Below, piece by piece: positions 1 to 64,000 of a DNA stretch of 64,000 nt (the stretch's first letter is position 1; the number at the start of each line of letters is the position of its first letter). The notes under the pieces are model-generated. The model was not told where the DNA came from. It saw only the letters and a list, made by a program, of their open reading frames with translations, and did no database searches. Made by a program: the position numbers and the translations under genes. This DNA is from Clostridia bacterium (GTDB lineage: Bacteria > Bacillota > Clostridia > Monoglobales > Monoglobaceae). Location of the stretch: positions 28,899 to 92,898 of the forward strand of contig JAZQUY010000007.1 in assembly GCA_045631525.1 (NCBI GenBank). Reading direction: 5' to 3'.

Positions 1-3000
1 GAGTCTGTATTTGTAAAGCTTCGTCTTCATGCAGCTTATGATAATGGTACTGGCAAAACTATATACGTGTACACACAAAACTCCGGCAATGCCAGAGCCG
101 GACTTAGTACGGTAGATGAAGCATTGACGAATAAGGTTGATAATGATTCTACTAGTGCTCCGGGTATGGATATAATTCTGGAAATGAAGGCCGGTGGCTT
201 TGATGTCTACACAAAGGCAGATGGTTCTGATGTGTGGTCGAAGGATTATACACTCAAAGGATATCAGTCTAATTCAGGAAACGATAAGCTTTGTCTTTGG
301 TATGGCGTGGCTGTAAGCAGTGTAAAGGTATACAAAAAGAATTTTAGTGCAGCGGCAGGTGCTGCAGCTAACTGCGGTGACGGTGACTATGTATTGGCGA
401 CATTTGATGCCAGCAATGCGAATGACCGTGCTATGCTTACTGTAGATAATGGCTCTGTACAGACCACAACATTTGGAGATGGAACATATGCCCATGCGGA
501 AAGTGGCAACTGGCTTCAAGTACCCCAGATATCACCCGCTATCCCAGATACAGGGTCTGTATATGTAAAATACCAGCTTCATGCCATTGATGATAATGGA
601 GCAGGCAAGGTTCTATATCAGTACACACAAAGTTCCGGAGGCAGAAGAGCCAGCAGGACTTTGAATAATACTGAAATCGGAAATAACAGACTTCTTACAA
701 GCTCTGCTGCCGGCGTGGAGGTAATTTTTGAATTCACAGCAGACGGTCACACCAACTATGTGAGAACAGCAGGCGATGATGAAATATGGACATTGCTTGA
801 AGAAACAAAGACATATTCCCAAAATGCTTCACTCCAAATACTCAATCTTCAGTATGGTCTTGGTATAAGCAAGGCTGTTGTATACAAAAAGGTTGATGCT
901 GCGACAAGCGCATTCAATGCTGCATCAAAGAATAACGATGCAACAGCTATGGGAACAGCTCTCTCAACCTATGCTACAAATTACGGCATTAATTTGACAA
1001 AGCTTGATAATGTGACAAATGACAATGCAGTTTATGCAAGATTGTTCAATAAGAACTTTGCAACAGCTGCAGAGGTTGCTGCTGTATTTGATGCGGCTGT
1101 TACAGCTCAGATTGGCGCAGAATTTGACGGCGACTATGTTGAAGGCGAAGATGAAATCATTTTGACACTTGATACAAGCACGATTACCACCTCAACGGAT
1201 GGTGCAACTATTGAGTCAGCTATATGCAGATGGTACATATGTGTATGCAAATGGTACAAACGCGTATGCGACCATTCCGGTGAAACCCACACTTCCAACG
1301 GGTGAGGATAAGCTATTTTTGAAATTCCGCACTCACGCAACAGATGATGCGGGATATGCACATACATATATGTATTTCAATCACTCAGGCACAGGACCAA
1401 TGAGAATTACAGGTAATTTCAGTACTTTTCTTCCTGAAGCAGGTATTTCGTTCAGTACAACCGCTCCGGGTGTAGATAATATTTATGAAGTAACTGCTAC
1501 AGGTTATAAGCACTATGCAAAGTCTGTTGGCACTGACAGTTGGATATTTGTCAGAGAAGGCGAATTTGCTACCGGTGGTGAAGGACAATTCCAGATGGGT
1601 GGCAGCATGGGTATCAGCAGCTATATTGCATACACAAAGCTTGACTCGCGTGTAAAGGCTGTCAATGAGATTACATCAGCGTCAGATATGGAAACGGCTG
1701 TAATGACAACATATAGTGACGCCATTGGAACAAGCGCATCTGATTTGACAGGTGTTCAAAACCGTACAGCAGTTTTTGAAAAGATGGTTGAAAAAAGACC
1801 CTTTGAAAGTCTTGGGGATATTCGTGAAAAGCTTCTGACAACAGTAGTAGCACAGAAGGCTCTTGAGCATGTGTTGTTGAATGATTCTGATATTCTCGCA
1901 GAAAATGACAAGGTATATGTGAGTGAACCCTTCGATGCTATGAGTTCTCAAATAAGCATAGCCGGGAATATTACAGTAAGTAACGGAGAGGCTTATGTGG
2001 CAACCGATGGCGATCTTTTCCTCCCTGTTGCTGGTGGTATGAAAGGAAAGATAGCGCGAATAGTCTTCAAACCGGATAATGAAACAACGCTGCTTAATAT
2101 TATGTGCTATGATGTTTATGTGGATGCAAACACGCCAAACCGCTATTACAAATCATTGAGAGGTCTTCCCAATGCTTGGCATGAGGCTATTATGTATGCA
2201 TATGAGGATTCTACATATTTGTGGTACAGAAATATTGATGCAAACGGCGCATGGCAGTCGACCGAAATCGGAAGCAAAAGTATCCATAATACCGCTGGGT
2301 ATATTGGTATAAGATTGATAAACAATTACGGTGGCGTGACCTATGACGAGGTTATAGCATACAACGATTTCTATTCAGGTTATAGTGTCACAGAAAATGG
2401 TAACAACATTGAACTGGACGGTAAGTTATACTACAGCATTCCCGGAGTTGAAAAATCAAGAAATGCTCAGTTTATATTTGCTACCTACAACAAACAGTAT
2501 GGTTATACATCCCTTGTTGATATTACCAAAAAGACCGTGGTACCGGCAACAGAGGAAATTGTTGACAAGACTTATTCATACAACGCAACCACAGATAACT
2601 ATGCGGTTATGTTATGGGATAGCACAGACACAGGTATTGTACTCGGCGAGATTAGTGGATACAAAACACCAAACAAGCTTGGAGAGGCTGAAGAAAGCAC
2701 ACTTGGAGAAGGTGTGATTGACTTTGCGAGACATTTCAATGATGCTATTATTTCGGGCAATGTCGGTCAGGACTACGTAAGTACACCGGTTACTATTTCT
2801 ATAGCTGACGCAGGAGGTACAGTTGTTGCTGCAGCTCAGACGACAACAAACCTGAAGGGCGCATTTGAGGTTAATATAGGAATTGATGCAGGCAACTTAG
2901 CCGGCGGAAGCTATACAGTTAAGGTAAGATGCAAAGATGTGGAAGATAGCGATACAGTTAACCTTTGCGGAACAGACGTGAATTACAATGCAATCAGTTC

Positions 3001-4185
3001 TGCAGCTGATTTGGTAACTGCAATTGGGAACTATGTTGACCCTGAAATAAAGGCTTTCTTCAGTGATGCGAGTGACACAGTAGCTTATGATAAGTTCCTT
3101 GATATAAAGGGTGAAGGAGCTTTTGCAAACTTCTTTGAATTCAAGGCTGCTGTTGATGAGGCGGTTTCATATACTAAAAGCTTTAGAGAACTTTTGACTG
3201 CATTGAATACAGCTGTTGCTGCTGAGAGATGGGCAGACGTTCAGAAATTGATTAAAATTGAATACAGAGAATTGCTTGAACTTCCGGCAAATCCTACAGA
3301 CGGTATAAATGATGAGATGACGCTCTTCAGTCGAATGATAAAAGACAAAGATGGAAATCTTATTGTATATACAACTGCTGAAGGAATTGTTGGTAGCTTC
3401 AATGCTGCTGTAACCGCTCAAAAGGCTGCTGAAACGCCACCTGCCGGCGGCAACAAGCCCATCGGTGGTGGCGGTGGTGCCGGTGGCGGCGGTGGTGCTG
3501 GTGCTGGTGACAGCCTTGGCTTTGGCAAAGATATTATTAAAGACAAGCCATCACAGGAACAAATTGATGAAATGATTGGAGCAGCAGAAAAAGGAATCTT
3601 CAAAGATATTTTGGGAGTTCCTTGGGCAGAAGAAAGTATCGAATCTCTTTATAATAAAGGAATTGTTGCCGGTGACGGCAGTGGCAATTTCTATCCAAAC
3701 AACAGTGTGAAGCGTGAAGAATTCCTTAAAATGATACTTTTGGCTGCGGGCATACCTATTGATGAAACAGGCGATTTGAAATTCAAAGATGTTGACAGAA
3801 TGAGTGGTATTTGGCTTATGTAAATACTGCTTACCAAAATGGAATTATCAATGGCGTAAGTGATACAGAGTTTGGTATCGGTGAAAATATTACCCGAGCT
3901 GATATGGTTGTTATGATGAACAGGGTTCTTGACAAATGTAATGTTGAGCTTCAATCTATCAGACCTGCTGTGATATTTGACGATTATGAAAAGATTCCAT
4001 CTTATGCGGGAACAAGCATTACAACTCTTTATATGGCAGGACTTATTGAAGGCACAGGCAACAATATGTTTACCCCTGCAAGTACTGCTACAAAAGCAGA
4101 AGCTGCTGTTGCAATCAACAGAATTCTTCAGCTTTTAACCAATCGATATGGGAGTGAGATCAAAATGTTTTTTGAAAAGCCGTGA
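1..4185 (+). pseudogene. Large SLH-domain cell-surface protein, 5' end outside window, reading frame broken twice
   Basis: Three consecutive ORFs (frame 1 <1..1305; frame 2 1169..3823; frame 1 3811..4185) read as one protein. It has repeated modules sharing xVKxxLHAxDDxG...Y.YTQxSG (ESVFVKLRLHAAYDNGTGKTIYVYTQNSGN / GSVYVKYQLHAIDDNGAGKVLYQYTQSSGG / DKLFLKFRTHATDDAGYAHTYMYFNHSGTG). A Gly-rich linker (PIGGGGGAGGGGGAGAG) follows, then three C-terminal SLH repeats (FKDILGVPWAEESIESLYNKGIVAGDG; FKDVDR|NEWYLAYVNTAYQNGIINGVSDTEFG; FDDYEKIPSYAGTSITTLYMAGLIEGTGNNMF). Frame switches lie near 1213-1225 and 3796-3801. Confidence 0.6.
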
Positions 4186-4884
4186 AAAATAATTGTAGTT
4201 ATCGAAGCCGAGAACTTTTGAGATTTCTACTAATGGCATACCGCTGTTCACAACAAATTCTTTTGCTACAATCATTTTCTGTTCGTTAATGTAATTTGTC
4301 AAAGTTTTTCCTGTTTCTTTTTTGAAAATGGATGAAATATATTCTTTGGAAAGATTCAGCTCAGTGCTGATGCGTTGCAATGTCAGTTTTTCAGTGAGCT
4401 TTTCATCTATGATTTGTATTATCTTATTTGTATAGGCGTTTTGTGAACTGTGAGAGCTTTTTTCAAGAAGCCCAAGTAAAATAAAATTAAGAAGATTTGC
4501 AACCTTTTGTTTTGAGAAACTGTCAGGTGCAATGTGCTGATATGGAAATACCTGAATAAGTTTTTTCATATTCGAAGAAAAGCTATTCGCAAGGTGCACA
4601 GGAAGTGAAGGGTCAAAGTCGTCGAATGCCTCAAAGTTAAAGCTCACCCACCACAGTGTTTTGTCCTCGGTGAAAAGACGTTCTCTTATCATTCCGGGTT
4701 TAATAAAAATAGCATCATTTTTGTTTAAAACATATTTAACATCATCAACAACATATGTGATACTGCCCTCAAGCACAAAAGTCAAATCATAATAGGGTAT
4801 GGGTTTAGGGAGAATATGACGACATCTCGAAGGCTGTACATTACAATAATGCAAAAGTTTTTTTGCTATATAATAATTTTCCAT
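4135..4884 (-). CDS. AraC-family transcriptional regulator (cupin-like N-domain + AraC HTH)
   Basis: 249 aa. C-terminal AraC HTH (LTLQRISTELNLSKEYISSIFKKETGKTLTNYINEQKMIVAKEFV...GFDNYNYFSRLFKKHF). AGGAG RBS before the ATG. The 3' end overlaps the convergent surface-protein ORF by 51 nt. Confidence 0.85.
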   Translation of the reverse strand: MENYYIAKKLLHYCNVQPSRCRHILPKPIPYYDLTFVLEGSITYVVDDVKYVLNKNDAIFIKPGMIRERLFTEDKTLWWVSFNFEAFDDFDPSLPVHLANSFSSNMKKLIQVFPYQHIAPDSFSKQKVANLLNFILLGLLEKSSHSSQNAYTNKIIQIIDEKLTEKLTLQRISTELNLSKEYISSIFKKETGKTLTNYINEQKMIVAKEFVVNSGMPLVEISKVLGFDNYNYFSRLFKKHFDLTPISIG

Positions 4885-5210
4885 TCTTATCTCCTTTTTA
4901 ACCCAAAAGTTTAGAATTGTGCAAAAAAGCGGATTATTAAATAAACTAGTCAGCAGCTATTGATTGACGATTATAGTACAGTCTCATAAAATGGTTGGCG
5001 CAACTCGCACATATAATTATTATGGTTCAAATTAATTATTTATATAAACATAATATCACATAATTTTGATGGATTCTCGCTGTTTGTTGTGATAAAAATA
5101 GAAAAAAGTAGAAAAATTTATCCTAAATGATTCGGAAGAGGTAAAATTTTATCAGGTACACAATTCATTAAAGGAAACATTGAATGCCAATTGAACGATG
5201 AAGTAATTTA

Positions 5211-5320
5211 GCGTGCGAGGCATATTTTATACGCAGCGTATCTCATAGCGAAGCTATTTCACATTGCGCAGCAATATTTCACGCCCGAGGGGTATTTCAC
5301 TTGCCGCAGGTAAATTTCAA
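5211..5320. repeat. Degenerate tandem array: six units of a GC-rich mini-palindrome followed by a TATTTCAC-like octamer, period 16-20 bp
   Basis: Octamers at 5223 (TATTTTAT), 5239 (TATCTCAT), 5255, 5275, 5293 (all TATTTCAC) and 5313 (AATTTCAA). Spacers are small palindromes: ACG-CAG-CGT, AGC-GAA-GCT, TTGC-GCA-GCAA, CCC-GA-GGG, CC-GCA-GG. Confidence 0.55.
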
Positions 5321-5323
5321 ATG

Positions 5324-5355
5324 AAAAAAGACTATTCCGAAGAATAGTCTTTTTT
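5324..5355. terminator. Bidirectional rho-independent terminator (ends the tRNA operon on the minus strand)
   Basis: AAAAAA-GACTATTC-cgaa-GAATAGTC-TTTTTT: 8 bp stem, 4 nt loop, A-tract and T-tract flanks. It abuts the 3' end of tRNA-Gln. Confidence 0.8.
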
Positions 5356-5356
5356 C

Positions 5357-5430
5357 TGGCTGCCGGACTAGGATTCGAACCCAGACAAACAGAGTCAGAG
5401 TCTGCTGTGCTACCTTTACACAATCCGGCA
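5357..5430 (-). tRNA. tRNA-Gln (anticodon CUG)
   Basis: The reverse complement folds as a 74 nt cloverleaf: acceptor UGCCGGA/UCCGGCA with U1:A72, anticodon loop CU-CUG-AC, T-loop GGGTTCGAATCC, encoded 3' CCA. Confidence 0.85.
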
Positions 5431-5461
5431 ATATTAAATTGTCTGTAAATAAAAAAGTATT

Positions 5462-5546
5462 TGGTGCGAGCAGTGGGACTTGAACCCACACGTCGGTTGA
5501 CACACGCCCCTCAAACGTGCCTGTCTGCCTATTCCAGCATGCTCGC
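5462..5546 (-). tRNA. tRNA-Leu (anticodon GAG), class II with long variable arm
   Basis: 85 nt: acceptor GCGAGCA/TGCTCGC, 3 bp D-stem with GAATAGGCAGA loop, anticodon stem CACGT/GCGTG with loop TT-GAG-GG, variable arm GTC-aacc-GAC, T-loop GTGGGTTCAAGTCCCAC, 3' CCA. Confidence 0.85.
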
Positions 5547-5565
5547 ATAGCCAAACAGCTTTTAT

Positions 5566-5594
5566 AGTATATTACGTTTTGATCCATTTGTCAA
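5566..5594 (-). promoter_or_regulatory. Sigma-A-type promoter for the tRNA-Leu/tRNA-Gln unit
   Basis: Minus strand reads TTGACA-17 nt-TATACT, ending about 20 nt upstream of the tRNA-Leu 5' end. Confidence 0.55.
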
Positions 5595-5665
5595 TAGTTT
5601 TTTCAAAAAAATTTGTTTTATTTTTACTTTTTTTTGAATATTATTGTTGTGGAGGCGATTATATT

Positions 5666-6139
5666 ATGAAACAACTAAAAACCTATGTGGTTTCAATCCT
5701 TATTCCGCTATTGATAGGAGGGATTTCGGCTTTTCTTACCAGAGGGAATATGATGCTTTATGATGAAATAATAAAGCCACCTTTTGCACCGCCTGCCATA
5801 CTCTTCCCCATAGTATGGACAATTCTTTATGTTCTTATGGGAATTGGAGCAGCAAGGGTTTATCTTAAACGTGATATTATGCCAAAAGAGGCAAGTGAGG
5901 CAAGGACTGTTTACTTCCTGCAACTCGCAGTAAACTTCTTCTGGAGCCTGATATTTTTCAATCTAAGGGCATTCTTTGCGGCTTTTTTGTGGCTTGTTAT
6001 TCTGTTGGTTCTGATTATTTTGATGCTTGTGAAATTCCGCAAGGTGGATTTGACAGCAGCTTTAATAAATATTCCATATCTTTTGTGGGTGACATTCGCG
6101 GGGTATCTGACGCTTGCGATATATCTGCTTAACAGATAG
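5666..6139 (+). CDS. tspO: TspO/MBR family (tryptophan-rich sensory protein) membrane protein
   Basis: Five predicted TM helices and family-typical Trp/Pro-rich segments (KPPFAPPAILFPIVWTILYVLMG, FFLQLAVNFFWSLIFF, NIPYLLWVTFAGYLT). Start moved to the ATG at 5666 behind a GGAGG RBS; the ORF-track start at 5579 lacks an RBS. Confidence 0.8.
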   Translation: MKQLKTYVVSILIPLLIGGISAFLTRGNMMLYDEIIKPPFAPPAILFPIVWTILYVLMGIGAARVYLKRDIMPKEASEARTVYFLQLAVNFFWSLIFFNLRAFFAAFLWLVILLVLIILMLVKFRKVDLTAALINIPYLLWVTFAGYLTLAIYLLNR

Positions 6140-6166
6140 AAAAGGGGGAGAAATCCCCCTTTTTTA
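6138..6166. terminator. Bidirectional terminator between tspO and the PTS EIICB gene
   Basis: AAA-GGGGGA-gaaa-TCCCCC-TTTTTT, placed between the convergent stop codons. Confidence 0.75.
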
Positions 6167-7753
6167 TTTATCCAATGAGTCCAGATAGTCTTCGAAATTA
6201 CTTTTTATTACAGTTACACGGGGGCCATAGATAACCTGAACACCAGAGCCACTCTTTATTACGCCAGATGCACCGCTTTGACGAAGAACGGCGTCTTTAA
6301 CCTTTGAACTGTCTTTCACCGTAACCCTGAGCCTTGTAGCACAGCAGTCCACATTCACAAGGTTATCCTTGCCACCAAGACCCTCAAGGATAAGAGACGA
6401 TTTGTCTTCTTTTGCGGCGTTTACGTCCTTTCTTGTGTAAAGCTTGGTTTCAGCCTCATCGTCCTCACGACCAGGGGTGACAAAGTTGAATTTTCGGATG
6501 AGGTAACGGAAAAGGAAGTAGTAAACAATGAAATAAATAATACCTACCCAGATGATGTTTATCCAGTGTGTCTTTGCGTTGCCCTGCAAAATTCCAAAGA
6601 GGAAGAGGTCAATTACACCACCTGAGAATGTCATACCTACACCTACATCAAGGATGTGCATCAGCATAAACGATATACCGGCAAGCACACTGTGGATGAC
6701 ATAAAGTATGGGAGCTACAAACAAAAAGGTAAATTCCAGAGGCTCGGTTATACCGGTCAGGATGGATGTGAGTGCTGCGGAGAGCAAAAGACCTCCGGCA
6801 ACCTTCTTTTTGGTGGGTTTTGCCACGGTGTACATTGCAAGAGCGGCACCGGGAAGACCAAATATCATAAACGGGAATTTTCCACTCATAAAGCGTGTGG
6901 CTTCAACCGAGAACTGAGTTGTGTTGGGTGACGCCAGCTGTGCAAAAAAGATGTTTTGTGCACCCTGAACGGTTGCTCCGTCGATAACCATACTACCGCC
7001 AAGCCCTGTCTGCCAGAATGGAATATAAAATACGTGATGGAGGCCAAAGGGAATAAGACCTCTTTCGATAGTTCCGTAAATAAGTGTGCCAAAATATCCC
7101 GAATTTAGAACCAGACCGCCGAGAGAATATATTGCTCTTTGGATATACGGCCAGATAAAGTACATTGCAAGACCTACCAGAATATAAACAAAGGTGGATA
7201 TAATGGGGATAAATCTGACACCGCCAAAAAACGAGATAACGGTGGGGAGCTCAATTTTGTAAAAACGGTTGTGAAGAGCCGCTACACCGAGACCTACTAT
7301 TATACCACCAAAAACACCCATCTGGAGAGATTGAATACCAACGACATTGGCAACCGTACCTTCAAGCATTGCACCTTCGGCAAGCTGACCATTGAGGCGG
7401 AGGAGGGTGGAAATTGTTTGGTGCATAACAAAGAATGCTATTGCTGCCGAAAGAACAGCAGTTCCGTGCTCTTTTTCTGCCATACCCAAGGCAACACCCA
7501 GAGCAAAGATAAGTGGCAGATTTCCAAAGATAATATCACCGGTCTGGGCAAGTACCTGCATTACGGAGTTTAAAAAAGTGCCGGGACCTAAAATCGCGGT
7601 GAGGTTGTATGCCTCAATTGTTGTGGTATTGGTAAGAGATGCGCCGATGCCCAGAAGAAGTCCTGCAATGGGGAGAAGCGCAATGGGAAGCATAAAAGAA
7701 CGACCGACTCTTTGGAGGACGCTGAATAGTCCGTTTTCGCCTTTAGATTTCAT
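6164..7753 (-). CDS. PTS glucose/N-acetylglucosamine-family EIICB component
   Basis: 529 aa polytopic EIIC followed by a C-terminal EIIB domain with the phospho-Cys motif NVDCCATRLRVTVKD. Confidence 0.85.
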   Translation of the reverse strand: MKSKGENGLFSVLQRVGRSFMLPIALLPIAGLLLGIGASLTNTTTIEAYNLTAILGPGTFLNSVMQVLAQTGDIIFGNLPLIFALGVALGMAEKEHGTAVLSAAIAFFVMHQTISTLLRLNGQLAEGAMLEGTVANVVGIQSLQMGVFGGIIVGLGVAALHNRFYKIELPTVISFFGGVRFIPIISTFVYILVGLAMYFIWPYIQRAIYSLGGLVLNSGYFGTLIYGTIERGLIPFGLHHVFYIPFWQTGLGGSMVIDGATVQGAQNIFFAQLASPNTTQFSVEATRFMSGKFPFMIFGLPGAALAMYTVAKPTKKKVAGGLLLSAALTSILTGITEPLEFTFLFVAPILYVIHSVLAGISFMLMHILDVGVGMTFSGGVIDLFLFGILQGNAKTHWINIIWVGIIYFIVYYFLFRYLIRKFNFVTPGREDDEAETKLYTRKDVNAAKEDKSSLILEGLGGKDNLVNVDCCATRLRVTVKDSSKVKDAVLRQSGASGVIKSGSGVQVIYGPRVTVIKSNFEDYLDSLDK

Positions 7754-7792
7754 AGTTTTTCATCCTTTCTGATTGTTGTTTCAAATGGAAAT

Positions 7793-8266
7793 TTAGATTT
7801 TATATGTCAAAGCAGGCGAGCCTGCCTTTGCTGACGCTGCCTCGAGTATTTTGAATTTGCGCATTTTTTCGTGGTTGGTTATGGCTACAACGGTTGTTGT
7901 GTTATAGCCTTTTTCTTTTATCAGTTCAAGATTTGCAGATGCGATGGCATCGCCCTGAGAAATTTTGTCACCCTTTTTTACCAGGGGCTTGAAGCCTTTA
8001 CCCTTCAATTCAACTGTATCTATGCCTATATGCACTAAAATTTCCAGTCCGTCATCCGTAGTTATACAAAAGGCATGAAGGGTTTCGGTGACATCGGTTA
8101 TCACGCCGCTTGCAGGACTGAAAAATTCGCCATTTACGGGGATTACTGCAAATCCGTCCCCTAAGAATTTCTGGGAAAAAACCTGGTCCGGAACTTTGAC
8201 TATGTCGATTATTTTTCCGTTTGCTACGGAAGTGAGGGTTTTCTCTTTCTTAAAAAAACTAAACAC
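7793..8266 (-). CDS. PTS glucose-family EIIA component (Crr-like)
   Basis: 157 aa with EIIA-Glc signatures (GDGFAVIP..., ILVHIGIDTVELKGKGF). GTG start behind an AGGAG RBS. Confidence 0.85.
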   Translation of the reverse strand: MFSFFKKEKTLTSVANGKIIDIVKVPDQVFSQKFLGDGFAVIPVNGEFFSPASGVITDVTETLHAFCITTDDGLEILVHIGIDTVELKGKGFKPLVKKGDKISQGDAIASANLELIKEKGYNTTTVVAITNHEKMRKFKILEAASAKAGSPALTYKI

Positions 8267-8280
8267 AAGAAGGACTCCTT

Positions 8281-9900
8281 TCAGGGAAGATTTATGATTT
8301 TTTCTCGAAGTTTCAATATATATGAGGGTGATACAGACAGTTCATCAATTCCCATATCAATAAATTTTTCGGTAAGCTCCATATCAGCGCCAAGTTCTCC
8401 GCAGATGCCTACCCATTTGCCGTATTTGTGGGCATTTTTGACCACCATTTCTATAAGCCGCAAAATTGCGGTGTGATGCGGGTCAAAAAAAGGTTCCAAG
8501 TGGCTGTTTTGGCGGTCTATTGCAAGAGTGTATTGGGAAAGGTCGTTGGTCCCTATGCTGAAAAAATCCACCTCAGGAGCAAGGAGGTCCGAGATAATAG
8601 CCGCTGCGGGGGTTTCAATCATTATTCCAAGCTGTATGTTTTCATTGAATGGAATATTCTCACAGCGAAGTTCGTCTTTTGCCTCTTTGAAAACTTGTTT
8701 TGCTTTTTTGACTTCCTGAGAGGATATTATCATAGGGAGCATAATCGAAATATTTCCGTAAGCTGATGCACGGAGAAGCGCCCGAAGTTGAGTTTTGAAA
8801 ACATTTGTATCGGTGAGACATATCCTTATTGCACGAAAACCCAGGGCAGGATTTTCTTCTTTTGGGAGATTGAAATAATCTATTTGCTTGTCGGCACCAA
8901 TATCGAGAGTTCTCACAATAACAGGTTTTCCAAGCATCCTTTCGGCTACCTCTTTGTATATGGCAAACTGCTCATCCTCGGTGGGGAAATCCTTTCGCTG
9001 AAGATACAAAAATTCGCTTCTGAAAAGACCTATACCCCCTGCGTCATTCTGGATTACTGAGGCAAGGTCGGAGGGACCGCCGATGTTTGCAAAAACATCT
9101 ATTTTGCGGTTGGATTTTGTTATGTTGGGTTTCCCTTTGAGGTTTGAGAGAAGCTCAATACGTTCTTCCTCGAGGGCTTTTCGTTGCTTGAAATCTGCAA
9201 TTTTTTCGTCATTTGGATTTATGAAAAGTGCACCGCTATAACCGTCGAGGATTGCATTTTCGCCGTGGTGGGAACAAGGGATTTTGCCTGTACCGATTAT
9301 GGCGGGAATATTCATCGTCCGTGCAAGAATTGCGGTGTGGGAGGAGGGAGAGCCGCCAAAGGTCACGAAACCTAAAATCTTTTCTCTATCAAGCTGTACG
9401 GTTTCGCTGGGTGTTAGATCCTCTGCCACAATTATTGAGGGTTCATTAAGAAGATTTTTGTCTTTGTCTTCACCTGAAAGCTTTGTAATCAGGCGGTTTG
9501 ATATGTCGTTTACATCGCTGGCACGTGCCTGCATATATTCGTCATCCATCTCTGAAAACGACCTTGCAAAAATATCCGAGGTATAGCTTACGGCATATTC
9601 GGCATTTACCCTTTGATTTTGTATCATTGCCCGTATTGCCCCGAAATAATCCTCGTCATCAAGCATCATAAGATGAATCTGGAATATCTGGGCATTGGCC
9701 TCTCCAACTTCTGTGAGAGACTTTTTGTAGAGTATCTGAAGTTCTTCCTTTGCGGTATTTCGCGCGGCTTCGAATCTCAATATTTCAGCTCTTGTGTCAG
9801 AAATTTTAAGCCGTTTTATTGTGGGGACTTTGCCACTAAGAAAATGCAGTTTTCCCATTGATAATGCGTTATAGACGCTTTTGCCGTTAAATTCAAGCAT
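8281..9900 (-). CDS. ptsI: Phosphoenolpyruvate-protein phosphotransferase (PTS Enzyme I)
   Basis: EI hallmarks: phospho-His region GGSPSSHTAILARTMNIPAI, PEP-binding TIM barrel (IVRTLDIGADK, MIETPAA, FSIGTNDLSQYTLA). Start set at the internal ATG (MLEFNGKS...); the 58-codon upstream extension in the ORF track has no EI similarity. Confidence 0.9.
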   Translation of the reverse strand: MLEFNGKSVYNALSMGKLHFLSGKVPTIKRLKISDTRAEILRFEAARNTAKEELQILYKKSLTEVGEANAQIFQIHLMMLDDEDYFGAIRAMIQNQRVNAEYAVSYTSDIFARSFSEMDDEYMQARASDVNDISNRLITKLSGEDKDKNLLNEPSIIVAEDLTPSETVQLDREKILGFVTFGGSPSSHTAILARTMNIPAIIGTGKIPCSHHGENAILDGYSGALFINPNDEKIADFKQRKALEEERIELLSNLKGKPNITKSNRKIDVFANIGGPSDLASVIQNDAGGIGLFRSEFLYLQRKDFPTEDEQFAIYKEVAERMLGKPVIVRTLDIGADKQIDYFNLPKEENPALGFRAIRICLTDTNVFKTQLRALLRASAYGNISIMLPMIISSQEVKKAKQVFKEAKDELRCENIPFNENIQLGIMIETPAAAIISDLLAPEVDFFSIGTNDLSQYTLAIDRQNSHLEPFFDPHHTAILRLIEMVVKNAHKYGKWVGICGELGADMELTEKFIDMGIDELSVSPSYILKLREKIINLP

Positions 9901-10103
9901 CGGTATTCGTTCCTTTCGGGAGTTTGTAAATAAGTATTCGTAAATTATTATAAACAAAAAATGCATAAACATACACAAAATACATGTGTGATGTTTTTTA
10001 ATATTTTCAAAAGGACGAATTTTTATCATAAAAACCGCCTTGTCCGCATAGGATTTTTTAGGATTAAAATTCAAATGTACACCCGCAAACGGAGGCGTGT
10101 TTT

Positions 10104-12734
10104 ATGGAAAAGATAAAGGGTTTGTCAAAAGAACAGGTTGAAAAGTCAAGAATGGAAAGTGGCAGCAACCACCTTTCAGAAAAGGAAAAGACAACGCTTT
10201 GGCAAAAATACTGGGAAAAGTTTGATGACCCCATCATAATTGTTTTGCTCGTGGCTCTTGGGATAAACATTGTGTTCACCTTTTTGGGAAAGGTGGACTG
10301 GTTTGAATGTGTGGGCATATTTGTTTCAATTCTTATTGCAACCTGCGTGAGTGCCCTTTCTGAATACAGAAACGAGGAGACTTTCAGAAAAATTCAGGCT
10401 GAGGCATCGCGGATAATGTGCAAGGTATATAGGGATGGGGACCTTTCGGAAATTATCATTGATGATATTGTGAAAGGGGATTTTGTTCTTCTTCAGGCGG
10501 GGGATATTGTTCCTGCAGATGGCTTTGTGGTAAGCGGCAGTATAAAGGTTGACCAGTCAGCATTAAACGGCGAAAATCGAGAGATTTTGAAAATACCATT
10601 TGAGAAACAGCCTCAATATCGGACAAGACTGGTGGATTTCTGGGATAAAAACAGCTTGTATCGGGGCGGAATTGTGTGCAGTGGTCAATGCGTTATGGAA
10701 GTAACCCAGGTAGGGGATGAAACGGTTTATGGTGGACTCAGCAAGGAAAGTGAGGACAAGGACAGAAAAAGTCCTCTTCAGGTGAAACTTTCGGACCTTG
10801 CAAGGTGGATAAGCGGTTTCGGATATATGGGTGCGGCGCTGGTAACGGCGGTTTATATCATCAAAAAGTTTTTTGTGGAAAACGGATGGAGTGCTTTGGC
10901 AATTACGGAATATTTTTCTGATAAAGCACAAGTGATTTCAGATGTGGTAAACAGCATTATCGTGGGGATTACCGTTGTGGTTATGGCGGTTCCTGAGGGG
11001 CTTCCTTTGATGGTTGCCATCGTGTGCTCACTCAATATGAAAAAAATGATGAAAAGCAATGTTCTTGTGAGAAAGCTCATAGGCATAGAAACAGCAGGAA
11101 GTATAAACATTTTGTTCACCGACAAAACAGGAACGATAACCTGTGGAAAGCTTTCTGTCGCGGAATTTGTTGATGGAGCCGGAAATACATATGACAGCAA
11201 AAGGGGACTTTCGGAATTTCACAGACAAATGGTTGATATATCAGTGCTTGGGAATTCTGCGGCACAAATGTCAAAGGGCAGGGTGGTAGGCGGAAATGCC
11301 ACAGAAAAGGCACTTCTGGAATTTGTTTATCGGGGAGATAAACCCACTGTGAAAATTGAAAAGGTGAAAGAAGCACTGTTTTCAAGCGAGGCAAAATTCT
11401 CTAAAGCTGAGGTTTGCGGGGATTTTCAAGGTGTGCTTATTAAGGGAGCCCCTGAAAAAATACTTAAAAATTGTGACAGCTTTTTTGATGGGACTGGGAA
11501 AAAGCAGAGCTTTAAATCCAAAAATCATCTGCAAAAAATTATTGACCGCATGGCTATGCGGTCAATGAGAGTTTTGGCGCTTGCTGTGTCAGGAGACTAT
11601 TATGAGGACAAAGTTCCTGAAAAAATGACCCTTGTAGGTCTTGTAGGTATAAGAGATGATCTGAGAATTGACGTTACTGCATCTGTTAGAGAGGTGAAGC
11701 GGGCGGGGATACAGACCGTTATGATAACAGGAGACAAAAAAGAAACCGCCATTGCTATTGCAAAAGAGGCGGAAATTCTTGATGGCGCTCAAAATGTGGT
11801 GCTTACCTCGGAAGACCTTCAAAGGATGAGCGATGATGAGGTGTGTGAAATACTCCCACGGCTCAGGGTTGTATCAAGAGCACTTCCCACAGACAAAAGT
11901 CGGCTTGTGAGACTTGCACAGGAAAAAGGTCTCGTGGTGGGAATGACAGGTGATGGCGTAAATGACCTGGCGGCACTCCGTCGGGCAGATGTTGGTTTCG
12001 CTATGGGAAGCGGCGCCGATGTGGCAAAGGAGGCAGGTGATATTGTCATTCTTGACGACAATTTTTCATCCGTCAGGTCTGCGGTGCTTTTTGGACGGAC
12101 AATATATAAAAGCATAAAAAAATTTATTGTCTTTCAAATGACAATAAATATAGCAGCAGTATTGGTTTCGGCATTCGGTCCCCTTGTGGGCATAGATAAG
12201 CCCCTGGGGATAACCCAGATGCTTTGGGTAAATCTTGTTATGGACACTCTTGGTGCCATAGCCTTCGGTGGCGAAGGGGCGCTTAAAAAATATATGCTTG
12301 ACAGACCAAAGAAAAGGGAAGAAAAAATCCTTGACAAAAAGGCCTGGAGCCAGATAACGGTAAACGGTATGTTTATATTCCTCATGAGTATGTTTATGTT
12401 TTTGTCAAAGGATATGCACTATGCCTTTCGTCAGGCAGATAATGATATGATTTTTTACACCGGTTTTTTCAATTTCTTTGTGTTTGCAGGTACAATCAAT
12501 GCTTTCAGTGTAAGGTGTGACGGAATTGATTTGTTTGAAAACATTTCACTGAACAAGCCGTTTCTTGTGATCATGTGTCTTATTATGGCGGTGCAGATTT
12601 TTATGACATATTTCGGCGGAGCGGTTCTCAGAACAGCACCGCTTGCTCCAAATGAATGGGTGACTGCGGTGCTTCCCGCACTTCTTATAATCCCTCTGGA
12701 CCTTGCAAGAAAAATTATATCAGGAAAAAAATAG
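10104..12734 (+). CDS. Calcium-translocating P-type ATPase (P2-type)
   Basis: 876 aa with PEGLP, phosphorylation motif DKTGTIT, hinge TGDGVNDLAALRRADVGFAMG, and 10 TM-like segments. Confidence 0.85.
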   Translation: MEKIKGLSKEQVEKSRMESGSNHLSEKEKTTLWQKYWEKFDDPIIIVLLVALGINIVFTFLGKVDWFECVGIFVSILIATCVSALSEYRNEETFRKIQAEASRIMCKVYRDGDLSEIIIDDIVKGDFVLLQAGDIVPADGFVVSGSIKVDQSALNGENREILKIPFEKQPQYRTRLVDFWDKNSLYRGGIVCSGQCVMEVTQVGDETVYGGLSKESEDKDRKSPLQVKLSDLARWISGFGYMGAALVTAVYIIKKFFVENGWSALAITEYFSDKAQVISDVVNSIIVGITVVVMAVPEGLPLMVAIVCSLNMKKMMKSNVLVRKLIGIETAGSINILFTDKTGTITCGKLSVAEFVDGAGNTYDSKRGLSEFHRQMVDISVLGNSAAQMSKGRVVGGNATEKALLEFVYRGDKPTVKIEKVKEALFSSEAKFSKAEVCGDFQGVLIKGAPEKILKNCDSFFDGTGKKQSFKSKNHLQKIIDRMAMRSMRVLALAVSGDYYEDKVPEKMTLVGLVGIRDDLRIDVTASVREVKRAGIQTVMITGDKKETAIAIAKEAEILDGAQNVVLTSEDLQRMSDDEVCEILPRLRVVSRALPTDKSRLVRLAQEKGLVVGMTGDGVNDLAALRRADVGFAMGSGADVAKEAGDIVILDDNFSSVRSAVLFGRTIYKSIKKFIVFQMTINIAAVLVSAFGPLVGIDKPLGITQMLWVNLVMDTLGAIAFGGEGALKKYMLDRPKKREEKILDKKAWSQITVNGMFIFLMSMFMFLSKDMHYAFRQADNDMIFYTGFFNFFVFAGTINAFSVRCDGIDLFENISLNKPFLVIMCLIMAVQIFMTYFGGAVLRTAPLAPNEWVTAVLPALLIIPLDLARKIISGKK

Positions 12735-12737
12735 GTT

Positions 12738-13631
12738 TTACACTCCGCTTAGGTCAAAGGGCGGGGTGTATTTTTTGTCCGCACTTTGCTTCCCTTGAAC
12801 AAAAGCCTTTTCAAAACCTTTTTGGAGAGCAAATTCTGTTACGGATTCATATTCAAAGGTGGTGAGCGGTCGATTTATTTCGGGGTATGCGGATAGATTT
12901 CCGTTTGGGGTGTACTGTCTCATTATGCTGAGCAAGAATTTATCGGTGCCAAAGGTGTCTGCAAGGTACGACAAAATTTCAATAGAGTCTTGTCTTAAGG
13001 TGGGGAGTACCAGATGGCGAACAATTGTGCCAGAAAGCATAATGCCGCTCGCGGAAAGGGCGGGTGTGCCAGTTTGGCTGAGCATTTCAGAGAGGGCTGC
13101 GGAGGCTTTTTCAAAGTAGTCTTCTGCCAGACTGTATTTCTTTGAAAAAACGGGATTTTTGTATTTGATATCCACAAGATAAATATCGATATAATCTTTT
13201 AACCGGCGTAGAGTATCAAGACTTTCATATCCGCTGCTGTTGTAAACAAAGGGGATCTTTATTTTTTCGCGCACCAAATCTATGGCATCACAGATTTGCG
13301 GAACATAAGGGGTGGGGGTTACGAGATTTATGTTGTGGGCACCAAGGGATTCAAGTTCAAGGAAGATTTCCGCAAGGCGATTAACAGAAATTTCTTTCCC
13401 AAAATACTGCTGACTGATTTCGAAATTCTGGCAGTAGACACATTTTAAATTGCAGCCGCAAAAGAAAATCGTTCCGCTGCCCATATTTCCGCTGATGCAA
13501 GGCTCTTCCCAATGGTGGAGGGAGGCTCTTGCGATTTTGATTTTGTCTGTTGCACCGCAAAATCCCGCACTCACAGTGCGGTCAGATTTACAACTTCTTG
13601 GGCATAGCGTGCAGCTTTTGAGGATTTCCAT
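12738..13631 (-). CDS. Radical SAM protein, PflX-like (pyruvate formate-lyase activase homologue)
   Basis: CxxxCxxC cluster CNLKCVYCQN, about 300 aa. Start chosen at the ATG behind AGGAGA (MEILKSCTLCPRSC); the ORF-track start at 13652 has no RBS. Confidence 0.65.
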   Translation of the reverse strand: MEILKSCTLCPRSCKSDRTVSAGFCGATDKIKIARASLHHWEEPCISGNMGSGTIFFCGCNLKCVYCQNFEISQQYFGKEISVNRLAEIFLELESLGAHNINLVTPTPYVPQICDAIDLVREKIKIPFVYNSSGYESLDTLRRLKDYIDIYLVDIKYKNPVFSKKYSLAEDYFEKASAALSEMLSQTGTPALSASGIMLSGTIVRHLVLPTLRQDSIEILSYLADTFGTDKFLLSIMRQYTPNGNLSAYPEINRPLTTFEYESVTEFALQKGFEKAFVQGKQSADKKYTPPFDLSGV

Positions 13632-13766
13632 AAAAATTCTCCTATTCAGCATTTGTATGATTTAAGTATATTTCAAAGGAAACCCAGTGTCAATATTTTG
13701 GGTAAATTTTCAAAAATGTATTGACAAATTTTTCTTAATATGATATTTTATTTTATGTTAAAATAG

Positions 13767-13779
13767 TTTGAACTTCAAA
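13767..13779. promoter_or_regulatory. Palindrome TTTGAA-C-TTCAAA, candidate MarR operator
   Basis: Perfect 6+1+6 inverted repeat between a TTGACA-17-TATTTT promoter-like element (13721..13749) and the MarR RBS. Confidence 0.3.
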
Positions 13780-13800
13780 GTATTTTGCGAGGTGATAATT

Positions 13801-14271
13801 TTGGATAAAAATCAAAAGGAAAAGCTTAATTATTTTTTGGTGCATATTTTCAATCACATTTTGTCCTGGGAGGAGAGCAGCTTCAAGGAAATGGGCATTT
13901 CGGATTTGTCTCTTCGAGAGCTTCACGTGATTGAGGCAGTATGTAATCTCAAAAAATCAGAAAAAAACCGTATGTCGGACATTGCGAATTATCTGTCTAT
14001 CACACCGGGGTCACTCACTACGTCGGTTAATACCTTGGTGAAAAAAGGCTATCTTGTACGCGAGAATGACAAGAATGACAGACGTGTGGTTTTGATTGTT
14101 CCAAGTGAAAAGGCTGAAAAGGTAAATGATATACACGCTACGTTTCATTCTTCAATGATTGAAAAAGTGGCAGAAGCTGTTGGCGACGACGAAAGCCACG
14201 TTCTTGTTAAAACTTTAGAGAAACTAAGCATATTTTTTACAGAAAAATCGGAAGTGAGGAGAAGAAAATGA
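13801..14271 (+). CDS. MarR-family transcriptional regulator
   Basis: Winged-helix region MSDIANYLSITPGSLTTSVNTLVKKGYLVRENDKNDRRVVLIV. TTG start 7 nt after a GAGGTG RBS. The stop overlaps the next start (ATGA). Confidence 0.8.
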   Translation: MDKNQKEKLNYFLVHIFNHILSWEESSFKEMGISDLSLRELHVIEAVCNLKKSEKNRMSDIANYLSITPGSLTTSVNTLVKKGYLVRENDKNDRRVVLIVPSEKAEKVNDIHATFHSSMIEKVAEAVGDDESHVLVKTLEKLSIFFTEKSEVRRRK

Positions 14272-15941
14272 AAAAAGAATTTAGAGAGTATGAGGTTGAG
14301 GAATTTACAAGTCTTCGTCAGGCGGTAAAAAGACACGTTGACCGTCATGGCGATAGGCCTGCATTCAAATTCCGCGAGAAAAAAGAGATAAAAACGGTTA
14401 CATATCGTGAGTTTTATAATGATTCACTTTATCTTGGAAATGCGCTCCTGAAACGCGGGTTTGTTGATAAACATGTTGCCTGCATCGGTGACAACTGCTA
14501 CCGCTGGCTGGTGGTACACAGCACTATGATGAATTCAAACGGTGTTTATGTGCCCCTTGACAGACAGCTTCCCAAACAGGATATTGTGACAGTTCTCAAT
14601 CACAGTGATTCAGAGGCACTGTTCTTCACAAAGAAATATATCAAAATTCTTGATGAAATCAGGGAAGAAATTCCAAATATAAAAATGTTTGTTTGCCTTG
14701 ATGCTGAAGCTGAGGAGGGAAAGTATCTTTCTTTTGACGATTTGATGGCAGAGGGCAAGGCGCTTATGGACTTGGGCTTCAACGAATACGAAAAAATTGA
14801 AGGCGACACCGATGCTATGCGTCTTTTGGTTTATACCTCGGGTACAACCGGTATGGCAAAGGGTGTTATGCTTTCAGAACGCAACGTTATGACCTGTATA
14901 AACACGGGTCTTCGCCTTACAAGACTTTATGACAGAGCAATTTCTTTGCTTCCTTATCACCACACATACGAGGGTATAGGTCTTATCGCTGAGCTTGCTT
15001 GCGGTGTTACTATTTTTATCAATGACAGTATGAAAAATATCCTCAAAAACTTTGAGGAGTTTAAGCCTGAAACTGCATTTTTGGTGCCGGCACATCTTGA
15101 GGCTTTTTACAAAAGAATCAACAAGGCAATCGGCAAGAAAAAGCCTCTTATTGACGGAATGATTGCGGTTTCAAACGGTCTTCGCAAATGCGGAATTGAT
15201 TTGAGACGCAAGATGTTTGGTATGATACTTGAGCCTTTCGGAGGTGAGCTTCGCAAGGTAATAAGTGGCGGTGCACCAATCCGTCCTGAAATCGCAGACT
15301 TTTTTGAGGCTATTGGTGTTACTGTGGTGAATGGCTATGGAATAACAGAATGTTCGCCCCTTGTTGCAATAACCCGTGAGGGATACGATGATTGTTATAC
15401 CGCAGGCGTTCCCATTGGTTCTGTGAAAGTGAAGATTAAAGACCCTGACGAAAACGGAATTGGTGAGGTTTGTGTAAAAGGAACATCGGTTATGCTTGGT
15501 TATTACAAAAATCAGGAGGCAACCGACCGTGTTATGGAAGACGGCTGGTTCAACACCGAGGATTTGGGTATGCTTGACGAAATGGGGCGCCTTAAAATCA
15601 CAGGTCGTTCAAAGAACCTGATTGTCCTCAGAAACGGCAAGAACATCTTCCCCGAGGAAATCGAAAATTATATTTTGTCACTTCCCTATGTGGCAGAGGC
15701 AGCGGTAACCCCATGGCACGATGAAAGCGGTGAGGAATCAGGACTTTGTGCACACATTTATCTTGACCCACAGAGCGAAATGGCGGAGGATAGCGACCGC
15801 GAGACAAAAATCCGTGATGACGTGTCAAGGGTTATGAAAGAACTCCCCGTGTACAAACAGGTAAGCCGTATAAACATAAGAAAAGAAGAATTTATCAAGA
15901 CTACAACCAATAAGATAAAAAGAAATGAAATAGAGAAATAA
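14268..15941 (+). CDS. AMP-dependent synthetase/ligase (long-chain fatty-acid-CoA ligase-like)
   Basis: 557 aa with AMP-binding motif LVYTSGTTGMAKGVMLS, GYGITE and C-terminal KI.R motifs. Translationally coupled to the MarR gene. Confidence 0.8.
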   Translation: MKKEFREYEVEEFTSLRQAVKRHVDRHGDRPAFKFREKKEIKTVTYREFYNDSLYLGNALLKRGFVDKHVACIGDNCYRWLVVHSTMMNSNGVYVPLDRQLPKQDIVTVLNHSDSEALFFTKKYIKILDEIREEIPNIKMFVCLDAEAEEGKYLSFDDLMAEGKALMDLGFNEYEKIEGDTDAMRLLVYTSGTTGMAKGVMLSERNVMTCINTGLRLTRLYDRAISLLPYHHTYEGIGLIAELACGVTIFINDSMKNILKNFEEFKPETAFLVPAHLEAFYKRINKAIGKKKPLIDGMIAVSNGLRKCGIDLRRKMFGMILEPFGGELRKVISGGAPIRPEIADFFEAIGVTVVNGYGITECSPLVAITREGYDDCYTAGVPIGSVKVKIKDPDENGIGEVCVKGTSVMLGYYKNQEATDRVMEDGWFNTEDLGMLDEMGRLKITGRSKNLIVLRNGKNIFPEEIENYILSLPYVAEAAVTPWHDESGEESGLCAHIYLDPQSEMAEDSDRETKIRDDVSRVMKELPVYKQVSRINIRKEEFIKTTTNKIKRNEIEK

Positions 15942-16068
15942 TATCGGAAAAGTTTACTCATCTTGCACATTTCTCGCTCGCATACACGAAGTATAGCCTC
16001 GTTCACAGAAATGTACAATCTAAGCAAATTTATGTATGATACCGTGTGCAGCTTGTGGAATTTAAAAC

Positions 16069-16103
16069 AAAAAAAAGACAACTACGAAAGTAGTTGTCTT
16101 TTT
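16069..16103 (+). terminator. Rho-independent terminator after the ligase gene
   Basis: AAAAAA-AAGACAACTAC-gaaa-GTAGTTGTCTT-TTT. Confidence 0.8.
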
Positions 16104-16175
16104 ACTTGGCTAACGCTCAATTATAATACCAGAATATAAATAGTGCATTTTGGAAAAAGATTAGTTCATAGCGAA

Positions 16176-16550
16176 CTAATCTACTCTTCGCCATCTTTGG
16201 TATTCTCCTGCATTTTCAACAAGCACTATATCTGTGCTTTCTACTGTGATGTCAAGAGTTAACTCGTTACCGCTAAAGTCGAACACTAAGAACTTGTCCT
16301 CAATCAGTTTCCATTCACCACTAGCATCTAACAACCCCAATTCCATAGTATAAAAGGTGGAATCTTCTTCAAAAATCATATAAGCTTTTTCATCATCAGA
16401 CAATGTTGAGTCAAACTCTGTTCCATTAGCTGAGTCTGAATACTCACTCATTTCCCATTTGCCAACCAACGAAAAGGCTCTATCATTATTGCATCCTGCC
16501 ATCGAGAAACAGAATATGCCAATGAGAAGTAATGCAATTAACTTTTTCAC
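16176..16550 (-). CDS. Small lipoprotein (lipocalin-like), function unknown
   Basis: Signal peptide with lipobox FSMAG|C. GTG start 8 nt after GGAGG (the ORF-track start at 16559 abuts the RBS). AT-rich relative to its neighbours. Confidence 0.6.
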   Translation of the reverse strand: MKKLIALLLIGIFCFSMAGCNNDRAFSLVGKWEMSEYSDSANGTEFDSTLSDDEKAYMIFEEDSTFYTMELGLLDASGEWKLIEDKFLVFDFSGNELTLDITVESTDIVLVENAGEYQRWRRVD

Positions 16551-16580
16551 TTCATTCACCTCCTCTTACCCAAAATCTAA

Positions 16581-16654
16581 TGTATACATTATATAATCTA
16601 CAAGTCTACTTGTCAAGTATTAAATCATATTAAAATGTTAACATTATATAATGA
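16581..16654. promoter_or_regulatory. Two copies of an 18 bp operator-like repeat (ATGTaTACATTATATAAT / ATGTtAACATTATATAAT)
   Basis: Copies at 16581..16598 and 16636..16653 (16/18 identical, 55 bp apart). The second contains the perfect 12 bp palindrome CATTATATAATG (16643..16654). Both lie between the divergent XRE and lipoprotein genes. Confidence 0.45.
16589..16617 (-). promoter_or_regulatory. Promoter of the lipoprotein gene
   Basis: Minus strand reads TTGACA-17 nt-TATAAT; the -10 lies inside operator-like repeat 1. Confidence 0.45.
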
Positions 16655-16671
16655 TAAAGTGAGATGACTCT

Positions 16672-16878
16672 ATGAAATTAAGAGTGTTAGAAATTTTAAA
16701 GGAAAAGAACAAAACAAAATATTGGTTGTATATACAAATGGGGTTAAGTTACCAAAATTTCAACAAAATGATAAATAATCAAACAACGGCGATTAAATTT
16801 GAAAACTTGTGTTCTTTATGTCAAATTTTAGAGTGTACTCCAAATGATTTGTTTGAAGAATATCATACCAAAAAATAA
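16672..16878 (+). CDS. XRE (Cro/CI)-family helix-turn-helix regulator
   Basis: 68 aa; HTH_3-like sequence KTKYWLYIQMGLSYQNFNKMINNQTTAIKFENLCSLCQILECTPNDLFE. Confidence 0.75.
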   Translation: MKLRVLEILKEKNKTKYWLYIQMGLSYQNFNKMINNQTTAIKFENLCSLCQILECTPNDLFEEYHTKK

Positions 16879-17056
16879 TACATTTTTGTTTAGAAAAGTT
16901 TTTTAGTGAATTGTGCGACAGCAAACAGATTAAAAATCTGCGTTTTTATCTATTATATAAATTACCATAATAATTCTCTTTTTAGAAAACTTTATTTAAG
17001 GAGTTTTGGGCAAAATGAAAGAAGCGTAATTTTGTATCAAAACTACGCTTCTTCTT

Positions 17057-17132
17057 TGGTGGAGATGAGGAGAGTCGAACTCCTGACCCCCTGCTTGCAA
17101 GGCAGGTGCTCTCCCAACTGAGCTACACCCCC
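17057..17132 (-). tRNA. tRNA-Ala (anticodon UGC)
   Basis: The reverse complement GGGGGTGTAGCTCAGTTGGGAGAGCACCTGCCTTGCAAGCAGGGGGTCAGGAGTTCGACTCTCCTCATCTCCACCA has the G3:U70 identity pair, anticodon loop CT-TGC-AA, and an encoded CCA. Confidence 0.9.
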
Positions 17133-17213
17133 AAATTTTATGTGTGCCTTTTGGCAACAAATGAATTATAGCACAATGTTTTCCATTTGTAAAGAGAAAT
17201 TTTTAAAATTTTT

Positions 17214-17251
17214 AAAAAAAGAAAACAGCTGAATGGTTTCAGCTGTTTTTT
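17214..17251. terminator. Bidirectional terminator downstream of rpmE
   Basis: AAAAAAAGAAAA-CAGCTGA-atggtt-TCAGCTG-TTTTTT, with A/T tracts on both sides. Confidence 0.7.
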
Positions 17252-17330
17252 GGTGTAGAATTTTTAAATTTAAACTTATTTGAAACATCCGAGGACATTT
17301 CCTGAAAAAATTATTCGGTAAGAGAAAATA

Positions 17331-17540
17331 TTATTTTCCTTCTTCAAGACCGAAACGTTTTCTGAACTTGTCGATACGACCGCCTGTGTCAACCAACTTC
17401 TGCTTACCGGTATAAAAAGGGTGGCAAGCTGAACAAATTTCGATAGAAACATTTTCCTTTGTTGAGCCTGTTTCAATAACATTTCCGCAAGCGCACTTGA
17501 TTGTTGTTTCTTTGTAATCGGGATGTATTCCTGCTTTCAT
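17331..17540 (-). CDS. rpmE: 50S ribosomal protein L31 (Zn-ribbon type)
   Basis: [27 protein letters not shown]...[13 protein letters not shown]. The ATG lies 9 nt after GAGGTG; the ORF-track GTG lies inside the RBS. Confidence 0.9.
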
Positions 17541-17592
17541 CTCTATATTCACCTCTTTCTTTAGAGTGTTGTAGCTTAAATCAGCATTTTAC

Positions 17593-17621
17593 ATTATAGC
17601 ATAGCATATCGCTAAATGCAA
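17593..17621 (-). promoter_or_regulatory. Promoter of rpmE
   Basis: Minus strand reads TTGCAT-17 nt-TATAAT. Confidence 0.5.
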
Positions 17622-17637
17622 GCTTTTTTTTAAAAAA

Positions 17638-18483
17638 TTAAAAATTTTTCAGGCTTTCTTTGATTTTTTCTTTTAGATATGGGAAGTCAAGGTCTTTTTC
17701 AAGGAAGATTCTATCCGCCCAAAGCCCTTGATATATAAGCATATCAAAGCCGTTGAGAGTTTCAAAACCACGCTTCTTTGCTTCCTTCAAAAAGTTGGTT
17801 TCCTCGGGGTTATAAATAAGGTCATAAACCAAAGTTCCATCTTTCAGGTGGTTAAAGAAGGAGAAATCTTCATAGTCTTTATCCACGCCCGACATACCAA
17901 GAGGTGTTGCGTTGATGAGAAGGTCACAGTCATTTACCACACTTGATATGGTATCAATATTGAAAATATCTGCATTTGCGTCACATTCGCTCAAAAACTG
18001 AGCGATAGTCTGTGCCCTTGACAAAGTGCGATTCAAAATGGTGATTTTTTTGGCACCCTCCATTTCGGATTTTAGAGCAATGGTTGAGGCAGCACCCCCT
18101 GCACCAAGGATGACAATATTTTTGCCACTAAAATCAAATCCTTGTGTTTTCACAGCCAAGGCAAAACCCTGACCGTCGGTGTTGTAGCCAAAAAGCTTTC
18201 CATCCTCAATTTTTACAGTATTAACAGCATCAAAAGCTTTAGCATCTTCGTCAATATAGTCAAGAAAGCCGATGATATCTTTTTTGTGGGGCATAGTCAG
18301 GCTGAATCCGTTTATACCCATAGTTTTTGCTTCGTCAAGGTAATTTTCAAGTTCCCCTTTTTTTACACGGACCCTTCGATATTCAAAGTCAAGACCAAGC
18401 TCTGTAAGGACAGTGCTGTGTATTATTGGAGACTTGCTGTGTGATACCGGGTCACCGATTATGTCAAGTTTAATTTTTTGCAT
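17638..18483 (-). CDS. aroE: Shikimate dehydrogenase
   Basis: GDPVSHSKSPIIHS, ILGAGGAASTIA NADP motif, FGYNTDGQGF. Start at MQKIKLDII, overlapping the aroQ 3' end. Confidence 0.85.
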   Translation of the reverse strand: MQKIKLDIIGDPVSHSKSPIIHSTVLTELGLDFEYRRVRVKKGELENYLDEAKTMGINGFSLTMPHKKDIIGFLDYIDEDAKAFDAVNTVKIEDGKLFGYNTDGQGFALAVKTQGFDFSGKNIVILGAGGAASTIALKSEMEGAKKITILNRTLSRAQTIAQFLSECDANADIFNIDTISSVVNDCDLLINATPLGMSGVDKDYEDFSFFNHLKDGTLVYDLIYNPEETNFLKEAKKRGFETLNGFDMLIYQGLWADRIFLEKDLDFPYLKEKIKESLKNF

Positions 18484-18928
18484 CACCAGATGCCTCCTCC
18501 AAGAGATAATCCATTGCAAGAAGATAGCCACGGAAACCAAGACCTGCTATCTGACCTGTGCAGGCAGGGGCGGTAACTGACTTGTGCCGGAACTCCTCAC
18601 GCTTATATACATTGCTTATGTGAACTTCTACGGCAGGGAGATTTACTGACGCAAGTGCATCACGGATTGCATAGCTGTAATGGGTATATGCACCGGGGTT
18701 TATGATGATGGCATCATAATTTCCAAGAGAGTGGAGGATGAAATCAATAAGTTCACCCTCGCTGTTGCTTTGGAGGACCGTCGCTTCAACACCTTTTTCA
18801 TTTGCATAGTTTTCAATGAGTGCTTCAAGGTCAGCATAGCTTTCGCTTCCATAAATTCCTACTTCGCGGGCACCAAGCATATTGAGATTTGGACCATTTA
18901 GCACCATAATTTTCATTTTTTCAGCCAT
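18470..18928 (-). CDS. aroQ: Type II 3-dehydroquinate dehydratase
   Basis: VLNGPNLNMLGAREVGIYG, INPGAYTHYSYAIRDAL, VEVHISNVYKREEFRH. Confidence 0.9.
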   Translation of the reverse strand: MAEKMKIMVLNGPNLNMLGAREVGIYGSESYADLEALIENYANEKGVEATVLQSNSEGELIDFILHSLGNYDAIIINPGAYTHYSYAIRDALASVNLPAVEVHISNVYKREEFRHKSVTAPACTGQIAGLGFRGYLLAMDYLLEEASGDAKN

Positions 18929-19424
18929 TTTGAATTTTCACCTCGTTTATTATTTTTTCGACTGCTGAGTTTAAATCGGCAGTGTTTTGAATTTCAATAT
19001 CACAAAAATCTTTATACTTTTCGATGCGTCTTTCGTAAAGTTCAAAAAGCCGTTCTTTTCCGCTTTTGAGTAGTGGACGATTTGATGAATCAATGTCGCT
19101 TGCAATAAGCTCTACCGGGCGGTTTATGAAAATCACAATGCCGCCTTGTTTCAGGATATCTTTATTCTCATTTCGTTCCACAATGCCGCCGCCGGTGGAA
19201 ATGATAGCATCATTTTTCTCACAAAGCCTGGCTACTATTTTCGTTTCTTCATCTCTGAATGTGCTTTCGCCGTAGGATGCGAAAAAGTCTGTGATTTTTA
19301 TATTTTTTGATTCTTCGAAAACTGCATCAGAGTCAAAAAATTCTTTCCCTAAAGCCATGGCGAGCTTTTTGCCTATGGAAGTTTTTCCACAACCGGGCAT
19401 ACCTATGAGAATGATATTTTTCAT
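18921..19424 (-). CDS. aroK: Shikimate kinase
   Basis: P-loop IILIGMPGCGKTSIGKKLA, about 167 aa. ATG at 19424 (an alternative GTG at 19433 overlaps the pheA stop). Confidence 0.85.
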   Translation of the reverse strand: MKNIILIGMPGCGKTSIGKKLAMALGKEFFDSDAVFEESKNIKITDFFASYGESTFRDEETKIVARLCEKNDAIISTGGGIVERNENKDILKQGGIVIFINRPVELIASDIDSSNRPLLKSGKERLFELYERRIEKYKDFCDIEIQNTADLNSAVEKIINEVKIQNG

Positions 19425-19429
19425 AAAAA

Positions 19430-20587
19430 TCACAGCCTTTCTGATGGAGAGCCCGCGGCGTGATAGTTGCCTAAAATTTTCAATTGGGTTGTATTCTCCT
19501 GTATGGCGGATATGACGTTTTGGACATCACTATCAAGCAGATTGCCCTCGAAATCTATGAAAAACATATATTCAAAATTCTTGTCGCATCGGGGTCGGGA
19601 TTCTATTTTTACAAGATTTAGCCCGCTGTTTTTAAATTCTGAAAGGATTTGACAAAGCGCGCCGCTTTCGTTAGGCAGTGTCAAAAGAACACTGATTTTA
19701 TTGCAGCTTTCATTCAAAATTCCGCGTTTTGCAATGGCCACAAAGCGTGTAACGTTGTTTTGATTTGTGCTGATGTTTTCAGCCAAAACGCTGAGCCCGT
19801 AAATTTCGGCTGTACGCTTGTCTGCGATTGCTGCAACAGAGGTATCGCTAAGACCTGCTACATACTTTGCGGCAAGTGCGGTGTTGTGGTATGCAGAAAA
19901 TTTCATCTTTGGGTAGTTCTTGAAAAATTCTTTGCATTGAAGATAACCTTGCTCGTGTGAATAAACCTGACGAATGGAGTCAAGGGTTGCACCTTTTGGT
20001 GCAACAAGACAGTGGGTTATTGAAACATCCACCTCGCTTACAATATAAAGCTCACGATTTTCCAAAAGGTCAAAGACCCCTGAAATCGAGCCAGTTGACG
20101 AATTTTCAAAGGGCAGAACTGCATAATCTGCCTGTCCCTCCTGAAGTGCGTCGAGAGTTTCGGCAAAGGTCATAACATTTATACGTTTTGTATCATCACC
20201 AAAAATCTTCATAAGAGCCGTTTCGCTGTTGGCACCAGCCACTCCCTGAAAAACCACGGTGGGGTTTGTTTTGAGACCGCATTGGTCAAAGCCCTCAAAA
20301 AGAGAATTTTCCAAATTGCCATCTGACAAAAGCTGTCTTTGAGATTTTCGGCTGATTGCCATTATCGAAGAGAAAAAGTCACGGACAAACGCTGCCTTGT
20401 CAGATGAAACAGAGGAAGCCTTTTTGTCAAGAATTTCACTTTCCCGTGCCTTGTCCAACACCGGAAGAGCGTTTTTCTTTTTGTAATCAGCCACTTTTTT
20501 TGAACATTCCATTCTTTTCAGGAAAAGAGGGAGAATCTCGCTGTCAATTTCGTCTATTTCGCATCTTAGAGTTTCAAGTTCGTTCAT
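19430..20587 (-). CDS. pheA: Bifunctional chorismate mutase / prephenate dehydratase with C-terminal ACT domain
   Basis: N-terminal CM_2 helix region (LRCEIDEIDSEILPLFLKRMECSKKVADYKKKN), PDT domain (VVFQGVAGANSE), ACT region (LVKIESRP...FFIDFEG). Confidence 0.85.
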   Translation of the reverse strand: MNELETLRCEIDEIDSEILPLFLKRMECSKKVADYKKKNALPVLDKARESEILDKKASSVSSDKAAFVRDFFSSIMAISRKSQRQLLSDGNLENSLFEGFDQCGLKTNPTVVFQGVAGANSETALMKIFGDDTKRINVMTFAETLDALQEGQADYAVLPFENSSTGSISGVFDLLENRELYIVSEVDVSITHCLVAPKGATLDSIRQVYSHEQGYLQCKEFFKNYPKMKFSAYHNTALAAKYVAGLSDTSVAAIADKRTAEIYGLSVLAENISTNQNNVTRFVAIAKRGILNESCNKISVLLTLPNESGALCQILSEFKNSGLNLVKIESRPRCDKNFEYMFFIDFEGNLLDSDVQNVISAIQENTTQLKILGNYHAAGSPSERL

Positions 20588-20608
20588 TTTGGGTTCTCAC
20601 TTTCAAAT

Positions 20609-21673
20609 TCAAAGTATGCTGTCAAGAACAGCAAGTGCCGCGCCGCATTCCACTACTACCGCTGCGCGCTGAACAATGCAGGGATCGTGACGACCTTTTA
20701 TTTCTATGGTTGCATTTTCCATTTTTTCTGTGTCAACAGTGTTTTGCGTTTGCGCGATTGATGGGGTTGGCTTTATTGCCACCGAAAAGAGAATGGGCAT
20801 CCCGTTTGATATTCCGCCGTTTATTCCGCCGTTGTTGTTTGTAGTGGTAAAAATCTTTTCGCCATCAGTCTGGAAAGGGTCGTTGGCAACACTGCCCTTG
20901 AGGTTTGCAAAGTCAAAGCCTTTTCCAAATTCAATCCCTTTGACTGCGGGGATTGAAAACATCATTGACGAAATAGTGCTTTCAAGTGATGCAAAAAACG
21001 GTGAGCCACATCCTGCAGCAAGACCAAGGACAGCACATTCGATTATTCCGCCAACGGAATCTTTTTCGCTTGCAGCACTCAGGATTGCCTGTTTCATTTT
21101 TTCACCTGTCTCGTCCGAGATAACGGGGAAATCTTTCAAAGAAAGTTCATTCAGCAACTCTTTTGAAAGAGGAGAGTCCATAAAAGATGTTTCTTTTATG
21201 TCATAGATTTGTTTTATGTGAGAGCCAATGGAAATGCCTTTTTGCGACAAAAGCTGTTTGGCAATAGCTCCTGCAAAAACCAATGGCGCGGTAATTCTTC
21301 CCGAAAAGTGTCCGCCACCACGAAAATCGTGAGAGTTACCGTATTTCTGAAAACCGGTGAAGTCAGCGTGACCTGGGCGGAGAAGATTTTTGTTATAGTC
21401 CTTTGATTTTGTATTGGTATTTTTTATGATTCCGCAGATTGGTGTTCCTGTGGTGACAGAGTTCATAACACCAGAGAGGATTTCAACCTCATCAGCTTCT
21501 TTTCTTGGAGTTGAAAGGGCGTTTTGACCGGGAGCTCTTCGGAGCATTTCATGGCGAATAAAATCCATATCAAGAGAAAGTCCTGATGGAATTCCGTCAA
21601 GCACAACGCCAATAGCAGCCCCATGGGATTCACCGAATATACTAATCTTTATTTTGTTGCCCCATGTATTCAT
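20609..21673 (-). CDS. aroC: Chorismate synthase
   Basis: FGESHG, RPGHADF, SGR motifs; 354 aa. Confidence 0.9.
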   Translation of the reverse strand: MNTWGNKIKISIFGESHGAAIGVVLDGIPSGLSLDMDFIRHEMLRRAPGQNALSTPRKEADEVEILSGVMNSVTTGTPICGIIKNTNTKSKDYNKNLLRPGHADFTGFQKYGNSHDFRGGGHFSGRITAPLVFAGAIAKQLLSQKGISIGSHIKQIYDIKETSFMDSPLSKELLNELSLKDFPVISDETGEKMKQAILSAASEKDSVGGIIECAVLGLAAGCGSPFFASLESTISSMMFSIPAVKGIEFGKGFDFANLKGSVANDPFQTDGEKIFTTTNNNGGINGGISNGMPILFSVAIKPTPSIAQTQNTVDTEKMENATIEIKGRHDPCIVQRAAVVVECGAALAVLDSIL

Positions 21674-22944
21674 TTTATATTACCTCCAAGTCTTGCATAA
21701 TCATCAAAAAATGCGGGATATGATTTTGTTATTGCTTTTTTTGCACCTTTTATGAAAATGTCGCCTTCACTGCGGCAGGCGGCGATGGAAAGTGCCATTG
21801 CAATGCGGTGGTCGTTCCATGAAGCAAGGTCACATCCCCGAAGAGTTTGTTTTCCTGATATTTCCAGAAAGTCATCACCCTCTGTTATATCAGCGTCCAT
21901 TTTTGAAAGCTCTGATGCCATTGCAGCAAGACGGTCGCTTTCCTTGAGCCTGAGCCTTGCGGCATTTTCAATGCGGCTTTTTCCTTTGCAGAAAGAAAGC
22001 AGAACTGAAATGATTGGAACAAGGTCAGGAATTTCGTCTGCATCAACCGTGATGCCGTGCATAAGTGCAGATGAACTTGCTTTCAAAGTGTCATTATCAA
22101 TCCAAGTGACTTTTGCACCTGTTTTTTCAAGAATTTCAGTTATTTTTTTGTCGCCCTGAAGACTATCTTTTTTTAGACCCTTACACGAAATATTACAGCC
22201 AAGAGCGCCGGCAACAAGGAAAAATGCCGCCTGTGAGAAATCGCCCTCCACAGTATAATTTGTGGCAATATATTTCTGGTTTCCCTTGATTGTAAAGGTT
22301 TTATAGTCAAAGTTTTCAATTTCAATACCGAAAGATTTTAAAACGTCAAGTGTGATATCTATATAACCTTTTGAGGAGAGGTTTCCCTCTATTTTGATTA
22401 CGCTGTCGCCGTCAAGAATGGGAAGAGCAAACAAAAGTCCGGTCAAAAATTGTGAACTGACACTGCCGTCCAAAGAGAACTCGCCGGAGGTGAGTTTTCC
22501 TGAAAGGGTCAGGACATTTTTAGTTTTATGATATTTGATGCCTTTTTTCTGAAAAATTTCAAAGTACGGTTCAAGAGGCCTTTCCATAAGCTTTCCATGA
22601 CCTTTAAAACTTGCACTGTTTCCAAGAGCCAAAGCTATGGGAATAAAAAACCGCAAGGTAGAGCCGCTTTCTCCACAGTCAAGCACGGGAGGTTCAGCAG
22701 AATGTGTATTATTTGTTCTTTTGAAGAAAACGGCTTGCTTTTTTTTGTCGTATTTTGCATTTCCACCCAAAGCTTTCACACAGGAAAGTGTGGCTTCGAT
22801 GTCTTTCGAAAACGCTATGTTTGACACAGTGCAAGGTGAATTTGACAAAAAAGCCGAGATGATTGCTCTGTGAGCAAAGCTTTTCGAGGGTGGGATTTTC
22901 ACAGTGCCCAAGAGGGGCGAAGGGGTGATTGTTACCATATCCAT
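21670..22944 (-). CDS. aroA: 3-phosphoshikimate 1-carboxyvinyltransferase (EPSP synthase)
   Basis: 424 aa with PPSKSFAHRAII, GESGSTLRF, LKESDRL, NDHRIAMALS. Confidence 0.9.
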   Translation of the reverse strand: MDMVTITPSPLLGTVKIPPSKSFAHRAIISAFLSNSPCTVSNIAFSKDIEATLSCVKALGGNAKYDKKKQAVFFKRTNNTHSAEPPVLDCGESGSTLRFFIPIALALGNSASFKGHGKLMERPLEPYFEIFQKKGIKYHKTKNVLTLSGKLTSGEFSLDGSVSSQFLTGLLFALPILDGDSVIKIEGNLSSKGYIDITLDVLKSFGIEIENFDYKTFTIKGNQKYIATNYTVEGDFSQAAFFLVAGALGCNISCKGLKKDSLQGDKKITEILEKTGAKVTWIDNDTLKASSSALMHGITVDADEIPDLVPIISVLLSFCKGKSRIENAARLRLKESDRLAAMASELSKMDADITEGDDFLEISGKQTLRGCDLASWNDHRIAMALSIAACRSEGDIFIKGAKKAITKSYPAFFDDYARLGGNIK

Positions 22945-23987
22945 ACCTTGCCTTTCTCGGTGGGCACCAAAGATACCTTGCCTATTTTTTCAGGGAGTAT
23001 GAGGGATACAAGATTACCCTCACCTTTTTTATCTACTTTTATTGCATCAAGAAGTGATTTTTCGTCTATATCAATTTTGGTGGGAAGCCCAAAGGCTTCA
23101 ATCAATTTTTCTATACGCTCTGATGTCCCCAAGGGGGTAATTCCCGTCTTTTCGCCGTACTCTGCTGCCATGACCATGCCACACGCCACAGCTTGTCCGT
23201 GGGAATAATCCTTAAAATTATATTTTTTTTCGATAGCATGACCAAAGGTGTGTCCAAAATTTAAAATCATACGCTTTCCTGTATCGAGTTCGTCTTCTTC
23301 AACAACCATTTTTTTAAGCTCACAGCAACGGGAAATCACATCTTCTATGATTTCTCCTATTTTGATACGGGATGGAGCTGTTTCAAATTTTTCAAAAAGC
23401 TGCTCATCAAGAATAACCCCATATTTTATTGCCTCAGCCATACCGTCTGAGAAGATTTCGTCAGACAGCGTATCAAGACAGAGGGGGTCAATAATAACGA
23501 GCTTTGGCTGATAAAAAGCGCCAACTAAATTTTTGCCTTGAGGGAGGTTTATTGCAACCTTTCCACCAACGCTGCTGTCAATTTGTGCAAGAAGAGTTGT
23601 GGGTATCTGAACAAAAGGAATTCCGCGAAGCAGTGTTGAGGCGCAAAAACCTGCAAGGTCACCCACGATTCCGCCGCCCAGGGCTATTATTAAATCGCGT
23701 CTTGTGATTCCAAACTCAAGCATTTTGTCATAAAGAACAGAAAGGGTTTCGGGGGATTTTGAGCCTTCGCCCGGGGCAACAGTAATAAGAGTAGTTGAAA
23801 AGCCGTTTTCTCTAAGCGAAGATATAAGGGTTTCGCTGTAAAGAGGAGCAACATTGCTGTCGGTGACTATTGCCGCTTTGCAGGGATTAATCAGTTCTTT
23901 GATGAGCTTTCCGCTGTTTTTAAGTAGTCCTTTTTCAATTTTTATTTCATATTCCCGACCGGGAAGGTCTATACAAAGATTTTGCAT
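22932..23987 (-). CDS. aroB: 3-dehydroquinate synthase
   Basis: GGGIVGDLAGFCAST, SSVGGKVAINL, FGHTFGHAIE metal/NAD motifs. Start at the ATG (MQNLCIDL) after a GGAGG RBS. Confidence 0.85.
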   Translation of the reverse strand: MQNLCIDLPGREYEIKIEKGLLKNSGKLIKELINPCKAAIVTDSNVAPLYSETLISSLRENGFSTTLITVAPGEGSKSPETLSVLYDKMLEFGITRRDLIIALGGGIVGDLAGFCASTLLRGIPFVQIPTTLLAQIDSSVGGKVAINLPQGKNLVGAFYQPKLVIIDPLCLDTLSDEIFSDGMAEAIKYGVILDEQLFEKFETAPSRIKIGEIIEDVISRCCELKKMVVEEDELDTGKRMILNFGHTFGHAIEKKYNFKDYSHGQAVACGMVMAAEYGEKTGITPLGTSERIEKLIEAFGLPTKIDIDEKSLLDAIKVDKKGEGNLVSLILPEKIGKVSLVPTEKGKVWIW

Positions 23988-24048
23988 ATTTGTGAAAATC
24001 CTCCTGAATATACAATACATTTCATTTTAACACAACATTAAAAAAATT

Positions 24049-24918
24049 TCAATAATTTTCGGGCTCTTTGTTTTGCATTGTGAGTTTATTGTCTCTCACC
24101 GAAGAAAGAAGCTTGATAAGTTCTTCCTTGTCGTTATTTTCTATTGCAGCTTTGAATTTTTGCAGAGAACTCAAAAAGATAGAAAGTTCATCAAGCAAAA
24201 AGTCTTTGTTTTCAAGGAATAGCTGACTCCAGAGCATTGGGTTTATGTTGGCGATTCGGGTACAGTCACGAAAGGCTCCGGCTGTATACGCACGGTTCAT
24301 TTTGGTGTTATAATCAAGACAAAGGGCGGAGGCGGATACGTGCATCAAATCGCTTGTATATGCGATTACACTGTCGTGTTCTTCGGGAGTGCTTTCGGTA
24401 ATCCTTGTTGCACCGATGTATTTTGCCATTTCCTTCACCAATTCTATTGAATGAATCGAGGATGAGGGGATGGGGGTCACAATAAATCCGCACATACCAA
24501 AAAGCTCAGGTGCGGCACTGTCAAAGCCGTCAGTTTCTTTTCCTGCCATAGGATGCCCACCTACATAATCACAGCCGTCGGGCAGGATTTTTGCGATTTC
24601 TTCGGCGAGCTTTGTTTTAACGCCGCAGACGTCGGTTATAACAGCACCTTTTTTAAAATGGACACGATTTTCTGCAATAATCTTTGTTATAAGCTCAGGA
24701 TACACACAAAGAATAACCAGGTCAGCATTTTCTATTGCAGGCGCAGGGGTTTCCCATACCTCGTCCACAGCATTTTTTGAAAGTGCTTTTCTTCGGGTTT
24801 CGGGATTTATGTCACATCCTGAAATTTTTGCACTTTTGAATCCGTGCAGGGCATAAGCCATAGAGCCGCCGATAATACCAAGCCCGATTATTGCGATTTT
24901 AAAGTGGTTTTCCTCCAT
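24049..24918 (-). CDS. tyrA: Prephenate dehydrogenase
   Basis: Rossmann IAIIGLGIIGGSMAYAL and GGHPMAGKE catalytic region; 289 aa. Confidence 0.85.
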   Translation of the reverse strand: MEENHFKIAIIGLGIIGGSMAYALHGFKSAKISGCDINPETRRKALSKNAVDEVWETPAPAIENADLVILCVYPELITKIIAENRVHFKKGAVITDVCGVKTKLAEEIAKILPDGCDYVGGHPMAGKETDGFDSAAPELFGMCGFIVTPIPSSSIHSIELVKEMAKYIGATRITESTPEEHDSVIAYTSDLMHVSASALCLDYNTKMNRAYTAGAFRDCTRIANINPMLWSQLFLENKDFLLDELSIFLSSLQKFKAAIENNDKEELIKLLSSVRDNKLTMQNKEPENY

Positions 24919-24948
24919 AACAAGATACCTTTACCTTTCAAGTATAAA

Positions 24949-25968
24949 TTATTTTATTTCCTTCCCAAAGTGAACGCTCATAGCTCTGAGTTTAGTCATA
25001 AGACTTTCGTACTGAGGAAGGTCGAGAGACTGGGCACCGTCACAAAGAGCATTTTTGGGGTCATTGTGAATCTCCACAATTATGCCGTCAGCACCTACCG
25101 CAAGGGCAGCAAGGGAGAGGGGTTCGACCATCCAGCTTATGCCCGCAGAGTGAGAGGGGTCCACCACAACAGGCAGGTGACTCATCTTTTTCACTGCAGG
25201 GATGGCACTGAGGTCAAGGGTGTTTCTGGTATAGGTTTCGAAAGTCCTTATTCCACGCTCACAAAGAATAACGTTGTGATTTCCACCTGCCATAATGTAT
25301 TCGGCTGACATCAGCCATTCTTCAATGGTTGCTGAAAGTCCGCGTTTCAAAAGGATGGGCTTTTGGATTTTGCCAAGCTCTTTGAGAAGGTCAAAGTTCT
25401 GCATATTTCTTGCCCCAACCTGAATAATGTCAACATTTTCATTGAAGGTTTCAACCAGAGAGGGACACATTATTTCAGTTACAATAGGGAGATTTGTTTC
25501 GCGGCGTGCCTCCTTCAAAAGCTCAAGTCCCTCAAGCTCAAGGCCCTGGAAAGAATAAGGAGACGTGCGGGGTTTGTAGGCGCCACCGCGGAGAAAGGAT
25601 GCCCCGCTTTCCTTTACGCCTTTTGCAACTGTGAGAATTTGTTCTTTTGATTCAACACTGCAGGGGCCTGCCATAACAACAAAGCTTTTGCCGTCACCGA
25701 TTTTTGCATTGCCAACTTCTATTACTGTATTGTTGGGGTGAAATTTTCGGTTTGCTTTTTTGAATGGCTCCTGGACACGCATAATGCGTTCCACATCAGG
25801 GTCAAGAAGAAGACGGTCGGCATCCAGGGCGTGAGTGTCGCCCACAAGACCCATAACGATGCTGTCTTTTCCTCGGATAAGGTCGATGTCAAGACCTTTT
25901 GCCTTGAAATCCGCCATCATCATATTTAACTTTTCTTCTGCTATTGTTGTTTTTGTTACGATTACCAT
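24949..25968 (-). CDS. aroF: 3-deoxy-7-phosphoheptulonate (DAHP) synthase, class I-beta with N-terminal ferredoxin/ACT-like regulatory domain
   Basis: N-terminal approx. 70 aa (MVIVTKTTIAEEKL...IVMGLVGD) resemble the Thermotoga-type regulatory domain. Catalytic core has VMAGPCSVES, RGGAYKPRTSPYSFQG, VDPSHS. Confidence 0.85.
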   Translation of the reverse strand: MVIVTKTTIAEEKLNMMMADFKAKGLDIDLIRGKDSIVMGLVGDTHALDADRLLLDPDVERIMRVQEPFKKANRKFHPNNTVIEVGNAKIGDGKSFVVMAGPCSVESKEQILTVAKGVKESGASFLRGGAYKPRTSPYSFQGLELEGLELLKEARRETNLPIVTEIMCPSLVETFNENVDIIQVGARNMQNFDLLKELGKIQKPILLKRGLSATIEEWLMSAEYIMAGGNHNVILCERGIRTFETYTRNTLDLSAIPAVKKMSHLPVVVDPSHSAGISWMVEPLSLAALAVGADGIIVEIHNDPKNALCDGAQSLDLPQYESLMTKLRAMSVHFGKEIK

Positions 25969-25993
25969 AATTATCAAGACCTTTCTTAATGAT

Positions 25994-26030
25994 AAATAAA
26001 AAAGAGAGCCCGCTGTATAACGAGCTCTCT
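25994..26030 (-). terminator. Intrinsic terminator in the aro-operon leader (attenuator)
   Basis: Minus strand reads AGAGAGCUCG-uuauacag-CGGGCUCUCU (10 bp, one G.U) followed by UUUUUUAUUU. It ends about 6 nt before the AAGAAAGG RBS of the DAHP synthase gene. Confidence 0.8.
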
Positions 26031-26049
26031 GATAAAGTTTAAAATTGTG

Positions 26050-26190
26050 CTAAATGGTGGCAGCACATATCAGCCCGTTATACCGTAAATTTTTGGCAAA
26101 GTAAAAATAACCGTAGCTAAAATAAAAGCTAAGGCTGATAAAGTAAAAGAAATATTTAACTGCATGAAGAAGATTTTCTGCAAGTTTCAT
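26050..26190 (-). CDS. Putative 46-aa Phe/Tyr-rich leader peptide of the aromatic amino-acid operon
   Basis: ATG at 26190 preceded by GAAAGGA. Translation is MKLAENLLHAVKYFFYFISLSFYFSYGYFYFAKNLRYNGLICAATI, then TAG. 13 of residues 13-31 are F (7) or Y (6). It lies between a promoter and a terminator and is too short for the ORF track. Confidence 0.6.
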   Translation of the reverse strand: MKLAENLLHAVKYFFYFISLSFYFSYGYFYFAKNLRYNGLICAATI

Positions 26191-26223
26191 ATTCTAAAAG
26201 TATCCTTTCACCATTTTCTAAAA

Positions 26224-26253
26224 ATTTTAGCACAGTAAATCGATAAAGTCAAG
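26224..26253 (-). promoter_or_regulatory. Sigma-A-type promoter of the aro operon leader
   Basis: Minus strand reads TTGACT-17 nt-TAAAAT. Confidence 0.6.
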
Positions 26254-26268
26254 ACTTTTTTGAAATTT

Positions 26269-27114
26269 TTATAAACAAAATTTTTTTCGGTATTCGGTAG
26301 GAGAAAAACCGGTACTCTTTTTGAAAATACGGCTGAAATAAAGAGAATTTTCGTAACCAACTATGGAAGAAATTTCAGAAACATTATACTGAGTGTTTTC
26401 AAGAAGATATTTGGCATTTGTAATTCTCATGGATAGAATGTATTGCATAGGAGAAAGACCGGTATATTTTTTGAAGCTCCTGATGAACCAGCAAAGGCTT
26501 ATATGCCGTGATGTGGCATATTGTTTAATATCTATGTCGTGAGAGTAATTCTCGCTGAAATACTGTATAGCAAGCTCGGTTTCTTTTTTTGTTGTGTTGG
26601 CTTTGGAAACAGAATTTAACGCATAACGCTCTATAAGACAAAGTACATTTTGCAAAATCAGTGGGGTGATTTTGCAAAAGTCAAATTCTGCGGCTTGTAA
26701 CTCGCTTATTATTCGCTGAAACAGGAGATTGAAATCGGTTGAAATTCCGGTAAAAAAAATATTTGATTTGAGGTTAAGCGCGGCTAAAATATTTTCTGCG
26801 TCGAAACCTGTAAAGTGTACCCAGAAAACTTCGGGCTTGTCCTCGAGATAATATGTATAGTTTTGCTCCTCATCAGGACGATAAAGGACCATAGTTCCCG
26901 CAGGCAGAAGCTTTTCTTCACCATCGAAAAAGAAATGTGCCTTGCCTGAAGCAATATAAAGGAGCTGAAAGTCACGTCTTCCTGTGGGCCGACAGGTGAT
27001 AAAGGATTTGCGGCTTAAGAGGCGGTAGTTTCCGCAGCTTTTCACCACAAGGGGCTGACTTAAATCGGCTGTATCATCAAGCGAGTTGTTGAGATATGCG
27101 GCTTTTGCGTACAA
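26269..27114 (-). CDS. AraC-family transcriptional regulator (divergent from galK)
   Basis: 281 aa with cupin-like N-domain and AraC HTH (ISLCWFIRSFKKYTGLSPMQYILSMRITNAKYLLENT...GYENSLYFSRIFKKSTGFSPTEYR). TTG start 7 nt after AGGAGG. Confidence 0.85.
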   Translation of the reverse strand: MYAKAAYLNNSLDDTADLSQPLVVKSCGNYRLLSRKSFITCRPTGRRDFQLLYIASGKAHFFFDGEEKLLPAGTMVLYRPDEEQNYTYYLEDKPEVFWVHFTGFDAENILAALNLKSNIFFTGISTDFNLLFQRIISELQAAEFDFCKITPLILQNVLCLIERYALNSVSKANTTKKETELAIQYFSENYSHDIDIKQYATSRHISLCWFIRSFKKYTGLSPMQYILSMRITNAKYLLENTQYNVSEISSIVGYENSLYFSRIFKKSTGFSPTEYRKKFCL

Positions 27115-27302
27115 AATAAAACCTCCTTTATATAATAAAATGCATATATGCTTTCTTTAAAATACAGTATAATACAATATTTCGCATTATGCAATAGAAA
27201 AAAGTATAATTTTGTGCATATTTTGTATTATTATTTACATAGAAGAGGGCGGAGAGGTTTTGTATAATAGAAATATGAAACGATAAAGGAAAGTGATATA
27301 TT

Positions 27303-28586
27303 ATGAAAATAAATGATTTTTTTGAAAAATTGAAAAGCGGAGGCTTTGATGAAAGGCTGAAAGCTGTTTACGGTAATGACGAACAAACTCTTGAGAGGCA
27401 AAAGAACAGATATAAAGAGGCTGTTTCCAAATTTTCTGCGACCTACTCAAAGCATACCGAGATAGAGATTTTTTCTGCCCCCGGCAGAACGGAAATAGGT
27501 GGCAACCACACAGACCATCAGCATGGATGTGTTCTGGCTGCAGCTGTTGATGTTGATATTATCGGTGTTGTTGCTTTTCATAATGATGGCGTTATGAGAA
27601 TTTTATCCGAAGGCTATGACGAGATTTCCGTTAAGACTTCAGAAACCGGCATTTGCAAAGATGATGGCGGAAGCACCGCTATCGCCAGGGGTATTCTTTC
27701 AAAGTTCAAAGAAGCGGGTATAGAGGTCTCCGGCTTTGATATGTATGCGGTGTCGGATGTTTTGAGTGGAAGCGGAATCTCGTCTTCGGCTGCCTTTGAG
27801 GTGCTTTTGGGGACTGTTATTGATACGCATTACAATGGCGGGAAGTTGGGAGCTGTTGAAATTGCAAAAATTGGGCAGTTCGCTGAAAATGTGTATTTTG
27901 GCAAAAAAAGCGGTCTTATGGACCAAATGGTGTCATCGGTCGGGGGATTTGTCTTTATTGATTTTGAAAATCCCCAGAAGCCTGTGGTAAAAAGTTGTGA
28001 ATTTGATTTTGAAAAATCGGGGTATTGTCTTTTTATTACAGATACGAAGGGTAGTCATGCTGACCTTACGGATGATTATGTGGCAATAACAGAGGAAATG
28101 CGAGAGGTAGCAGCTTTCTTTGGCAAAGAGGTTATGAGACAGGTGGAGAGGTCGAAGTTTTTTGAAAAACTGGCAATTTTGAGAAAAAAATGTTCGGACC
28201 GGGCGATTTTGCGTGCGATTCATTTCCTTGACGATAACGAAAGAGCGTGGCTCGAGTTTTGTGCTTTGGTAAAAGGTGATGTGTCAAAGTTTTTGACGCT
28301 TGTGAATGAATCTGGGGAATCATCAAAAGGACTTTTGCAAAACTTGTACTCCTCAAAGAAACCAAAGAATCAGGAAATCCCCCTTGCACTTGAAATCAGT
28401 CGCAGACTTGTTGGAGAGAAGGGTGCTGTGAGGGTTCATGGTGGAGGATTTGCAGGAACAATTCAGGCGTTTGTACCGGTTGAACTTGCCGAAGACTATA
28501 AAAAACAGATGGATGATTTGTTTGGAGAAGGCAGCTCAAGACTTATGAAAATCAGACCATATGGTGGAATTGCTGTTATGAAATAG
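27303..28586 (+). CDS. galK: Galactokinase (GHMP kinase family)
   Basis: Galactokinase signature FSAPGRTEIGGNHTDHQHG, GHMP ATP motif SGSGISSSAAFEV, C-terminal VHGGGFAGTIQAFV. Confidence 0.8.
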   Translation: MKINDFFEKLKSGGFDERLKAVYGNDEQTLERQKNRYKEAVSKFSATYSKHTEIEIFSAPGRTEIGGNHTDHQHGCVLAAAVDVDIIGVVAFHNDGVMRILSEGYDEISVKTSETGICKDDGGSTAIARGILSKFKEAGIEVSGFDMYAVSDVLSGSGISSSAAFEVLLGTVIDTHYNGGKLGAVEIAKIGQFAENVYFGKKSGLMDQMVSSVGGFVFIDFENPQKPVVKSCEFDFEKSGYCLFITDTKGSHADLTDDYVAITEEMREVAAFFGKEVMRQVERSKFFEKLAILRKKCSDRAILRAIHFLDDNERAWLEFCALVKGDVSKFLTLVNESGESSKGLLQNLYSSKKPKNQEIPLALEISRRLVGEKGAVRVHGGGFAGTIQAFVPVELAEDYKKQMDDLFGEGSSRLMKIRPYGGIAVMK

Positions 28587-28601
28587 GGTTTCTTAGCATA
28601 G

Positions 28602-28640
28602 AAAAGGCGGTTGTATACACAACCGCCTTTTTTCTTTTTT
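28602..28640. terminator. Bidirectional terminator between galK and the DUF4363 gene
   Basis: AAAA-GGCGGTTGT-atac-ACAACCGCC-TTTTTTCTTTTTT. Confidence 0.8.
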
Positions 28641-29019
28641 ATAATATTTCTTCTATGCTGAAGCCTTCCTGATGAGGAATATGGTCAAGGAGCATAGAAA
28701 ACATAATAAATTCGCCCATAAAATCTGATTTTTGATGGAGGACAGCAAAGGCTCTGCTCTGTTTTAGGGAGATTTCAATTTCTTCTATGTTTTTTGTGGA
28801 TATGGTAAGGGATGCCCAAAGTCGTTTTTTATCCCATCTGTTTTGTATCTGGTCTATATTTTCGATGACTTTATTCCATTGGTCAGCGCTTGCAAAGCTG
28901 ATAGTTTCCTGACAAAGTGGGCGGATGTTTTTGGTAAGATTCAGCATTATATATGAATGTATGCCTATAAATGTGCATATTACCAGGAAAATTGCGATTG
29001 CTACAATCAAAGCTCTCAT
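28639..29019 (-). CDS. DUF4363-like small membrane-anchored protein
   Basis: 126 aa with an N-terminal TM helix. Coupled (ATGA overlap) to an upstream DUF421 gene, as is typical for this pair in Clostridia. Recognised from memory only. Confidence 0.5.
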   Translation of the reverse strand: MRALIVAIAIFLVICTFIGIHSYIMLNLTKNIRPLCQETISFASADQWNKVIENIDQIQNRWDKKRLWASLTISTKNIEEIEISLKQSRAFAVLHQKSDFMGEFIMFSMLLDHIPHQEGFSIEEIL

Positions 29020-29714
29020 TGACTTTTGTTCTCCTTTGGGACATCGTTTTTGATAATTACAATTTCACCGGTGCGGTCGGCGGTCATACAAAAAACCTGG
29101 GAGGCATTTTTGATTTTTTTTGCTGCCAGTTGTTTGATAAGCCATTCACGATTAAAGCCAAGCCGACGCAAATTGTTGTCATTTATATGTCCGTTGTCAA
29201 TCAGGACATAACTGATAAAATTTTGTGATGCAGCAGGAATTTTCAAATCCCTTGGGGTAACGGGAGAGAAGTCAGGTTTTGGGATGACGCTTACGTTTCC
29301 GTTGGTTTCCATTATTATATAATCTATTTCCGAAAGTGAGGTGGCACCTGTGTTCCTCACGGTTTCCATAAGGTCATTGAGGTTGAAACGCTGGCGTGAC
29401 ATTTCCTTTTGATTGATTTTTCCCTTTTCATAAAAAACGCTTGGAGTACCAAAAAAGATTTTCCGCAAAGTGAAATTTCTGTATGCGCCAAAGGAAAGTG
29501 CCAGTTCAAGAACGAGGAGCAAAGCAATTGCAATAAGACTGCTGAGTATGGGCTGGGATGTGTCCTGAATGGGGAGTGCCGCCACCTCTGAAATAACAAT
29601 AGTAACTACCAGTTCGGAGGGCTCGAGCTCGCCTATCTGGCGCTTTCCCAGTGTCCGGAGAGAAACAATGACAAAGAAATACATTATGATGGTACGAATA
29701 AATGTTATAAACAA
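29016..29714 (-). CDS. DUF421 (YetF-like) membrane protein
   Basis: N-terminal TM region with LRTLGKRQIGELEPSELVVTIVISEVA, typical of the YetF/YdfS family; 232 aa; start codon uncertain. Confidence 0.65.
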   Translation of the reverse strand: MFITFIRTIIMYFFVIVSLRTLGKRQIGELEPSELVVTIVISEVAALPIQDTSQPILSSLIAIALLLVLELALSFGAYRNFTLRKIFFGTPSVFYEKGKINQKEMSRQRFNLNDLMETVRNTGATSLSEIDYIIMETNGNVSVIPKPDFSPVTPRDLKIPAASQNFISYVLIDNGHINDNNLRRLGFNREWLIKQLAAKKIKNASQVFCMTADRTGEIVIIKNDVPKENKSQ

Positions 29715-29842
29715 GCTATCACATCCATTAAAAGCTTTTTAGGGTATTATTTCCTTAAAACACTTTGGGTATACAGAGGACTTTCACCAAAAAAAAATTT
29801 GCGCATACAATATTTTAGTAAAAAGTGAAAGGAGTGTATGCT

Positions 29843-30229
29843 ATGCCGGAAGGATATATTGTTGTTCAGGTGTACACGGCGGACCAAGCCATACCGCTTC
29901 CAGATGCGAATGTAATTGTGTCAAGACCCGCAGAAAGCGGTGAAGAAGTTGTAAGGATTATGAAGACCGACCGAAGCGGAAGAACGGCGATAATTGCTGT
30001 GCCCACCACACCCGCGGCAAATTCCCAAACGCCTGATGGGACGGATAGATTTTTCAAATATAATATTCGGGTGGATTATCCAGGCTACGAGACGGTGGAA
30101 AATGTGAATGTTCCGGTTTTTGAGGGGCAGACATCAATTCAGCCCGTGGGAATGATACCCCTTGCTGATGGAAAGGAAAACGGAAAAACTGTTACAGTTA
30201 TTGAGGAAGAACCTTTTGAAAATGAATGA
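29843..30229 (+). CDS. Protein resembling the N-terminal (pre/pro) domain of spore cortex-lytic enzyme SleC
   Basis: MPEGYIVVQVYTADQAIPLPDANVIVSR...YNIRVDYPGYETVENVNVPVFEGQTS looks like a carboxypeptidase-regulatory-type beta-sandwich, as at the SleC N-terminus. ATG 8 nt after GGAG. Same frame as the next ORF, separated from it by two stop codons. Confidence 0.5.
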   Translation: MPEGYIVVQVYTADQAIPLPDANVIVSRPAESGEEVVRIMKTDRSGRTAIIAVPTTPAANSQTPDGTDRFFKYNIRVDYPGYETVENVNVPVFEGQTSIQPVGMIPLADGKENGKTVTVIEEEPFENE

Positions 30230-30247
30230 AAAGGCAGGTGATTTTTT

Positions 30248-31645
30248 GTGGTAGGAAGACCCTATATACCCGAAACGATAACGGTGCATCTGGGCTCGCC
30301 TGATTCCAATGCGGAAAATGTGACGGTGAGCTTTTCGGATTACATAAAAAACGTTGCGTCAAGTGAAATCTTTCCCACTTGGCCCGAAAGTGCCCTCCGG
30401 GCAAACATTTATGCTCAGATTTCTTATGCACTTAACAGAATTTATACCGAATGGTATCCTTCAAGAGGTTACAATTTTGACATAACAAATTCTACGGCTT
30501 TTGACCAATCTTTTGTGAAAAACCGCGATATCTTTGAAAACATAAGCCAGATAGTTGACGAAATATTTAACGATTACATCAGACGTCAGGGAAATGTGGA
30601 GCCGCTTTTTGCGGCGTTTTGTGACGGACGGGAGGTTACCTGTGACGGACTTTCCCAATGGGGTTCGGTGGAGCTTGCAAATCAGGGGCTTGGACCATAT
30701 GATATTCTTACATATTATTATGGCGATGATATTGAGCTTGTTCAGGATGCCCCCATACAAAATGTGACAGAGACCTATCCGGGCACGCCCCTTCGGGTTG
30801 GCTCATCCGGCCAGAGTGTGCGGACGATACAGACTCAGCTAAACAGAATTTCAAGGGATTATCCTCTTATTCCAAAAATTTCGTCTATTGACGGGGTTTT
30901 TGGTGAGGAGACCCTTGATGCGGTGAGAAAGTTTCAGGAAATATTTAATCTTTCGGCTGACGGTGTAATAGGAAAAGCCACGTGGTATAAAATAAAATCT
31001 ATTTTTGTGGCTGTGGCAAGGCTCGGGGCACTGAATTCGGAGGGAATAAAGCTTGCGGATGTTCCGAAAAACTTTGTTACGGAAATAAGACCAGGTGAAA
31101 GCGGAAATCCTGTCAGGGTGGTGCAGTACTATCTGTCGGTGATTGCGGCATATGACAACGCTGTACCCGCTGTAAATATTGATGGAATATTTGGCCCTGC
31201 CACCGAAAATTCGGTGAGGAGCTTTCAGCAGAGCAGAGGCCTTCCTCAGACTGGAGTGGTGGACGAAGCAACCTGGGATGCTTTAAGCAGTGCCTATCTT
31301 GGAATTTTGGAAAACTATCCGCCACAATTTTTGGAGGACGATTATTCGCCGTATCCGGGCACACCACTTACTCTGGGAACAAGCTCGGAGGCAGTACGAG
31401 TTCTTCAGGCAAGGCTCAATTTCATATCGGGAGTTTATGAGAACATTCCTTCGGTGGAGGTTACCGGATATTTTGGTGAGCAGACACAAAATGCAGTGAA
31501 TGCCTTTGCTGCCGATGTGGGACTTCCGCAAAAGGGTTTTGTGGGGCCAGGGCTTTGGAAGTTGATTGAGGACACATATTTCAATCTGAAAAATGGGGAT
31601 TTGAAGACCCCGGGGCAATATCCGGGTTATACAGTTCAGGGTTAA
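30248..31645 (+). CDS. SleC-like cortex-lytic enzyme core followed by three PG_binding_1 repeats
   Basis: ITVHLGSPDSNAENVTVSFSDYIKNVASSEIFPTWPESALRANIYAQISYALNRIYTEWYPSRGYNFDITNSTAFDQ matches my recollection of the SleC/SpoIID-like core. Three repeats follow the pattern G.S...VR.(I/L)Q..LN.I...YP.IP....DG.FG..T..AV..FQ...GL...G.V....W. GTG start. Confidence 0.6.
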   Translation: MVGRPYIPETITVHLGSPDSNAENVTVSFSDYIKNVASSEIFPTWPESALRANIYAQISYALNRIYTEWYPSRGYNFDITNSTAFDQSFVKNRDIFENISQIVDEIFNDYIRRQGNVEPLFAAFCDGREVTCDGLSQWGSVELANQGLGPYDILTYYYGDDIELVQDAPIQNVTETYPGTPLRVGSSGQSVRTIQTQLNRISRDYPLIPKISSIDGVFGEETLDAVRKFQEIFNLSADGVIGKATWYKIKSIFVAVARLGALNSEGIKLADVPKNFVTEIRPGESGNPVRVVQYYLSVIAAYDNAVPAVNIDGIFGPATENSVRSFQQSRGLPQTGVVDEATWDALSSAYLGILENYPPQFLEDDYSPYPGTPLTLGTSSEAVRVLQARLNFISGVYENIPSVEVTGYFGEQTQNAVNAFAADVGLPQKGFVGPGLWKLIEDTYFNLKNGDLKTPGQYPGYTVQG

Positions 31646-31659
31646 AAGGAGGAATTTAA

Positions 31660-32193
31660 GTGGAAAATAAAATTTATTTTTCATACCGTGACAATCCAAA
31701 AAACATTCGGGAAATCCAGACATATCTGAGGTTTATAGCGAGGTACATAAGGGACATTCCTGATGTAAAGCCGGACGGAATATACGGGCCCCAGACAGAG
31801 AATGCAGTTAGGGCTTTTCAGCAGAAGTTTGGGCTAACTCCAACGGGAAAGGTGGACTTTGAGACTTGGACGAATATTGTCGAGGTGTATGATGATTTGG
31901 TTCTGAGACGTAAAACTTTGAGACCAGTATATGTATATCCTGTCGGTATTCCTAATTTCAAAGAGGGAGATGACTTTGAGGAGATTTATGTTCTTCAGGT
32001 GATGCTTAGCCGTCTTGGGAAAATTTTTGGGAACATCCATCCCGTGAAGATTACGGGCACTTTTGACAGTGATACAAGAAAAGCGGTCGAGGATTTGGAA
32101 AGATATTACAACAGGGAAATAAAAGGAATGGTCGACCGAGAACTCTGGAATATTCTTGCTGATGTTTATAGCGGGTTTACTTTCAATGATTGA
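31660..32193 (+). CDS. Peptidoglycan-binding-domain protein (two PG_binding_1 repeats)
   Basis: IREIQTYLRFIARYIRDIPDVKPDGIYGPQTENAVRAFQQKFGLTPTGKVDFETW, plus a second degenerate repeat. GTG start after AAAGGAGG. Confidence 0.65.
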   Translation: MENKIYFSYRDNPKNIREIQTYLRFIARYIRDIPDVKPDGIYGPQTENAVRAFQQKFGLTPTGKVDFETWTNIVEVYDDLVLRRKTLRPVYVYPVGIPNFKEGDDFEEIYVLQVMLSRLGKIFGNIHPVKITGTFDSDTRKAVEDLERYYNREIKGMVDRELWNILADVYSGFTFND

Positions 32194-32230
32194 GTTGACT
32201 TTCTGATTTGTTTTTGATAGAATATCAAAT

Positions 32231-32268
32231 AAAAAATCACCTTGGGGCAGATACTCCCGAGGTGATTT
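32231..32268 (+). terminator. Hairpin downstream of the PG-binding gene (terminator candidate; the T-tract is stronger on the minus strand)
   Basis: AAATCACCTTGGG-gcagatact-CCCGAGGTGATTT; the plus-strand tail is only GAUUUGAAU. Confidence 0.4.
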
Positions 32269-32308
32269 GAATAAATAATTGTCACATTTGCGGAATGGAG
32301 AAAATCTT

Positions 32309-32956
32309 ATGAGAATGCGAAGAAAAAAACACCGCGAAGAACGTATGGAAAACTGTTCTTCGCTTATGATAAGAGATATTATGGAATATAAAAATGATAT
32401 AAGGGCTGTGTTTGAAAATGACAGACCGTTGCATCTTGAAATAGGTTGCGGCAAGGGGGGATTTGTACTGGAGACTGCAAAGAGAAATCCCGACATAAAT
32501 TATCTTGCTTTTGAAAAGAATCTTGACGTTTTGGTTCTCGCCATGGAAAAAGTTAAGGAAGCGGGGCTTTCCAACGTGAAGTTTGTTCCGGGGAATGCTG
32601 AAATCTTAGGTGAAATGGAAAGCACCACCAAGGCGGAAAGACTTTACATAAATTTCTGTGACCCATGGAGCAAAGAGGGTTATAAAAAACGCCGACTGAC
32701 ACACGAAAGGTACCTTTCAATATATGAGAGGCTGCTGTGTGAAAATGGAGAAGTTCATTTCAAAACTGACAATCGAGGACTTTTTGAGTTTTCGCTCAAT
32801 TCTTTTGCGGAATTTGGTCTTAAATTAAAAAACATTACCCTCGATTTGCATAACAGCAAATTTGAAGGTAATGTTATGACCGAATATGAAAAGCTTTTTT
32901 CAGAAAAAGGACAGCCTATATACAGATGCGAGGCTAAATTTCCTTCGACTCGGTAA
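32309..32956 (+). CDS. trmB: tRNA (guanine46-N7)-methyltransferase
   Basis: LHLEIGCGKGGFVLETAKRNPDINYLAFE SAM motif and FCDPWSKEGYKKRRL. ATG 9 nt after GGAG. Confidence 0.85.
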   Translation: MRMRRKKHREERMENCSSLMIRDIMEYKNDIRAVFENDRPLHLEIGCGKGGFVLETAKRNPDINYLAFEKNLDVLVLAMEKVKEAGLSNVKFVPGNAEILGEMESTTKAERLYINFCDPWSKEGYKKRRLTHERYLSIYERLLCENGEVHFKTDNRGLFEFSLNSFAEFGLKLKNITLDLHNSKFEGNVMTEYEKLFSEKGQPIYRCEAKFPSTR

Positions 32957-33404
32957 GGGGAATATAAAACAAAACACCAGCCGTTATAGCGTGTGAAACA
33001 AGCACAGAAATAAAGGCGTATTCAGAGTTTAGCATGGGCTCCAAAAAACGTGTATGCTGAAAAAGCCATCTGAAAATAAAGCTCATTTTAAGACCGCCAA
33101 AGACTGCTGCGTTGTTTATGTACAGAAGCACCGAAAGTATCGCATAAATTAAAAATGAAACAGCGGCAGGTATGACATATTCCGACATAGAAAAAGTATT
33201 TTTGTAAAACTTTGTCCAGTTGCGGCGATAAAGGAAAAGGAAAAGAAGAAAAGCCGCAATATTGAGTACGAAACAAACGTAGCGGTAAATAACAACATTT
33301 TCACGGAAAATCATGATGGAAAAAATTATGGAACAAAGAATGGAGAGACATAATGTCTTGATTGTTTCAATCACAGAACTTGCAAAAATATACAAGGTTA
33401 TCAT
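32934..33404 (-). CDS. Hypothetical polytopic membrane protein
   Basis: Hydrophobic ORF of about 4 TM segments with no recognisable family. Start uncertain: the long ORF-track N-terminus runs through the infC promoter. The 3' end overlaps trmB by 23 nt. Confidence 0.35.
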   Translation of the reverse strand: MITLYIFASSVIETIKTLCLSILCSIIFSIMIFRENVVIYRYVCFVLNIAAFLLFLFLYRRNWTKFYKNTFSMSEYVIPAAVSFLIYAILSVLLYINNAAVFGGLKMSFIFRWLFQHTRFLEPMLNSEYAFISVLVSHAITAGVLFYIPLTESKEI

Positions 33405-33500
33405 CCTTTCTTCATGATATAGGTTTTTAAATATTTTAACATATGTTCCCGAAATATTCAAGGGGAAAGTGAAAAGTTTTGTGGTTTTAATAAAAAGTAC

Positions 33501-33529
33501 TTGACAAAGGTGATTTTGTGTGGTATACT
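33501..33529 (+). promoter_or_regulatory. Promoter of the infC-rpmI-rplT operon
   Basis: TTGACA-17 nt (with TG extension)-TATACT. Confidence 0.6.
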
Positions 33530-33671
33530 CGCAAGGTAAAGCAGAAGGTCCGCTTCTCCCCTCAGCTTTTGGCAAAAGGGTATTGAACTTGTTTTTTGAG
33601 TGCGGAGTTTTGTGCTTTCCGCACTTTTTTATTTTTCAAATGAGTGCAAACTATTTTGGAGGTGTTTAGGT
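33530..33671 (+). promoter_or_regulatory. infC leader with internal intrinsic terminator (L20-leader-like attenuator)
   Basis: An approx. 140 nt structured 5' UTR contains AGTGCGGA-gttttgtgctt-TCCGCACT followed by TTTTTATTTTT (33599..33636), upstream of the GGAGGTG RBS. Position and architecture match the Firmicute L20-responsive leader; the fold itself was not verified. Confidence 0.5.
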
Positions 33672-34187
33672 ATAGCTAAGCAGGAATTGATGATTAACGA
33701 GGAAATCCGTGACAAAGAAGTTCGTCTTATTGGCCCTGATGGCGCACAGCTTGGTGTTGTTTCAAGTAAAGAGGCACTCTCTATGGCTGATGAACACAAC
33801 CTTGACCTTGTCAAGATTGCTCCCCAGGCAAAACCGCCTGTGTGCAGAATTATGGATTACGGAAAGTACAAGTTTGAGCTTGCCAAAAGAGAAAAGGAAC
33901 AAAGAAAGAACCAAAAGGTCATTGATATCAAAGAGGTTCGTCTTAGTCCCAATATCGATGAGCATGATTTTCAGACAAAGGTTAATCAGGGAATTAAGTT
34001 TTTAAAGTCCGGTGACAAGGTGAAAGTTTCGGTGCGTTTCCGTGGTCGTGAAATTACTCACAGTGCAAGCGGAAAGGAATTGCTTCTCAAAGTTAAGGAT
34101 GCAATGGCTGAGGTTGGCGTTGTTGAAAAGGACATTAAACTTGAGGGAAGAAGCATGGCTATGTTTGTATCACCCAAGAAAGCATAA
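33672..34187 (+). CDS. infC: Translation initiation factor IF-3, probable non-AUG (AUA) start
   Basis: INEEIRDKEVRLIGPDGAQLGVVSSKEALSMADEHNLDLVKI...KFELAKREKEQRKNQK...EVRLSPNIDEHDF. The GGAGGTG RBS (33658..33664) lies 7 nt before an in-frame ATA; the first in-frame ATG (33690) is 25 nt from the RBS. Confidence 0.8.
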   Translation: MAKQELMINEEIRDKEVRLIGPDGAQLGVVSSKEALSMADEHNLDLVKIAPQAKPPVCRIMDYGKYKFELAKREKEQRKNQKVIDIKEVRLSPNIDEHDFQTKVNQGIKFLKSGDKVKVSVRFRGREITHSASGKELLLKVKDAMAEVGVVEKDIKLEGRSMAMFVSPKKA

Positions 34188-34247
34188 GATTTTGCCTTGG
34201 ATAGGACAAAAGCTTTAAAAAAGTTATTTATGGAAGGAGTATGAAAA

Positions 34248-34445
34248 ATGCCTAAAATCAAGACACACAAAGGCGCAGCAAAACGTTTCGGCGTTACAAA
34301 GAATGGAAAAATCAAAAGAGGTAAGGCTTACAGAAGCCACATCCTCAACAAGAAGTCAACAAAGAGAAAAAGAAAGCTCAGAAAGGGCGGCTATCTTGCA
34401 ACAGCAAATGCTGCTACAATCAAGAGCATGATGCCTTATAAATAA
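34248..34445 (+). CDS. rpmI: 50S ribosomal protein L35
   Basis: [14 protein letters not shown]...; 65 aa. Confidence 0.9.
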
Positions 34446-34546
34446 GAAGGTAAATTTACAAAAGATTTTTCGGTCCGATTTTGGACAAATTGAATTGCAG
34501 ATTAGGTCTGCAAAAATACATTAAGATATGAAAGGAGTCTTTAGAC

Positions 34547-34891
34547 ATGGCAAGAGTTAAAGGTGCTATGCACACAAGAAAAAGACGTAAGAAAATATTA
34601 AAATTAGCTAAAGGTTACAGAGGAGCAAAAAGCAAGCTTTTCAAGACAGCCAACCAGGCAGTTATGAAATCACTTACTTATGCTTACCGTGACAGAAAAC
34701 AAAAGAAGAGAAACTTCAGACAGCTCTGGATTGCTCGTATAAATGCGGCAGCTCGTGCTAACGGTATCAGCTACAGCAAGTTTATGAACGGCCTTAAGAA
34801 TAACGGTATCGAAATAAACAGAAAGATGCTTGCTGAAATCGCGGTTTCAGACCCTGCTGCATTTGCAAAACTCGTTGAAAAGGTTAAATAA
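34547..34891 (+). CDS. rplT: 50S ribosomal protein L20
   Basis: [39 protein letters not shown]...; 114 aa. Confidence 0.9.
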
Positions 34892-34903
34892 ATTTTGCAT
34901 CAG

Positions 34904-34934
34904 AAAAGTTATACCGCCTAAGGTATAACTTTTT
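34904..34934 (+). terminator. Terminator after rplT
   Basis: AAAGTTATACC-gcctaa-GGTATAACTTT-TT. Confidence 0.75.
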
Positions 34935-34984
34935 CCTGCAATAAGGGGAATTGAGAGTTTCATCAGGAATTTATATGTTAGGGG

Positions 34985-35734
34985 ATGCGATTTATGGGAG
35001 AAGAACAACTTTATAATCCTGTGGAAGGGATAAATCAGATGATTGCGGACATTGAGAGCGTTGTGACGCCTTTGGTCTTCAAATTTCATCCGCTCCTTAG
35101 AATTTTGAGTATACTGAACATTTATTTGGTTATTATCTGTTTTGTAGCTACTTTGTTATATTTGGTTTTGAAAAGAAAGCACCGTATAGGGAACAAATTG
35201 AAGAGACCTACAAATTATTTTATGGCTGGGTTCTTTCTGCTTCTTTATATTTTGCTCACTGAAACACCAATCAGACTTGGTCCTGCTATAAGCCTGAATT
35301 TTGGCCTTGTGGTTATGCCCATGGCTGCAAAAGCATTTGGCCCGCTTCTTGCGGGTACATTTGGTATTATCCAGTATGGTGCATCTTTTGCTATGCATCA
35401 AGGAGAGGCTTTCAGTATAAGTTCTGTTTTGGTTGCGGGTCTTAGTGGTATGATTTACGGAAGATTTCTTTATGCAAGACATACAACATATCTCAGATGC
35501 CTTTGGGCAAAGCTTTTAGTAAATGTTGTATGCAATATTTTCCTTGTACCCATGGTTAATACAGCTGTGATGTCTTCGGAGCTGGCAGACGGAATTACAC
35601 AAAGCATAGTTTCAAATGTGCTGCTTGCACCTCTTCAGGCGCTTATTATTTATGCCGCAATTATTATTATTATGAAGAAAGCTCGTGAAGCTCTCGGTGA
35701 GGTTTCATGGGGCATTGCTAAAAAAGATGTTTAA
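34985..35734 (+). CDS. Membrane protein, possibly a folate-family ECF transporter S component
   Basis: Polytopic. The segment RLGPAISLNFGLVVMPMAAKAFGPLLAGTFGIIQYG...GLSGMIYGRFLY resembles FolT-type S components. Start uncertain. Confidence 0.4.
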   Translation: MRFMGEEQLYNPVEGINQMIADIESVVTPLVFKFHPLLRILSILNIYLVIICFVATLLYLVLKRKHRIGNKLKRPTNYFMAGFFLLLYILLTETPIRLGPAISLNFGLVVMPMAAKAFGPLLAGTFGIIQYGASFAMHQGEAFSISSVLVAGLSGMIYGRFLYARHTTYLRCLWAKLLVNVVCNIFLVPMVNTAVMSSELADGITQSIVSNVLLAPLQALIIYAAIIIIMKKAREALGEVSWGIAKKDV

Positions 35735-36518
35735 AATAACAGGAAAAGACAATAAAACCTTAAAACTTATAAAGTCTTTAAAAAAGAAAAGTAACCGCAA
35801 AGAACACGGATTGTTTGTGGCGGAGGGAAAACGCCTTGCCCACGAGGCCCTGTTTTATGCTGGCGAAAGAGTCAGGATGGTGGTCATTACCGAAGAATTT
35901 TCGAAGAGGGAAACTGACTTTGTTCAACAGATAAGTGATGTTTGTGAAAATATATTTGTTGTGACAAACAGTGCCTTTGATGATATTTCGGACACTGACA
36001 CGCCTCAGGGGATTCTTGCGGTTGTTGAAATAGCTGACAAAGTTCTTCCTGATTTAAAGTCTGCAAAAAGTATTGTTGTTTTGGATGGGGTATCTGAACC
36101 CGGAAATATGGGAACAGTCATAAGAACAGCCGAAGCACTGGGCTTTGATGGCTTTTATATTATGAAAGGCTCTGCGGATATTTTCGGACCCAAAACAGTT
36201 CGTGCCACAATGGGATCTGTTTTCAGAATGAAGTTCAAAACCGATTGTACCCTCCAGGATATAAAGGAACTTAAAAATATGGATTTCACAGTGATTTCCA
36301 CCACGCCTTCGGGGGACACGGTGCTCGAAAAAATGGATATCCCAAAGAAAACAGCGGTGGTAATTGGAAATGAGGCTAATGGCGTCAGTGAGGATATTTT
36401 GGAGGCTTCTGATTTAAAGGTAAGAATTTCTATGGATGGACTTGCTGAGTCACTTAACGCAGCGGTTGCCGCGGGGATTGCTATGCACTGGATTAAAAAT
36501 TCTTCAAAGAAAGATTGA
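35727..36518 (+). CDS. TrmH/SpoU-family RNA 2'-O-methyltransferase
   Basis: SpoU motifs VLDGVSEPGNMGTVIRTAEALG, VVIGNEANGVS, SLNAAVAAGIAM, plus an N-terminal substrate-binding domain. The ATG overlaps the upstream stop. Confidence 0.8.
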   Translation: MFKITGKDNKTLKLIKSLKKKSNRKEHGLFVAEGKRLAHEALFYAGERVRMVVITEEFSKRETDFVQQISDVCENIFVVTNSAFDDISDTDTPQGILAVVEIADKVLPDLKSAKSIVVLDGVSEPGNMGTVIRTAEALGFDGFYIMKGSADIFGPKTVRATMGSVFRMKFKTDCTLQDIKELKNMDFTVISTTPSGDTVLEKMDIPKKTAVVIGNEANGVSEDILEASDLKVRISMDGLAESLNAAVAAGIAMHWIKNSSKKD

Positions 36519-36553
36519 AAGTGTTAATAGCATAGGGCAAGGAAAGAAAAAGT

Positions 36554-37672
36554 ATGAATGTTTTATATGAATTATGGCTTCAGAGTATTTGCGGTTTTGA
36601 ACCGGAAATAGTTGAAAAAGCAGCGTTTTTGTTTGAAGGAAAGAAGAACAAGTTTTCTTCACCTGAAATGGAAGAACAGCGGCTTCTAAGACGCGGAGTT
36701 CCTGAAAAAATATCAAAGCGTGTATCAGACGGAAAGTATCTGGAGCTTGCAAAAAATATTGAGGAATACTGCAACCAGAATGGTATAAGGATTATAACCC
36801 AAGAGTCGGATGAATATCCCAAACTCCTCAAACATATAAACACACCTCCCCGAATATTATTTGCAAAAGGAGAAAAACTGAACCTAAGCGCAGGACTTTC
36901 CGTTTCGGTGGTAGGATCGAGAACACCTACACCCCAGGGTAAAAGCGTTGCAAGGCAGATTGGTTGTGATCTGGCGGAAAATGGCGTTACTGTGATTAGT
37001 GGTATGGCTGAGGGTATAGATGCAGAAGCTCACAAAGGTGCACTTGAGGGCGACGGAAAGACAGTAGCTGTCCTTGCGGGCAGTGTGGATGTCATTTATC
37101 CTAAAAGTAACGAGAAATTATATTATGAAATTATGAAAAACGGTACGGTGATTTCTGAACGACCTCCCGGAACTGCGGTTAAACCCTATTTTTATCAGCA
37201 ACGCAACAGGATTGTTGTAGGCTTGTCTCAGGGTACCATCGTTGTGGAAGGGAAGGCAAAAAGCGGTACATCAATTACCGCACGTCTTGCTCTTGAAAAC
37301 AACCGTGATGTCTTTGCGGTTCCCGGTAGTCTTCTTAATTGGCAGTCAGAACTTCCAAATATTTTGGCAGGGGACGGAGCTATAATTGTTGATAAAATCA
37401 GTAGAGTAAGTGAATATTATAAAGAAATGCGACCTGAACTTTTTGAGGGAATATGTGTTGAGAAAAAGGCAGAAAAAGTGTCAGGTTTATCAGTAGAGGA
37501 CGAAAAAATTTTGGAATTTATTGTCCAAAGCGGCGGAGTGTCAGGCAGTGAAGAAATGCTTGAGGAACTTGGATTTGCACCAAATGTACTGAGCAGCAGG
37601 CTCACGATACTTTGTATAAGAGGGATTCTCAGGCAGGAAAGCGGAAATCGGTATGTGTTGTTAAAGTATTGA
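36554..37672 (+). CDS. dprA: DNA-processing protein DprA (Smf)
   Basis: VSVVGSRTPTPQGKSVARQIG..LAENGVTVISGMAEGIDAEAHKGAL..GKTVAVLAGSVDVIYP..N Rossmann-like DprA core. Confidence 0.85.
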   Translation: MNVLYELWLQSICGFEPEIVEKAAFLFEGKKNKFSSPEMEEQRLLRRGVPEKISKRVSDGKYLELAKNIEEYCNQNGIRIITQESDEYPKLLKHINTPPRILFAKGEKLNLSAGLSVSVVGSRTPTPQGKSVARQIGCDLAENGVTVISGMAEGIDAEAHKGALEGDGKTVAVLAGSVDVIYPKSNEKLYYEIMKNGTVISERPPGTAVKPYFYQQRNRIVVGLSQGTIVVEGKAKSGTSITARLALENNRDVFAVPGSLLNWQSELPNILAGDGAIIVDKISRVSEYYKEMRPELFEGICVEKKAEKVSGLSVEDEKILEFIVQSGGVSGSEEMLEELGFAPNVLSSRLTILCIRGILRQESGNRYVLLKY

Positions 37673-37689
37673 ATAAAGCGGAGGTAAAG

Positions 37690-39825
37690 ATGGCGAAAAC
37701 AGTTGAAAAAACAGCGAAAGTCAAGAAAAAAAATCTTGTTATCGTTGAGTCACCTGCAAAGGCTAAAACAATAAAGAAATATCTGGGAACAGGCTATGAA
37801 GTAGTGGCGTCAATGGGACATCTCAGGGACCTTCCCAAAAGTCAGCTGGGCATTGACCTCAGTGATAATTTCGAGCCCAAATATATTACCATACGCGGCA
37901 AAGGTGATTTGATTTCAAAGCTCAAAAAGGATGCAAAAAATTCTGCAAAAATATATCTTGCAACCGACCCTGACCGTGAGGGTGAAGCAATTTCGTGGCA
38001 TCTTGCAAAGCTTTTGGACATAAATGCAGAGGACGAATGCCGCATTACATTTAATGAAATAACAAAAAATGCAGTGAAAGACGCTGTTAAAAATCCACGG
38101 AAAATAGATGAAAAGCTAGTTGACGCACAGCAGGCAAGGCGCGTTCTTGACAGAATTGTGGGTTATCAACTAAGTCCTTTACTTTGGAAAAAAGTGAAAA
38201 AAGGTCTCAGTGCGGGCAGAGTTCAGTCGGTTGCTACCAAACTCATTGTGGACCGTGAGCGCGAGATAAATGCTTTTTCCGAGGAAGAATATTGGACTAT
38301 TGATGTAAAACTTACAGATCAGAAAGGTAAGAAACCTTTTGTGGCAAAGTTTTACGGTAAAAATGCAAAAACAAAAATGAAGCTTTCTGATGAAAGCGCT
38401 GCAAGCGAGGTTGCCCAAAAACTGAAAGAGTCCGATTACACGGTGGACAAGGTGGTAAAGTCTGAGAAAAAGAGATATTCTGCTCCACCTTTTACCACAA
38501 GTACACTCCAACAGGAAGCAGCCAGAAAGCTTAACTTCACAACTAAGAGGACTATGGCGACTGCACAGCAGCTTTATGAAGGTATTACCCTTAAAGGCGG
38601 CGGAAGTGTCGGACTTATCACATATATGAGAACGGACTCTCTCAGGATTTCTCTTGAAGCACAAATCGAATGCAGAAAATATATAGGAGAAACCTTTGGC
38701 GAAAGATATATTCCCTCAAAACCAAAGTTCTATCGCTCCAAAAAGACTGCTCAGGATGCTCATGAAGCAATACGACCCACGTCAATGCTCTATGACCCTG
38801 AAAAAATAAAGGACTCACTGAAAACTGACCAGTATAAGCTTTATAAACTTATATGGAACAGATTTCTTGCAAGCCAGATGACTGACGCCGTTGTTGATAC
38901 GGTTCAGGCAGATATCAAGGGGAGGGATTTCGTACTCAAGGCGAGCGGTTCGGATGTTAAATTTGACGGTTTTATGGCGGTTTATGTTGAGGGAAAAGAC
39001 TTCGTCGAAGAAAAGGAAGGAAAGATTCCTCCAATTCAGGAGGGTGATATTCTTCTTGTGAAAGACGTTGACCCCAAACAACATTTCACGCAGCCTCCTG
39101 CGAGATATACAGAAGCTTCTTTGGTTAAGAAAATGGAGGAAGACGGCATAGGCAGACCGAGTACTTATGCTCCAACCATTACCACAATAACAAGTCGTGG
39201 CTATGTGGCAAGAGAGGGCAAGGCGCTTTATCCCACTGAGCTTGGAAGTCTTGTCACAGGGCTGATGGAAGAATATTTTCAGGATATTGTGGATGTTGAG
39301 TTTACTGCTAATATGGAAGAAAAGCTTGATGACGTTGAAGATGGAAAAACCGAGTGGCGAGAAGTAATCGGCGAGTTTTACACACCGTTTTCAAAAACTC
39401 TTGAAAATGCTGAAACCGAAATTGGTAAAATTGAAGTGAAAGATGAGGTTTCTGACATTCCATGTGAAAAATGCGGGCGGATGATGGTGTATAAGCAAGG
39501 TAAATTTGGAAAGTTTCTGGCTTGTCCCGGTTACCCCGAGTGTAAAAACACCAAGTCCATTGTGGAAGAGATAAATGCCAAATGCCCCAAATGCGGAGGA
39601 AGTGTTCAGGTCAAGAAATCCAAAAAGGGAGCGACTTATTATACCTGTGAGAAAGGTACAGACTGTTTGCTCTCCTGGGATGAACCAACCCTGGTGGCTT
39701 GTCCAAAATGCGGCGGAGCTCTTATGAAACGGCGAGCTTTTAAGGGCAGAGGCCCAATAAGGTATGTCTGCTTCAATGAAAACTGTGATTATACCGAAAC
39801 TCTATCGAGAACCAAAAAGAAATAA
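37690..39825 (+). CDS. topA: DNA topoisomerase I
   Basis: TOPRIM (LVIVESPAKAKTIKKYLG, ATDPDREGEAISWH), catalytic region ITYMRTDS, three C-terminal Cys4 zinc ribbons. ATG after GGAGGT. Confidence 0.9.
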   Translation: MAKTVEKTAKVKKKNLVIVESPAKAKTIKKYLGTGYEVVASMGHLRDLPKSQLGIDLSDNFEPKYITIRGKGDLISKLKKDAKNSAKIYLATDPDREGEAISWHLAKLLDINAEDECRITFNEITKNAVKDAVKNPRKIDEKLVDAQQARRVLDRIVGYQLSPLLWKKVKKGLSAGRVQSVATKLIVDREREINAFSEEEYWTIDVKLTDQKGKKPFVAKFYGKNAKTKMKLSDESAASEVAQKLKESDYTVDKVVKSEKKRYSAPPFTTSTLQQEAARKLNFTTKRTMATAQQLYEGITLKGGGSVGLITYMRTDSLRISLEAQIECRKYIGETFGERYIPSKPKFYRSKKTAQDAHEAIRPTSMLYDPEKIKDSLKTDQYKLYKLIWNRFLASQMTDAVVDTVQADIKGRDFVLKASGSDVKFDGFMAVYVEGKDFVEEKEGKIPPIQEGDILLVKDVDPKQHFTQPPARYTEASLVKKMEEDGIGRPSTYAPTITTITSRGYVAREGKALYPTELGSLVTGLMEEYFQDIVDVEFTANMEEKLDDVEDGKTEWREVIGEFYTPFSKTLENAETEIGKIEVKDEVSDIPCEKCGRMMVYKQGKFGKFLACPGYPECKNTKSIVEEINAKCPKCGGSVQVKKSKKGATYYTCEKGTDCLLSWDEPTLVACPKCGGALMKRRAFKGRGPIRYVCFNENCDYTETLSRTKKK

Positions 39826-39831
39826 TTTATG

Positions 39832-39865
39832 AGACCTCAGGTGGTTTGCCAGAGGTCTTTTTTTA
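39832..39865 (+). terminator. Terminator after topA
   Basis: AGACCTC-aggtggtttgcca-GAGGTCT-TTTTTTT. Confidence 0.75.
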
Positions 39866-40031
39866 TATCAAGAATGAATACGGATGAAAAATAAGCAATA
39901 AAGATATGAAATTTTTGTAAAAAACCAACAAAAATCTTGCAATTTGTAAAAAAAAGATGTATAATACAAAGTGAATGTGTGTAAGCAGTTGTGATTTATA
40001 TTTGCAAATGAAATATAACGGAGGTATGGGA

Positions 40032-41117
40032 ATGCAAAACAGAATATTTCAAGGTGCCTGCAATCAGCTCAGAAAGGACATTCAAAGGAAACTGGGCATT
40101 ATGGATGAAAGCGGTCTTGTTATCGCTTGCAGTGATGAAAAGCTCACAGGTCATCAGAATGAAACGGTGGCTGTTTATTTCGAGACTAACAATGAAGATT
40201 TTGTAAGCGGAGGCTATACATTCCGTAAAATCGAGACCTGCAACAAAAATGTCTATATCGTATTTTGTGAGGGTGTTGACGAGGTTGCAAGTGGTTTTGC
40301 ATCATTTTTGGGCGCGCACTTTTTGACCATAAAGCAATATTATGACGAAAAGTATGACCGTGAAAGCTTTATGAAGAATGTTATTCTTGACAATGTTCTT
40401 CCCAGTGATGTTTTGTACAGAAGCCGTGAACTGAAGCTTCCCATTGAGACAGAACGTGTGGTGTTTCTTGTGAGAGCCCACAAAAGTGCAGAAAATGCGC
40501 CGATTGATGTTCTTCACAGCATTTTCCCTGACAAAACAAAGGATTTTGTTATTCGCATAGATGATCGTGATGCAGCTATTGTCAAAGAGGTTAAAGCTGA
40601 CACAACGATGAAAGAAATTGTGAAGATGGCTCAGGAGATGCATGACACAATAAGTTCCGAAGCTATGGTGAAGGTTTCGATTGGTATTTCTACAGTGGTT
40701 GAAACAGTTCAGGATTTGGCAAGAGCATACCGCGAGGCAAGAATTGCCCTTGAGGTAGGAAAGGTGTTTGACACGGAAAAGAATATCATCAGCTATGACA
40801 ATCTTGGCATAGGAAGACTTATTTATCAGCTTCCTACAACACTTTGCGAGCTGTTTTTGAACGAGGTTTTCAAAAAAGAATCTATTTCAGTATTGGATAG
40901 TGAAACAATTTACACAATCCAGAAATTCTTTGAAAACAACCTCAACGTGTCAGAGACTTCAAGAAAGCTTTTTGTTCACAGAAACACTCTTGTTTACAGA
41001 CTTGATAAAATCAAAAAACTTACCGGTCTTGACCTTCGTGAGTTTGATGACGCGATAATCTTCAAGGTGGCTATGATGGTAAACAAATACCTTACATCGG
41101 AGCCTACAAGACTGTAA
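40032..41117 (+). CDS. PucR/CdaR-family transcriptional regulator
   Basis: C-terminal PucR HTH LNVSETSRKLFVHRNTLVYRLDKIKKLTGLDLREFDDAIIFKVAMM. ATG 6 nt after GGAGGT. Confidence 0.7.
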   Translation: MQNRIFQGACNQLRKDIQRKLGIMDESGLVIACSDEKLTGHQNETVAVYFETNNEDFVSGGYTFRKIETCNKNVYIVFCEGVDEVASGFASFLGAHFLTIKQYYDEKYDRESFMKNVILDNVLPSDVLYRSRELKLPIETERVVFLVRAHKSAENAPIDVLHSIFPDKTKDFVIRIDDRDAAIVKEVKADTTMKEIVKMAQEMHDTISSEAMVKVSIGISTVVETVQDLARAYREARIALEVGKVFDTEKNIISYDNLGIGRLIYQLPTTLCELFLNEVFKKESISVLDSETIYTIQKFFENNLNVSETSRKLFVHRNTLVYRLDKIKKLTGLDLREFDDAIIFKVAMMVNKYLTSEPTRL

Positions 41118-41165
41118 ATTCTTATATTCCGACCGAAATTTCGGGCAGAAAGGTAACAGAAGATT

Positions 41166-41843
41166 ATGATTGAATTTAAAAATGTTTCCAAAACCTATGA
41201 GGATACCGGAGTAAAAGCGCTAAGTGACGTTTCCTTTTCAATCGAAAAGGGAGAGTTTGTGTTTCTGGTAGGTCGTTCAGGTGCGGGAAAATCCACACTC
41301 AGCAAGCTTATCATAAAGGAAGAATCTCCTGATGAGGGCGAAATCTTTGTGGACAAGTTTGAACTTAATACTCTTGCTAAAAAAGAGATTCCTTATCTCA
41401 GACGAAGTGTAGGGATGATGTTTCAGGATTTTCGTCTGCTTCCCAACAAAACGGTATATGAAAACGTTGCCTTTGCCATGCAGGTTATTGGTGCATCAAG
41501 GGGCGAGATAAGACGAAACGTTCCAAATGTTTTGAATCTTGTTGGTCTTGGACACAAGGCAAGGATGCTTCCCTCACAGCTTTCGGGCGGTGAACAGCAA
41601 AGAGTTTCGCTGGCACGTGCACTGGTGAATAAACCACCGGTGATTATTGCCGATGAGCCTACTGCAAACCTCGACCCTGACACATCGGTGCAGATTATGG
41701 AGCTTTTGGCGGAGGTTAATCAAAGAGGTACTACTATGATTGTTACAACTCACGCCAAGGACTTTGTTGATACCATGCACAAGCGTGTTCTGGAATTCAG
41801 GGATGGTGTTTTAATCCGAGACGAAAAAGAAGGGGCTTACTGA
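41166..41843 (+). CDS. ftsE: Cell-division ABC ATPase FtsE
   Basis: Walker A GRSGAGKST, signature LSGGEQQRVSLARAL, Walker B IIADEPT; directly followed by ftsX. Confidence 0.85.
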   Translation: MIEFKNVSKTYEDTGVKALSDVSFSIEKGEFVFLVGRSGAGKSTLSKLIIKEESPDEGEIFVDKFELNTLAKKEIPYLRRSVGMMFQDFRLLPNKTVYENVAFAMQVIGASRGEIRRNVPNVLNLVGLGHKARMLPSQLSGGEQQRVSLARALVNKPPVIIADEPTANLDPDTSVQIMELLAEVNQRGTTMIVTTHAKDFVDTMHKRVLEFRDGVLIRDEKEGAY

Positions 41844-41844
41844 T

Positions 41845-42735
41845 ATGATATTTAGAAATGTGAAATATTTCTTTGTTCAGGGTGTGAAAGGACTTGTTTC
41901 AAACAGTCTTATGACCCTTGCATCCATCGGTATTGTGATTGCGAGCCTTGTGTTGTTTGGCTTTTTTCTGCTTTTCGGTATGAATCTCAATGCTGTTGGC
42001 GAACAAATAAAGGAGCAGTGCGAAATAAACGTCTATATGCCCAACGAAATGAGTCGTGACGGTGTTCGTGAAATAGGCAGTGCCCTTAGCGAAATTGAAT
42101 ATGTGAAAGAGGCTCAGCTTTATACAAAGGAAGAACGTCTTCAGAATTACAGAGAGGGCGTTTATCAGGAGCGAGCTGAAGTTATTGATACTTTAGAAGA
42201 GGACAATCCCCTTCGTGATGCTTATATCCTTGTGCTTGAGGATGTAACCAAGGCAAACGAGGTGGCGTCAGCTGCTGCAAAGATTGAAGGCGTTCAGGAG
42301 GTTGTGAATCGTCAGGACCTTATACAGCAGATTTTGTCCATAACCAATACGGTAAAGCACGTAAGTGTGTGGCTGCTTTTGATTCTGGCATTCATTTCGG
42401 TGTTTATTATTTCAAATACCATAAAGCTTGGAATGTTCTCACGCCGCAAGGAAATCAACATTATGAAATTTGTAGGTGCTACCAACTGGTTTATACGCTG
42501 GCCTTTTATCATTGAGGGGATGCTTATTGGTGCTGTTGGAGCCGCGTGTGCATTCTTCATAGTTATGCTTGGTTATGGCTCGGTGCTCCCCACTGTTCAG
42601 GAGTTTATGGGAAATATTGAGCTTCTGACATCGGCCGAGGTTATAAAGATGGTTATTGCACTGTTCCTTGTGATGGGAATGGGCATAGGTATGACAGGAA
42701 GCGGTTTGTCAATAAGAAAACATTTACACGTTTAA
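41845..42735 (+). CDS. ftsX: Cell-division permease-like protein FtsX
   Basis: 296 aa with TM1, a large extracellular loop and 3 C-terminal TM segments; KFVGATNWFIRWPFIIEG motif. Confidence 0.85.
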   Translation: MIFRNVKYFFVQGVKGLVSNSLMTLASIGIVIASLVLFGFFLLFGMNLNAVGEQIKEQCEINVYMPNEMSRDGVREIGSALSEIEYVKEAQLYTKEERLQNYREGVYQERAEVIDTLEEDNPLRDAYILVLEDVTKANEVASAAAKIEGVQEVVNRQDLIQQILSITNTVKHVSVWLLLILAFISVFIISNTIKLGMFSRRKEINIMKFVGATNWFIRWPFIIEGMLIGAVGAACAFFIVMLGYGSVLPTVQEFMGNIELLTSAEVIKMVIALFLVMGMGIGMTGSGLSIRKHLHV

Positions 42736-42751
42736 GTCAGGAGGGTTTGTT

Positions 42752-43903
42752 TTGAGCAGAAAAACAGTAAAGTGGGTTTCAATCGTTATTGCTTTGGTAT
42801 TTATCTTTGGAATCGTAGGTTCATTGGCTGTTGAATTTGTGTATGCAGATACAGCACAGCAAAAGATAAATCAGGCTCAGGAAAAAAAGAACAAGGCACA
42901 ACAGAGCCTCAATTCAAACCAGACAAAGCGGGCAAAGACCCTTGCGGAGATGGAAAAGCTTGAAAAAGAAACCGGCGATATTCAAGGGCAGATAGATGCG
43001 ATTGATAAAAAGATAGCCGAAACTGATAAAGAACTTCAAGTTCAGCAGGAAAAACTGGACATTGCTACAAAACGGGCAGAAGAAAAATATAATATTTTCA
43101 AAGAACGTTTCCGTGTTATGTGCGAGCAGGGAGATGTAAGCTTTATAGAAATGCTCCTTTCTGCAAAGAGTTTCAGTGATTTCGTTGACAAAACCGAGAT
43201 TGTGAAAGAAATTTCTCAATATGATAAGGTTATATTTGACCAGATGGAAGCGGTACGTGCAGAAATCGAAGCTTCAAGAGATGAAATAGCAAATCTCAAG
43301 AAAAGCCAGGAGAAGTCAAAGAGTAATCTTGATTCACAAAAGGCTGCACTTGTGAAAAAACAGCAGGAACAAAAGGCATATATGCAGGAGCTTGAAAAGG
43401 ATGCGGCTACATACCAAAGGATTATTGATGAAGCTGATGCGGCCATGGAAAGCTTGAGGCGTCAGATTTCGGGATCCCTCAGTTCATCAGGCTCGGGTGT
43501 AAAGTACGTGGGCGGCGAATTTGCATGGCCTACACCAAGCTGTCATTACATAACATCAAATTTTTCTCCAAGAAGAAAAAATCCGGTGAGCGGTATATAT
43601 AAGCGTCATACCGGCACAGACATAGGTGCAGCATACGGTGCGGCCATTGTGGCGGCAAATTCCGGCACGGTGACCTTGGCTGGCTGGAATTCAGGATATG
43701 GTAACTGTGTCATTATTGACCACGGCGGCGGCAGGGCAACTCTTTATGCGCATATGAGTTCGTACAGCGTTTCAACAGGTCAAAGAGTCCAAAGAGGTCA
43801 GCAAATAGGAAAGGTTGGTTCTACAGGAAACTCAACAGGTCCGCATCTCCATTTTGAAGTTCTGATAAACGGAAATGCAGTTGACCCAATGCAATATTTT
43901 TAA
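42752..43903 (+). CDS. Coiled-coil M23-family peptidoglycan metalloendopeptidase (EnvC/PcsB-like FtsEX partner)
   Basis: Signal anchor, about 230 aa of coiled coil, and a C-terminal LytM domain (HTGTDIGA, IDHGGG..TLYAHMS, GSTGNSTGPHLHFEV). TTG start after AGGAGGG. Confidence 0.8.
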   Translation: MSRKTVKWVSIVIALVFIFGIVGSLAVEFVYADTAQQKINQAQEKKNKAQQSLNSNQTKRAKTLAEMEKLEKETGDIQGQIDAIDKKIAETDKELQVQQEKLDIATKRAEEKYNIFKERFRVMCEQGDVSFIEMLLSAKSFSDFVDKTEIVKEISQYDKVIFDQMEAVRAEIEASRDEIANLKKSQEKSKSNLDSQKAALVKKQQEQKAYMQELEKDAATYQRIIDEADAAMESLRRQISGSLSSSGSGVKYVGGEFAWPTPSCHYITSNFSPRRKNPVSGIYKRHTGTDIGAAYGAAIVAANSGTVTLAGWNSGYGNCVIIDHGGGRATLYAHMSSYSVSTGQRVQRGQQIGKVGSTGNSTGPHLHFEVLINGNAVDPMQYF

Positions 43904-43949
43904 GTTTAGTTCATAAAATATCCTTGTCTGCATAGGATATGGTATAGGC

Positions 43950-43985
43950 TCATCCCTTCATTTGATGAAGGGATGAACATTTTTG
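43950..43985 (+). terminator. Hairpin/terminator after the M23 gene
   Basis: TCATCCCTTCA-tttga-TGAAGGGATGA, then ACATTTTTG. Confidence 0.55.
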
Positions 43986-44013
43986 TAAGAAATATGCCTG
44001 AGAGGTAAGAGAT

Positions 44014-45186
44014 ATGTATATAAAAAAATCAGTTCTGGTTGTATGTTCAATTTTGCTTGCCGTTGTGGTAGCAATTGGAACGATAATGGTGGTTAATCCC
44101 TTTGGTGCTTTGCATTTCGAGGATTTTCTGAAATTCAGAGTGGGTGTTGCAGCACTTGACAGGTTTTATTATGAGGAAATAGAACCCAAAGCATTGGTTG
44201 ACGGAGCACTTCTTGGCGCAACATACAGCACTGAGGACCCGTATACAGTATATATGACAGAGGATGAGGCAGAGAGCTTTATGGAGAGCGTTGAGTCCGA
44301 TGATTACAGCGGGGTGGGTCTTTATATAACACCCAGTGAAGATAGTCAGGGCATAACTGTCATATCGGCACTTGCAAATTCTCCGGCGGAGGAAATGGGG
44401 ATTGTATCAGGAGATAAAATTCTTGAGGTAGACGGGGAATCGGTTACCGGCAAAAATCTTCAGCAGGTGGCAAACGAAATGAAAGGTGCTGAGGGTACAA
44501 AGGTGACCCTGAAAATACTCAAAAAGTCCACCGGCAAACTTGAAGATATTGTTTTAAAACGCGCTCAGATAAAGCGTGAAACAGTTACATCAAAAATGCT
44601 TGACGACAAAAATGCATATATCCAGATAACGCAGTTTGGGGTAAATACTACCAGCGAGTTTATTGAACATTTCAACACCCTTGTGGGTGATGGAATGAAA
44701 CGTTTGGTTATTGACCTTCGGAACAATCCGGGAGGTTATATGGAAATAGCGGTGGAAATAGCCGATGCTTTTATTGAAGAGGGCGAAATCGTTTATACTA
44801 TGGATAAAAACGGCACAAAGGACTCTCATCTGGCCAAGAAAGGAAAGACTGAACTTCCCATAGTTATTCTTATAAATGAGGGAAGCGCCAGTGCCAGTGA
44901 GATTCTGGTGGGAGCACTTTGTGACCACAATCTTGCAAAAACGGTTGGTGAAAAAACCTTTGGGAAAGGTGTTACCCAGATTCCTTATCAGCTTTGGGAT
45001 GGCAGTGTTATAAAGATAACAAACTCAAGATACTATACACCAAAGGGTGTGTGCATTGACCATGAGGGTATTGTTCCTGATTTTGAGGTAAAAATGAGTG
45101 AGGAAGAATATTTGAATATAGGTGAGTCAAATATTTCAACCGACCGACAGCTTAAGAAAGCAGTAGAGATTTTGAATAGCAAGTAG
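44014..45186 (+). CDS. S41-family carboxy-terminal processing protease (PDZ domain)
   Basis: PDZ (GITVISALANSPAEEMGIVSGDKILEVDG) and S41 catalytic region (LIDLRNNPGG, SASASEILVGAL, GEKTFGKG). Confidence 0.85.
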   Translation: MYIKKSVLVVCSILLAVVVAIGTIMVVNPFGALHFEDFLKFRVGVAALDRFYYEEIEPKALVDGALLGATYSTEDPYTVYMTEDEAESFMESVESDDYSGVGLYITPSEDSQGITVISALANSPAEEMGIVSGDKILEVDGESVTGKNLQQVANEMKGAEGTKVTLKILKKSTGKLEDIVLKRAQIKRETVTSKMLDDKNAYIQITQFGVNTTSEFIEHFNTLVGDGMKRLVIDLRNNPGGYMEIAVEIADAFIEEGEIVYTMDKNGTKDSHLAKKGKTELPIVILINEGSASASEILVGALCDHNLAKTVGEKTFGKGVTQIPYQLWDGSVIKITNSRYYTPKGVCIDHEGIVPDFEVKMSEEEYLNIGESNISTDRQLKKAVEILNSK

Positions 45187-45213
45187 TTTTTTAAAAGCGG
45201 AGAGATTTTCAAA

Positions 45214-45966
45214 ATGGTGAGAATAGGTGTTTTGGACCTACGCCGGAAAAAATGCCCGTGGTGGTTTTTGGGGAAATATCAAAAAGAATTCATAATGTCT
45301 CCCGAAACTCCTTTTGAGGTGGTGGGAATAAGGATTCCGTGTAGCCAAGGGCGATTTGAAAAACTGAAGTCAAAAACAAGAAAAAAGCTTGTGGGAAAAG
45401 CAAAGAAAAGGCTCATCAAAGAGGGCGTAACAGAAATCGTTTTTTCAAAGACGCTGAAAAAATATTGTGAGGTTGACGGACTTTTTGACGAAAAAAGAAA
45501 GCAGATTTTTTTGTCTATGATTCCGGAATGTATACGGATTTTAACGGGAAAATATGGAATAAAGCTTCCCGCAAATGAAATCTGCATAAAGAATGCATTG
45601 ATGGACAGAATAAATGGGTATTTCTTAGACGAAATTTGCTATGATGCAGCAAAAATAAGAATATGTACCGAAAACACAGAAAAGGCGAAAGATATTTGCG
45701 AGAGGTTTTATGAAGACACTGGTCTTTCGGTGCGGGTTACGAAAAATTCCGAAACTTCCGATGCGGATATTTTCATTGATGCTGATTTTATGCGGCTTCG
45801 CATAGGGGCAGATATCCTGATTGACGGCAATGAATTTGAGATGTGGTTGGGCGATTACTTCGTTGATTGTCTGGATGTTGCGACTTGTGTCAGAAATGTA
45901 GATTTCCGCAAGAGAATTTTGTCATATTTTTCGGGCAAAAAAAAGTTGACTTTATACCAAGGATGA
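45214..45966 (+). CDS. Hypothetical protein
   Basis: 250 aa ORF with a good RBS (GGAGAG, 9 nt spacing) and no recognisable motif. Confidence 0.45.
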   Translation: MVRIGVLDLRRKKCPWWFLGKYQKEFIMSPETPFEVVGIRIPCSQGRFEKLKSKTRKKLVGKAKKRLIKEGVTEIVFSKTLKKYCEVDGLFDEKRKQIFLSMIPECIRILTGKYGIKLPANEICIKNALMDRINGYFLDEICYDAAKIRICTENTEKAKDICERFYEDTGLSVRVTKNSETSDADIFIDADFMRLRIGADILIDGNEFEMWLGDYFVDCLDVATCVRNVDFRKRILSYFSGKKKLTLYQG

Positions 45967-45974
45967 TATATAAT
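45946..45974 (+). promoter_or_regulatory. Promoter of greA-lysS
   Basis: TTGACT-17 nt-TATAAT, overlapping the end of the preceding ORF. Confidence 0.5.
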
Positions 45975-46071
45975 ATATAAATTGTGTGAACAAAATGATG
46001 CGTTAGAGCGCTTTATCCGCCCACGGTAAGGCAAGACAAATTATTATGTGGGCAGGAAGGCAAGAAATAAA

Positions 46072-46548
46072 ATGGATAACAAACAGATTATGCTTACCGA
46101 TGAAGGACTTTTGAAACTTGAGCAGGAGCTTGAAAACCTCAAGACAAAAAAGCGTCAGGAAGTGGCTGAGAAAATAAAGGTAGCCCGTGGCTTTGGCGAT
46201 TTGTCAGAAAATTCTGAATATGACGCTGCCAAAGAAGAACAGGCGCAGGTTGAGGCAAGAATTGTTCAGCTTGAAAATATGCTCAAAAACGCAAAAGTTA
46301 TTGACAACGACGAAATTGATCTTACCACAGTCAGCATAGGAACACGTGTGACAGTTTTTGATGAAGAATTTGAAGAAGAAATTGAATACAGCATTGTGGG
46401 TTCAACCGAGGCTGACCCTGATGCATTCAAAATTTCTGATGAGTCACCTGTAGGCAGAGCTCTTATCGGCAAAAAAATTGATGACATTGTGGATGTTGAA
46501 ACTCCTGGTGGAGTTATTAAATTCAAGATATTAAGCATAAACAAATAG
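46072..46548 (+). CDS. greA: Transcription elongation factor GreA
   Basis: [17 protein letters not shown]...[20 protein letters not shown] coiled-coil finger plus C-terminal FKBP-like domain. Confidence 0.9.
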
Positions 46549-46562
46549 ATAGGAGAATTAAC

Positions 46563-48062
46563 GTGAACGAAAACAACAGACAAAATGAGCAGGTTCAGGA
46601 TATTGGTCAGCTTATGAAGGTTAGACGTGAAAAGCTTGCAGAACTTCAGGAAATGGGTGAAGATCCTTTTGAGGTCACAACCTATGACAGAAATGCATAC
46701 ACCAAAGATATCATTGAAAAGTTTGAAGAATATGAAGGAAAGACTGTCAGCATCGCAGGACGCCTTATGTCAAAGCGCGTTATGGGAAAGGCTTCTTTCT
46801 TTGATCTCAGAGACATAAACGGAAAGGTTCAGCTTTATGTTACCCGTGACGATATGGGTGAAGAGGCTTACAGAAAATTCAAAAGACTTGATATTGGTGA
46901 CATCGTGGGCGTTAAGGGTGAAGTTTTCAGAACTCAGAAGGGTGAAATTTCTGTGAGAACAAATGAATATGTTCTTCTCAGCAAATCGCTCCAGCCACTG
47001 CCCGAAAAATTCCATGGAATGACAAATACAGACCTGAGATACAGACAACGTTATATTGATATTATTATGAACGAGGACGTGAAGGACACCTTCATTAAAC
47101 GTTCAAAAATTATATCAACAATCCGCAAATATTTGGATGCGCAAGGTTTTCTTGAAGTTGAAACACCAATGCTGGTGGCAAATGCTGGTGGTGCTGCTGC
47201 ACGTCCTTTTGAAACCCACTTCAATGCTCTTGACGAGGATTTCAAACTGAGAATCTCTCTCGAACTTTACTTAAAGAGGCTGATTGTCGGCGGACTTGAA
47301 AAGGTCTATGAAATCGGCAGAGTTTTCCGCAATGAGGGCCTTGATACAAGACATAATCCTGAGTTTACACTTATGGAGCTCTATCAGGCGTACACAGACT
47401 ATCACGGCATGATGGATTTGACAGAGAATCTGTTCCGCCATGTTGCAAATGAGGTTCTCGGCACTACAAAGATTTCTTATAACGGCGTTGAAATGGATCT
47501 TGGCAAGCCTTTTGAAAGAATAACTATGGTTGAGGCAGTTAAGAAATATTCAGGCGTTGATTTTGACCTTATCAAAGATGCAGACGAGGCAAAGAAAGTT
47601 GCGGACGAGCATCATGTTGAATATGAGAAACACCACAAAAAGGGCGATATTTTGAATCTGTTCTTTGAGGAGTTTGTTGAGGAACACCTGATTCAGCCTA
47701 CATTTGTTATGGACCATCCAATTGAAATTTCTCCTCTCACAAAGAAAAAGCCGGGCAACCCCGATTATGTTGAGAGATTTGAGTTCTTTATGAACGGATG
47801 GGAAATGGCAAATGCTTATTCCGAACTTAATGACCCCATTGACCAGAGAGAGCGTTTCAAGGCGCAGGAAGAACTTCTGGCCCTGGGCGACAGCGAAGCA
47901 AACACCACCGATGAGGATTTCATGAAGGCTCTGGAAATCGGTATGCCCCCAACGGGAGGAATCGGTTACGGCATCGACAGAATGACAATGCTCCTGACAG
48001 ATTCAGCAGCAATCCGTGATGTGTTGCTTTTCCCAACAATGAAGCCACTTGAAAATAAATAA
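46563..48062 (+). CDS. lysS: Lysine-tRNA ligase (class II)
   Basis: OB-fold anticodon domain, class II motifs (FRNEGLDTRHNPEFTLMELYQAY; GGIGYGIDRMTMLLT). GTG start after AGGAG. Confidence 0.9.
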   Translation: MNENNRQNEQVQDIGQLMKVRREKLAELQEMGEDPFEVTTYDRNAYTKDIIEKFEEYEGKTVSIAGRLMSKRVMGKASFFDLRDINGKVQLYVTRDDMGEEAYRKFKRLDIGDIVGVKGEVFRTQKGEISVRTNEYVLLSKSLQPLPEKFHGMTNTDLRYRQRYIDIIMNEDVKDTFIKRSKIISTIRKYLDAQGFLEVETPMLVANAGGAAARPFETHFNALDEDFKLRISLELYLKRLIVGGLEKVYEIGRVFRNEGLDTRHNPEFTLMELYQAYTDYHGMMDLTENLFRHVANEVLGTTKISYNGVEMDLGKPFERITMVEAVKKYSGVDFDLIKDADEAKKVADEHHVEYEKHHKKGDILNLFFEEFVEEHLIQPTFVMDHPIEISPLTKKKPGNPDYVERFEFFMNGWEMANAYSELNDPIDQRERFKAQEELLALGDSEANTTDEDFMKALEIGMPPTGGIGYGIDRMTMLLTDSAAIRDVLLFPTMKPLENK

Positions 48063-48072
48063 TCTAAGCTAT

Positions 48073-48108
48073 AAAAGCCGTATCGCATCAGATGCGGCTT
48101 TTAGTTTT
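48073..48108 (+). terminator. Terminator after lysS
   Basis: AAAAGCCG...CGGCTTTT stem followed by AGTTTT. Confidence 0.65.
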
Positions 48109-48118
48109 GTAGGTGCTA

Positions 48119-48148
48119 TTGACGTGACTGGCTATGTGGTGGTATAAT
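48119..48148 (+). promoter_or_regulatory. Promoter of the metF-metH operon
   Basis: TTGACG-18 nt-TATAAT, only about 30 nt upstream of the metF ATG, so there is no room for a riboswitch. Confidence 0.5.
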
Positions 48149-48178
48149 TCATATATTAAGCCATTATGGAGTGAAATT

Positions 48179-49057
48179 ATGAAAATTATAGATTTGATTA
48201 CAAAAGATACGTTGTCACTTTCTTTTGAGGTGTTTCCGCCAAAGACAGAAACAAGCTTTGAAAGTGTGAAAACGGCAACCGAGGAAATTGCAAAGCTTAA
48301 GCCCTCGTTTATGAGCGTTACATATGGTGCAGGTGGCGGAACAAGCAAATATACTCTTGATATTGCAAAAAACATAAAAGAACTTTATGGCGTGCCGACT
48401 CTTGCGCATCTTACCTGTGTTTCATCCACAAGGGAAACTGTTCGTAATAAAATAGCGGAAATAAAGAATGCCGGGATACAAAACGTTATGGCGCTTCGGG
48501 GTGATATTCCCGAAACACTAAAAAATGAAGACAGAAGCAAGTGGGATTTTCAGTATGCCATTGACCTTATAACAGAACTTAAAGAGGCGGATGCGGACTT
48601 TTGCATTGGTTGTGCTTGTTATCCCGAGGTTCACCCTGAAAGCGAGAATCAGAAAGAGGACATAAAACGTCTTCACGAAAAGGTTGATGCAGGGTGCGAT
48701 TTTATTACCACACAAATGTTTTTTGACAACAATCTTCTCTATAATTTCCTTTATAAAATCCGGGAAGCAGGAATAACTGTTCCGGTAATACCAGGTATTA
48801 TGCCAATTACAAATGCAAATCAGGTTGAAAGAGCGATAACCCTTTCGGGTTCGTTTATGCCGCAAAGATTCAAAAGCCTGGTGGACAAATTCGGTTCGGA
48901 CCCTGATGCGATGAAGCAGGCGGGAATCGCTTATGCTACCGACCAGATTATAGATTTGTATGCCAACAATATAACAAATGTTCACGTATATTCAATGAAC
49001 AAGCCGGATGTAGCGAAAAAGATTCAGGATAATCTTTCGGATATTTTGGGAAAATGA
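48179..49057 (+). CDS. metF: 5,10-methylenetetrahydrofolate reductase
   Basis: SFEVFPPKT, SVTYGAGGGT, LAHLTC, TQMFFD family motifs. Confidence 0.85.
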   Translation: MKIIDLITKDTLSLSFEVFPPKTETSFESVKTATEEIAKLKPSFMSVTYGAGGGTSKYTLDIAKNIKELYGVPTLAHLTCVSSTRETVRNKIAEIKNAGIQNVMALRGDIPETLKNEDRSKWDFQYAIDLITELKEADADFCIGCACYPEVHPESENQKEDIKRLHEKVDAGCDFITTQMFFDNNLLYNFLYKIREAGITVPVIPGIMPITNANQVERAITLSGSFMPQRFKSLVDKFGSDPDAMKQAGIAYATDQIIDLYANNITNVHVYSMNKPDVAKKIQDNLSDILGK

Positions 49058-49722
49058 ATTCAGTAGTTATAACAAAAACTTATGATGCGCCGACCTTTTG
49101 TGAAAAAGAGGCACTTCGGTATGCCGGATGCAAAGAGGCGGATAAAAATATAATAGAACTTTTAAATGCGTGCAAAAAAGAGGCTTGGGAAAAGCTTTCC
49201 TACAAGGTATGCTATATAGAGCTTGGCGTAAAGATGGATGGGGAAATTTGTGATTTTGGGTTTTTCAGCGTAAAATCCCGTGACCTTTCAAAGAATCTTT
49301 GTGGGTGCAAAAGGGCTATTTTGTTTTCAGCAACCATCGGGATTGAAATTGACAGGCTCATAGCAAAATACGGACGAATTTCACCCACCAAAGCTTTGAT
49401 GTTTCAAGCTATCGGAGCTGAACGTATAGAGGCTTTGTGCGATGCTTTCTGCAAGGAGATTGAAAAAGAAAAAGACGTCAGTCTAAAACCCCGATTCAGC
49501 CCGGGATATGGGGATTTGGGGCTTTTGGTGCAAAAAGAAGTTTCTGCAGTTTTGAAGCTTTCGAAAAATATTGGCGTTACTTTAAATGACAGCCTTTTGC
49601 TTTCGCCGTCAAAATCTGTTACGGCATTTGCGGGTGTAGTTGAGGGGAAAGATTTTGCCACGACAAACAAATGTGAGGCATGCGGGGAAAAAGATTGTAT
49701 GTTCAAAGAGGTGAAAAAATGA
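49054..49722 (+). CDS. Stand-alone methionine-synthase activation (AdoMet-binding, Met_synt_B12-like) domain protein
   Basis: 222 aa with RFSPGYGDL motif. Start and stop are both translationally coupled (ATGA) to metF and metH. Confidence 0.7.
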   Translation: MNSVVITKTYDAPTFCEKEALRYAGCKEADKNIIELLNACKKEAWEKLSYKVCYIELGVKMDGEICDFGFFSVKSRDLSKNLCGCKRAILFSATIGIEIDRLIAKYGRISPTKALMFQAIGAERIEALCDAFCKEIEKEKDVSLKPRFSPGYGDLGLLVQKEVSAVLKLSKNIGVTLNDSLLLSPSKSVTAFAGVVEGKDFATTNKCEACGEKDCMFKEVKK

Positions 49723-52121
49723 ACTTTCGGGATTTTTTGAAAGAAAATATAGTTTATCTTGACGGGGGTATGGGTACTCTGCTTCAGGGGTTTGGACTTG
49801 CTCCTGGCGAGTTTCCTGAGCGGTGGAATATTTCCCATCCTGAAATAATCACAAAAATTCACAAAGGGTATTTTGATGCAGGCAGCAATGTAGTATCTAC
49901 CAATACCTTTGGGGCAAACTGTATTAAATTTTCGGACGGCGAGCTTGAAGAAATAATAAAAGCTGCCGTTGAAAATGTAAAACAGGCAAGTGACGAGAGT
50001 TCGTCAAAAAGAGAAAAATTTATTGCCCTTGATATTGGTCCCACAGGGAAAATGTTAAAGCCTTTTGGTGACCTTGATTTTGAAGATGCGGTTGAGGTTT
50101 TTGCGAAAACCGTGCGGCTTGGCGCAAAATGCGGGGTTGACCTTATACTCATTGAAACAATGAACGATAGCTATGAAACGAAAGCGGCACTTCTTGCGGC
50201 AAAAGAGAATAGCAGCCTTCCGGTGCTTGTTTCAAATGCATATGGGGAGGACAAAAAGCTTATGACCGGAGCGACGCCTTCGGCTATGGTTGCTCTTCTT
50301 GAGGGGATGGGTGCTGATGCAATAGGTGCAAATTGCTCTCTTGGTCCCATTCAGCTCCGCGAAGTGGTTTATGAACTTCTTGACAAGGCTTCTGTTCCGG
50401 TACTTGTGAAGCCCAATGCGGGACTTCCAAAAGTGGTGGACGGAAAGACTGTTTTTGATGTGGATGCCATTGATTTTGCAAATGAAGTTTCGGACTTTAT
50501 AAGACGCGGTGTGCGTGTAGCAGGCGGTTGCTGTGGTACCACCCCTGAATATATAAGTGAGCTTGTGAAATCAAGCGGGGATATTTTTCCAAAGGCTATC
50601 TCCGACAAAGAAATCACTGTTGTTTCATCATATACACATGCCGTTGAATTTGGCAAAAGTCCGATTCTTATAGGAGAAAGGATAAACCCAACTGGCAAAA
50701 AACGTCTCAAGCAGGCGCTGATTGAACAGGATATGGAATATATCCTCACAGAAGGGGTAAATCAGCAGGATAAAGGTGTTCACATACTTGATGTGAACGT
50801 GGGGCTTCCTGAAATAAATGAAAAGGAAATGCTTGAGAATGCAGTGTGTGAGATTCAGTCGGTTATAAATTTGCCGCTCCAGATAGACACAGCTGACTTT
50901 GAGGCTATGGAAAGTGCTCTCAGACAATATAACGGAAAGGCACTTATCAACTCGGTAAACGGCAAGAAAGAGAGTATGGAAAAGGTTTTTCCTCTTGTCA
51001 AAAAGTACGGAGGCGTGGTTATTGCACTCACACTTGATGAAAATGGAATACCAAACACCGCAGAGGGTAGATTCCGAATAGCAGAAAAAATTTTAGAGAC
51101 CGCCAGGGAGTTTGGAATAGGTAAGAAAAATATAGTTTTTGATACCCTTGCTATGGCAATAAGTGCAGAAAAGTGTGCGGCGCGTGAAACCCTTGGGGCG
51201 CTTAAGATGATAAAAGAACAGCTTGGATGCCACACATCTTTGGGAGTATCAAACGTGTCCTTTGGACTTCCAAATCGTGATGCGGTGAACAGTACATTTT
51301 TTGCTCTTGCTCTCAGCAATGGCCTTTCGGCGGCTATTATGAATCCACATTCTGCTGATATGATGAAGACATATTATTCATATAAGGCCCTGTCGGGTCT
51401 TGATGAGAATTGTGCTGATTATATCGGTGCGGCAGAAACTTTTGTTCAAGTTCCGGTTGGTACAGCAACAGACGCTAAAAAAGTTTCAGCTTCAGGCGAA
51501 GCAGTGACGCTCGCGCAGGCAATAGAAAAAGGTTTCAAAGAAAAAGCCGGCGAAATAACGTCAGAGCTTCTCGAAAACACGTTGCCCCTTGAAATTGTTC
51601 AAAACGAAATTATTCCAGCCCTCAACAAGGTTGGGGAGGGTTTTGAAAACAAAAAGGTTTATCTTCCCGGGCTTCTTATGAGTGCTGAGGCGGCGAAAAG
51701 TGCTTTTGAGAAAATAAAGGATTTTATGAAAGGCTCAAATGAAAAGTCCGTGTCAAAGGGAACTGTTATTATTGCCACTGTCAAAGGGGATATTCACGAT
51801 ATAGGAAAGAACATCGTGAAGCTTCTTCTTGAAAATTATGGCTTCGATGTTATTGATATGGGGAAGGATGTTCCTCCCGCAAAGATTGTTGAAATTGTTG
51901 TGGAAAAAGAATGTGCCCTTGTGGGACTAAGTGCCCTTATGACCACCACTGTTCCTGCAATGGAAGAAACAATAAGACAACTGAAAGAATGTGCACCATG
52001 GTGCAAAACGGTTGTGGGAGGGGCTGTACTCACCAAGGATTATGCCGAAAAAATCGGGGCAGATAAATATGCTAAAGATGCGATGGAAACAGTTCGCTAT
52101 GCTGAAAGCATCTTTGCATAA
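49719..52121 (+). CDS. metH: Cobalamin-dependent methionine synthase lacking the activation domain (Hcy-binding, pterin-binding, B12-cap and B12-binding modules)
   Basis: Hcy S-methyltransferase (GGMGT, GGCCGTTPE), pterin-binding (LINSVNG, SNVSFGLP), B12 motif GDIHDIGKNIV...SALMTTT; 800 aa. Confidence 0.85.
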   Translation: MNFRDFLKENIVYLDGGMGTLLQGFGLAPGEFPERWNISHPEIITKIHKGYFDAGSNVVSTNTFGANCIKFSDGELEEIIKAAVENVKQASDESSSKREKFIALDIGPTGKMLKPFGDLDFEDAVEVFAKTVRLGAKCGVDLILIETMNDSYETKAALLAAKENSSLPVLVSNAYGEDKKLMTGATPSAMVALLEGMGADAIGANCSLGPIQLREVVYELLDKASVPVLVKPNAGLPKVVDGKTVFDVDAIDFANEVSDFIRRGVRVAGGCCGTTPEYISELVKSSGDIFPKAISDKEITVVSSYTHAVEFGKSPILIGERINPTGKKRLKQALIEQDMEYILTEGVNQQDKGVHILDVNVGLPEINEKEMLENAVCEIQSVINLPLQIDTADFEAMESALRQYNGKALINSVNGKKESMEKVFPLVKKYGGVVIALTLDENGIPNTAEGRFRIAEKILETAREFGIGKKNIVFDTLAMAISAEKCAARETLGALKMIKEQLGCHTSLGVSNVSFGLPNRDAVNSTFFALALSNGLSAAIMNPHSADMMKTYYSYKALSGLDENCADYIGAAETFVQVPVGTATDAKKVSASGEAVTLAQAIEKGFKEKAGEITSELLENTLPLEIVQNEIIPALNKVGEGFENKKVYLPGLLMSAEAAKSAFEKIKDFMKGSNEKSVSKGTVIIATVKGDIHDIGKNIVKLLLENYGFDVIDMGKDVPPAKIVEIVVEKECALVGLSALMTTTVPAMEETIRQLKECAPWCKTVVGGAVLTKDYAEKIGADKYAKDAMETVRYAESIFA

Positions 52122-52173
52122 AGTTAAAATGTTAAAAATTAAACCTTACATTAAAGAAAGAAGGACATAAAAA

Positions 52174-53202
52174 ATGAATATGATTTTTGAAAGAAAACTG
52201 CCGATACCAAAGGAAGTGAAAGAGATTTATCCCTTGTCGCCTGACCTTGAAAAAGTGGTTAGTGAAAGAGCAAAAGAGTTAAGGAATATTTTTACCGGAA
52301 AATCAGACAGACTGGTGCTTGTTATAGGACCGTGTTCCGCAGATAATGAAGACAGCGTTATTGATTATATATCAAGGCTGAGAGAGACGCAGGAAAAGGT
52401 AAAGGACAAAATATTTATTGTTCCAAGGATATATACCAACAAACCAAGAACAACCGGTGATGGCTATAAGGGTATGCTCCACCAGCCTGACCCCAATGAA
52501 AAACCTGATATGTACAAGGGCATTGTTGCAATACGTGAACTGCATATCCGTGCCCTTCGTGAGACGGGATTTTCCTGTGCGGATGAAATGCTTTACCCCG
52601 AAAATTACAGGTATTTAAATGATATACTGGCGTATGTTGCAATCGGTGCTCGTTCAGTGGAAAACCAGCAGCACAGACTTGCATCAAGTGGACTTGACAT
52701 TCCGGTGGGAATGAAGAATCCCACCAGTGGTGATATTTCTGTTATGATGAATTCAATCACTGCTGCACAGCATAAACATACCTTTATTTATAGAGGTTGG
52801 GAGGTTCATTCGGAGGGTAATGATTTAGTCCACGCAATCCTCCGGGGATATGTGAACAAGCACGGCCAGTCAATGCCCAACTATCACTATGAAGATTTGG
52901 TACACTTATGCGAAACCTATGAAAAATCTGGTCTTTTGAACCCTGGAGTTATTGTGGATACAAACCACGCCAATTCGGGCAAAAAGTATATGGAGCAGAT
53001 AAGAATTGCAAAAGAGGTTCTTCACAGCTGTCGTCATGATGCCGATGTGAAAAAATTAGTTAAAGGCTTTATGATTGAAAGCTATATCGAAGACGGTGCG
53101 CAGAAAATAGGTGAGTGTATTTATGGCAAGTCAATCACTGACCCGTGCCTTGGCTGGGAAAAGACGGAAAGACTTATTCTTGACATAGCTGACCTTTTGT
53201 AA
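52174..53202 (+). CDS. DAHP synthase, class I-alpha (AroF/G/H-like)
   Basis: 342 aa with LVLVIGPCSADNED, IYTNKPRTTGDGYKGM, IGARSVENQQHR, VDTNHANS. No terminator between it and metH. Confidence 0.8.
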   Translation: MNMIFERKLPIPKEVKEIYPLSPDLEKVVSERAKELRNIFTGKSDRLVLVIGPCSADNEDSVIDYISRLRETQEKVKDKIFIVPRIYTNKPRTTGDGYKGMLHQPDPNEKPDMYKGIVAIRELHIRALRETGFSCADEMLYPENYRYLNDILAYVAIGARSVENQQHRLASSGLDIPVGMKNPTSGDISVMMNSITAAQHKHTFIYRGWEVHSEGNDLVHAILRGYVNKHGQSMPNYHYEDLVHLCETYEKSGLLNPGVIVDTNHANSGKKYMEQIRIAKEVLHSCRHDADVKKLVKGFMIESYIEDGAQKIGECIYGKSITDPCLGWEKTERLILDIADLL

Positions 53203-53239
53203 TAGAATTTTTTAAAGCAAAGAGAAACAGGGTGTTTTT

Positions 53240-53869
53240 ATGGACAAACAAACACAAGAAGCGAAAGAGATTGTAAAAAATCTTTCGCCTAAAGAAAAAA
53301 TAAAATATTTTTGGTATTATTACAAAATACACACAATTTGTATCACCTTTGCGGTTATACTCATTGTCACAACCACTGCCCAGTGCATGAGGCAGACAAA
53401 GTATGATATGAATATTGCCTATTACAGTGTGAGACATATCGAACAGCCGCAACTTGATGCGTTTACAGACCTCTTGGAAACGGTGGCAGAGGATACCAAT
53501 GAAAATGGCTCTGTGGATGTTTTTATATCGTTTCTCTCAGGTGACATAACAGCAGAACTCCTTGACGAGTATGCACAAATGGGTTATCAGAAGATGCAGG
53601 TTGAGGTTGCAACGGATGAATATCAGAGCTTTATGCTGGATAGGGCTTATCTTGATATGATGGAAAGGCTTTATGGTGATGTTATAGACAGCGTTTTGGA
53701 AATAAGCAATATTCATGAGATACAAGAAACTCTTAAGCTTCCTGATGACGAAGAACTGTATCTTGTTACTACCAAAATGTTTGATAGGTCAAAGGAAGAT
53801 AAGGTTAAAGTGAACGAACACAAAAATGCGATAGTAATAAAAGAATACTTTGAACAAAAAATCAAATAA
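53240..53869 (+). CDS. Hypothetical membrane-anchored protein
   Basis: 209 aa with one N-terminal TM helix; no recognisable family. Confidence 0.45.
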   Translation: MDKQTQEAKEIVKNLSPKEKIKYFWYYYKIHTICITFAVILIVTTTAQCMRQTKYDMNIAYYSVRHIEQPQLDAFTDLLETVAEDTNENGSVDVFISFLSGDITAELLDEYAQMGYQKMQVEVATDEYQSFMLDRAYLDMMERLYGDVIDSVLEISNIHEIQETLKLPDDEELYLVTTKMFDRSKEDKVKVNEHKNAIVIKEYFEQKIK

Positions 53870-53872
53870 AAC

Positions 53873-53910
53873 AAAAAGGATACCCTTTAATTACGGGGCA
53901 TCCTTTTTTT
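53873..53910. terminator. Bidirectional terminator
   Basis: AAAAAGGAT-a-CCC...GGG-gc-ATCCTTTTTTT, between convergent genes. Confidence 0.65.
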
Positions 53911-53927
53911 CTTTGACAAATCAAAGG

Positions 53928-54134
53928 TTAGTCCATTTTGTCAACAATCGGTTCGTCCTTAAAGAAGAAAGAAATTGACCAAAGACCGGCAATACCTACA
54001 AGGGTAAATATTATACGGCTGATAAGAGAAAGCTGACCGCCGAAAAGCGAGGCAACAATGTCTATACCAAAAAGACCGATACTTCCCCAGTTGATTGCAC
54101 CGATTATGACAAGAATCAAAGCAATAACGTTCAT
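53928..54134 (-). CDS. DUF378-family small membrane protein
   Basis: 68 aa, two TM segments, IGAINWGSIGLFGIDIVASLFGG signature. AGGAG RBS. Confidence 0.7.
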   Translation of the reverse strand: MNVIALILVIIGAINWGSIGLFGIDIVASLFGGQLSLISRIIFTLVGIAGLWSISFFFKDEPIVDKMD

Positions 54135-54273
54135 ATCAGTAAACCGCTCCTTTTTTTATTGATTGATTTGTTCACTTTTATTTTGGCTTTAATGACAAAA
54201 AAGTATTCATCCATATTTTGAATAAAGGTTCAAGATTTGCAAACAATAAATAAAAAAGAAACGGACGTATTTT

Positions 54274-54708
54274 ATGATAAAAAAATTTATTTTTAAAATG
54301 TTTGCTGTGGCATCGGTATTTTTTGCTGCTTGTTTTATTGTGGGGAATTCAAAGGCTCTACAATTAAACAACAAAACCTATGAAAAGGGAAATGACAGTT
54401 CACACATTGAGACGGCAAGGGCAATCTCTTCTTTTGAGGGTGTTATTGACGCTGCGGTGATAAGTTATGAGGGAAAGACTATGGCAGGGGTAAGCATTGA
54501 TGAAAACTGCGACAAGGAAGAAGTTATTCTTTTTGCGGAGAGCGTTTTAAAACGGATTCTGGGTGAGAATGAGGCGTTTTATGTGTCGGTGGGAGACGAA
54601 ACGGCAGAAAAGATAATTGAGCTCAGCCTTTATCTTGATACGGATTTAGATAGGAAGGTACTTGAGCAGAGAACCCGTTTTTTGCTTCAAAAGAACAACA
54701 AAATTTGA
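54274..54708 (+). CDS. YhcN/YlaJ-like sporulation protein (tentative)
   Basis: Signal sequence plus the pattern IETARAISSFEGVIDAAVISYEGKTMAGVSID, reminiscent of the YhcN/YlaJ family. Confidence 0.35.
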   Translation: MIKKFIFKMFAVASVFFAACFIVGNSKALQLNNKTYEKGNDSSHIETARAISSFEGVIDAAVISYEGKTMAGVSIDENCDKEEVILFAESVLKRILGENEAFYVSVGDETAEKIIELSLYLDTDLDRKVLEQRTRFLLQKNNKI

Positions 54709-54769
54709 CAAAATTATTTTCTTGTGGTAAGATAAAATATATACAAATTTTCATTTGGAGTTGATAAAA

Positions 54770-55225
54770 ATGCGTTGTTTGTTTTGCGGACATCTTGAAA
54801 GCAAGGTTATTGATTCCCGTTCTACAGAAGAGGGAACAACCATCCGCCGCCGCAGAGAATGTCTTGAGTGCGGAAAGAGATTTACTACATACGAAAAGAT
54901 AGAAACAATCCCTATGATTGTTGTGAAAAAGGACGGGCTTCGTGAGACCTGGGACAGAGAAAAGGTCCTCAATGGCATTCTTCGTGCCTGTGAAAAACGT
55001 CCTGTTACCTTAAGCGACATCGAAAAGCTGATTGATGACATTGAATCGAAGCTTTACAATATGTTGGAGCGCGAGGTTACCTCTGAAAAAATTGGCGAAA
55101 TGGTTATGGAAAGGCTTAAAGACCTTGACGATATTGCATACGTTAGATTCGCATCGGTATACCGTCAGTTCAAGGACATAAATTCATTTATGGACGAGCT
55201 TGCCAAAATTATAAAAAAAGCTTGA
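54770..55225 (+). CDS. nrdR: Transcriptional repressor NrdR
   Basis: [42 protein letters not shown] zinc ribbon plus ATP-cone. Confidence 0.9.
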
Positions 55226-55300
55226 CAACACACGCATTTTGTGGTAATATAAGTACAACGTAATATGGTTTCAAAAGAGTGAGGCAGGCCTCACTCTTTT
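55222..55300 (+). promoter_or_regulatory. Promoter plus leader hairpin upstream of rimP-nusA
   Basis: TTGACA-17 nt-TAATAT (55222..55250), then AAAAGAGTGAGG-cagg-CCTCACTCTTTT (55273..55300) before the rimP RBS. Confidence 0.45.
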
Positions 55301-55322
55301 GCATTAAAAAACGGAGGGAAAT

Positions 55323-55787
55323 ATGGCATATTCAAAACTTGAAAAAATGATTATTGATATGGCGACTCCCGTTGCTGAAACTTTGGGCTGCTATATCTAT
55401 GACACCGAGTTTGTCAAGGAAGGAACGATGAAATATCTCCGGATTTATGCGGACAAGGAAGACGGAGGAATTTCTATTGATGAGTGTGAACGCATAAATC
55501 GCAAAATGGGAGAAATCCTTGATAGAGAAGACCCAATAAAAGAAAATTATGTTCTGGAGGTTTCATCCCCCGGAATTGAGCGAAAGCTGAAAACCCCTCA
55601 GCATTTTGAAAAGTATAACGGAAGACAAATTGATGTGGGACTTTATAAAGCTGTGGACGGAAGCAAGACTTTAAGCGGAATCCTTAAAGGCTTTGAAAAT
55701 GGAAGTTTTGAGATTGAGACGGACAATGGCGAAAAAACTTTTGGTCTTGATGACGTAACTTTTGTAAAATTACATTTTGATTTTTAA
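55323..55787 (+). CDS. rimP: Ribosome maturation factor RimP
   Basis: 154 aa with YLRIYADKEDGGISIDECERINR...LEVSSPGIERKLK. Confidence 0.85.
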   Translation: MAYSKLEKMIIDMATPVAETLGCYIYDTEFVKEGTMKYLRIYADKEDGGISIDECERINRKMGEILDREDPIKENYVLEVSSPGIERKLKTPQHFEKYNGRQIDVGLYKAVDGSKTLSGILKGFENGSFEIETDNGEKTFGLDDVTFVKLHFDF

Positions 55788-55822
55788 TATACAAATAAAT
55801 TTTTAGGAGATGGTGATTAAAA

Positions 55823-56866
55823 ATGAGCGCAGAATTATTTTTGTTGTTGGACGAAATTGAAAAGGAAAAAGGCATAAGCCGTGACGTTGTTCTTGACGCA
55901 CTCAGCGGTGCACTTCTCAGTGCTTACAAGAAAAACTTTGGTGCTGTTCAGGACGCAAAGGTTATCATTGATGAAGAAACCGGCGACATCAAGGTTTATG
56001 CAAGAAAAGACATTGTTGAGGAAGTTGAAGACAGAGAATGTCAGGTTTCTGTGGAGGACGCAAAAAAGGTTGACCCCAGATATGAAGCGGGCGATGTTCT
56101 TGAAACAGAGGTTACACCTGCAGCATTCGGAAGAATTGCAGCCCAGACAGCACGTCAGGTTGTTCTTCAGAGAATTCGCGAGGCAGAACGTGAAAAGGCA
56201 TTTGATGCATTCTCTGACAGAGAAAATGATATTATGACAGCAACAGTTAGAAAAATTGACAGAAGAAACATTATGCTTGAAATCGGCGATACTGAATCTG
56301 TTCTTATGCCCAACGAACAGGTTAAAAACGACAACTACAAGCCCGGAGCAAAATATAAGGTTTTTGTGGTTGAGGTTGCAAACTCAGTGCGTGGTGTTCA
56401 CCTTGTGGTGTCACGTTCACATCCAGGTCTTGTAAGAAGACTTTTCGAGCTTGAAGTTCCTGAAATCAAAAAGGGAATTATTGAAATCAAAGGTCTCACC
56501 CGTGAACCTGGTTCACGAAGCAAGATTGCTGTTCATTCCACAATGGAGAATGTTGACCCGGTTGGTACTTGCATCGGCCCAAAAGGTATGCGCGTTCAGG
56601 CGGTTATTGATGAACTTCGTGGTGAAAAGATTGATATTATAAAGTACAGCGATGACCCTGCAGAATATATTACTCAGGCGCTTAGTCCTGCTAAAGTGGT
56701 TTCAATTACGGTTGATGAAGAAAAGAAAATGTGCAGCGTGGTTGTTCCCGCTGATCAGCTGTCTCTTGCTATCGGCAAAGAGGGCCAGAATGCACGTCTT
56801 GCAGCACGCTTAACAGGTTGGAAGATTGACCTGAAAGCTGAAGAAACCAAGGCGGAAGAAGCTTAA
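55823..56866 (+). CDS. nusA: Transcription termination/antitermination factor NusA
   Basis: N-terminal domain, S1 and two KH domains (GPKGMRVQAVIDELRGEKIDII, AIGKEGQNARLAARLTGWKIDL). Confidence 0.9.
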   Translation: MSAELFLLLDEIEKEKGISRDVVLDALSGALLSAYKKNFGAVQDAKVIIDEETGDIKVYARKDIVEEVEDRECQVSVEDAKKVDPRYEAGDVLETEVTPAAFGRIAAQTARQVVLQRIREAEREKAFDAFSDRENDIMTATVRKIDRRNIMLEIGDTESVLMPNEQVKNDNYKPGAKYKVFVVEVANSVRGVHLVVSRSHPGLVRRLFELEVPEIKKGIIEIKGLTREPGSRSKIAVHSTMENVDPVGTCIGPKGMRVQAVIDELRGEKIDIIKYSDDPAEYITQALSPAKVVSITVDEEKKMCSVVVPADQLSLAIGKEGQNARLAARLTGWKIDLKAEETKAEEA

Positions 56867-56890
56867 AAACGTGAAAGGTCGGTTTTTGGT

Positions 56891-57145
56891 ATGACGGTTA
56901 CACGTATGTGTGCTGCCTGCAGAGAGGTTAAAGAAAAAACGCTACTTGTGCGCATTGCCAGATATAAAGGCGATGTGATGATAGACTTAACAGGCAAGGT
57001 TTGCGGCAGAGGTGCATATATTTGCAAGAAAAGCGAATGCATAAAAAAAGCCCAGAAAAGCCGTGCGCTCGAAAGAAGTCTTTCTTGCAGTGTTGATGCA
57101 GGAATTTATGAAAAACTCGAGGAGCTTGTTGCAAATGGAGAATGA
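56891..57145 (+). CDS. ylxR: YlxR/RnpM (DUF448) RNA-binding protein
   Basis: RMCAACREVKEKTLLVRIA...GRGAYICK. Confidence 0.8.
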   Translation: MTVTRMCAACREVKEKTLLVRIARYKGDVMIDLTGKVCGRGAYICKKSECIKKAQKSRALERSLSCSVDAGIYEKLEELVANGE

Positions 57146-57446
57146 GAAATTTTTCAGGATGCTGGGGCTTGCGACCAGAATGCGAGGCGTGGTCTTTGGT
57201 GAGGTTGCTGTCCGTGACAGCATCAAGTCAGGCAAAGCGGAAATCGTTATTGTTTCGGAGGATGCCTCGGATAATACAAAAAAAAGATTTAAAAACAGTT
57301 GTGGTTTCTATGGAAAAAAATTGATAATACACGGTGACCGCTTTCTCCTTGGAAAGTATACAGGACGTGCCTTCTCGGTTGTGGTTGCGGTGACTGACAA
57401 AAATATTGCACAGAGTATAAAAGATATGTTTCGTGATGAAAGGTGA
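57135..57446 (+). CDS. ylxQ: L7Ae-family protein YlxQ
   Basis: LGLATRMRGVVFGEVAVRDSIKSGKAEIVIVSEDASDNTKKRF. The ATG overlaps the ylxR end; the ORF-track start at 57063 is out of context. Confidence 0.75.
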   Translation: MENEKFFRMLGLATRMRGVVFGEVAVRDSIKSGKAEIVIVSEDASDNTKKRFKNSCGFYGKKLIIHGDRFLLGKYTGRAFSVVVAVTDKNIAQSIKDMFRDER

Positions 57447-57515
57447 ACTGTTTAAGTAAAATCCGGAGAATTTACCGGAAGAACTGATTTTAAGAGAATC
57501 GGGAGGTAGATATTT

Positions 57516-59798
57516 ATGACAAAAATAAAAGCTTATGAGCTTTCAAAAGGGTTTGGAATACCCAGCAAAGAAATCGTAAAGGTTTTGCACGATTATGGTG
57601 TTTCAGAAAAAAATCATATGAGTGCACTTGATGAAAAGGAACTGGATGTGATTTTTGAATATTACACTCAGAAGAACCAGGTGGAGGATTTTTCTGCACT
57701 TTTTGCTGTGGTGGAAGAGCCAAAGCAAGAAAAAACAGAAGAAAAAACTGACAAGAACACCGAAGAGACTGAAAAAGCTACAGAGCAGAAGATTGAGAGT
57801 GAGGGTGGCTTTCAGACCGAAGAAATCCCTGCCCGCAGAACACGTGTTGTTGATACCCGTGTTAATGCGGTTGACCTTGACAGACTTGACAACGAAAAGC
57901 TTGAAGAACTTATCCCTGAAAATGTAAAAACTCAGGGACCCGGCAAGCAGAAGATAAAAACAGGCAACAAAAAGAGCAAGCTTGTTAAAGAAAAACAGGA
58001 CCCTAAAGACCTTGAAAAAATTGCAAAGAAAGAGAAAAAGCAGGAAGCAGAGACTATACTTGTTCCTGATTCAATCACTGTTGGCGAACTTTCTGAAAGA
58101 CTTAAAAAGCCCAGCACAGAGGTTATCAAAAAGCTTATGATGCTTGGAATTATGGCATCTGTAAATGAAACCCTTGACTTTGATACAGCTTCTTTAATCG
58201 TGGAAGATTTTGGAGGCAAGGTTGAACGTGAAATAATTCTGACAGAAGAGGATAAACTATTTAACGACGTTGAAGATTCACCCGAATCTTTGATCCCCCG
58301 TTCACCGGTTGTTGTTGTTATGGGTCACGTTGACCACGGAAAGACCTCGCTTCTTGATACCATAAGAAATGCAAATGTTACTGAGGGCGAATTTGGTGGT
58401 ATCACTCAGCACATTGGTGCTTACCGCGTGCGTATCAATGACAAAAAGATTACCTTCCTTGATACCCCGGGACATGAAGCGTTCACTGCAATGCGTGCAA
58501 GAGGTGCTTTGGTTACCGATATTGCAATTTTGGTTGTTGCAGCGGACGACGGAATTATGCCCCAGACCATTGAAGCAATCAATCACGCAAAGGCGGCAAA
58601 TGTTTCAATTATCGTTGCGATTAACAAAATCGACAAAGAGGGCGCAAACCCCGACAGAGTTCGTCAGGAGCTTACCGAGCACGGTCTTGTTCCTGAGGAA
58701 TGGGGCGGCGATACTATCTGCGTTGAGGTTTCAGCAAAGATGAAAATGAATATCGATAAGCTCTTGGAAATGGTACTGCTTGTTGCTGAAATGAAAGAAC
58801 TGAAAGCAAACCCCAACCGTCTGGCAAAGGGTACTGTTATTGAGGCTCAGCTTGACAAGGGCCGTGGTCCTGTTGCTACACTTTTGGTACAAAATGGAAC
58901 AATCAAGACAGGTGACATTGTTGTTGCGGGTACTGCTGTGGGCAGAGTCCGTGCAATGAATGACGACAAGGGCAAAGCTATCAAAAAGGCAGGGCCCTCT
59001 ATTCCTGTTGAAATTCTTGGTCTTTCAGAAGTGCCTGACGGCGGTGACGTATTCTATGTTGTTGAGGACGAAAGAAAGGCGAGAGAGGTTGTTGAAGCAA
59101 GAAAGTTCAAGCAGAAGCAGGAGGCTCAAAAGGCAAGTCAGGCAGTATCTCTCGAAAATCTTTTTGAACAAATTGAAGCCGGCAAGATGAAAGACCTCAA
59201 TATTATTGTAAAAGCAGACGTTCAGGGCTCTGTTGAAGCGGTACGCCAGTCACTTGAAAGAATTACCAATGAAGAAGTGAGAGTAAATGTTATCCATGGT
59301 GCTGTTGGTGCCGTTACCGAATCTGACGTTATGCTTGCTACGGCATCAAATGCAATTATCGTTGGATTTAACGTACGTCCAACCCCTGGTGCTACTGTGT
59401 CAGCGGATGCATCCGATGTTGATATCCGTCTTTATCGTGTTATCTATGACGCAATCGAGGATATCGAGGCGGCTATGAAGGGTATGCTTGCACCCAAGTT
59501 CCAGGAATCTGTTACGGGTCATATCGAAATCAGAACAACTTTCAAGGTTTCAGGCGTGGGAACAATCGGTGGTGCTTATGTTACTGACGGTAAGGTTCAG
59601 CGAAACAGCTTGGTGCGTGTTGTTCGTGACGGTATTGTTATCCACGAGGGAGAGCTTGGTTCACTCAAGCGTTTCAAGGACGACGTAAAGGAAGTTGCCA
59701 GCGGATATGAATGTGGTGTAAGCATCGAAAAATTCAACGACATCAAAGAGGGCGACGTTATTGAAGCATATGTTATGGAACAGATAATGCCCCAATAA
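57516..59798 (+). CDS. infB: Translation initiation factor IF-2
   Basis: G-domain [28 protein letters not shown]; 760 aa. Confidence 0.95.
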
Positions 59799-59817
59799 TA
59801 AGAAAGGCGGTGCAAAG

Positions 59818-60159
59818 ATGCCTGCATATAACAGAATAGACAGAATTTCAGAGGAAGTTAAGCGTGAGCTTAGTATGATTATTCGCGAACTCAAAGACCC
59901 AAGACTTTCAAAAGCTGTGGTGTCTGTGATAAATGTAAACGTTACAAAGGATTTGAAGTTTGCAAAGGCTTTCATAAGCGTTCTTGGAAATGAAGACGTT
60001 CAAAAGGGTGCTATGGACGCTCTTAAAAGTGCGGCAGGCTTTATCCGCAAAGAAGTTGGGCATCGTATAAACTTAAGAAGCACTCCTGAATTCACTTTTG
60101 TACTTGACAATTCCATTGAATATGGTGCTCACATAAACGAAGTGCTGAAAAATCTTTGA
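59818..60159 (+). CDS. rbfA: Ribosome-binding factor A
   Basis: RISEEVKRELSMIIRELKDPRL...TPEFTFVLD. Confidence 0.9.
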   Translation: MPAYNRIDRISEEVKRELSMIIRELKDPRLSKAVVSVINVNVTKDLKFAKAFISVLGNEDVQKGAMDALKSAAGFIRKEVGHRINLRSTPEFTFVLDNSIEYGAHINEVLKNL

Positions 60160-60169
60160 GGAGAACATT

Positions 60170-61114
60170 ATGTTTGAAGGTGTAATCGAAAAGATAAAAA
60201 AAGCAAAAAAGATTGCGATATTCAATCACGAAAACCCTGACGGTGATGCTCTTGGCAGTGCCTATGCCCTAAAGCTCATAATCAATGCCCTTGGAAAACA
60301 AGCAGAAGTGTTTTTGCGTCAGGATGATGAAAGAACAAGGGAATATAAGCTTATCGAGGGCACTGAGCAATCAGGACTTAAAATTGAAGATTGTGATTTA
60401 AAAATTGCCGTGGACTGCGCAGATGTTGACCGTCTTGGTGACCTGAAAGAATATTTTTCGGGGAACACGGCTGCCATCGACCATCACGTTACCCACAAAG
60501 AGTTTGCAGAGGCTACTTTGGTTGTTCCTGATGCTCCTGCTACGGGTGAAATCATATTTGATATTGCCGAAAAGTTGGACGTTGTGATAGACGAAGATAT
60601 AGCAAACAACATCTATCTTGCAATTATCTGTGATACGGGGAATTTCAAGTATTCATCAACTACTGCAAAAACCCATAGAACAGCGGCAAAGCTTATGGAA
60701 ACAGGAATTGATATAGCAAATCTTTCGAAGCAGGTTTTTGACACGAAAAGTATTGAATATCTAAAAGCTTACAAAAAAGGTATTGACAGCTTAGAACTTT
60801 TTGCAGACGGAAAGATTGCTGTTCTTGCCATAACCGAAAAGGATTTCAAGGAAATGGGCGTTGATGAGGTGCTGGTTGACGGGATTGTTGACTTGCCTCG
60901 GTCTGTGGAAGGCGTGGAGGTAGGAGTTTATCTTCGTGAAAGAGGAGAAGGTTTTAAGACAAGTCTTCGTTCAAATGGCGACGTGGATGTGGCTCAGGTT
61001 GCGCTTCTCTTTGGCGGCGGCGGGCACAAAAAGGCGGGGGGGTGTCTTATAAAAGATACCCTTGAAAATGCAAGAAAGAAACTGGTTGAGGAAATTGAAA
61101 AACAACTAAGATAA
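60170..61114 (+). CDS. nrnA: DHH/DHHA1 phosphoesterase (NrnA-type oligoribonuclease/pAp phosphatase)
   Basis: HENPDGDALGS, DHH (AIDHH) and C-terminal GGGGH motifs. Confidence 0.8.
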   Translation: MFEGVIEKIKKAKKIAIFNHENPDGDALGSAYALKLIINALGKQAEVFLRQDDERTREYKLIEGTEQSGLKIEDCDLKIAVDCADVDRLGDLKEYFSGNTAAIDHHVTHKEFAEATLVVPDAPATGEIIFDIAEKLDVVIDEDIANNIYLAIICDTGNFKYSSTTAKTHRTAAKLMETGIDIANLSKQVFDTKSIEYLKAYKKGIDSLELFADGKIAVLAITEKDFKEMGVDEVLVDGIVDLPRSVEGVEVGVYLRERGEGFKTSLRSNGDVDVAQVALLFGGGGHKKAGGCLIKDTLENARKKLVEEIEKQLR

Positions 61115-61130
61115 AGCGGGAGGGTAAAGA

Positions 61131-62012
61131 ATGAACGGAATTATCAATGTAAATAAACCGCTGGGCATTACCTCCCATGATGTTGTATATAGGCTCAGAA
61201 AAATTTTGGGCATAAAAAAGATAGGGCATACGGGAACCCTTGACCCTGATGCAAGCGGTGTTCTTCCTATGTGCGTCGGCAAGGGAACAAAGCTTGCCGA
61301 ATATCTTACTGCAAAAGACAAACAGTATCTTGCAGTTCTTAAGCTTGGTGCATTTACTGATACTCAGGATGCCTCGGGCGAAATAATTGAGAGTTTCGAT
61401 GTGACCGCCACGGAGGAAGAAATTCGCGATGCAATCAAAGGCTTTGTGGGGGATATTATGCAAATACCACCTATGTATTCTGCTATCAAGGTTGATGGTA
61501 AAAAGCTTTATGAACTGGCACGGGAAGGCAAAACAGTTGAAAGAGAACCAAGACAGGTTACCGTGAAAAGTATTGAGATAAAAAATATTGATATGGAAAC
61601 AAACACTGTTGAAATGCTTGTTGATTGCTCAAAAGGTACATATATCCGTACACTTTGTAACGATATAGGAATGGTGCTTGGTTGCGGTGGTTATATGGCG
61701 GCACTTCACAGAACAAAAAGTGGGAGATTTGATATAAAAAATTCCTTTACTCTTGATGAGATTGAAAAAATGGCAGGGGAAAACGACTTTTCCTTTATGG
61801 TGTCTGTGGGTGAGGCTCTATCTGAATATGAAAAGATTGTGCTTGCCGACAAAAATGCACAGCGAGTAAGAAATGGAATAAAAATATCCGTTGAGGGATT
61901 AAATGACGATGAAATTTATCGTGTCTTTGATGAACAAGGAGAGTTTTTAGCCTTGGCACAGCAAACTGAAAGCGGATTTATGGTAATCAAAAGTTTTTAT
62001 GGCGGAGCGTAA
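61131..62012 (+). CDS. truB: tRNA pseudouridine(55) synthase
   Basis: GIINVNKPLGITSHDVV, HTGTLDPDASGVLPM catalytic Asp motif. Confidence 0.9.
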   Translation: MNGIINVNKPLGITSHDVVYRLRKILGIKKIGHTGTLDPDASGVLPMCVGKGTKLAEYLTAKDKQYLAVLKLGAFTDTQDASGEIIESFDVTATEEEIRDAIKGFVGDIMQIPPMYSAIKVDGKKLYELAREGKTVEREPRQVTVKSIEIKNIDMETNTVEMLVDCSKGTYIRTLCNDIGMVLGCGGYMAALHRTKSGRFDIKNSFTLDEIEKMAGENDFSFMVSVGEALSEYEKIVLADKNAQRVRNGIKISVEGLNDDEIYRVFDEQGEFLALAQQTESGFMVIKSFYGGA

Positions 62013-62013
62013 A

Positions 62014-62895
62014 ATGATAGTTGCAAAAAGCAATGAATTGAATAAGGTAATAACAAAAAAGACCGCAGTAGCACTGGGGTCTTTTGATGCACTCCACAAA
62101 GGACATCTTGAGGTCATCGGGGAAATGGCAGAATATGCAAAGAAAAACGACCTTTTATCCGTGGTTCAGCTGGTAGAAAGAAATGAAACGGATAAGGTCA
62201 ATACACTTTCAAAAAGGCTTGAAATCCTTGAAACTATGGGTGTGGATGTTGTTGTTATTGAGGAGTTTACACCTGAGTTTAAATCGGTGAGGTATGACCA
62301 ATTTATTGAGGAGTTTATTTGCAAAAAGTATAATTCCAAGGCGGTTTTTGCGGGCAAAAATTATCGGTTTGGTTTTATGGCAGAGGGGGATGCAGAAAGA
62401 CTCAAAGAAATTTGCAGCAGGTTTGACATCGCTGCGTTTATTGTGCCTTATGTGCTGGATTTTGACAAGGTTGTTTCGAGCTCTGCAATACGCGAGTTTG
62501 TTGCAAACGGTGAAGTTGACAAGGTGAAGGATTATATGTCAAGACCTTTTTCTCTCTCGGGAGAGGTAATATACGGCAACAGTGTGGGAAGAAAGTATGG
62601 ATTTCCCACTGCTAATATAAGCATTCCCAAAGAGCAGGTAATTCCAAAAGACGGAGTGTATGCTACTCAAATAAATATTGACGGAAAGACCTACCGTGGA
62701 CTTACAAATCTTGGAACAAAGCCTACCATAAAAATCGCTGAACGAAATATCGAGACGTATATTCTGGATTTTGATGGTGACCTTTATGGGAAGAAAATAG
62801 AAATAGAGTTTTTGAAACGTATCAGGGATACAAAGAGATTTGATAGCCTAAAAGAACTAAAAAAACAGATTGAGGAAGATAAAAAAAGTATATAA
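62014..62895 (+). CDS. ribF: Bifunctional riboflavin kinase / FMN adenylyltransferase
   Basis: ALGSFDALHKGH, C-terminal kinase domain GFPTANI...ETYILDF. ATG 6 nt after GGAG (an alternative ATG at 61999 has no RBS). Confidence 0.85.
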   Translation: MIVAKSNELNKVITKKTAVALGSFDALHKGHLEVIGEMAEYAKKNDLLSVVQLVERNETDKVNTLSKRLEILETMGVDVVVIEEFTPEFKSVRYDQFIEEFICKKYNSKAVFAGKNYRFGFMAEGDAERLKEICSRFDIAAFIVPYVLDFDKVVSSSAIREFVANGEVDKVKDYMSRPFSLSGEVIYGNSVGRKYGFPTANISIPKEQVIPKDGVYATQINIDGKTYRGLTNLGTKPTIKIAERNIETYILDFDGDLYGKKIEIEFLKRIRDTKRFDSLKELKKQIEEDKKSI

Positions 62896-62925
62896 AAAAG
62901 GGGTGGCAATTTGCCACCCCTTAGA
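62894..62925. terminator. Bidirectional terminator between ribF and gap
   Basis: AAAAAA-GGGGTGGCA-att-TGCCACCCC-TT; the strong T-tract is on the minus strand. Confidence 0.8.
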
Positions 62926-62935
62926 TTTATATTTC

Positions 62936-63946
62936 TTAGATTTCTGCGAAATATTTGATTGTTCTAACCATCTGGCTTGTGTATGAGTTTTCGTTGTCAT
63001 ACCAAGAAACAACCTGAACTTCATAAAGGTCATCAGCGATTTTAGCAACCATTGTCTGTGTTGCATCGAAGAGTGAGCCATACTTGATACCGATGATATC
63101 TGAAGAAACGATTTCGTCTTCATTGTAACCAAAGCTTTCTGAAGCTGCGGCTTTCATAGCTGCGTTGATGCCTTCTTTTGTAACGTCTTTGCCCTTAACA
63201 ACTGCTGTAAGGATTGTTGTTGAACCTGTGGGAACAGGAACTCTCTGTGCAGCACCAATGAGCTTGCCGTTGAGCTCAGGGATAACAAGACCAATAGCTT
63301 TAGCAGCACCTGTTGAGTTTGGAACGATGTTTACAGCACCAGCTCTTGCACGTCTGAGGTCGCCCTTTCTGTGAGGACCGTCAAGAATCATCTGGTCGCC
63401 TGTGTATGCATGGATTGTAGCCATGATACCGCTCTGGATGGGAGCGTAATCGTTGAGAGTCTTTGCCATAGGAGCAAGACAGTTTGTTGTACAAGATGCA
63501 GCAGAGATGATTGTGTCATCAGCTGTGAGTGTGTTTTCGTTAACTGAGAAAACGATTGTTTTGAGGTCATTGCCTGCGGGAGCAGAAATAACAACTTTCT
63601 TAGCACCTGCATCAATGTGAGCCTGTGATTTTTCTTTTGAGCAGTAGAAACCTGTACATACAAGAACAACGTCTACTCCGAGAGCACCCCAAGGACATTC
63701 TTTAGCGTCCTTTATAGCATAGATTTTGATTTCTTTTCCGTCAACTGTGATGCTGTCTTCACCAGCAACAACAGTGTGACCGTCGTATCTGCCCTGTGAT
63801 GAGTCATACTTGAGAAGATGAGCAAGCATCTTAGGATCTGTAAGGTCGTTGATTGCAACCACCTCATAACCTTCAGCACCAAACATCTGGCGGAAAGCAA
63901 GACGTCCGATACGACCAAAACCGTTAATAGCAACTTTTACTGACAT
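62936..63946 (-). CDS. gap: Type I glyceraldehyde-3-phosphate dehydrogenase
   Basis: [25 protein letters not shown] active site, WYDNE; GGAGG RBS. Confidence 0.95.
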
Positions 63947-64000
63947 AATAGAATACCTCCAAAATGTATATTTATATTATTTAATAATATTTTACCTCAT

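Follow-up and report, generated by a model that had tools for sequence, protein, structure and literature searches.

A short region upstream of a nine-gene aromatic amino-acid operon raised the question of how transcription into this operon is controlled. The region lies on a contig of a Clostridia bacterium, and the window is the whole stretch of 64,000 nucleotides (64 kb) that was analysed. In Firmicutes, the usual account of aromatic amino-acid operons places them under T-box, TRAP, or repressor control. An earlier sequence-only reading of this locus had proposed a Phe/Tyr-rich leader peptide with mutually exclusive RNA helices, acting as a ribosome-mediated attenuator. The nine gene identities assigned by that reading were confirmed by an NCBIfam scan of the products, in which pheA encoded a chorismate mutase-prephenate dehydratase, and the operon products lead to chorismate, Phe, and Tyr. 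The features of the locus are collected in Table 1. Judging from the sequence and its conservation, we consider it likely, with a probability of about 0.8, that the element governs the entire operon by ribosome-mediated (leader-peptide) attenuation of transcription, with the charging of tRNA-Phe and tRNA-Tyr as its signal.

Table 1. Features of the leader element and its surroundings, in coordinates of the window.
Feature	Position	Strand	Basis or remark
Putative SigA-type (sigma-70) promoter	26252..26224	minus	consensus scan
Leader Shine-Dalgarno (SD), GAAAGGA	26209..26203	minus	sequence
Leader ORF, 46 codons plus TAG stop (26052..26050)	26190..26050	minus	translation MKLAENLLHAVKYFFYFISLSFYFSYGYFYFAKNLRYNGLICAATI
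Putative regulatory codon run, codons 13-31	26154..26098	minus	7 Phe and 6 Tyr, Trp absent
Internal hairpin, AGCC.UAGCU - UUUAUUUU - AGCUA.GGUU	26136..26109	minus	followed by a U-rich tract
Segment 1, UAUCAGCC, codons 17-20	26140..26133	minus	pairs with 26075..26068; present in the MFE fold
Segment 2	26083..26068	minus	two overlapping strands
Segment 3, terminator 5' arm plus loop, AGAGAGCUCGUUAUAC	26030..26015	minus	common to antiterminator and terminator
Intrinsic terminator, AGAGAGCUCG / CGGGCUCUCU then UUUUUUAUUU	26030..25994	minus	terminator scan
aroF (DAHP synthase), tyrA, aroB, aroA, aroC, pheA, aroK, aroQ, aroE	25968..17638	minus	NCBIfam
AraC-family gene	26269..27114		upstream of the leader

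All features described by the sequence-only reading were found at their minus-strand positions, except for the start of the promoter. The promoter, TTGACT-17-TAAAAT, was correct in sequence and spacing, but its 5' coordinate had been given as 26253 and is 26252, off by one base. It consists of TTGACT at 26252..26247, a 17-nt spacer, and TGc-TAAAAT with the -10 element at 26229..26224, and it scored 10 of 12 consensus matches plus the TG extension in the consensus scan. The 46-codon ORF and the GAAAGGA upstream of it were present as described. The pairing of GAAAGGA to the anti-SD was predicted at -9.4 kcal/mol; the spacing to the ATG is 12 nt, which is rather long and counts against the attenuator reading. 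The proportion of 13 Phe or Tyr among residues 13-31, without Trp, was reproduced from the translation. Such a density (13 aromatics per 19 residues) was unique among the 1,816 stop-to-stop frames of the window, the runner-up having 10. The tripeptide FYF occurs three times, at codons 15-17, 22-24, and 29-31.

The three helices proposed earlier (26140..26133 with 26075..26068, 26083..26072 with 26026..26015, and 26030..26021 with 26012..26003) consist of standard base pairs throughout. The antiterminator (2:3) is a 12-bp helix between GUAUAACGGGCU at 26083..26072, which covers codons 36-40, and 26026..26015. The other strand of segment 2, GGCUGAUA at 26075..26068, pairs with segment 1, which itself shares bases with the 5' arm of the internal hairpin. 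In the terminator scan, the terminator hairpin extended over 26030..26003 with 12 pairs and was followed by a T-run. Segment 2 gave the best duplex with the terminator 5' arm, at -17.1 kcal/mol (z = -4.3). The unconstrained MFE fold contained the 1:2 helix and the terminator, with z = -5.0 compared to dinucleotide shuffles.

The recurrence of this leader was analysed in aroF upstream regions, where short ORFs were called as leaders if they had 7 or more aromatic residues in 12. An aromatic-rich ORF of this kind recurred in 42 of 77 regions, compared to 0/77 on the reverse strand and 0/77 in shuffles. A profile search with the leader peptide recovered at least 159 protein clusters. Furthermore, a DNA pattern scan that was independent of gene calls recovered 41 aro-linked leader copies. 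Family leaders stand before operons starting with aroF, tyrA, pheA, aroB, or an aroE-like gene, and in Crassaminicella each of the two DAHP synthase paralogs has its own leader. The family is found in Negativicutes and in many Clostridia, among them C. difficile and common gut species, and it apparently reaches some further anaerobe phyla.

The ATG was aligned in 35 of 39 leaders, and an SD precedes nearly all of them. Indels within the leader core are multiples of 3 nt, and Phe and Tyr codons vary synonymously across the family (TTT/TTC and TAT/TAC). Trp codons also occur, in 26 of 44 members. The aromatic codons reach well past the internal hairpin on both sides, and the N- and C-termini of the peptide are unconserved. 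In the window-type leaders, a 55-nt aromatic core is near-invariant in nucleotides, third codon positions included, which is more constraint than a simple stalling model requires.

The downstream part of the element was also conserved. Of 53 family leaders, 49 have a hairpin with a T-run terminator downstream. In 30 of 39 loci, the strand that can pair with the terminator 5' arm coincides at least partly with the final 30 nt of the ORF (19.5 expected, P ~3e-4), and the C-terminal LMS of the leader peptides corresponds to UUAAUGAGU, a sequence with complementarity to the terminator arm. In five loci (L028, L046, L055, L061, and L078) the terminator finder took the internal hairpin and its U-tract as the terminator, and they were therefore left out of the segment-2 statistics. 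The family-wide z of the 2:3 duplex was modest, with a mean of -1.8 and values below -2 in 17 of 39 loci.

Among seven distinct window-type leaders, the 2:3 helix was 100% paired over 84 cells. Seven of its 12 pairs vary, two of them change on both sides, and bases of the terminator loop are involved; because these loop bases co-vary with segment 2, their changes are explicable by 2:3 pairing only. The 3:4 terminator helix was 98.4% paired in the window-type relatives, with one double change from AU to GC. The 1:2 helix gave a different result. Besides the window, 5 of 9 close relatives have it, the partner strand being degraded in the other 4, and segment 1 is invariant in the nine window-type leaders, so that the helix shows no covariation. 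Its family-wide mean z was -0.5; one subgroup instead has codons 2-8 ('LIRKE') as the pairing partner of segment 2. On these grounds the 1:2 helix was rejected as a family-wide feature. Thus, of the 1:2/2:3/3:4 switch proposed by the sequence-only reading, the 2:3 and 3:4 parts keep their pairing through compensatory changes in window-type relatives, but the 1:2 part does not hold across the family. The attenuator interpretation itself gained support from the recurrent leader ORF with its SD and ATG, the terminator, the placement of segment 2, and the covariation of 2:3 and 3:4.

The internal hairpin within the aromatic run was a further conserved structure. Its loop codons are Phe-Tyr-Phe (UUU UAU UUU), which is the family consensus, and it folds at -9.8 kcal/mol (z = -3.3). 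Across the family its pairing was 78.6-80.3%, compared to 19-50% in slid controls. Its covariation was 0.263 versus 0.177, a level matched by none of 500 shuffles, and 6 of its 10 pairs have changed on both sides. The codons in its arms are fixed, with Ser always AGC (30/30) and Ala always GCU, and GGY codons are also fixed in the core. The hairpin is local and sits where a classical 1:2 helix would overlap the regulatory codons. By analogy with the classical 1:2 hairpin, it may act as a pause signal for RNA polymerase. A reading of the same sequence as a DNA palindrome or operator was disfavoured, since the stem contains many G-U pairs (at two positions, UG in 32 sequences and GU in 24).

The sequence features, their conservation, and the covariation of the 2:3 and 3:4 helices and of the internal hairpin were observed directly; that the ORF is translated, that ribosomes stall and the polymerase pauses, and that the operon responds is what we infer from them. 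Transcription would start at the putative promoter, and a ribosome would load at the SD (26209) and ATG (26190) and read the 46-codon leader, as the conservation of both suggests. The internal hairpin and its U-rich tract would probably pause the polymerase until the ribosome arrives, and so synchronise the two. When aromatic aminoacyl-tRNAs are abundant, the ribosome would trail the polymerase over codons 34-45 and cover segment 2 as segment 3 emerges, and after its passage segment 1 could take segment 2 as well. With segment 2 occupied, the 3:4 terminator would form and transcription would end at ~25994-26002, ahead of aroF. Under a shortage of Phe-tRNA or Tyr-tRNA, stalling would occur within codons 13-31 and segment 2 would stay free. 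It could then capture the nascent segment 3 in the 12-bp antiterminator, so that no terminator forms and transcription reads through into the nine genes.

The folding energies put limits on this model. Of the two conformers of the proposed switch, the terminator was favoured in every ribosome state. In the equilibrium fold of the full leader, the terminator conformer was at -59.1 kcal/mol versus -50.8 kcal/mol for the antiterminator, and with a ribosome mask at codon 15 the values were -41.8 and -40.4 kcal/mol. Forced-antiterminator energies with the mask over segment 2 (codons 38 and 42) were excluded as meaningless. When the mask was placed at each codon, the terminator probability was ~0.9-0.97 nearly throughout. 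Since the terminator wins at equilibrium in every state, the modelled switch must be kinetic, and the attenuator model must rest on co-transcriptional kinetics. Because masked folding of the full leader was non-discriminating, it was replaced by folding of an RNA truncated ahead of the terminator 3' arm. In this assay of the window leader, segment 3 was captured with the ribosome at codons 1-33 and released with the ribosome at codons 34-45. Segment 2 is covered from codons ~34-45, but a ribosome parked at the stop codon leaves it uncovered; termination would therefore need tight timing or the unproven 1:2 helix.

Three other explanations were weighed against a ribosome-mediated attenuator. 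The element could be an attenuator made of RNA alone, in which the hairpin with its U-rich loop senses a protein, a tRNA, or an aromatic ligand and the ORF is incidental or tolerated. The hairpin is indeed conserved as RNA, to the level of its AGC and GCU codons and with G-U pairs tolerated, the window-type core is near-invariant even in third codon positions, and a simple stalling model gives the hairpin no role. Several observations speak against such a mechanism: an in-frame ATG with an SD stands ahead of nearly all members although the N-terminus is unconserved, indels preserve the frame, aromatic codons with synonymous third positions continue beyond both sides of the hairpin, and the antiterminator strand is tied to the end of the ORF. 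T-box and riboswitch models also gave no match. We regard this explanation as improbable, although it is the strongest of the three.

It is very unlikely that the ORF encodes a stable hydrophobic micro-protein, such as a small membrane peptide, followed by an ordinary or partial terminator without sensing. A 19-residue aromatic and hydrophobic stretch is about the length of a transmembrane helix, and annotated copies of the leader are labelled 'hypothetical protein', many of them as small hypothetical proteins. Against this, the element is found almost exclusively directly upstream of aromatic operons on the same strand, the peptide has unconserved termini and no Pfam or NCBIfam family, and RNA pairing accounts for the conserved non-aromatic residues (AGC, GCU, and GGY in the core, and the C-terminal LMS). 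A terminator between such a gene and the following operon would be sensible only if it were conditional. Hardly any weight was given to the last explanation, in which the terminator merely ends the AraC-family transcript, the operon start is unregulated or regulated by a protein, and the switch is a coincidence. The stretch from the AraC-family stop codon to the leader contains no further terminator-like site, and an AraC-family neighbour recurs at one other locus (L086). But this neighbour is missing from almost all other family loci while the leader and terminator module is conserved, the AraC-family gene and the leader are separated by a near-consensus promoter, and the covarying 2:3 pairing has no job in a plain terminator. 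With L086 as the sole other family locus that keeps it, the AraC-family neighbour was also rejected as a component of the system. A tRNA gene beyond the operon, considered as a related element, was a tRNA-Ala and unrelated.

Whether the element belongs to a known family was analysed with Rfam, Pfam, and NCBIfam. At the gathering score, the Rfam scan gave no match in the window and none for the leader element in 12 family loci, as the sequence-only reading had expected for T-box and other leader models. A sensitive scan (E up to 10) returned noise, and the sole match to a leader family was His_leader, at 15 bits against a cut-off of 49 and on the wrong strand. The T-box model (RF00230) had no match in the leader, and the same model found a T-box elsewhere, at 7311-7570 of locus L081. 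A T-box, a known amino-acid leader, or another Rfam family was therefore rejected, and a known protein family for the leader peptide was rejected for lack of an NCBIfam or Pfam match. The leader element is thus uncatalogued, being covered by no Rfam, Pfam, or NCBIfam family.

Ribosome-mediated attenuation is already known as a class. In E. coli pheL-pheA, trpL, and hisL, a short ORF is rich in codons for the end product, the 2:3 and 3:4 helices compete, and a hairpin overlaps the regulatory codons. This logic is common to the window leader, but there is no sequence or covariance-model similarity between them. The E. coli leaders each act on one branch, whereas the present family would sense two to three amino acids at once (Phe, Tyr, and often Trp) and act on the common pathway. 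Furthermore, segment 2 lies inside the ORF before the stop codon in the window leader and after the stop codon in the E. coli attenuators, and the 1:2 helix of the latter is not conserved in the present family.

Two precedents concern aroF itself, namely C. glutamicum aroR and Acholeplasma uORFC-13-1. For C. glutamicum aroR-aroF (Neshat et al. 2014, J Biotechnol 190:55), the account in PMC11802643 states that stalling at Phe/Tyr codons raises transcription under Phe limitation. By the description given there, the regulatory residues of aroR are Phe-Tyr-Phe, the same tripeptide as in the hairpin loop of the window leader, and we count this system as an experimental precedent in favour of the attenuator reading. 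The aroR leader is actinobacterial, reportedly carries the Phe-Tyr-Phe tripeptide only, and is experimentally supported, whereas the window leader is clostridial, has 13 aromatic codons, and is known from its sequence. The uORFC-13-1 motif (Brewer et al. 2021, RNA Biol, PMC8632094) was described from 24 representatives in Acholeplasma and environmental sequences, exclusively upstream of aroF. Its parts are a promoter with -35 and -10 elements, an RBS and start codon, a Phe-coding U-run ('at least one' codon for Phe), an intrinsic terminator adjacent to these, and, supported by covariation, 'another base-paired substructure' (PMC8632094). Compared by description alone, all of these features are present in the window element, and the extra substructure fits the internal hairpin. 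Judging by the lack of an Rfam match, uORFC-13-1 appears to be absent from Rfam 15.

A further reading is tentative and rather doubtful. The nearly invariant hairpin could be more than a passive counterpart of the 1:2 helix, namely a programmed pause, hairpin- or NusG-dependent, at the Phe/Tyr-codon U-tract, which would hold the polymerase for the lead ribosome and enable attenuation in Firmicutes with an outrunning polymerase; the module could be an ancient one that Clostridia, Negativicutes, and other anaerobe phyla have in common, and could be homologous to Acholeplasma uORFC-13-1. In a bolder version, the hairpin may be a second sensor for a ligand, a protein, or a tRNA.

Other ribosome-mediated leaders of the same phylum, predicted or demonstrated, replace T-box control. 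They include His leaders in the B. cereus group, Peptostreptococcaceae, and Erysipelotrichales (PMC2965389, PMC9413887) and the Leu-rich attenuator peptide of S. aureus ilv-leu (PMC5794164). These leaders serve other amino acids and operons, are unrelated in sequence to the window leader, and are narrower in taxonomic range.

If the attenuator reading is true, the family would be a widespread leader-peptide attenuator that reads the charging of Phe, Tyr, and often Trp tRNAs and governs the entry enzyme and the common pathway. The 159 or more clusters of 'hypothetical' small proteins could then be re-annotated as leader peptides, and an Rfam or NCBIfam entry would be justified. For metabolic engineering or antimicrobial use, deleting the cis element should derepress the shikimate pathway.

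The family also offers a testable mechanism for an unexplained premature termination in C. difficile, and this termination in turn is an experimental precedent in favour of the attenuator reading. In strain 630, a premature 3' end was reported in the aroF 5' UTR, as one of 17 events 'lacking similarities to conserved riboregulators' and without a mechanism (Fuchs et al. 2021, PMC8237595). Transcription-translation uncoupling has been reported in B. subtilis, which counts against the model, and C. difficile was argued to differ (PMC8237595). Since the mechanism proposed here cannot work without coupling, the element would be a natural probe of clostridial transcription-translation coupling. In C. 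difficile, a member of the leader family (L032 and L051), which includes MKGILKELTAKLYSFYYFMFWGFYFSAGYFFYKN, lies directly upstream of aroF; its terminator, at 2934-2962 of L051, is GAGAACUCAUUAAUGAGUUCUC followed by U6.

Inspection of the window confirmed all of the leader elements that the sequence-only reading had proposed. The leader ORF, the terminator hairpin with its trailing UUUUUUAUUU and the nine-gene aromatic operon were all recovered (see the table). The promoter sequence and spacer were also correct, but its start had been placed one base off, at 26253. The 13 aromatic residues among 19 of the leader peptide were unique in the window, the runner-up among 1,816 stop-to-stop frames having 10. 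The three proposed helices, 1:2 (anti-antiterminator), 2:3 (antiterminator) and 3:4 (terminator), consist of standard pairs throughout, and both 1:2 and the terminator appeared in the unconstrained MFE fold of the leader (z = -5.0). As had been expected, the Rfam scan gave no family at gathering score in the leader, and a sensitive scan returned noise only. We consider the element likely, with a probability of about 0.8, to be a Phe/Tyr(/Trp) leader-peptide attenuator of the aromatic supraoperon. The ribosome-mediated attenuator reading was supported with one exception, the relevance of helix 1:2 across the family.

Features of the leader, the aromatic operon and neighboring elements in the window
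Feature	Position	Strand	Basis or remark
Gut-1 RNA motif (RF01706)	5251-5546	minus	59.8 bits
Operon aroF, tyrA, aroB, aroA, aroC, pheA (chorismate mutase-prephenate dehydratase), aroK, aroQ, aroE		minus	
Intrinsic terminator, then UUUUUUAUUU	26030..26003	minus	terminator scan
Core hairpin AGCC.UAGCU / AGCUA.GGUU	26136..26109	minus	formed by fixed codons
Leader ORF, product MKLAENLLHAVKYFFYFISLSFYFSYGYFYFAKNLRYNGLICAATI, then stop	26190..26050	minus	translation
Shine-Dalgarno GAAAGGA	26209..26203	minus	upstream of ATG at 26190
Promoter TTGACT-17-TAAAAT with TG extension	26252..26224	minus	10/12 consensus matches
AraC-family regulator gene	26269-27114	minus	immediately upstream of leader

No terminator-like site was found between the AraC-family gene and the leader, and readthrough from this gene would also meet the attenuator. 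An AraC-family neighbor also occurs at L086 (92-961, 56% identical) and is absent from the other family loci.

To compare the helices, seven window-type relatives (peptides 63-73% identical) were aligned with the window and its closest relative L001, and counts were made on seven distinct sequences. The proposed antiterminator 2:3 was paired in 100% of 84 cells, compared to 33-49% with a slid partner. Seven of its 12 pairs vary and two changed on both sides (G-C to U-A and U-A to C-G); the antiterminator alone explains these double changes, because they involve terminator-loop bases that are unpaired in the terminator itself. The proposed terminator 3:4 was 98.4% paired, with five of nine pairs varying and one changed on both sides. 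Helix 1:2 was 91% paired with an invariant segment 1, and all of its variation lies in segment 2, where it breaks pairs in L084 and in L085, L088 and L089.

Across the family, a hairpin and T-run stood between the leader and the first gene in 49 of 53 leaders. In 30 of 39 loci, the strand that pairs best with the terminator 5' arm and loop fell at least partly within the final 30 nt of the leader ORF, compared to 19.5 expected under uniform placement (P about 3e-4), and the median midpoint of the partner strand was 19 nt before the ORF end. The 2:3 duplex was strong in the window (-17.1 kcal/mol, z = -4.3) and modest family-wide (mean z -1.8; 17/39 below -2). In Clostridium, the codons of the C-terminal 'LMS' read UUAAUGAGU and are complementary to the conserved terminator arm ACUCAUUA; therefore, its apparent conservation is an RNA feature. 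The 1:2 helix, present in the window MFE fold, was not borne out in the family, where segment 2 paired with the aromatic run no more strongly than shuffled sequences did (mean z -0.5). A subgroup of leaders (L025, L027, L038, L047, L060, L081 and L082) shares the N-terminal 'LIRKE' (codons 2-8; CUUAUUAGAAAGGAA). These codons are complementary to segment 2 (UCCUUUCUAAUGGG), with z down to -4.6, which suggests an anti-antiterminator that precedes the aromatic run instead of lying within it.

Both conformers were computed, and at equilibrium the terminator was preferred in all states: -59.1 versus -50.8 kcal/mol for the antiterminator, and -41.8 versus -40.4 kcal/mol with a ribosome at codon 15. 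Therefore, the decision must be kinetic, as in classical attenuators. When the RNA was truncated before the terminator 3' arm and folded, a ribosome in codons 1-33, which include all aromatic codons, left segment 3 held in the 12-bp antiterminator, and a ribosome covering codons 34-45 left it free. Many other members lost this capture of segment 3 near the end of the ORF in the same way. With a window-type leader, segment 2 is left uncovered by a ribosome that sits exactly at the stop codon; thus, termination needs either close polymerase following or the 1:2 helix.

A second hairpin, absent from the sequence-only reading, lies inside the aromatic run. The non-aromatic residues of this core (S, W/L, G/S ... 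S, A/Y, G) have fixed codons, with Ser as AGC in 30/30, Ala as GCU in 20/20 and Gly as GGC or GGU, whereas the Phe and Tyr codons vary synonymously. In the window, the loop UUUAUUUU holds Phe-Tyr-Phe codons, UAUUUU comes after the hairpin, and the stability is -9.8 kcal/mol (z = -3.3). Pairing reached 78.6% of cells in a hand-made alignment, compared to 19-50% in slid controls. In a model-derived alignment of 50 distinct sequences, which was fitted to the model, pairing was 80.3% versus 22-48%, covariation was 0.263 versus 0.177 +/- 0.015 with 0/500 shuffles reaching the score, and six of ten pairs changed on both sides. Frequent G-U pairs favor RNA structure over a DNA palindrome. Among window-type leaders, the nucleotides of the 55-nt core hardly vary, despite diverged N-terminal codons and AroF. 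The hairpin may do the work of the 1:2 pause hairpin of classical attenuators. Megasphaera shares its architecture, and so does a high-GC Oscillospiraceae variant with an entirely different inner stem.

The spread of the leader was analyzed in 80 loci fetched with AroF from one-genome-per-species contigs. Of 77 loci, 42 had, in the 400 nt before aroF, a short ORF in which some 12-residue window held at least 7 aromatic residues; the corresponding counts were 0/77 for reverse complements and 0/77 for shuffles. The leader of L001 (an Oscillospiraceae MAG; AroF 85% identical) was almost identical to that of the window. Leaders of Clostridium species and C. difficile (...FYFMFWGFYFSAGYFF...) have an added Trp codon, and Trp occurred in the core of 26/44 leaders. 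Members were also found in Negativicutes (Pelosinus, Phascolarctobacterium and Megasphaera) and in Synergistaceae, Fusobacteria and Spirochaete MAGs, whose taxonomic labels need caution. The start codon was aligned in 35/39 leaders and a Shine-Dalgarno preceded nearly all; where it seemed to be missing, the 'MED' stretch upstream (AUGGAGGAU) itself serves as the Shine-Dalgarno of the aligned ATG. Gaps in the core alignment were 3 or 6 nt.

Other Oscillospiraceae carry the shorter high-GC variant, GW(T/A)RFT(G/E/S)xGYF, with far fewer aromatic codons than the main type, about 100-330 nt upstream of aroF (L013, L021, L031, L036, L037, L039-L041, L043, L046, L052, L055, L063, L073 and L074). Its hairpin is stronger (-19.7 kcal/mol in L046) with a single Phe codon in the loop, and R1, the covariance model of the core, gave only weak matches, yet at the expected position.

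A profile of 35 leader peptides searched against 5.8 billion proteins gave 159 protein clusters, whose named members were always 'hypothetical protein', and no peptide model was present in NCBIfam or Pfam. The leader belongs to a broad family without an Rfam, Pfam or NCBIfam entry. An identical core (AFDFSRGYFYFSAGYFTCSK, then aroF) occurred in more than 20 independent contigs, mostly human-gut metagenomes (L091, L096, L115, L124, L128, L129 and about 15 more human-gut contigs), and protein cluster P0086 on at least 1,000 contigs; therefore, very common organisms carry the leader.

Leaders retrieved by way of their peptide stood directly upstream of aroF or tyrA. The gene-independent DNA pattern of the core, TTTTAYTTTAGCNNNGGYTAT, matched 120 metagenome stretches, 41 followed by an aro gene within 700 nt (aroF 38, pheA 2, aroB 1) and one more before an aroE-like gene; the remaining matches look like chance occurrences inside unrelated ORFs. 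R1 gave 57 matches in 625 kb, every strong one just upstream of the first aro gene. The leader directly precedes tyrA-aroB without aroF between in the window-type loci L084, L085, L088 and L089, pheA-aroF-tyrA in L106, and aroB-aroC-aroE/K in L142. The first gene of the operon changes and the leader stays at its head.

Crassaminicella thermophila has a leader before each of two DAHP synthase paralogs. One heads aroF, then a T-box (L081, 7311-7570, 103.7 bits) and trpEGDCFBA, and the other heads aroF-tyrA-aroB-aroA-aroC-pheA. In the former, a leader-peptide attenuator and a T-box seem to act in series within one transcription unit.

Attenuation by a leader peptide is well known in Proteobacteria. 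Among Firmicutes, there are predictions for His (PMC2965389, PMC9413887), and a Leu-rich peptide of S. aureus has reportedly been shown to act in this way (PMC5794164). The C. glutamicum aroR, a Phe-Tyr-Phe leader for aroF, responds to Phe limitation (Neshat 2014, as cited in PMC11802643). In Acholeplasma, uORFC-13-1 lies upstream of aroF and combines a U-run that codes for Phe with a terminator and one additional paired substructure (Brewer et al. 2021, PMC8632094); compared by description, it may belong to the same family. Premature termination was detected in the aroF 5' UTR of C. difficile 630 (Fuchs et al. 2021, PMC8237595), and this event goes unmentioned in a 2024 review of C. difficile riboswitches. 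Our literature search found no paper on this family in Clostridia, although subscription-only literature may contain one.

The Megasphaera locus L061 has a second leader copy, also with a hairpin, 2 kb upstream of the aroF leader (ORF 704-880; R1 match 779-823, 31 bits; peptide ...YVFTYFSWSSFFAGAGYFAY...). The gene directly downstream encodes a 136-aa product with an ACT domain (PheB-like; 973-1383, plus strand). A 344-aa ORF on the opposite strand (1454-2488) was judged by eye as a putative second DAHP synthase of a different class. At L203 (motif at about 7832), the ORF from +180 to +1287 after the motif has an AroE-like N-terminus (VIGHPVSQSFSPKIHN) followed by unrelated sequence, and may be either a fusion or a chimera created in assembly. 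The Gut-1 motif in the window adjoins two tRNA genes, which is consistent with a gut-associated Clostridia origin.
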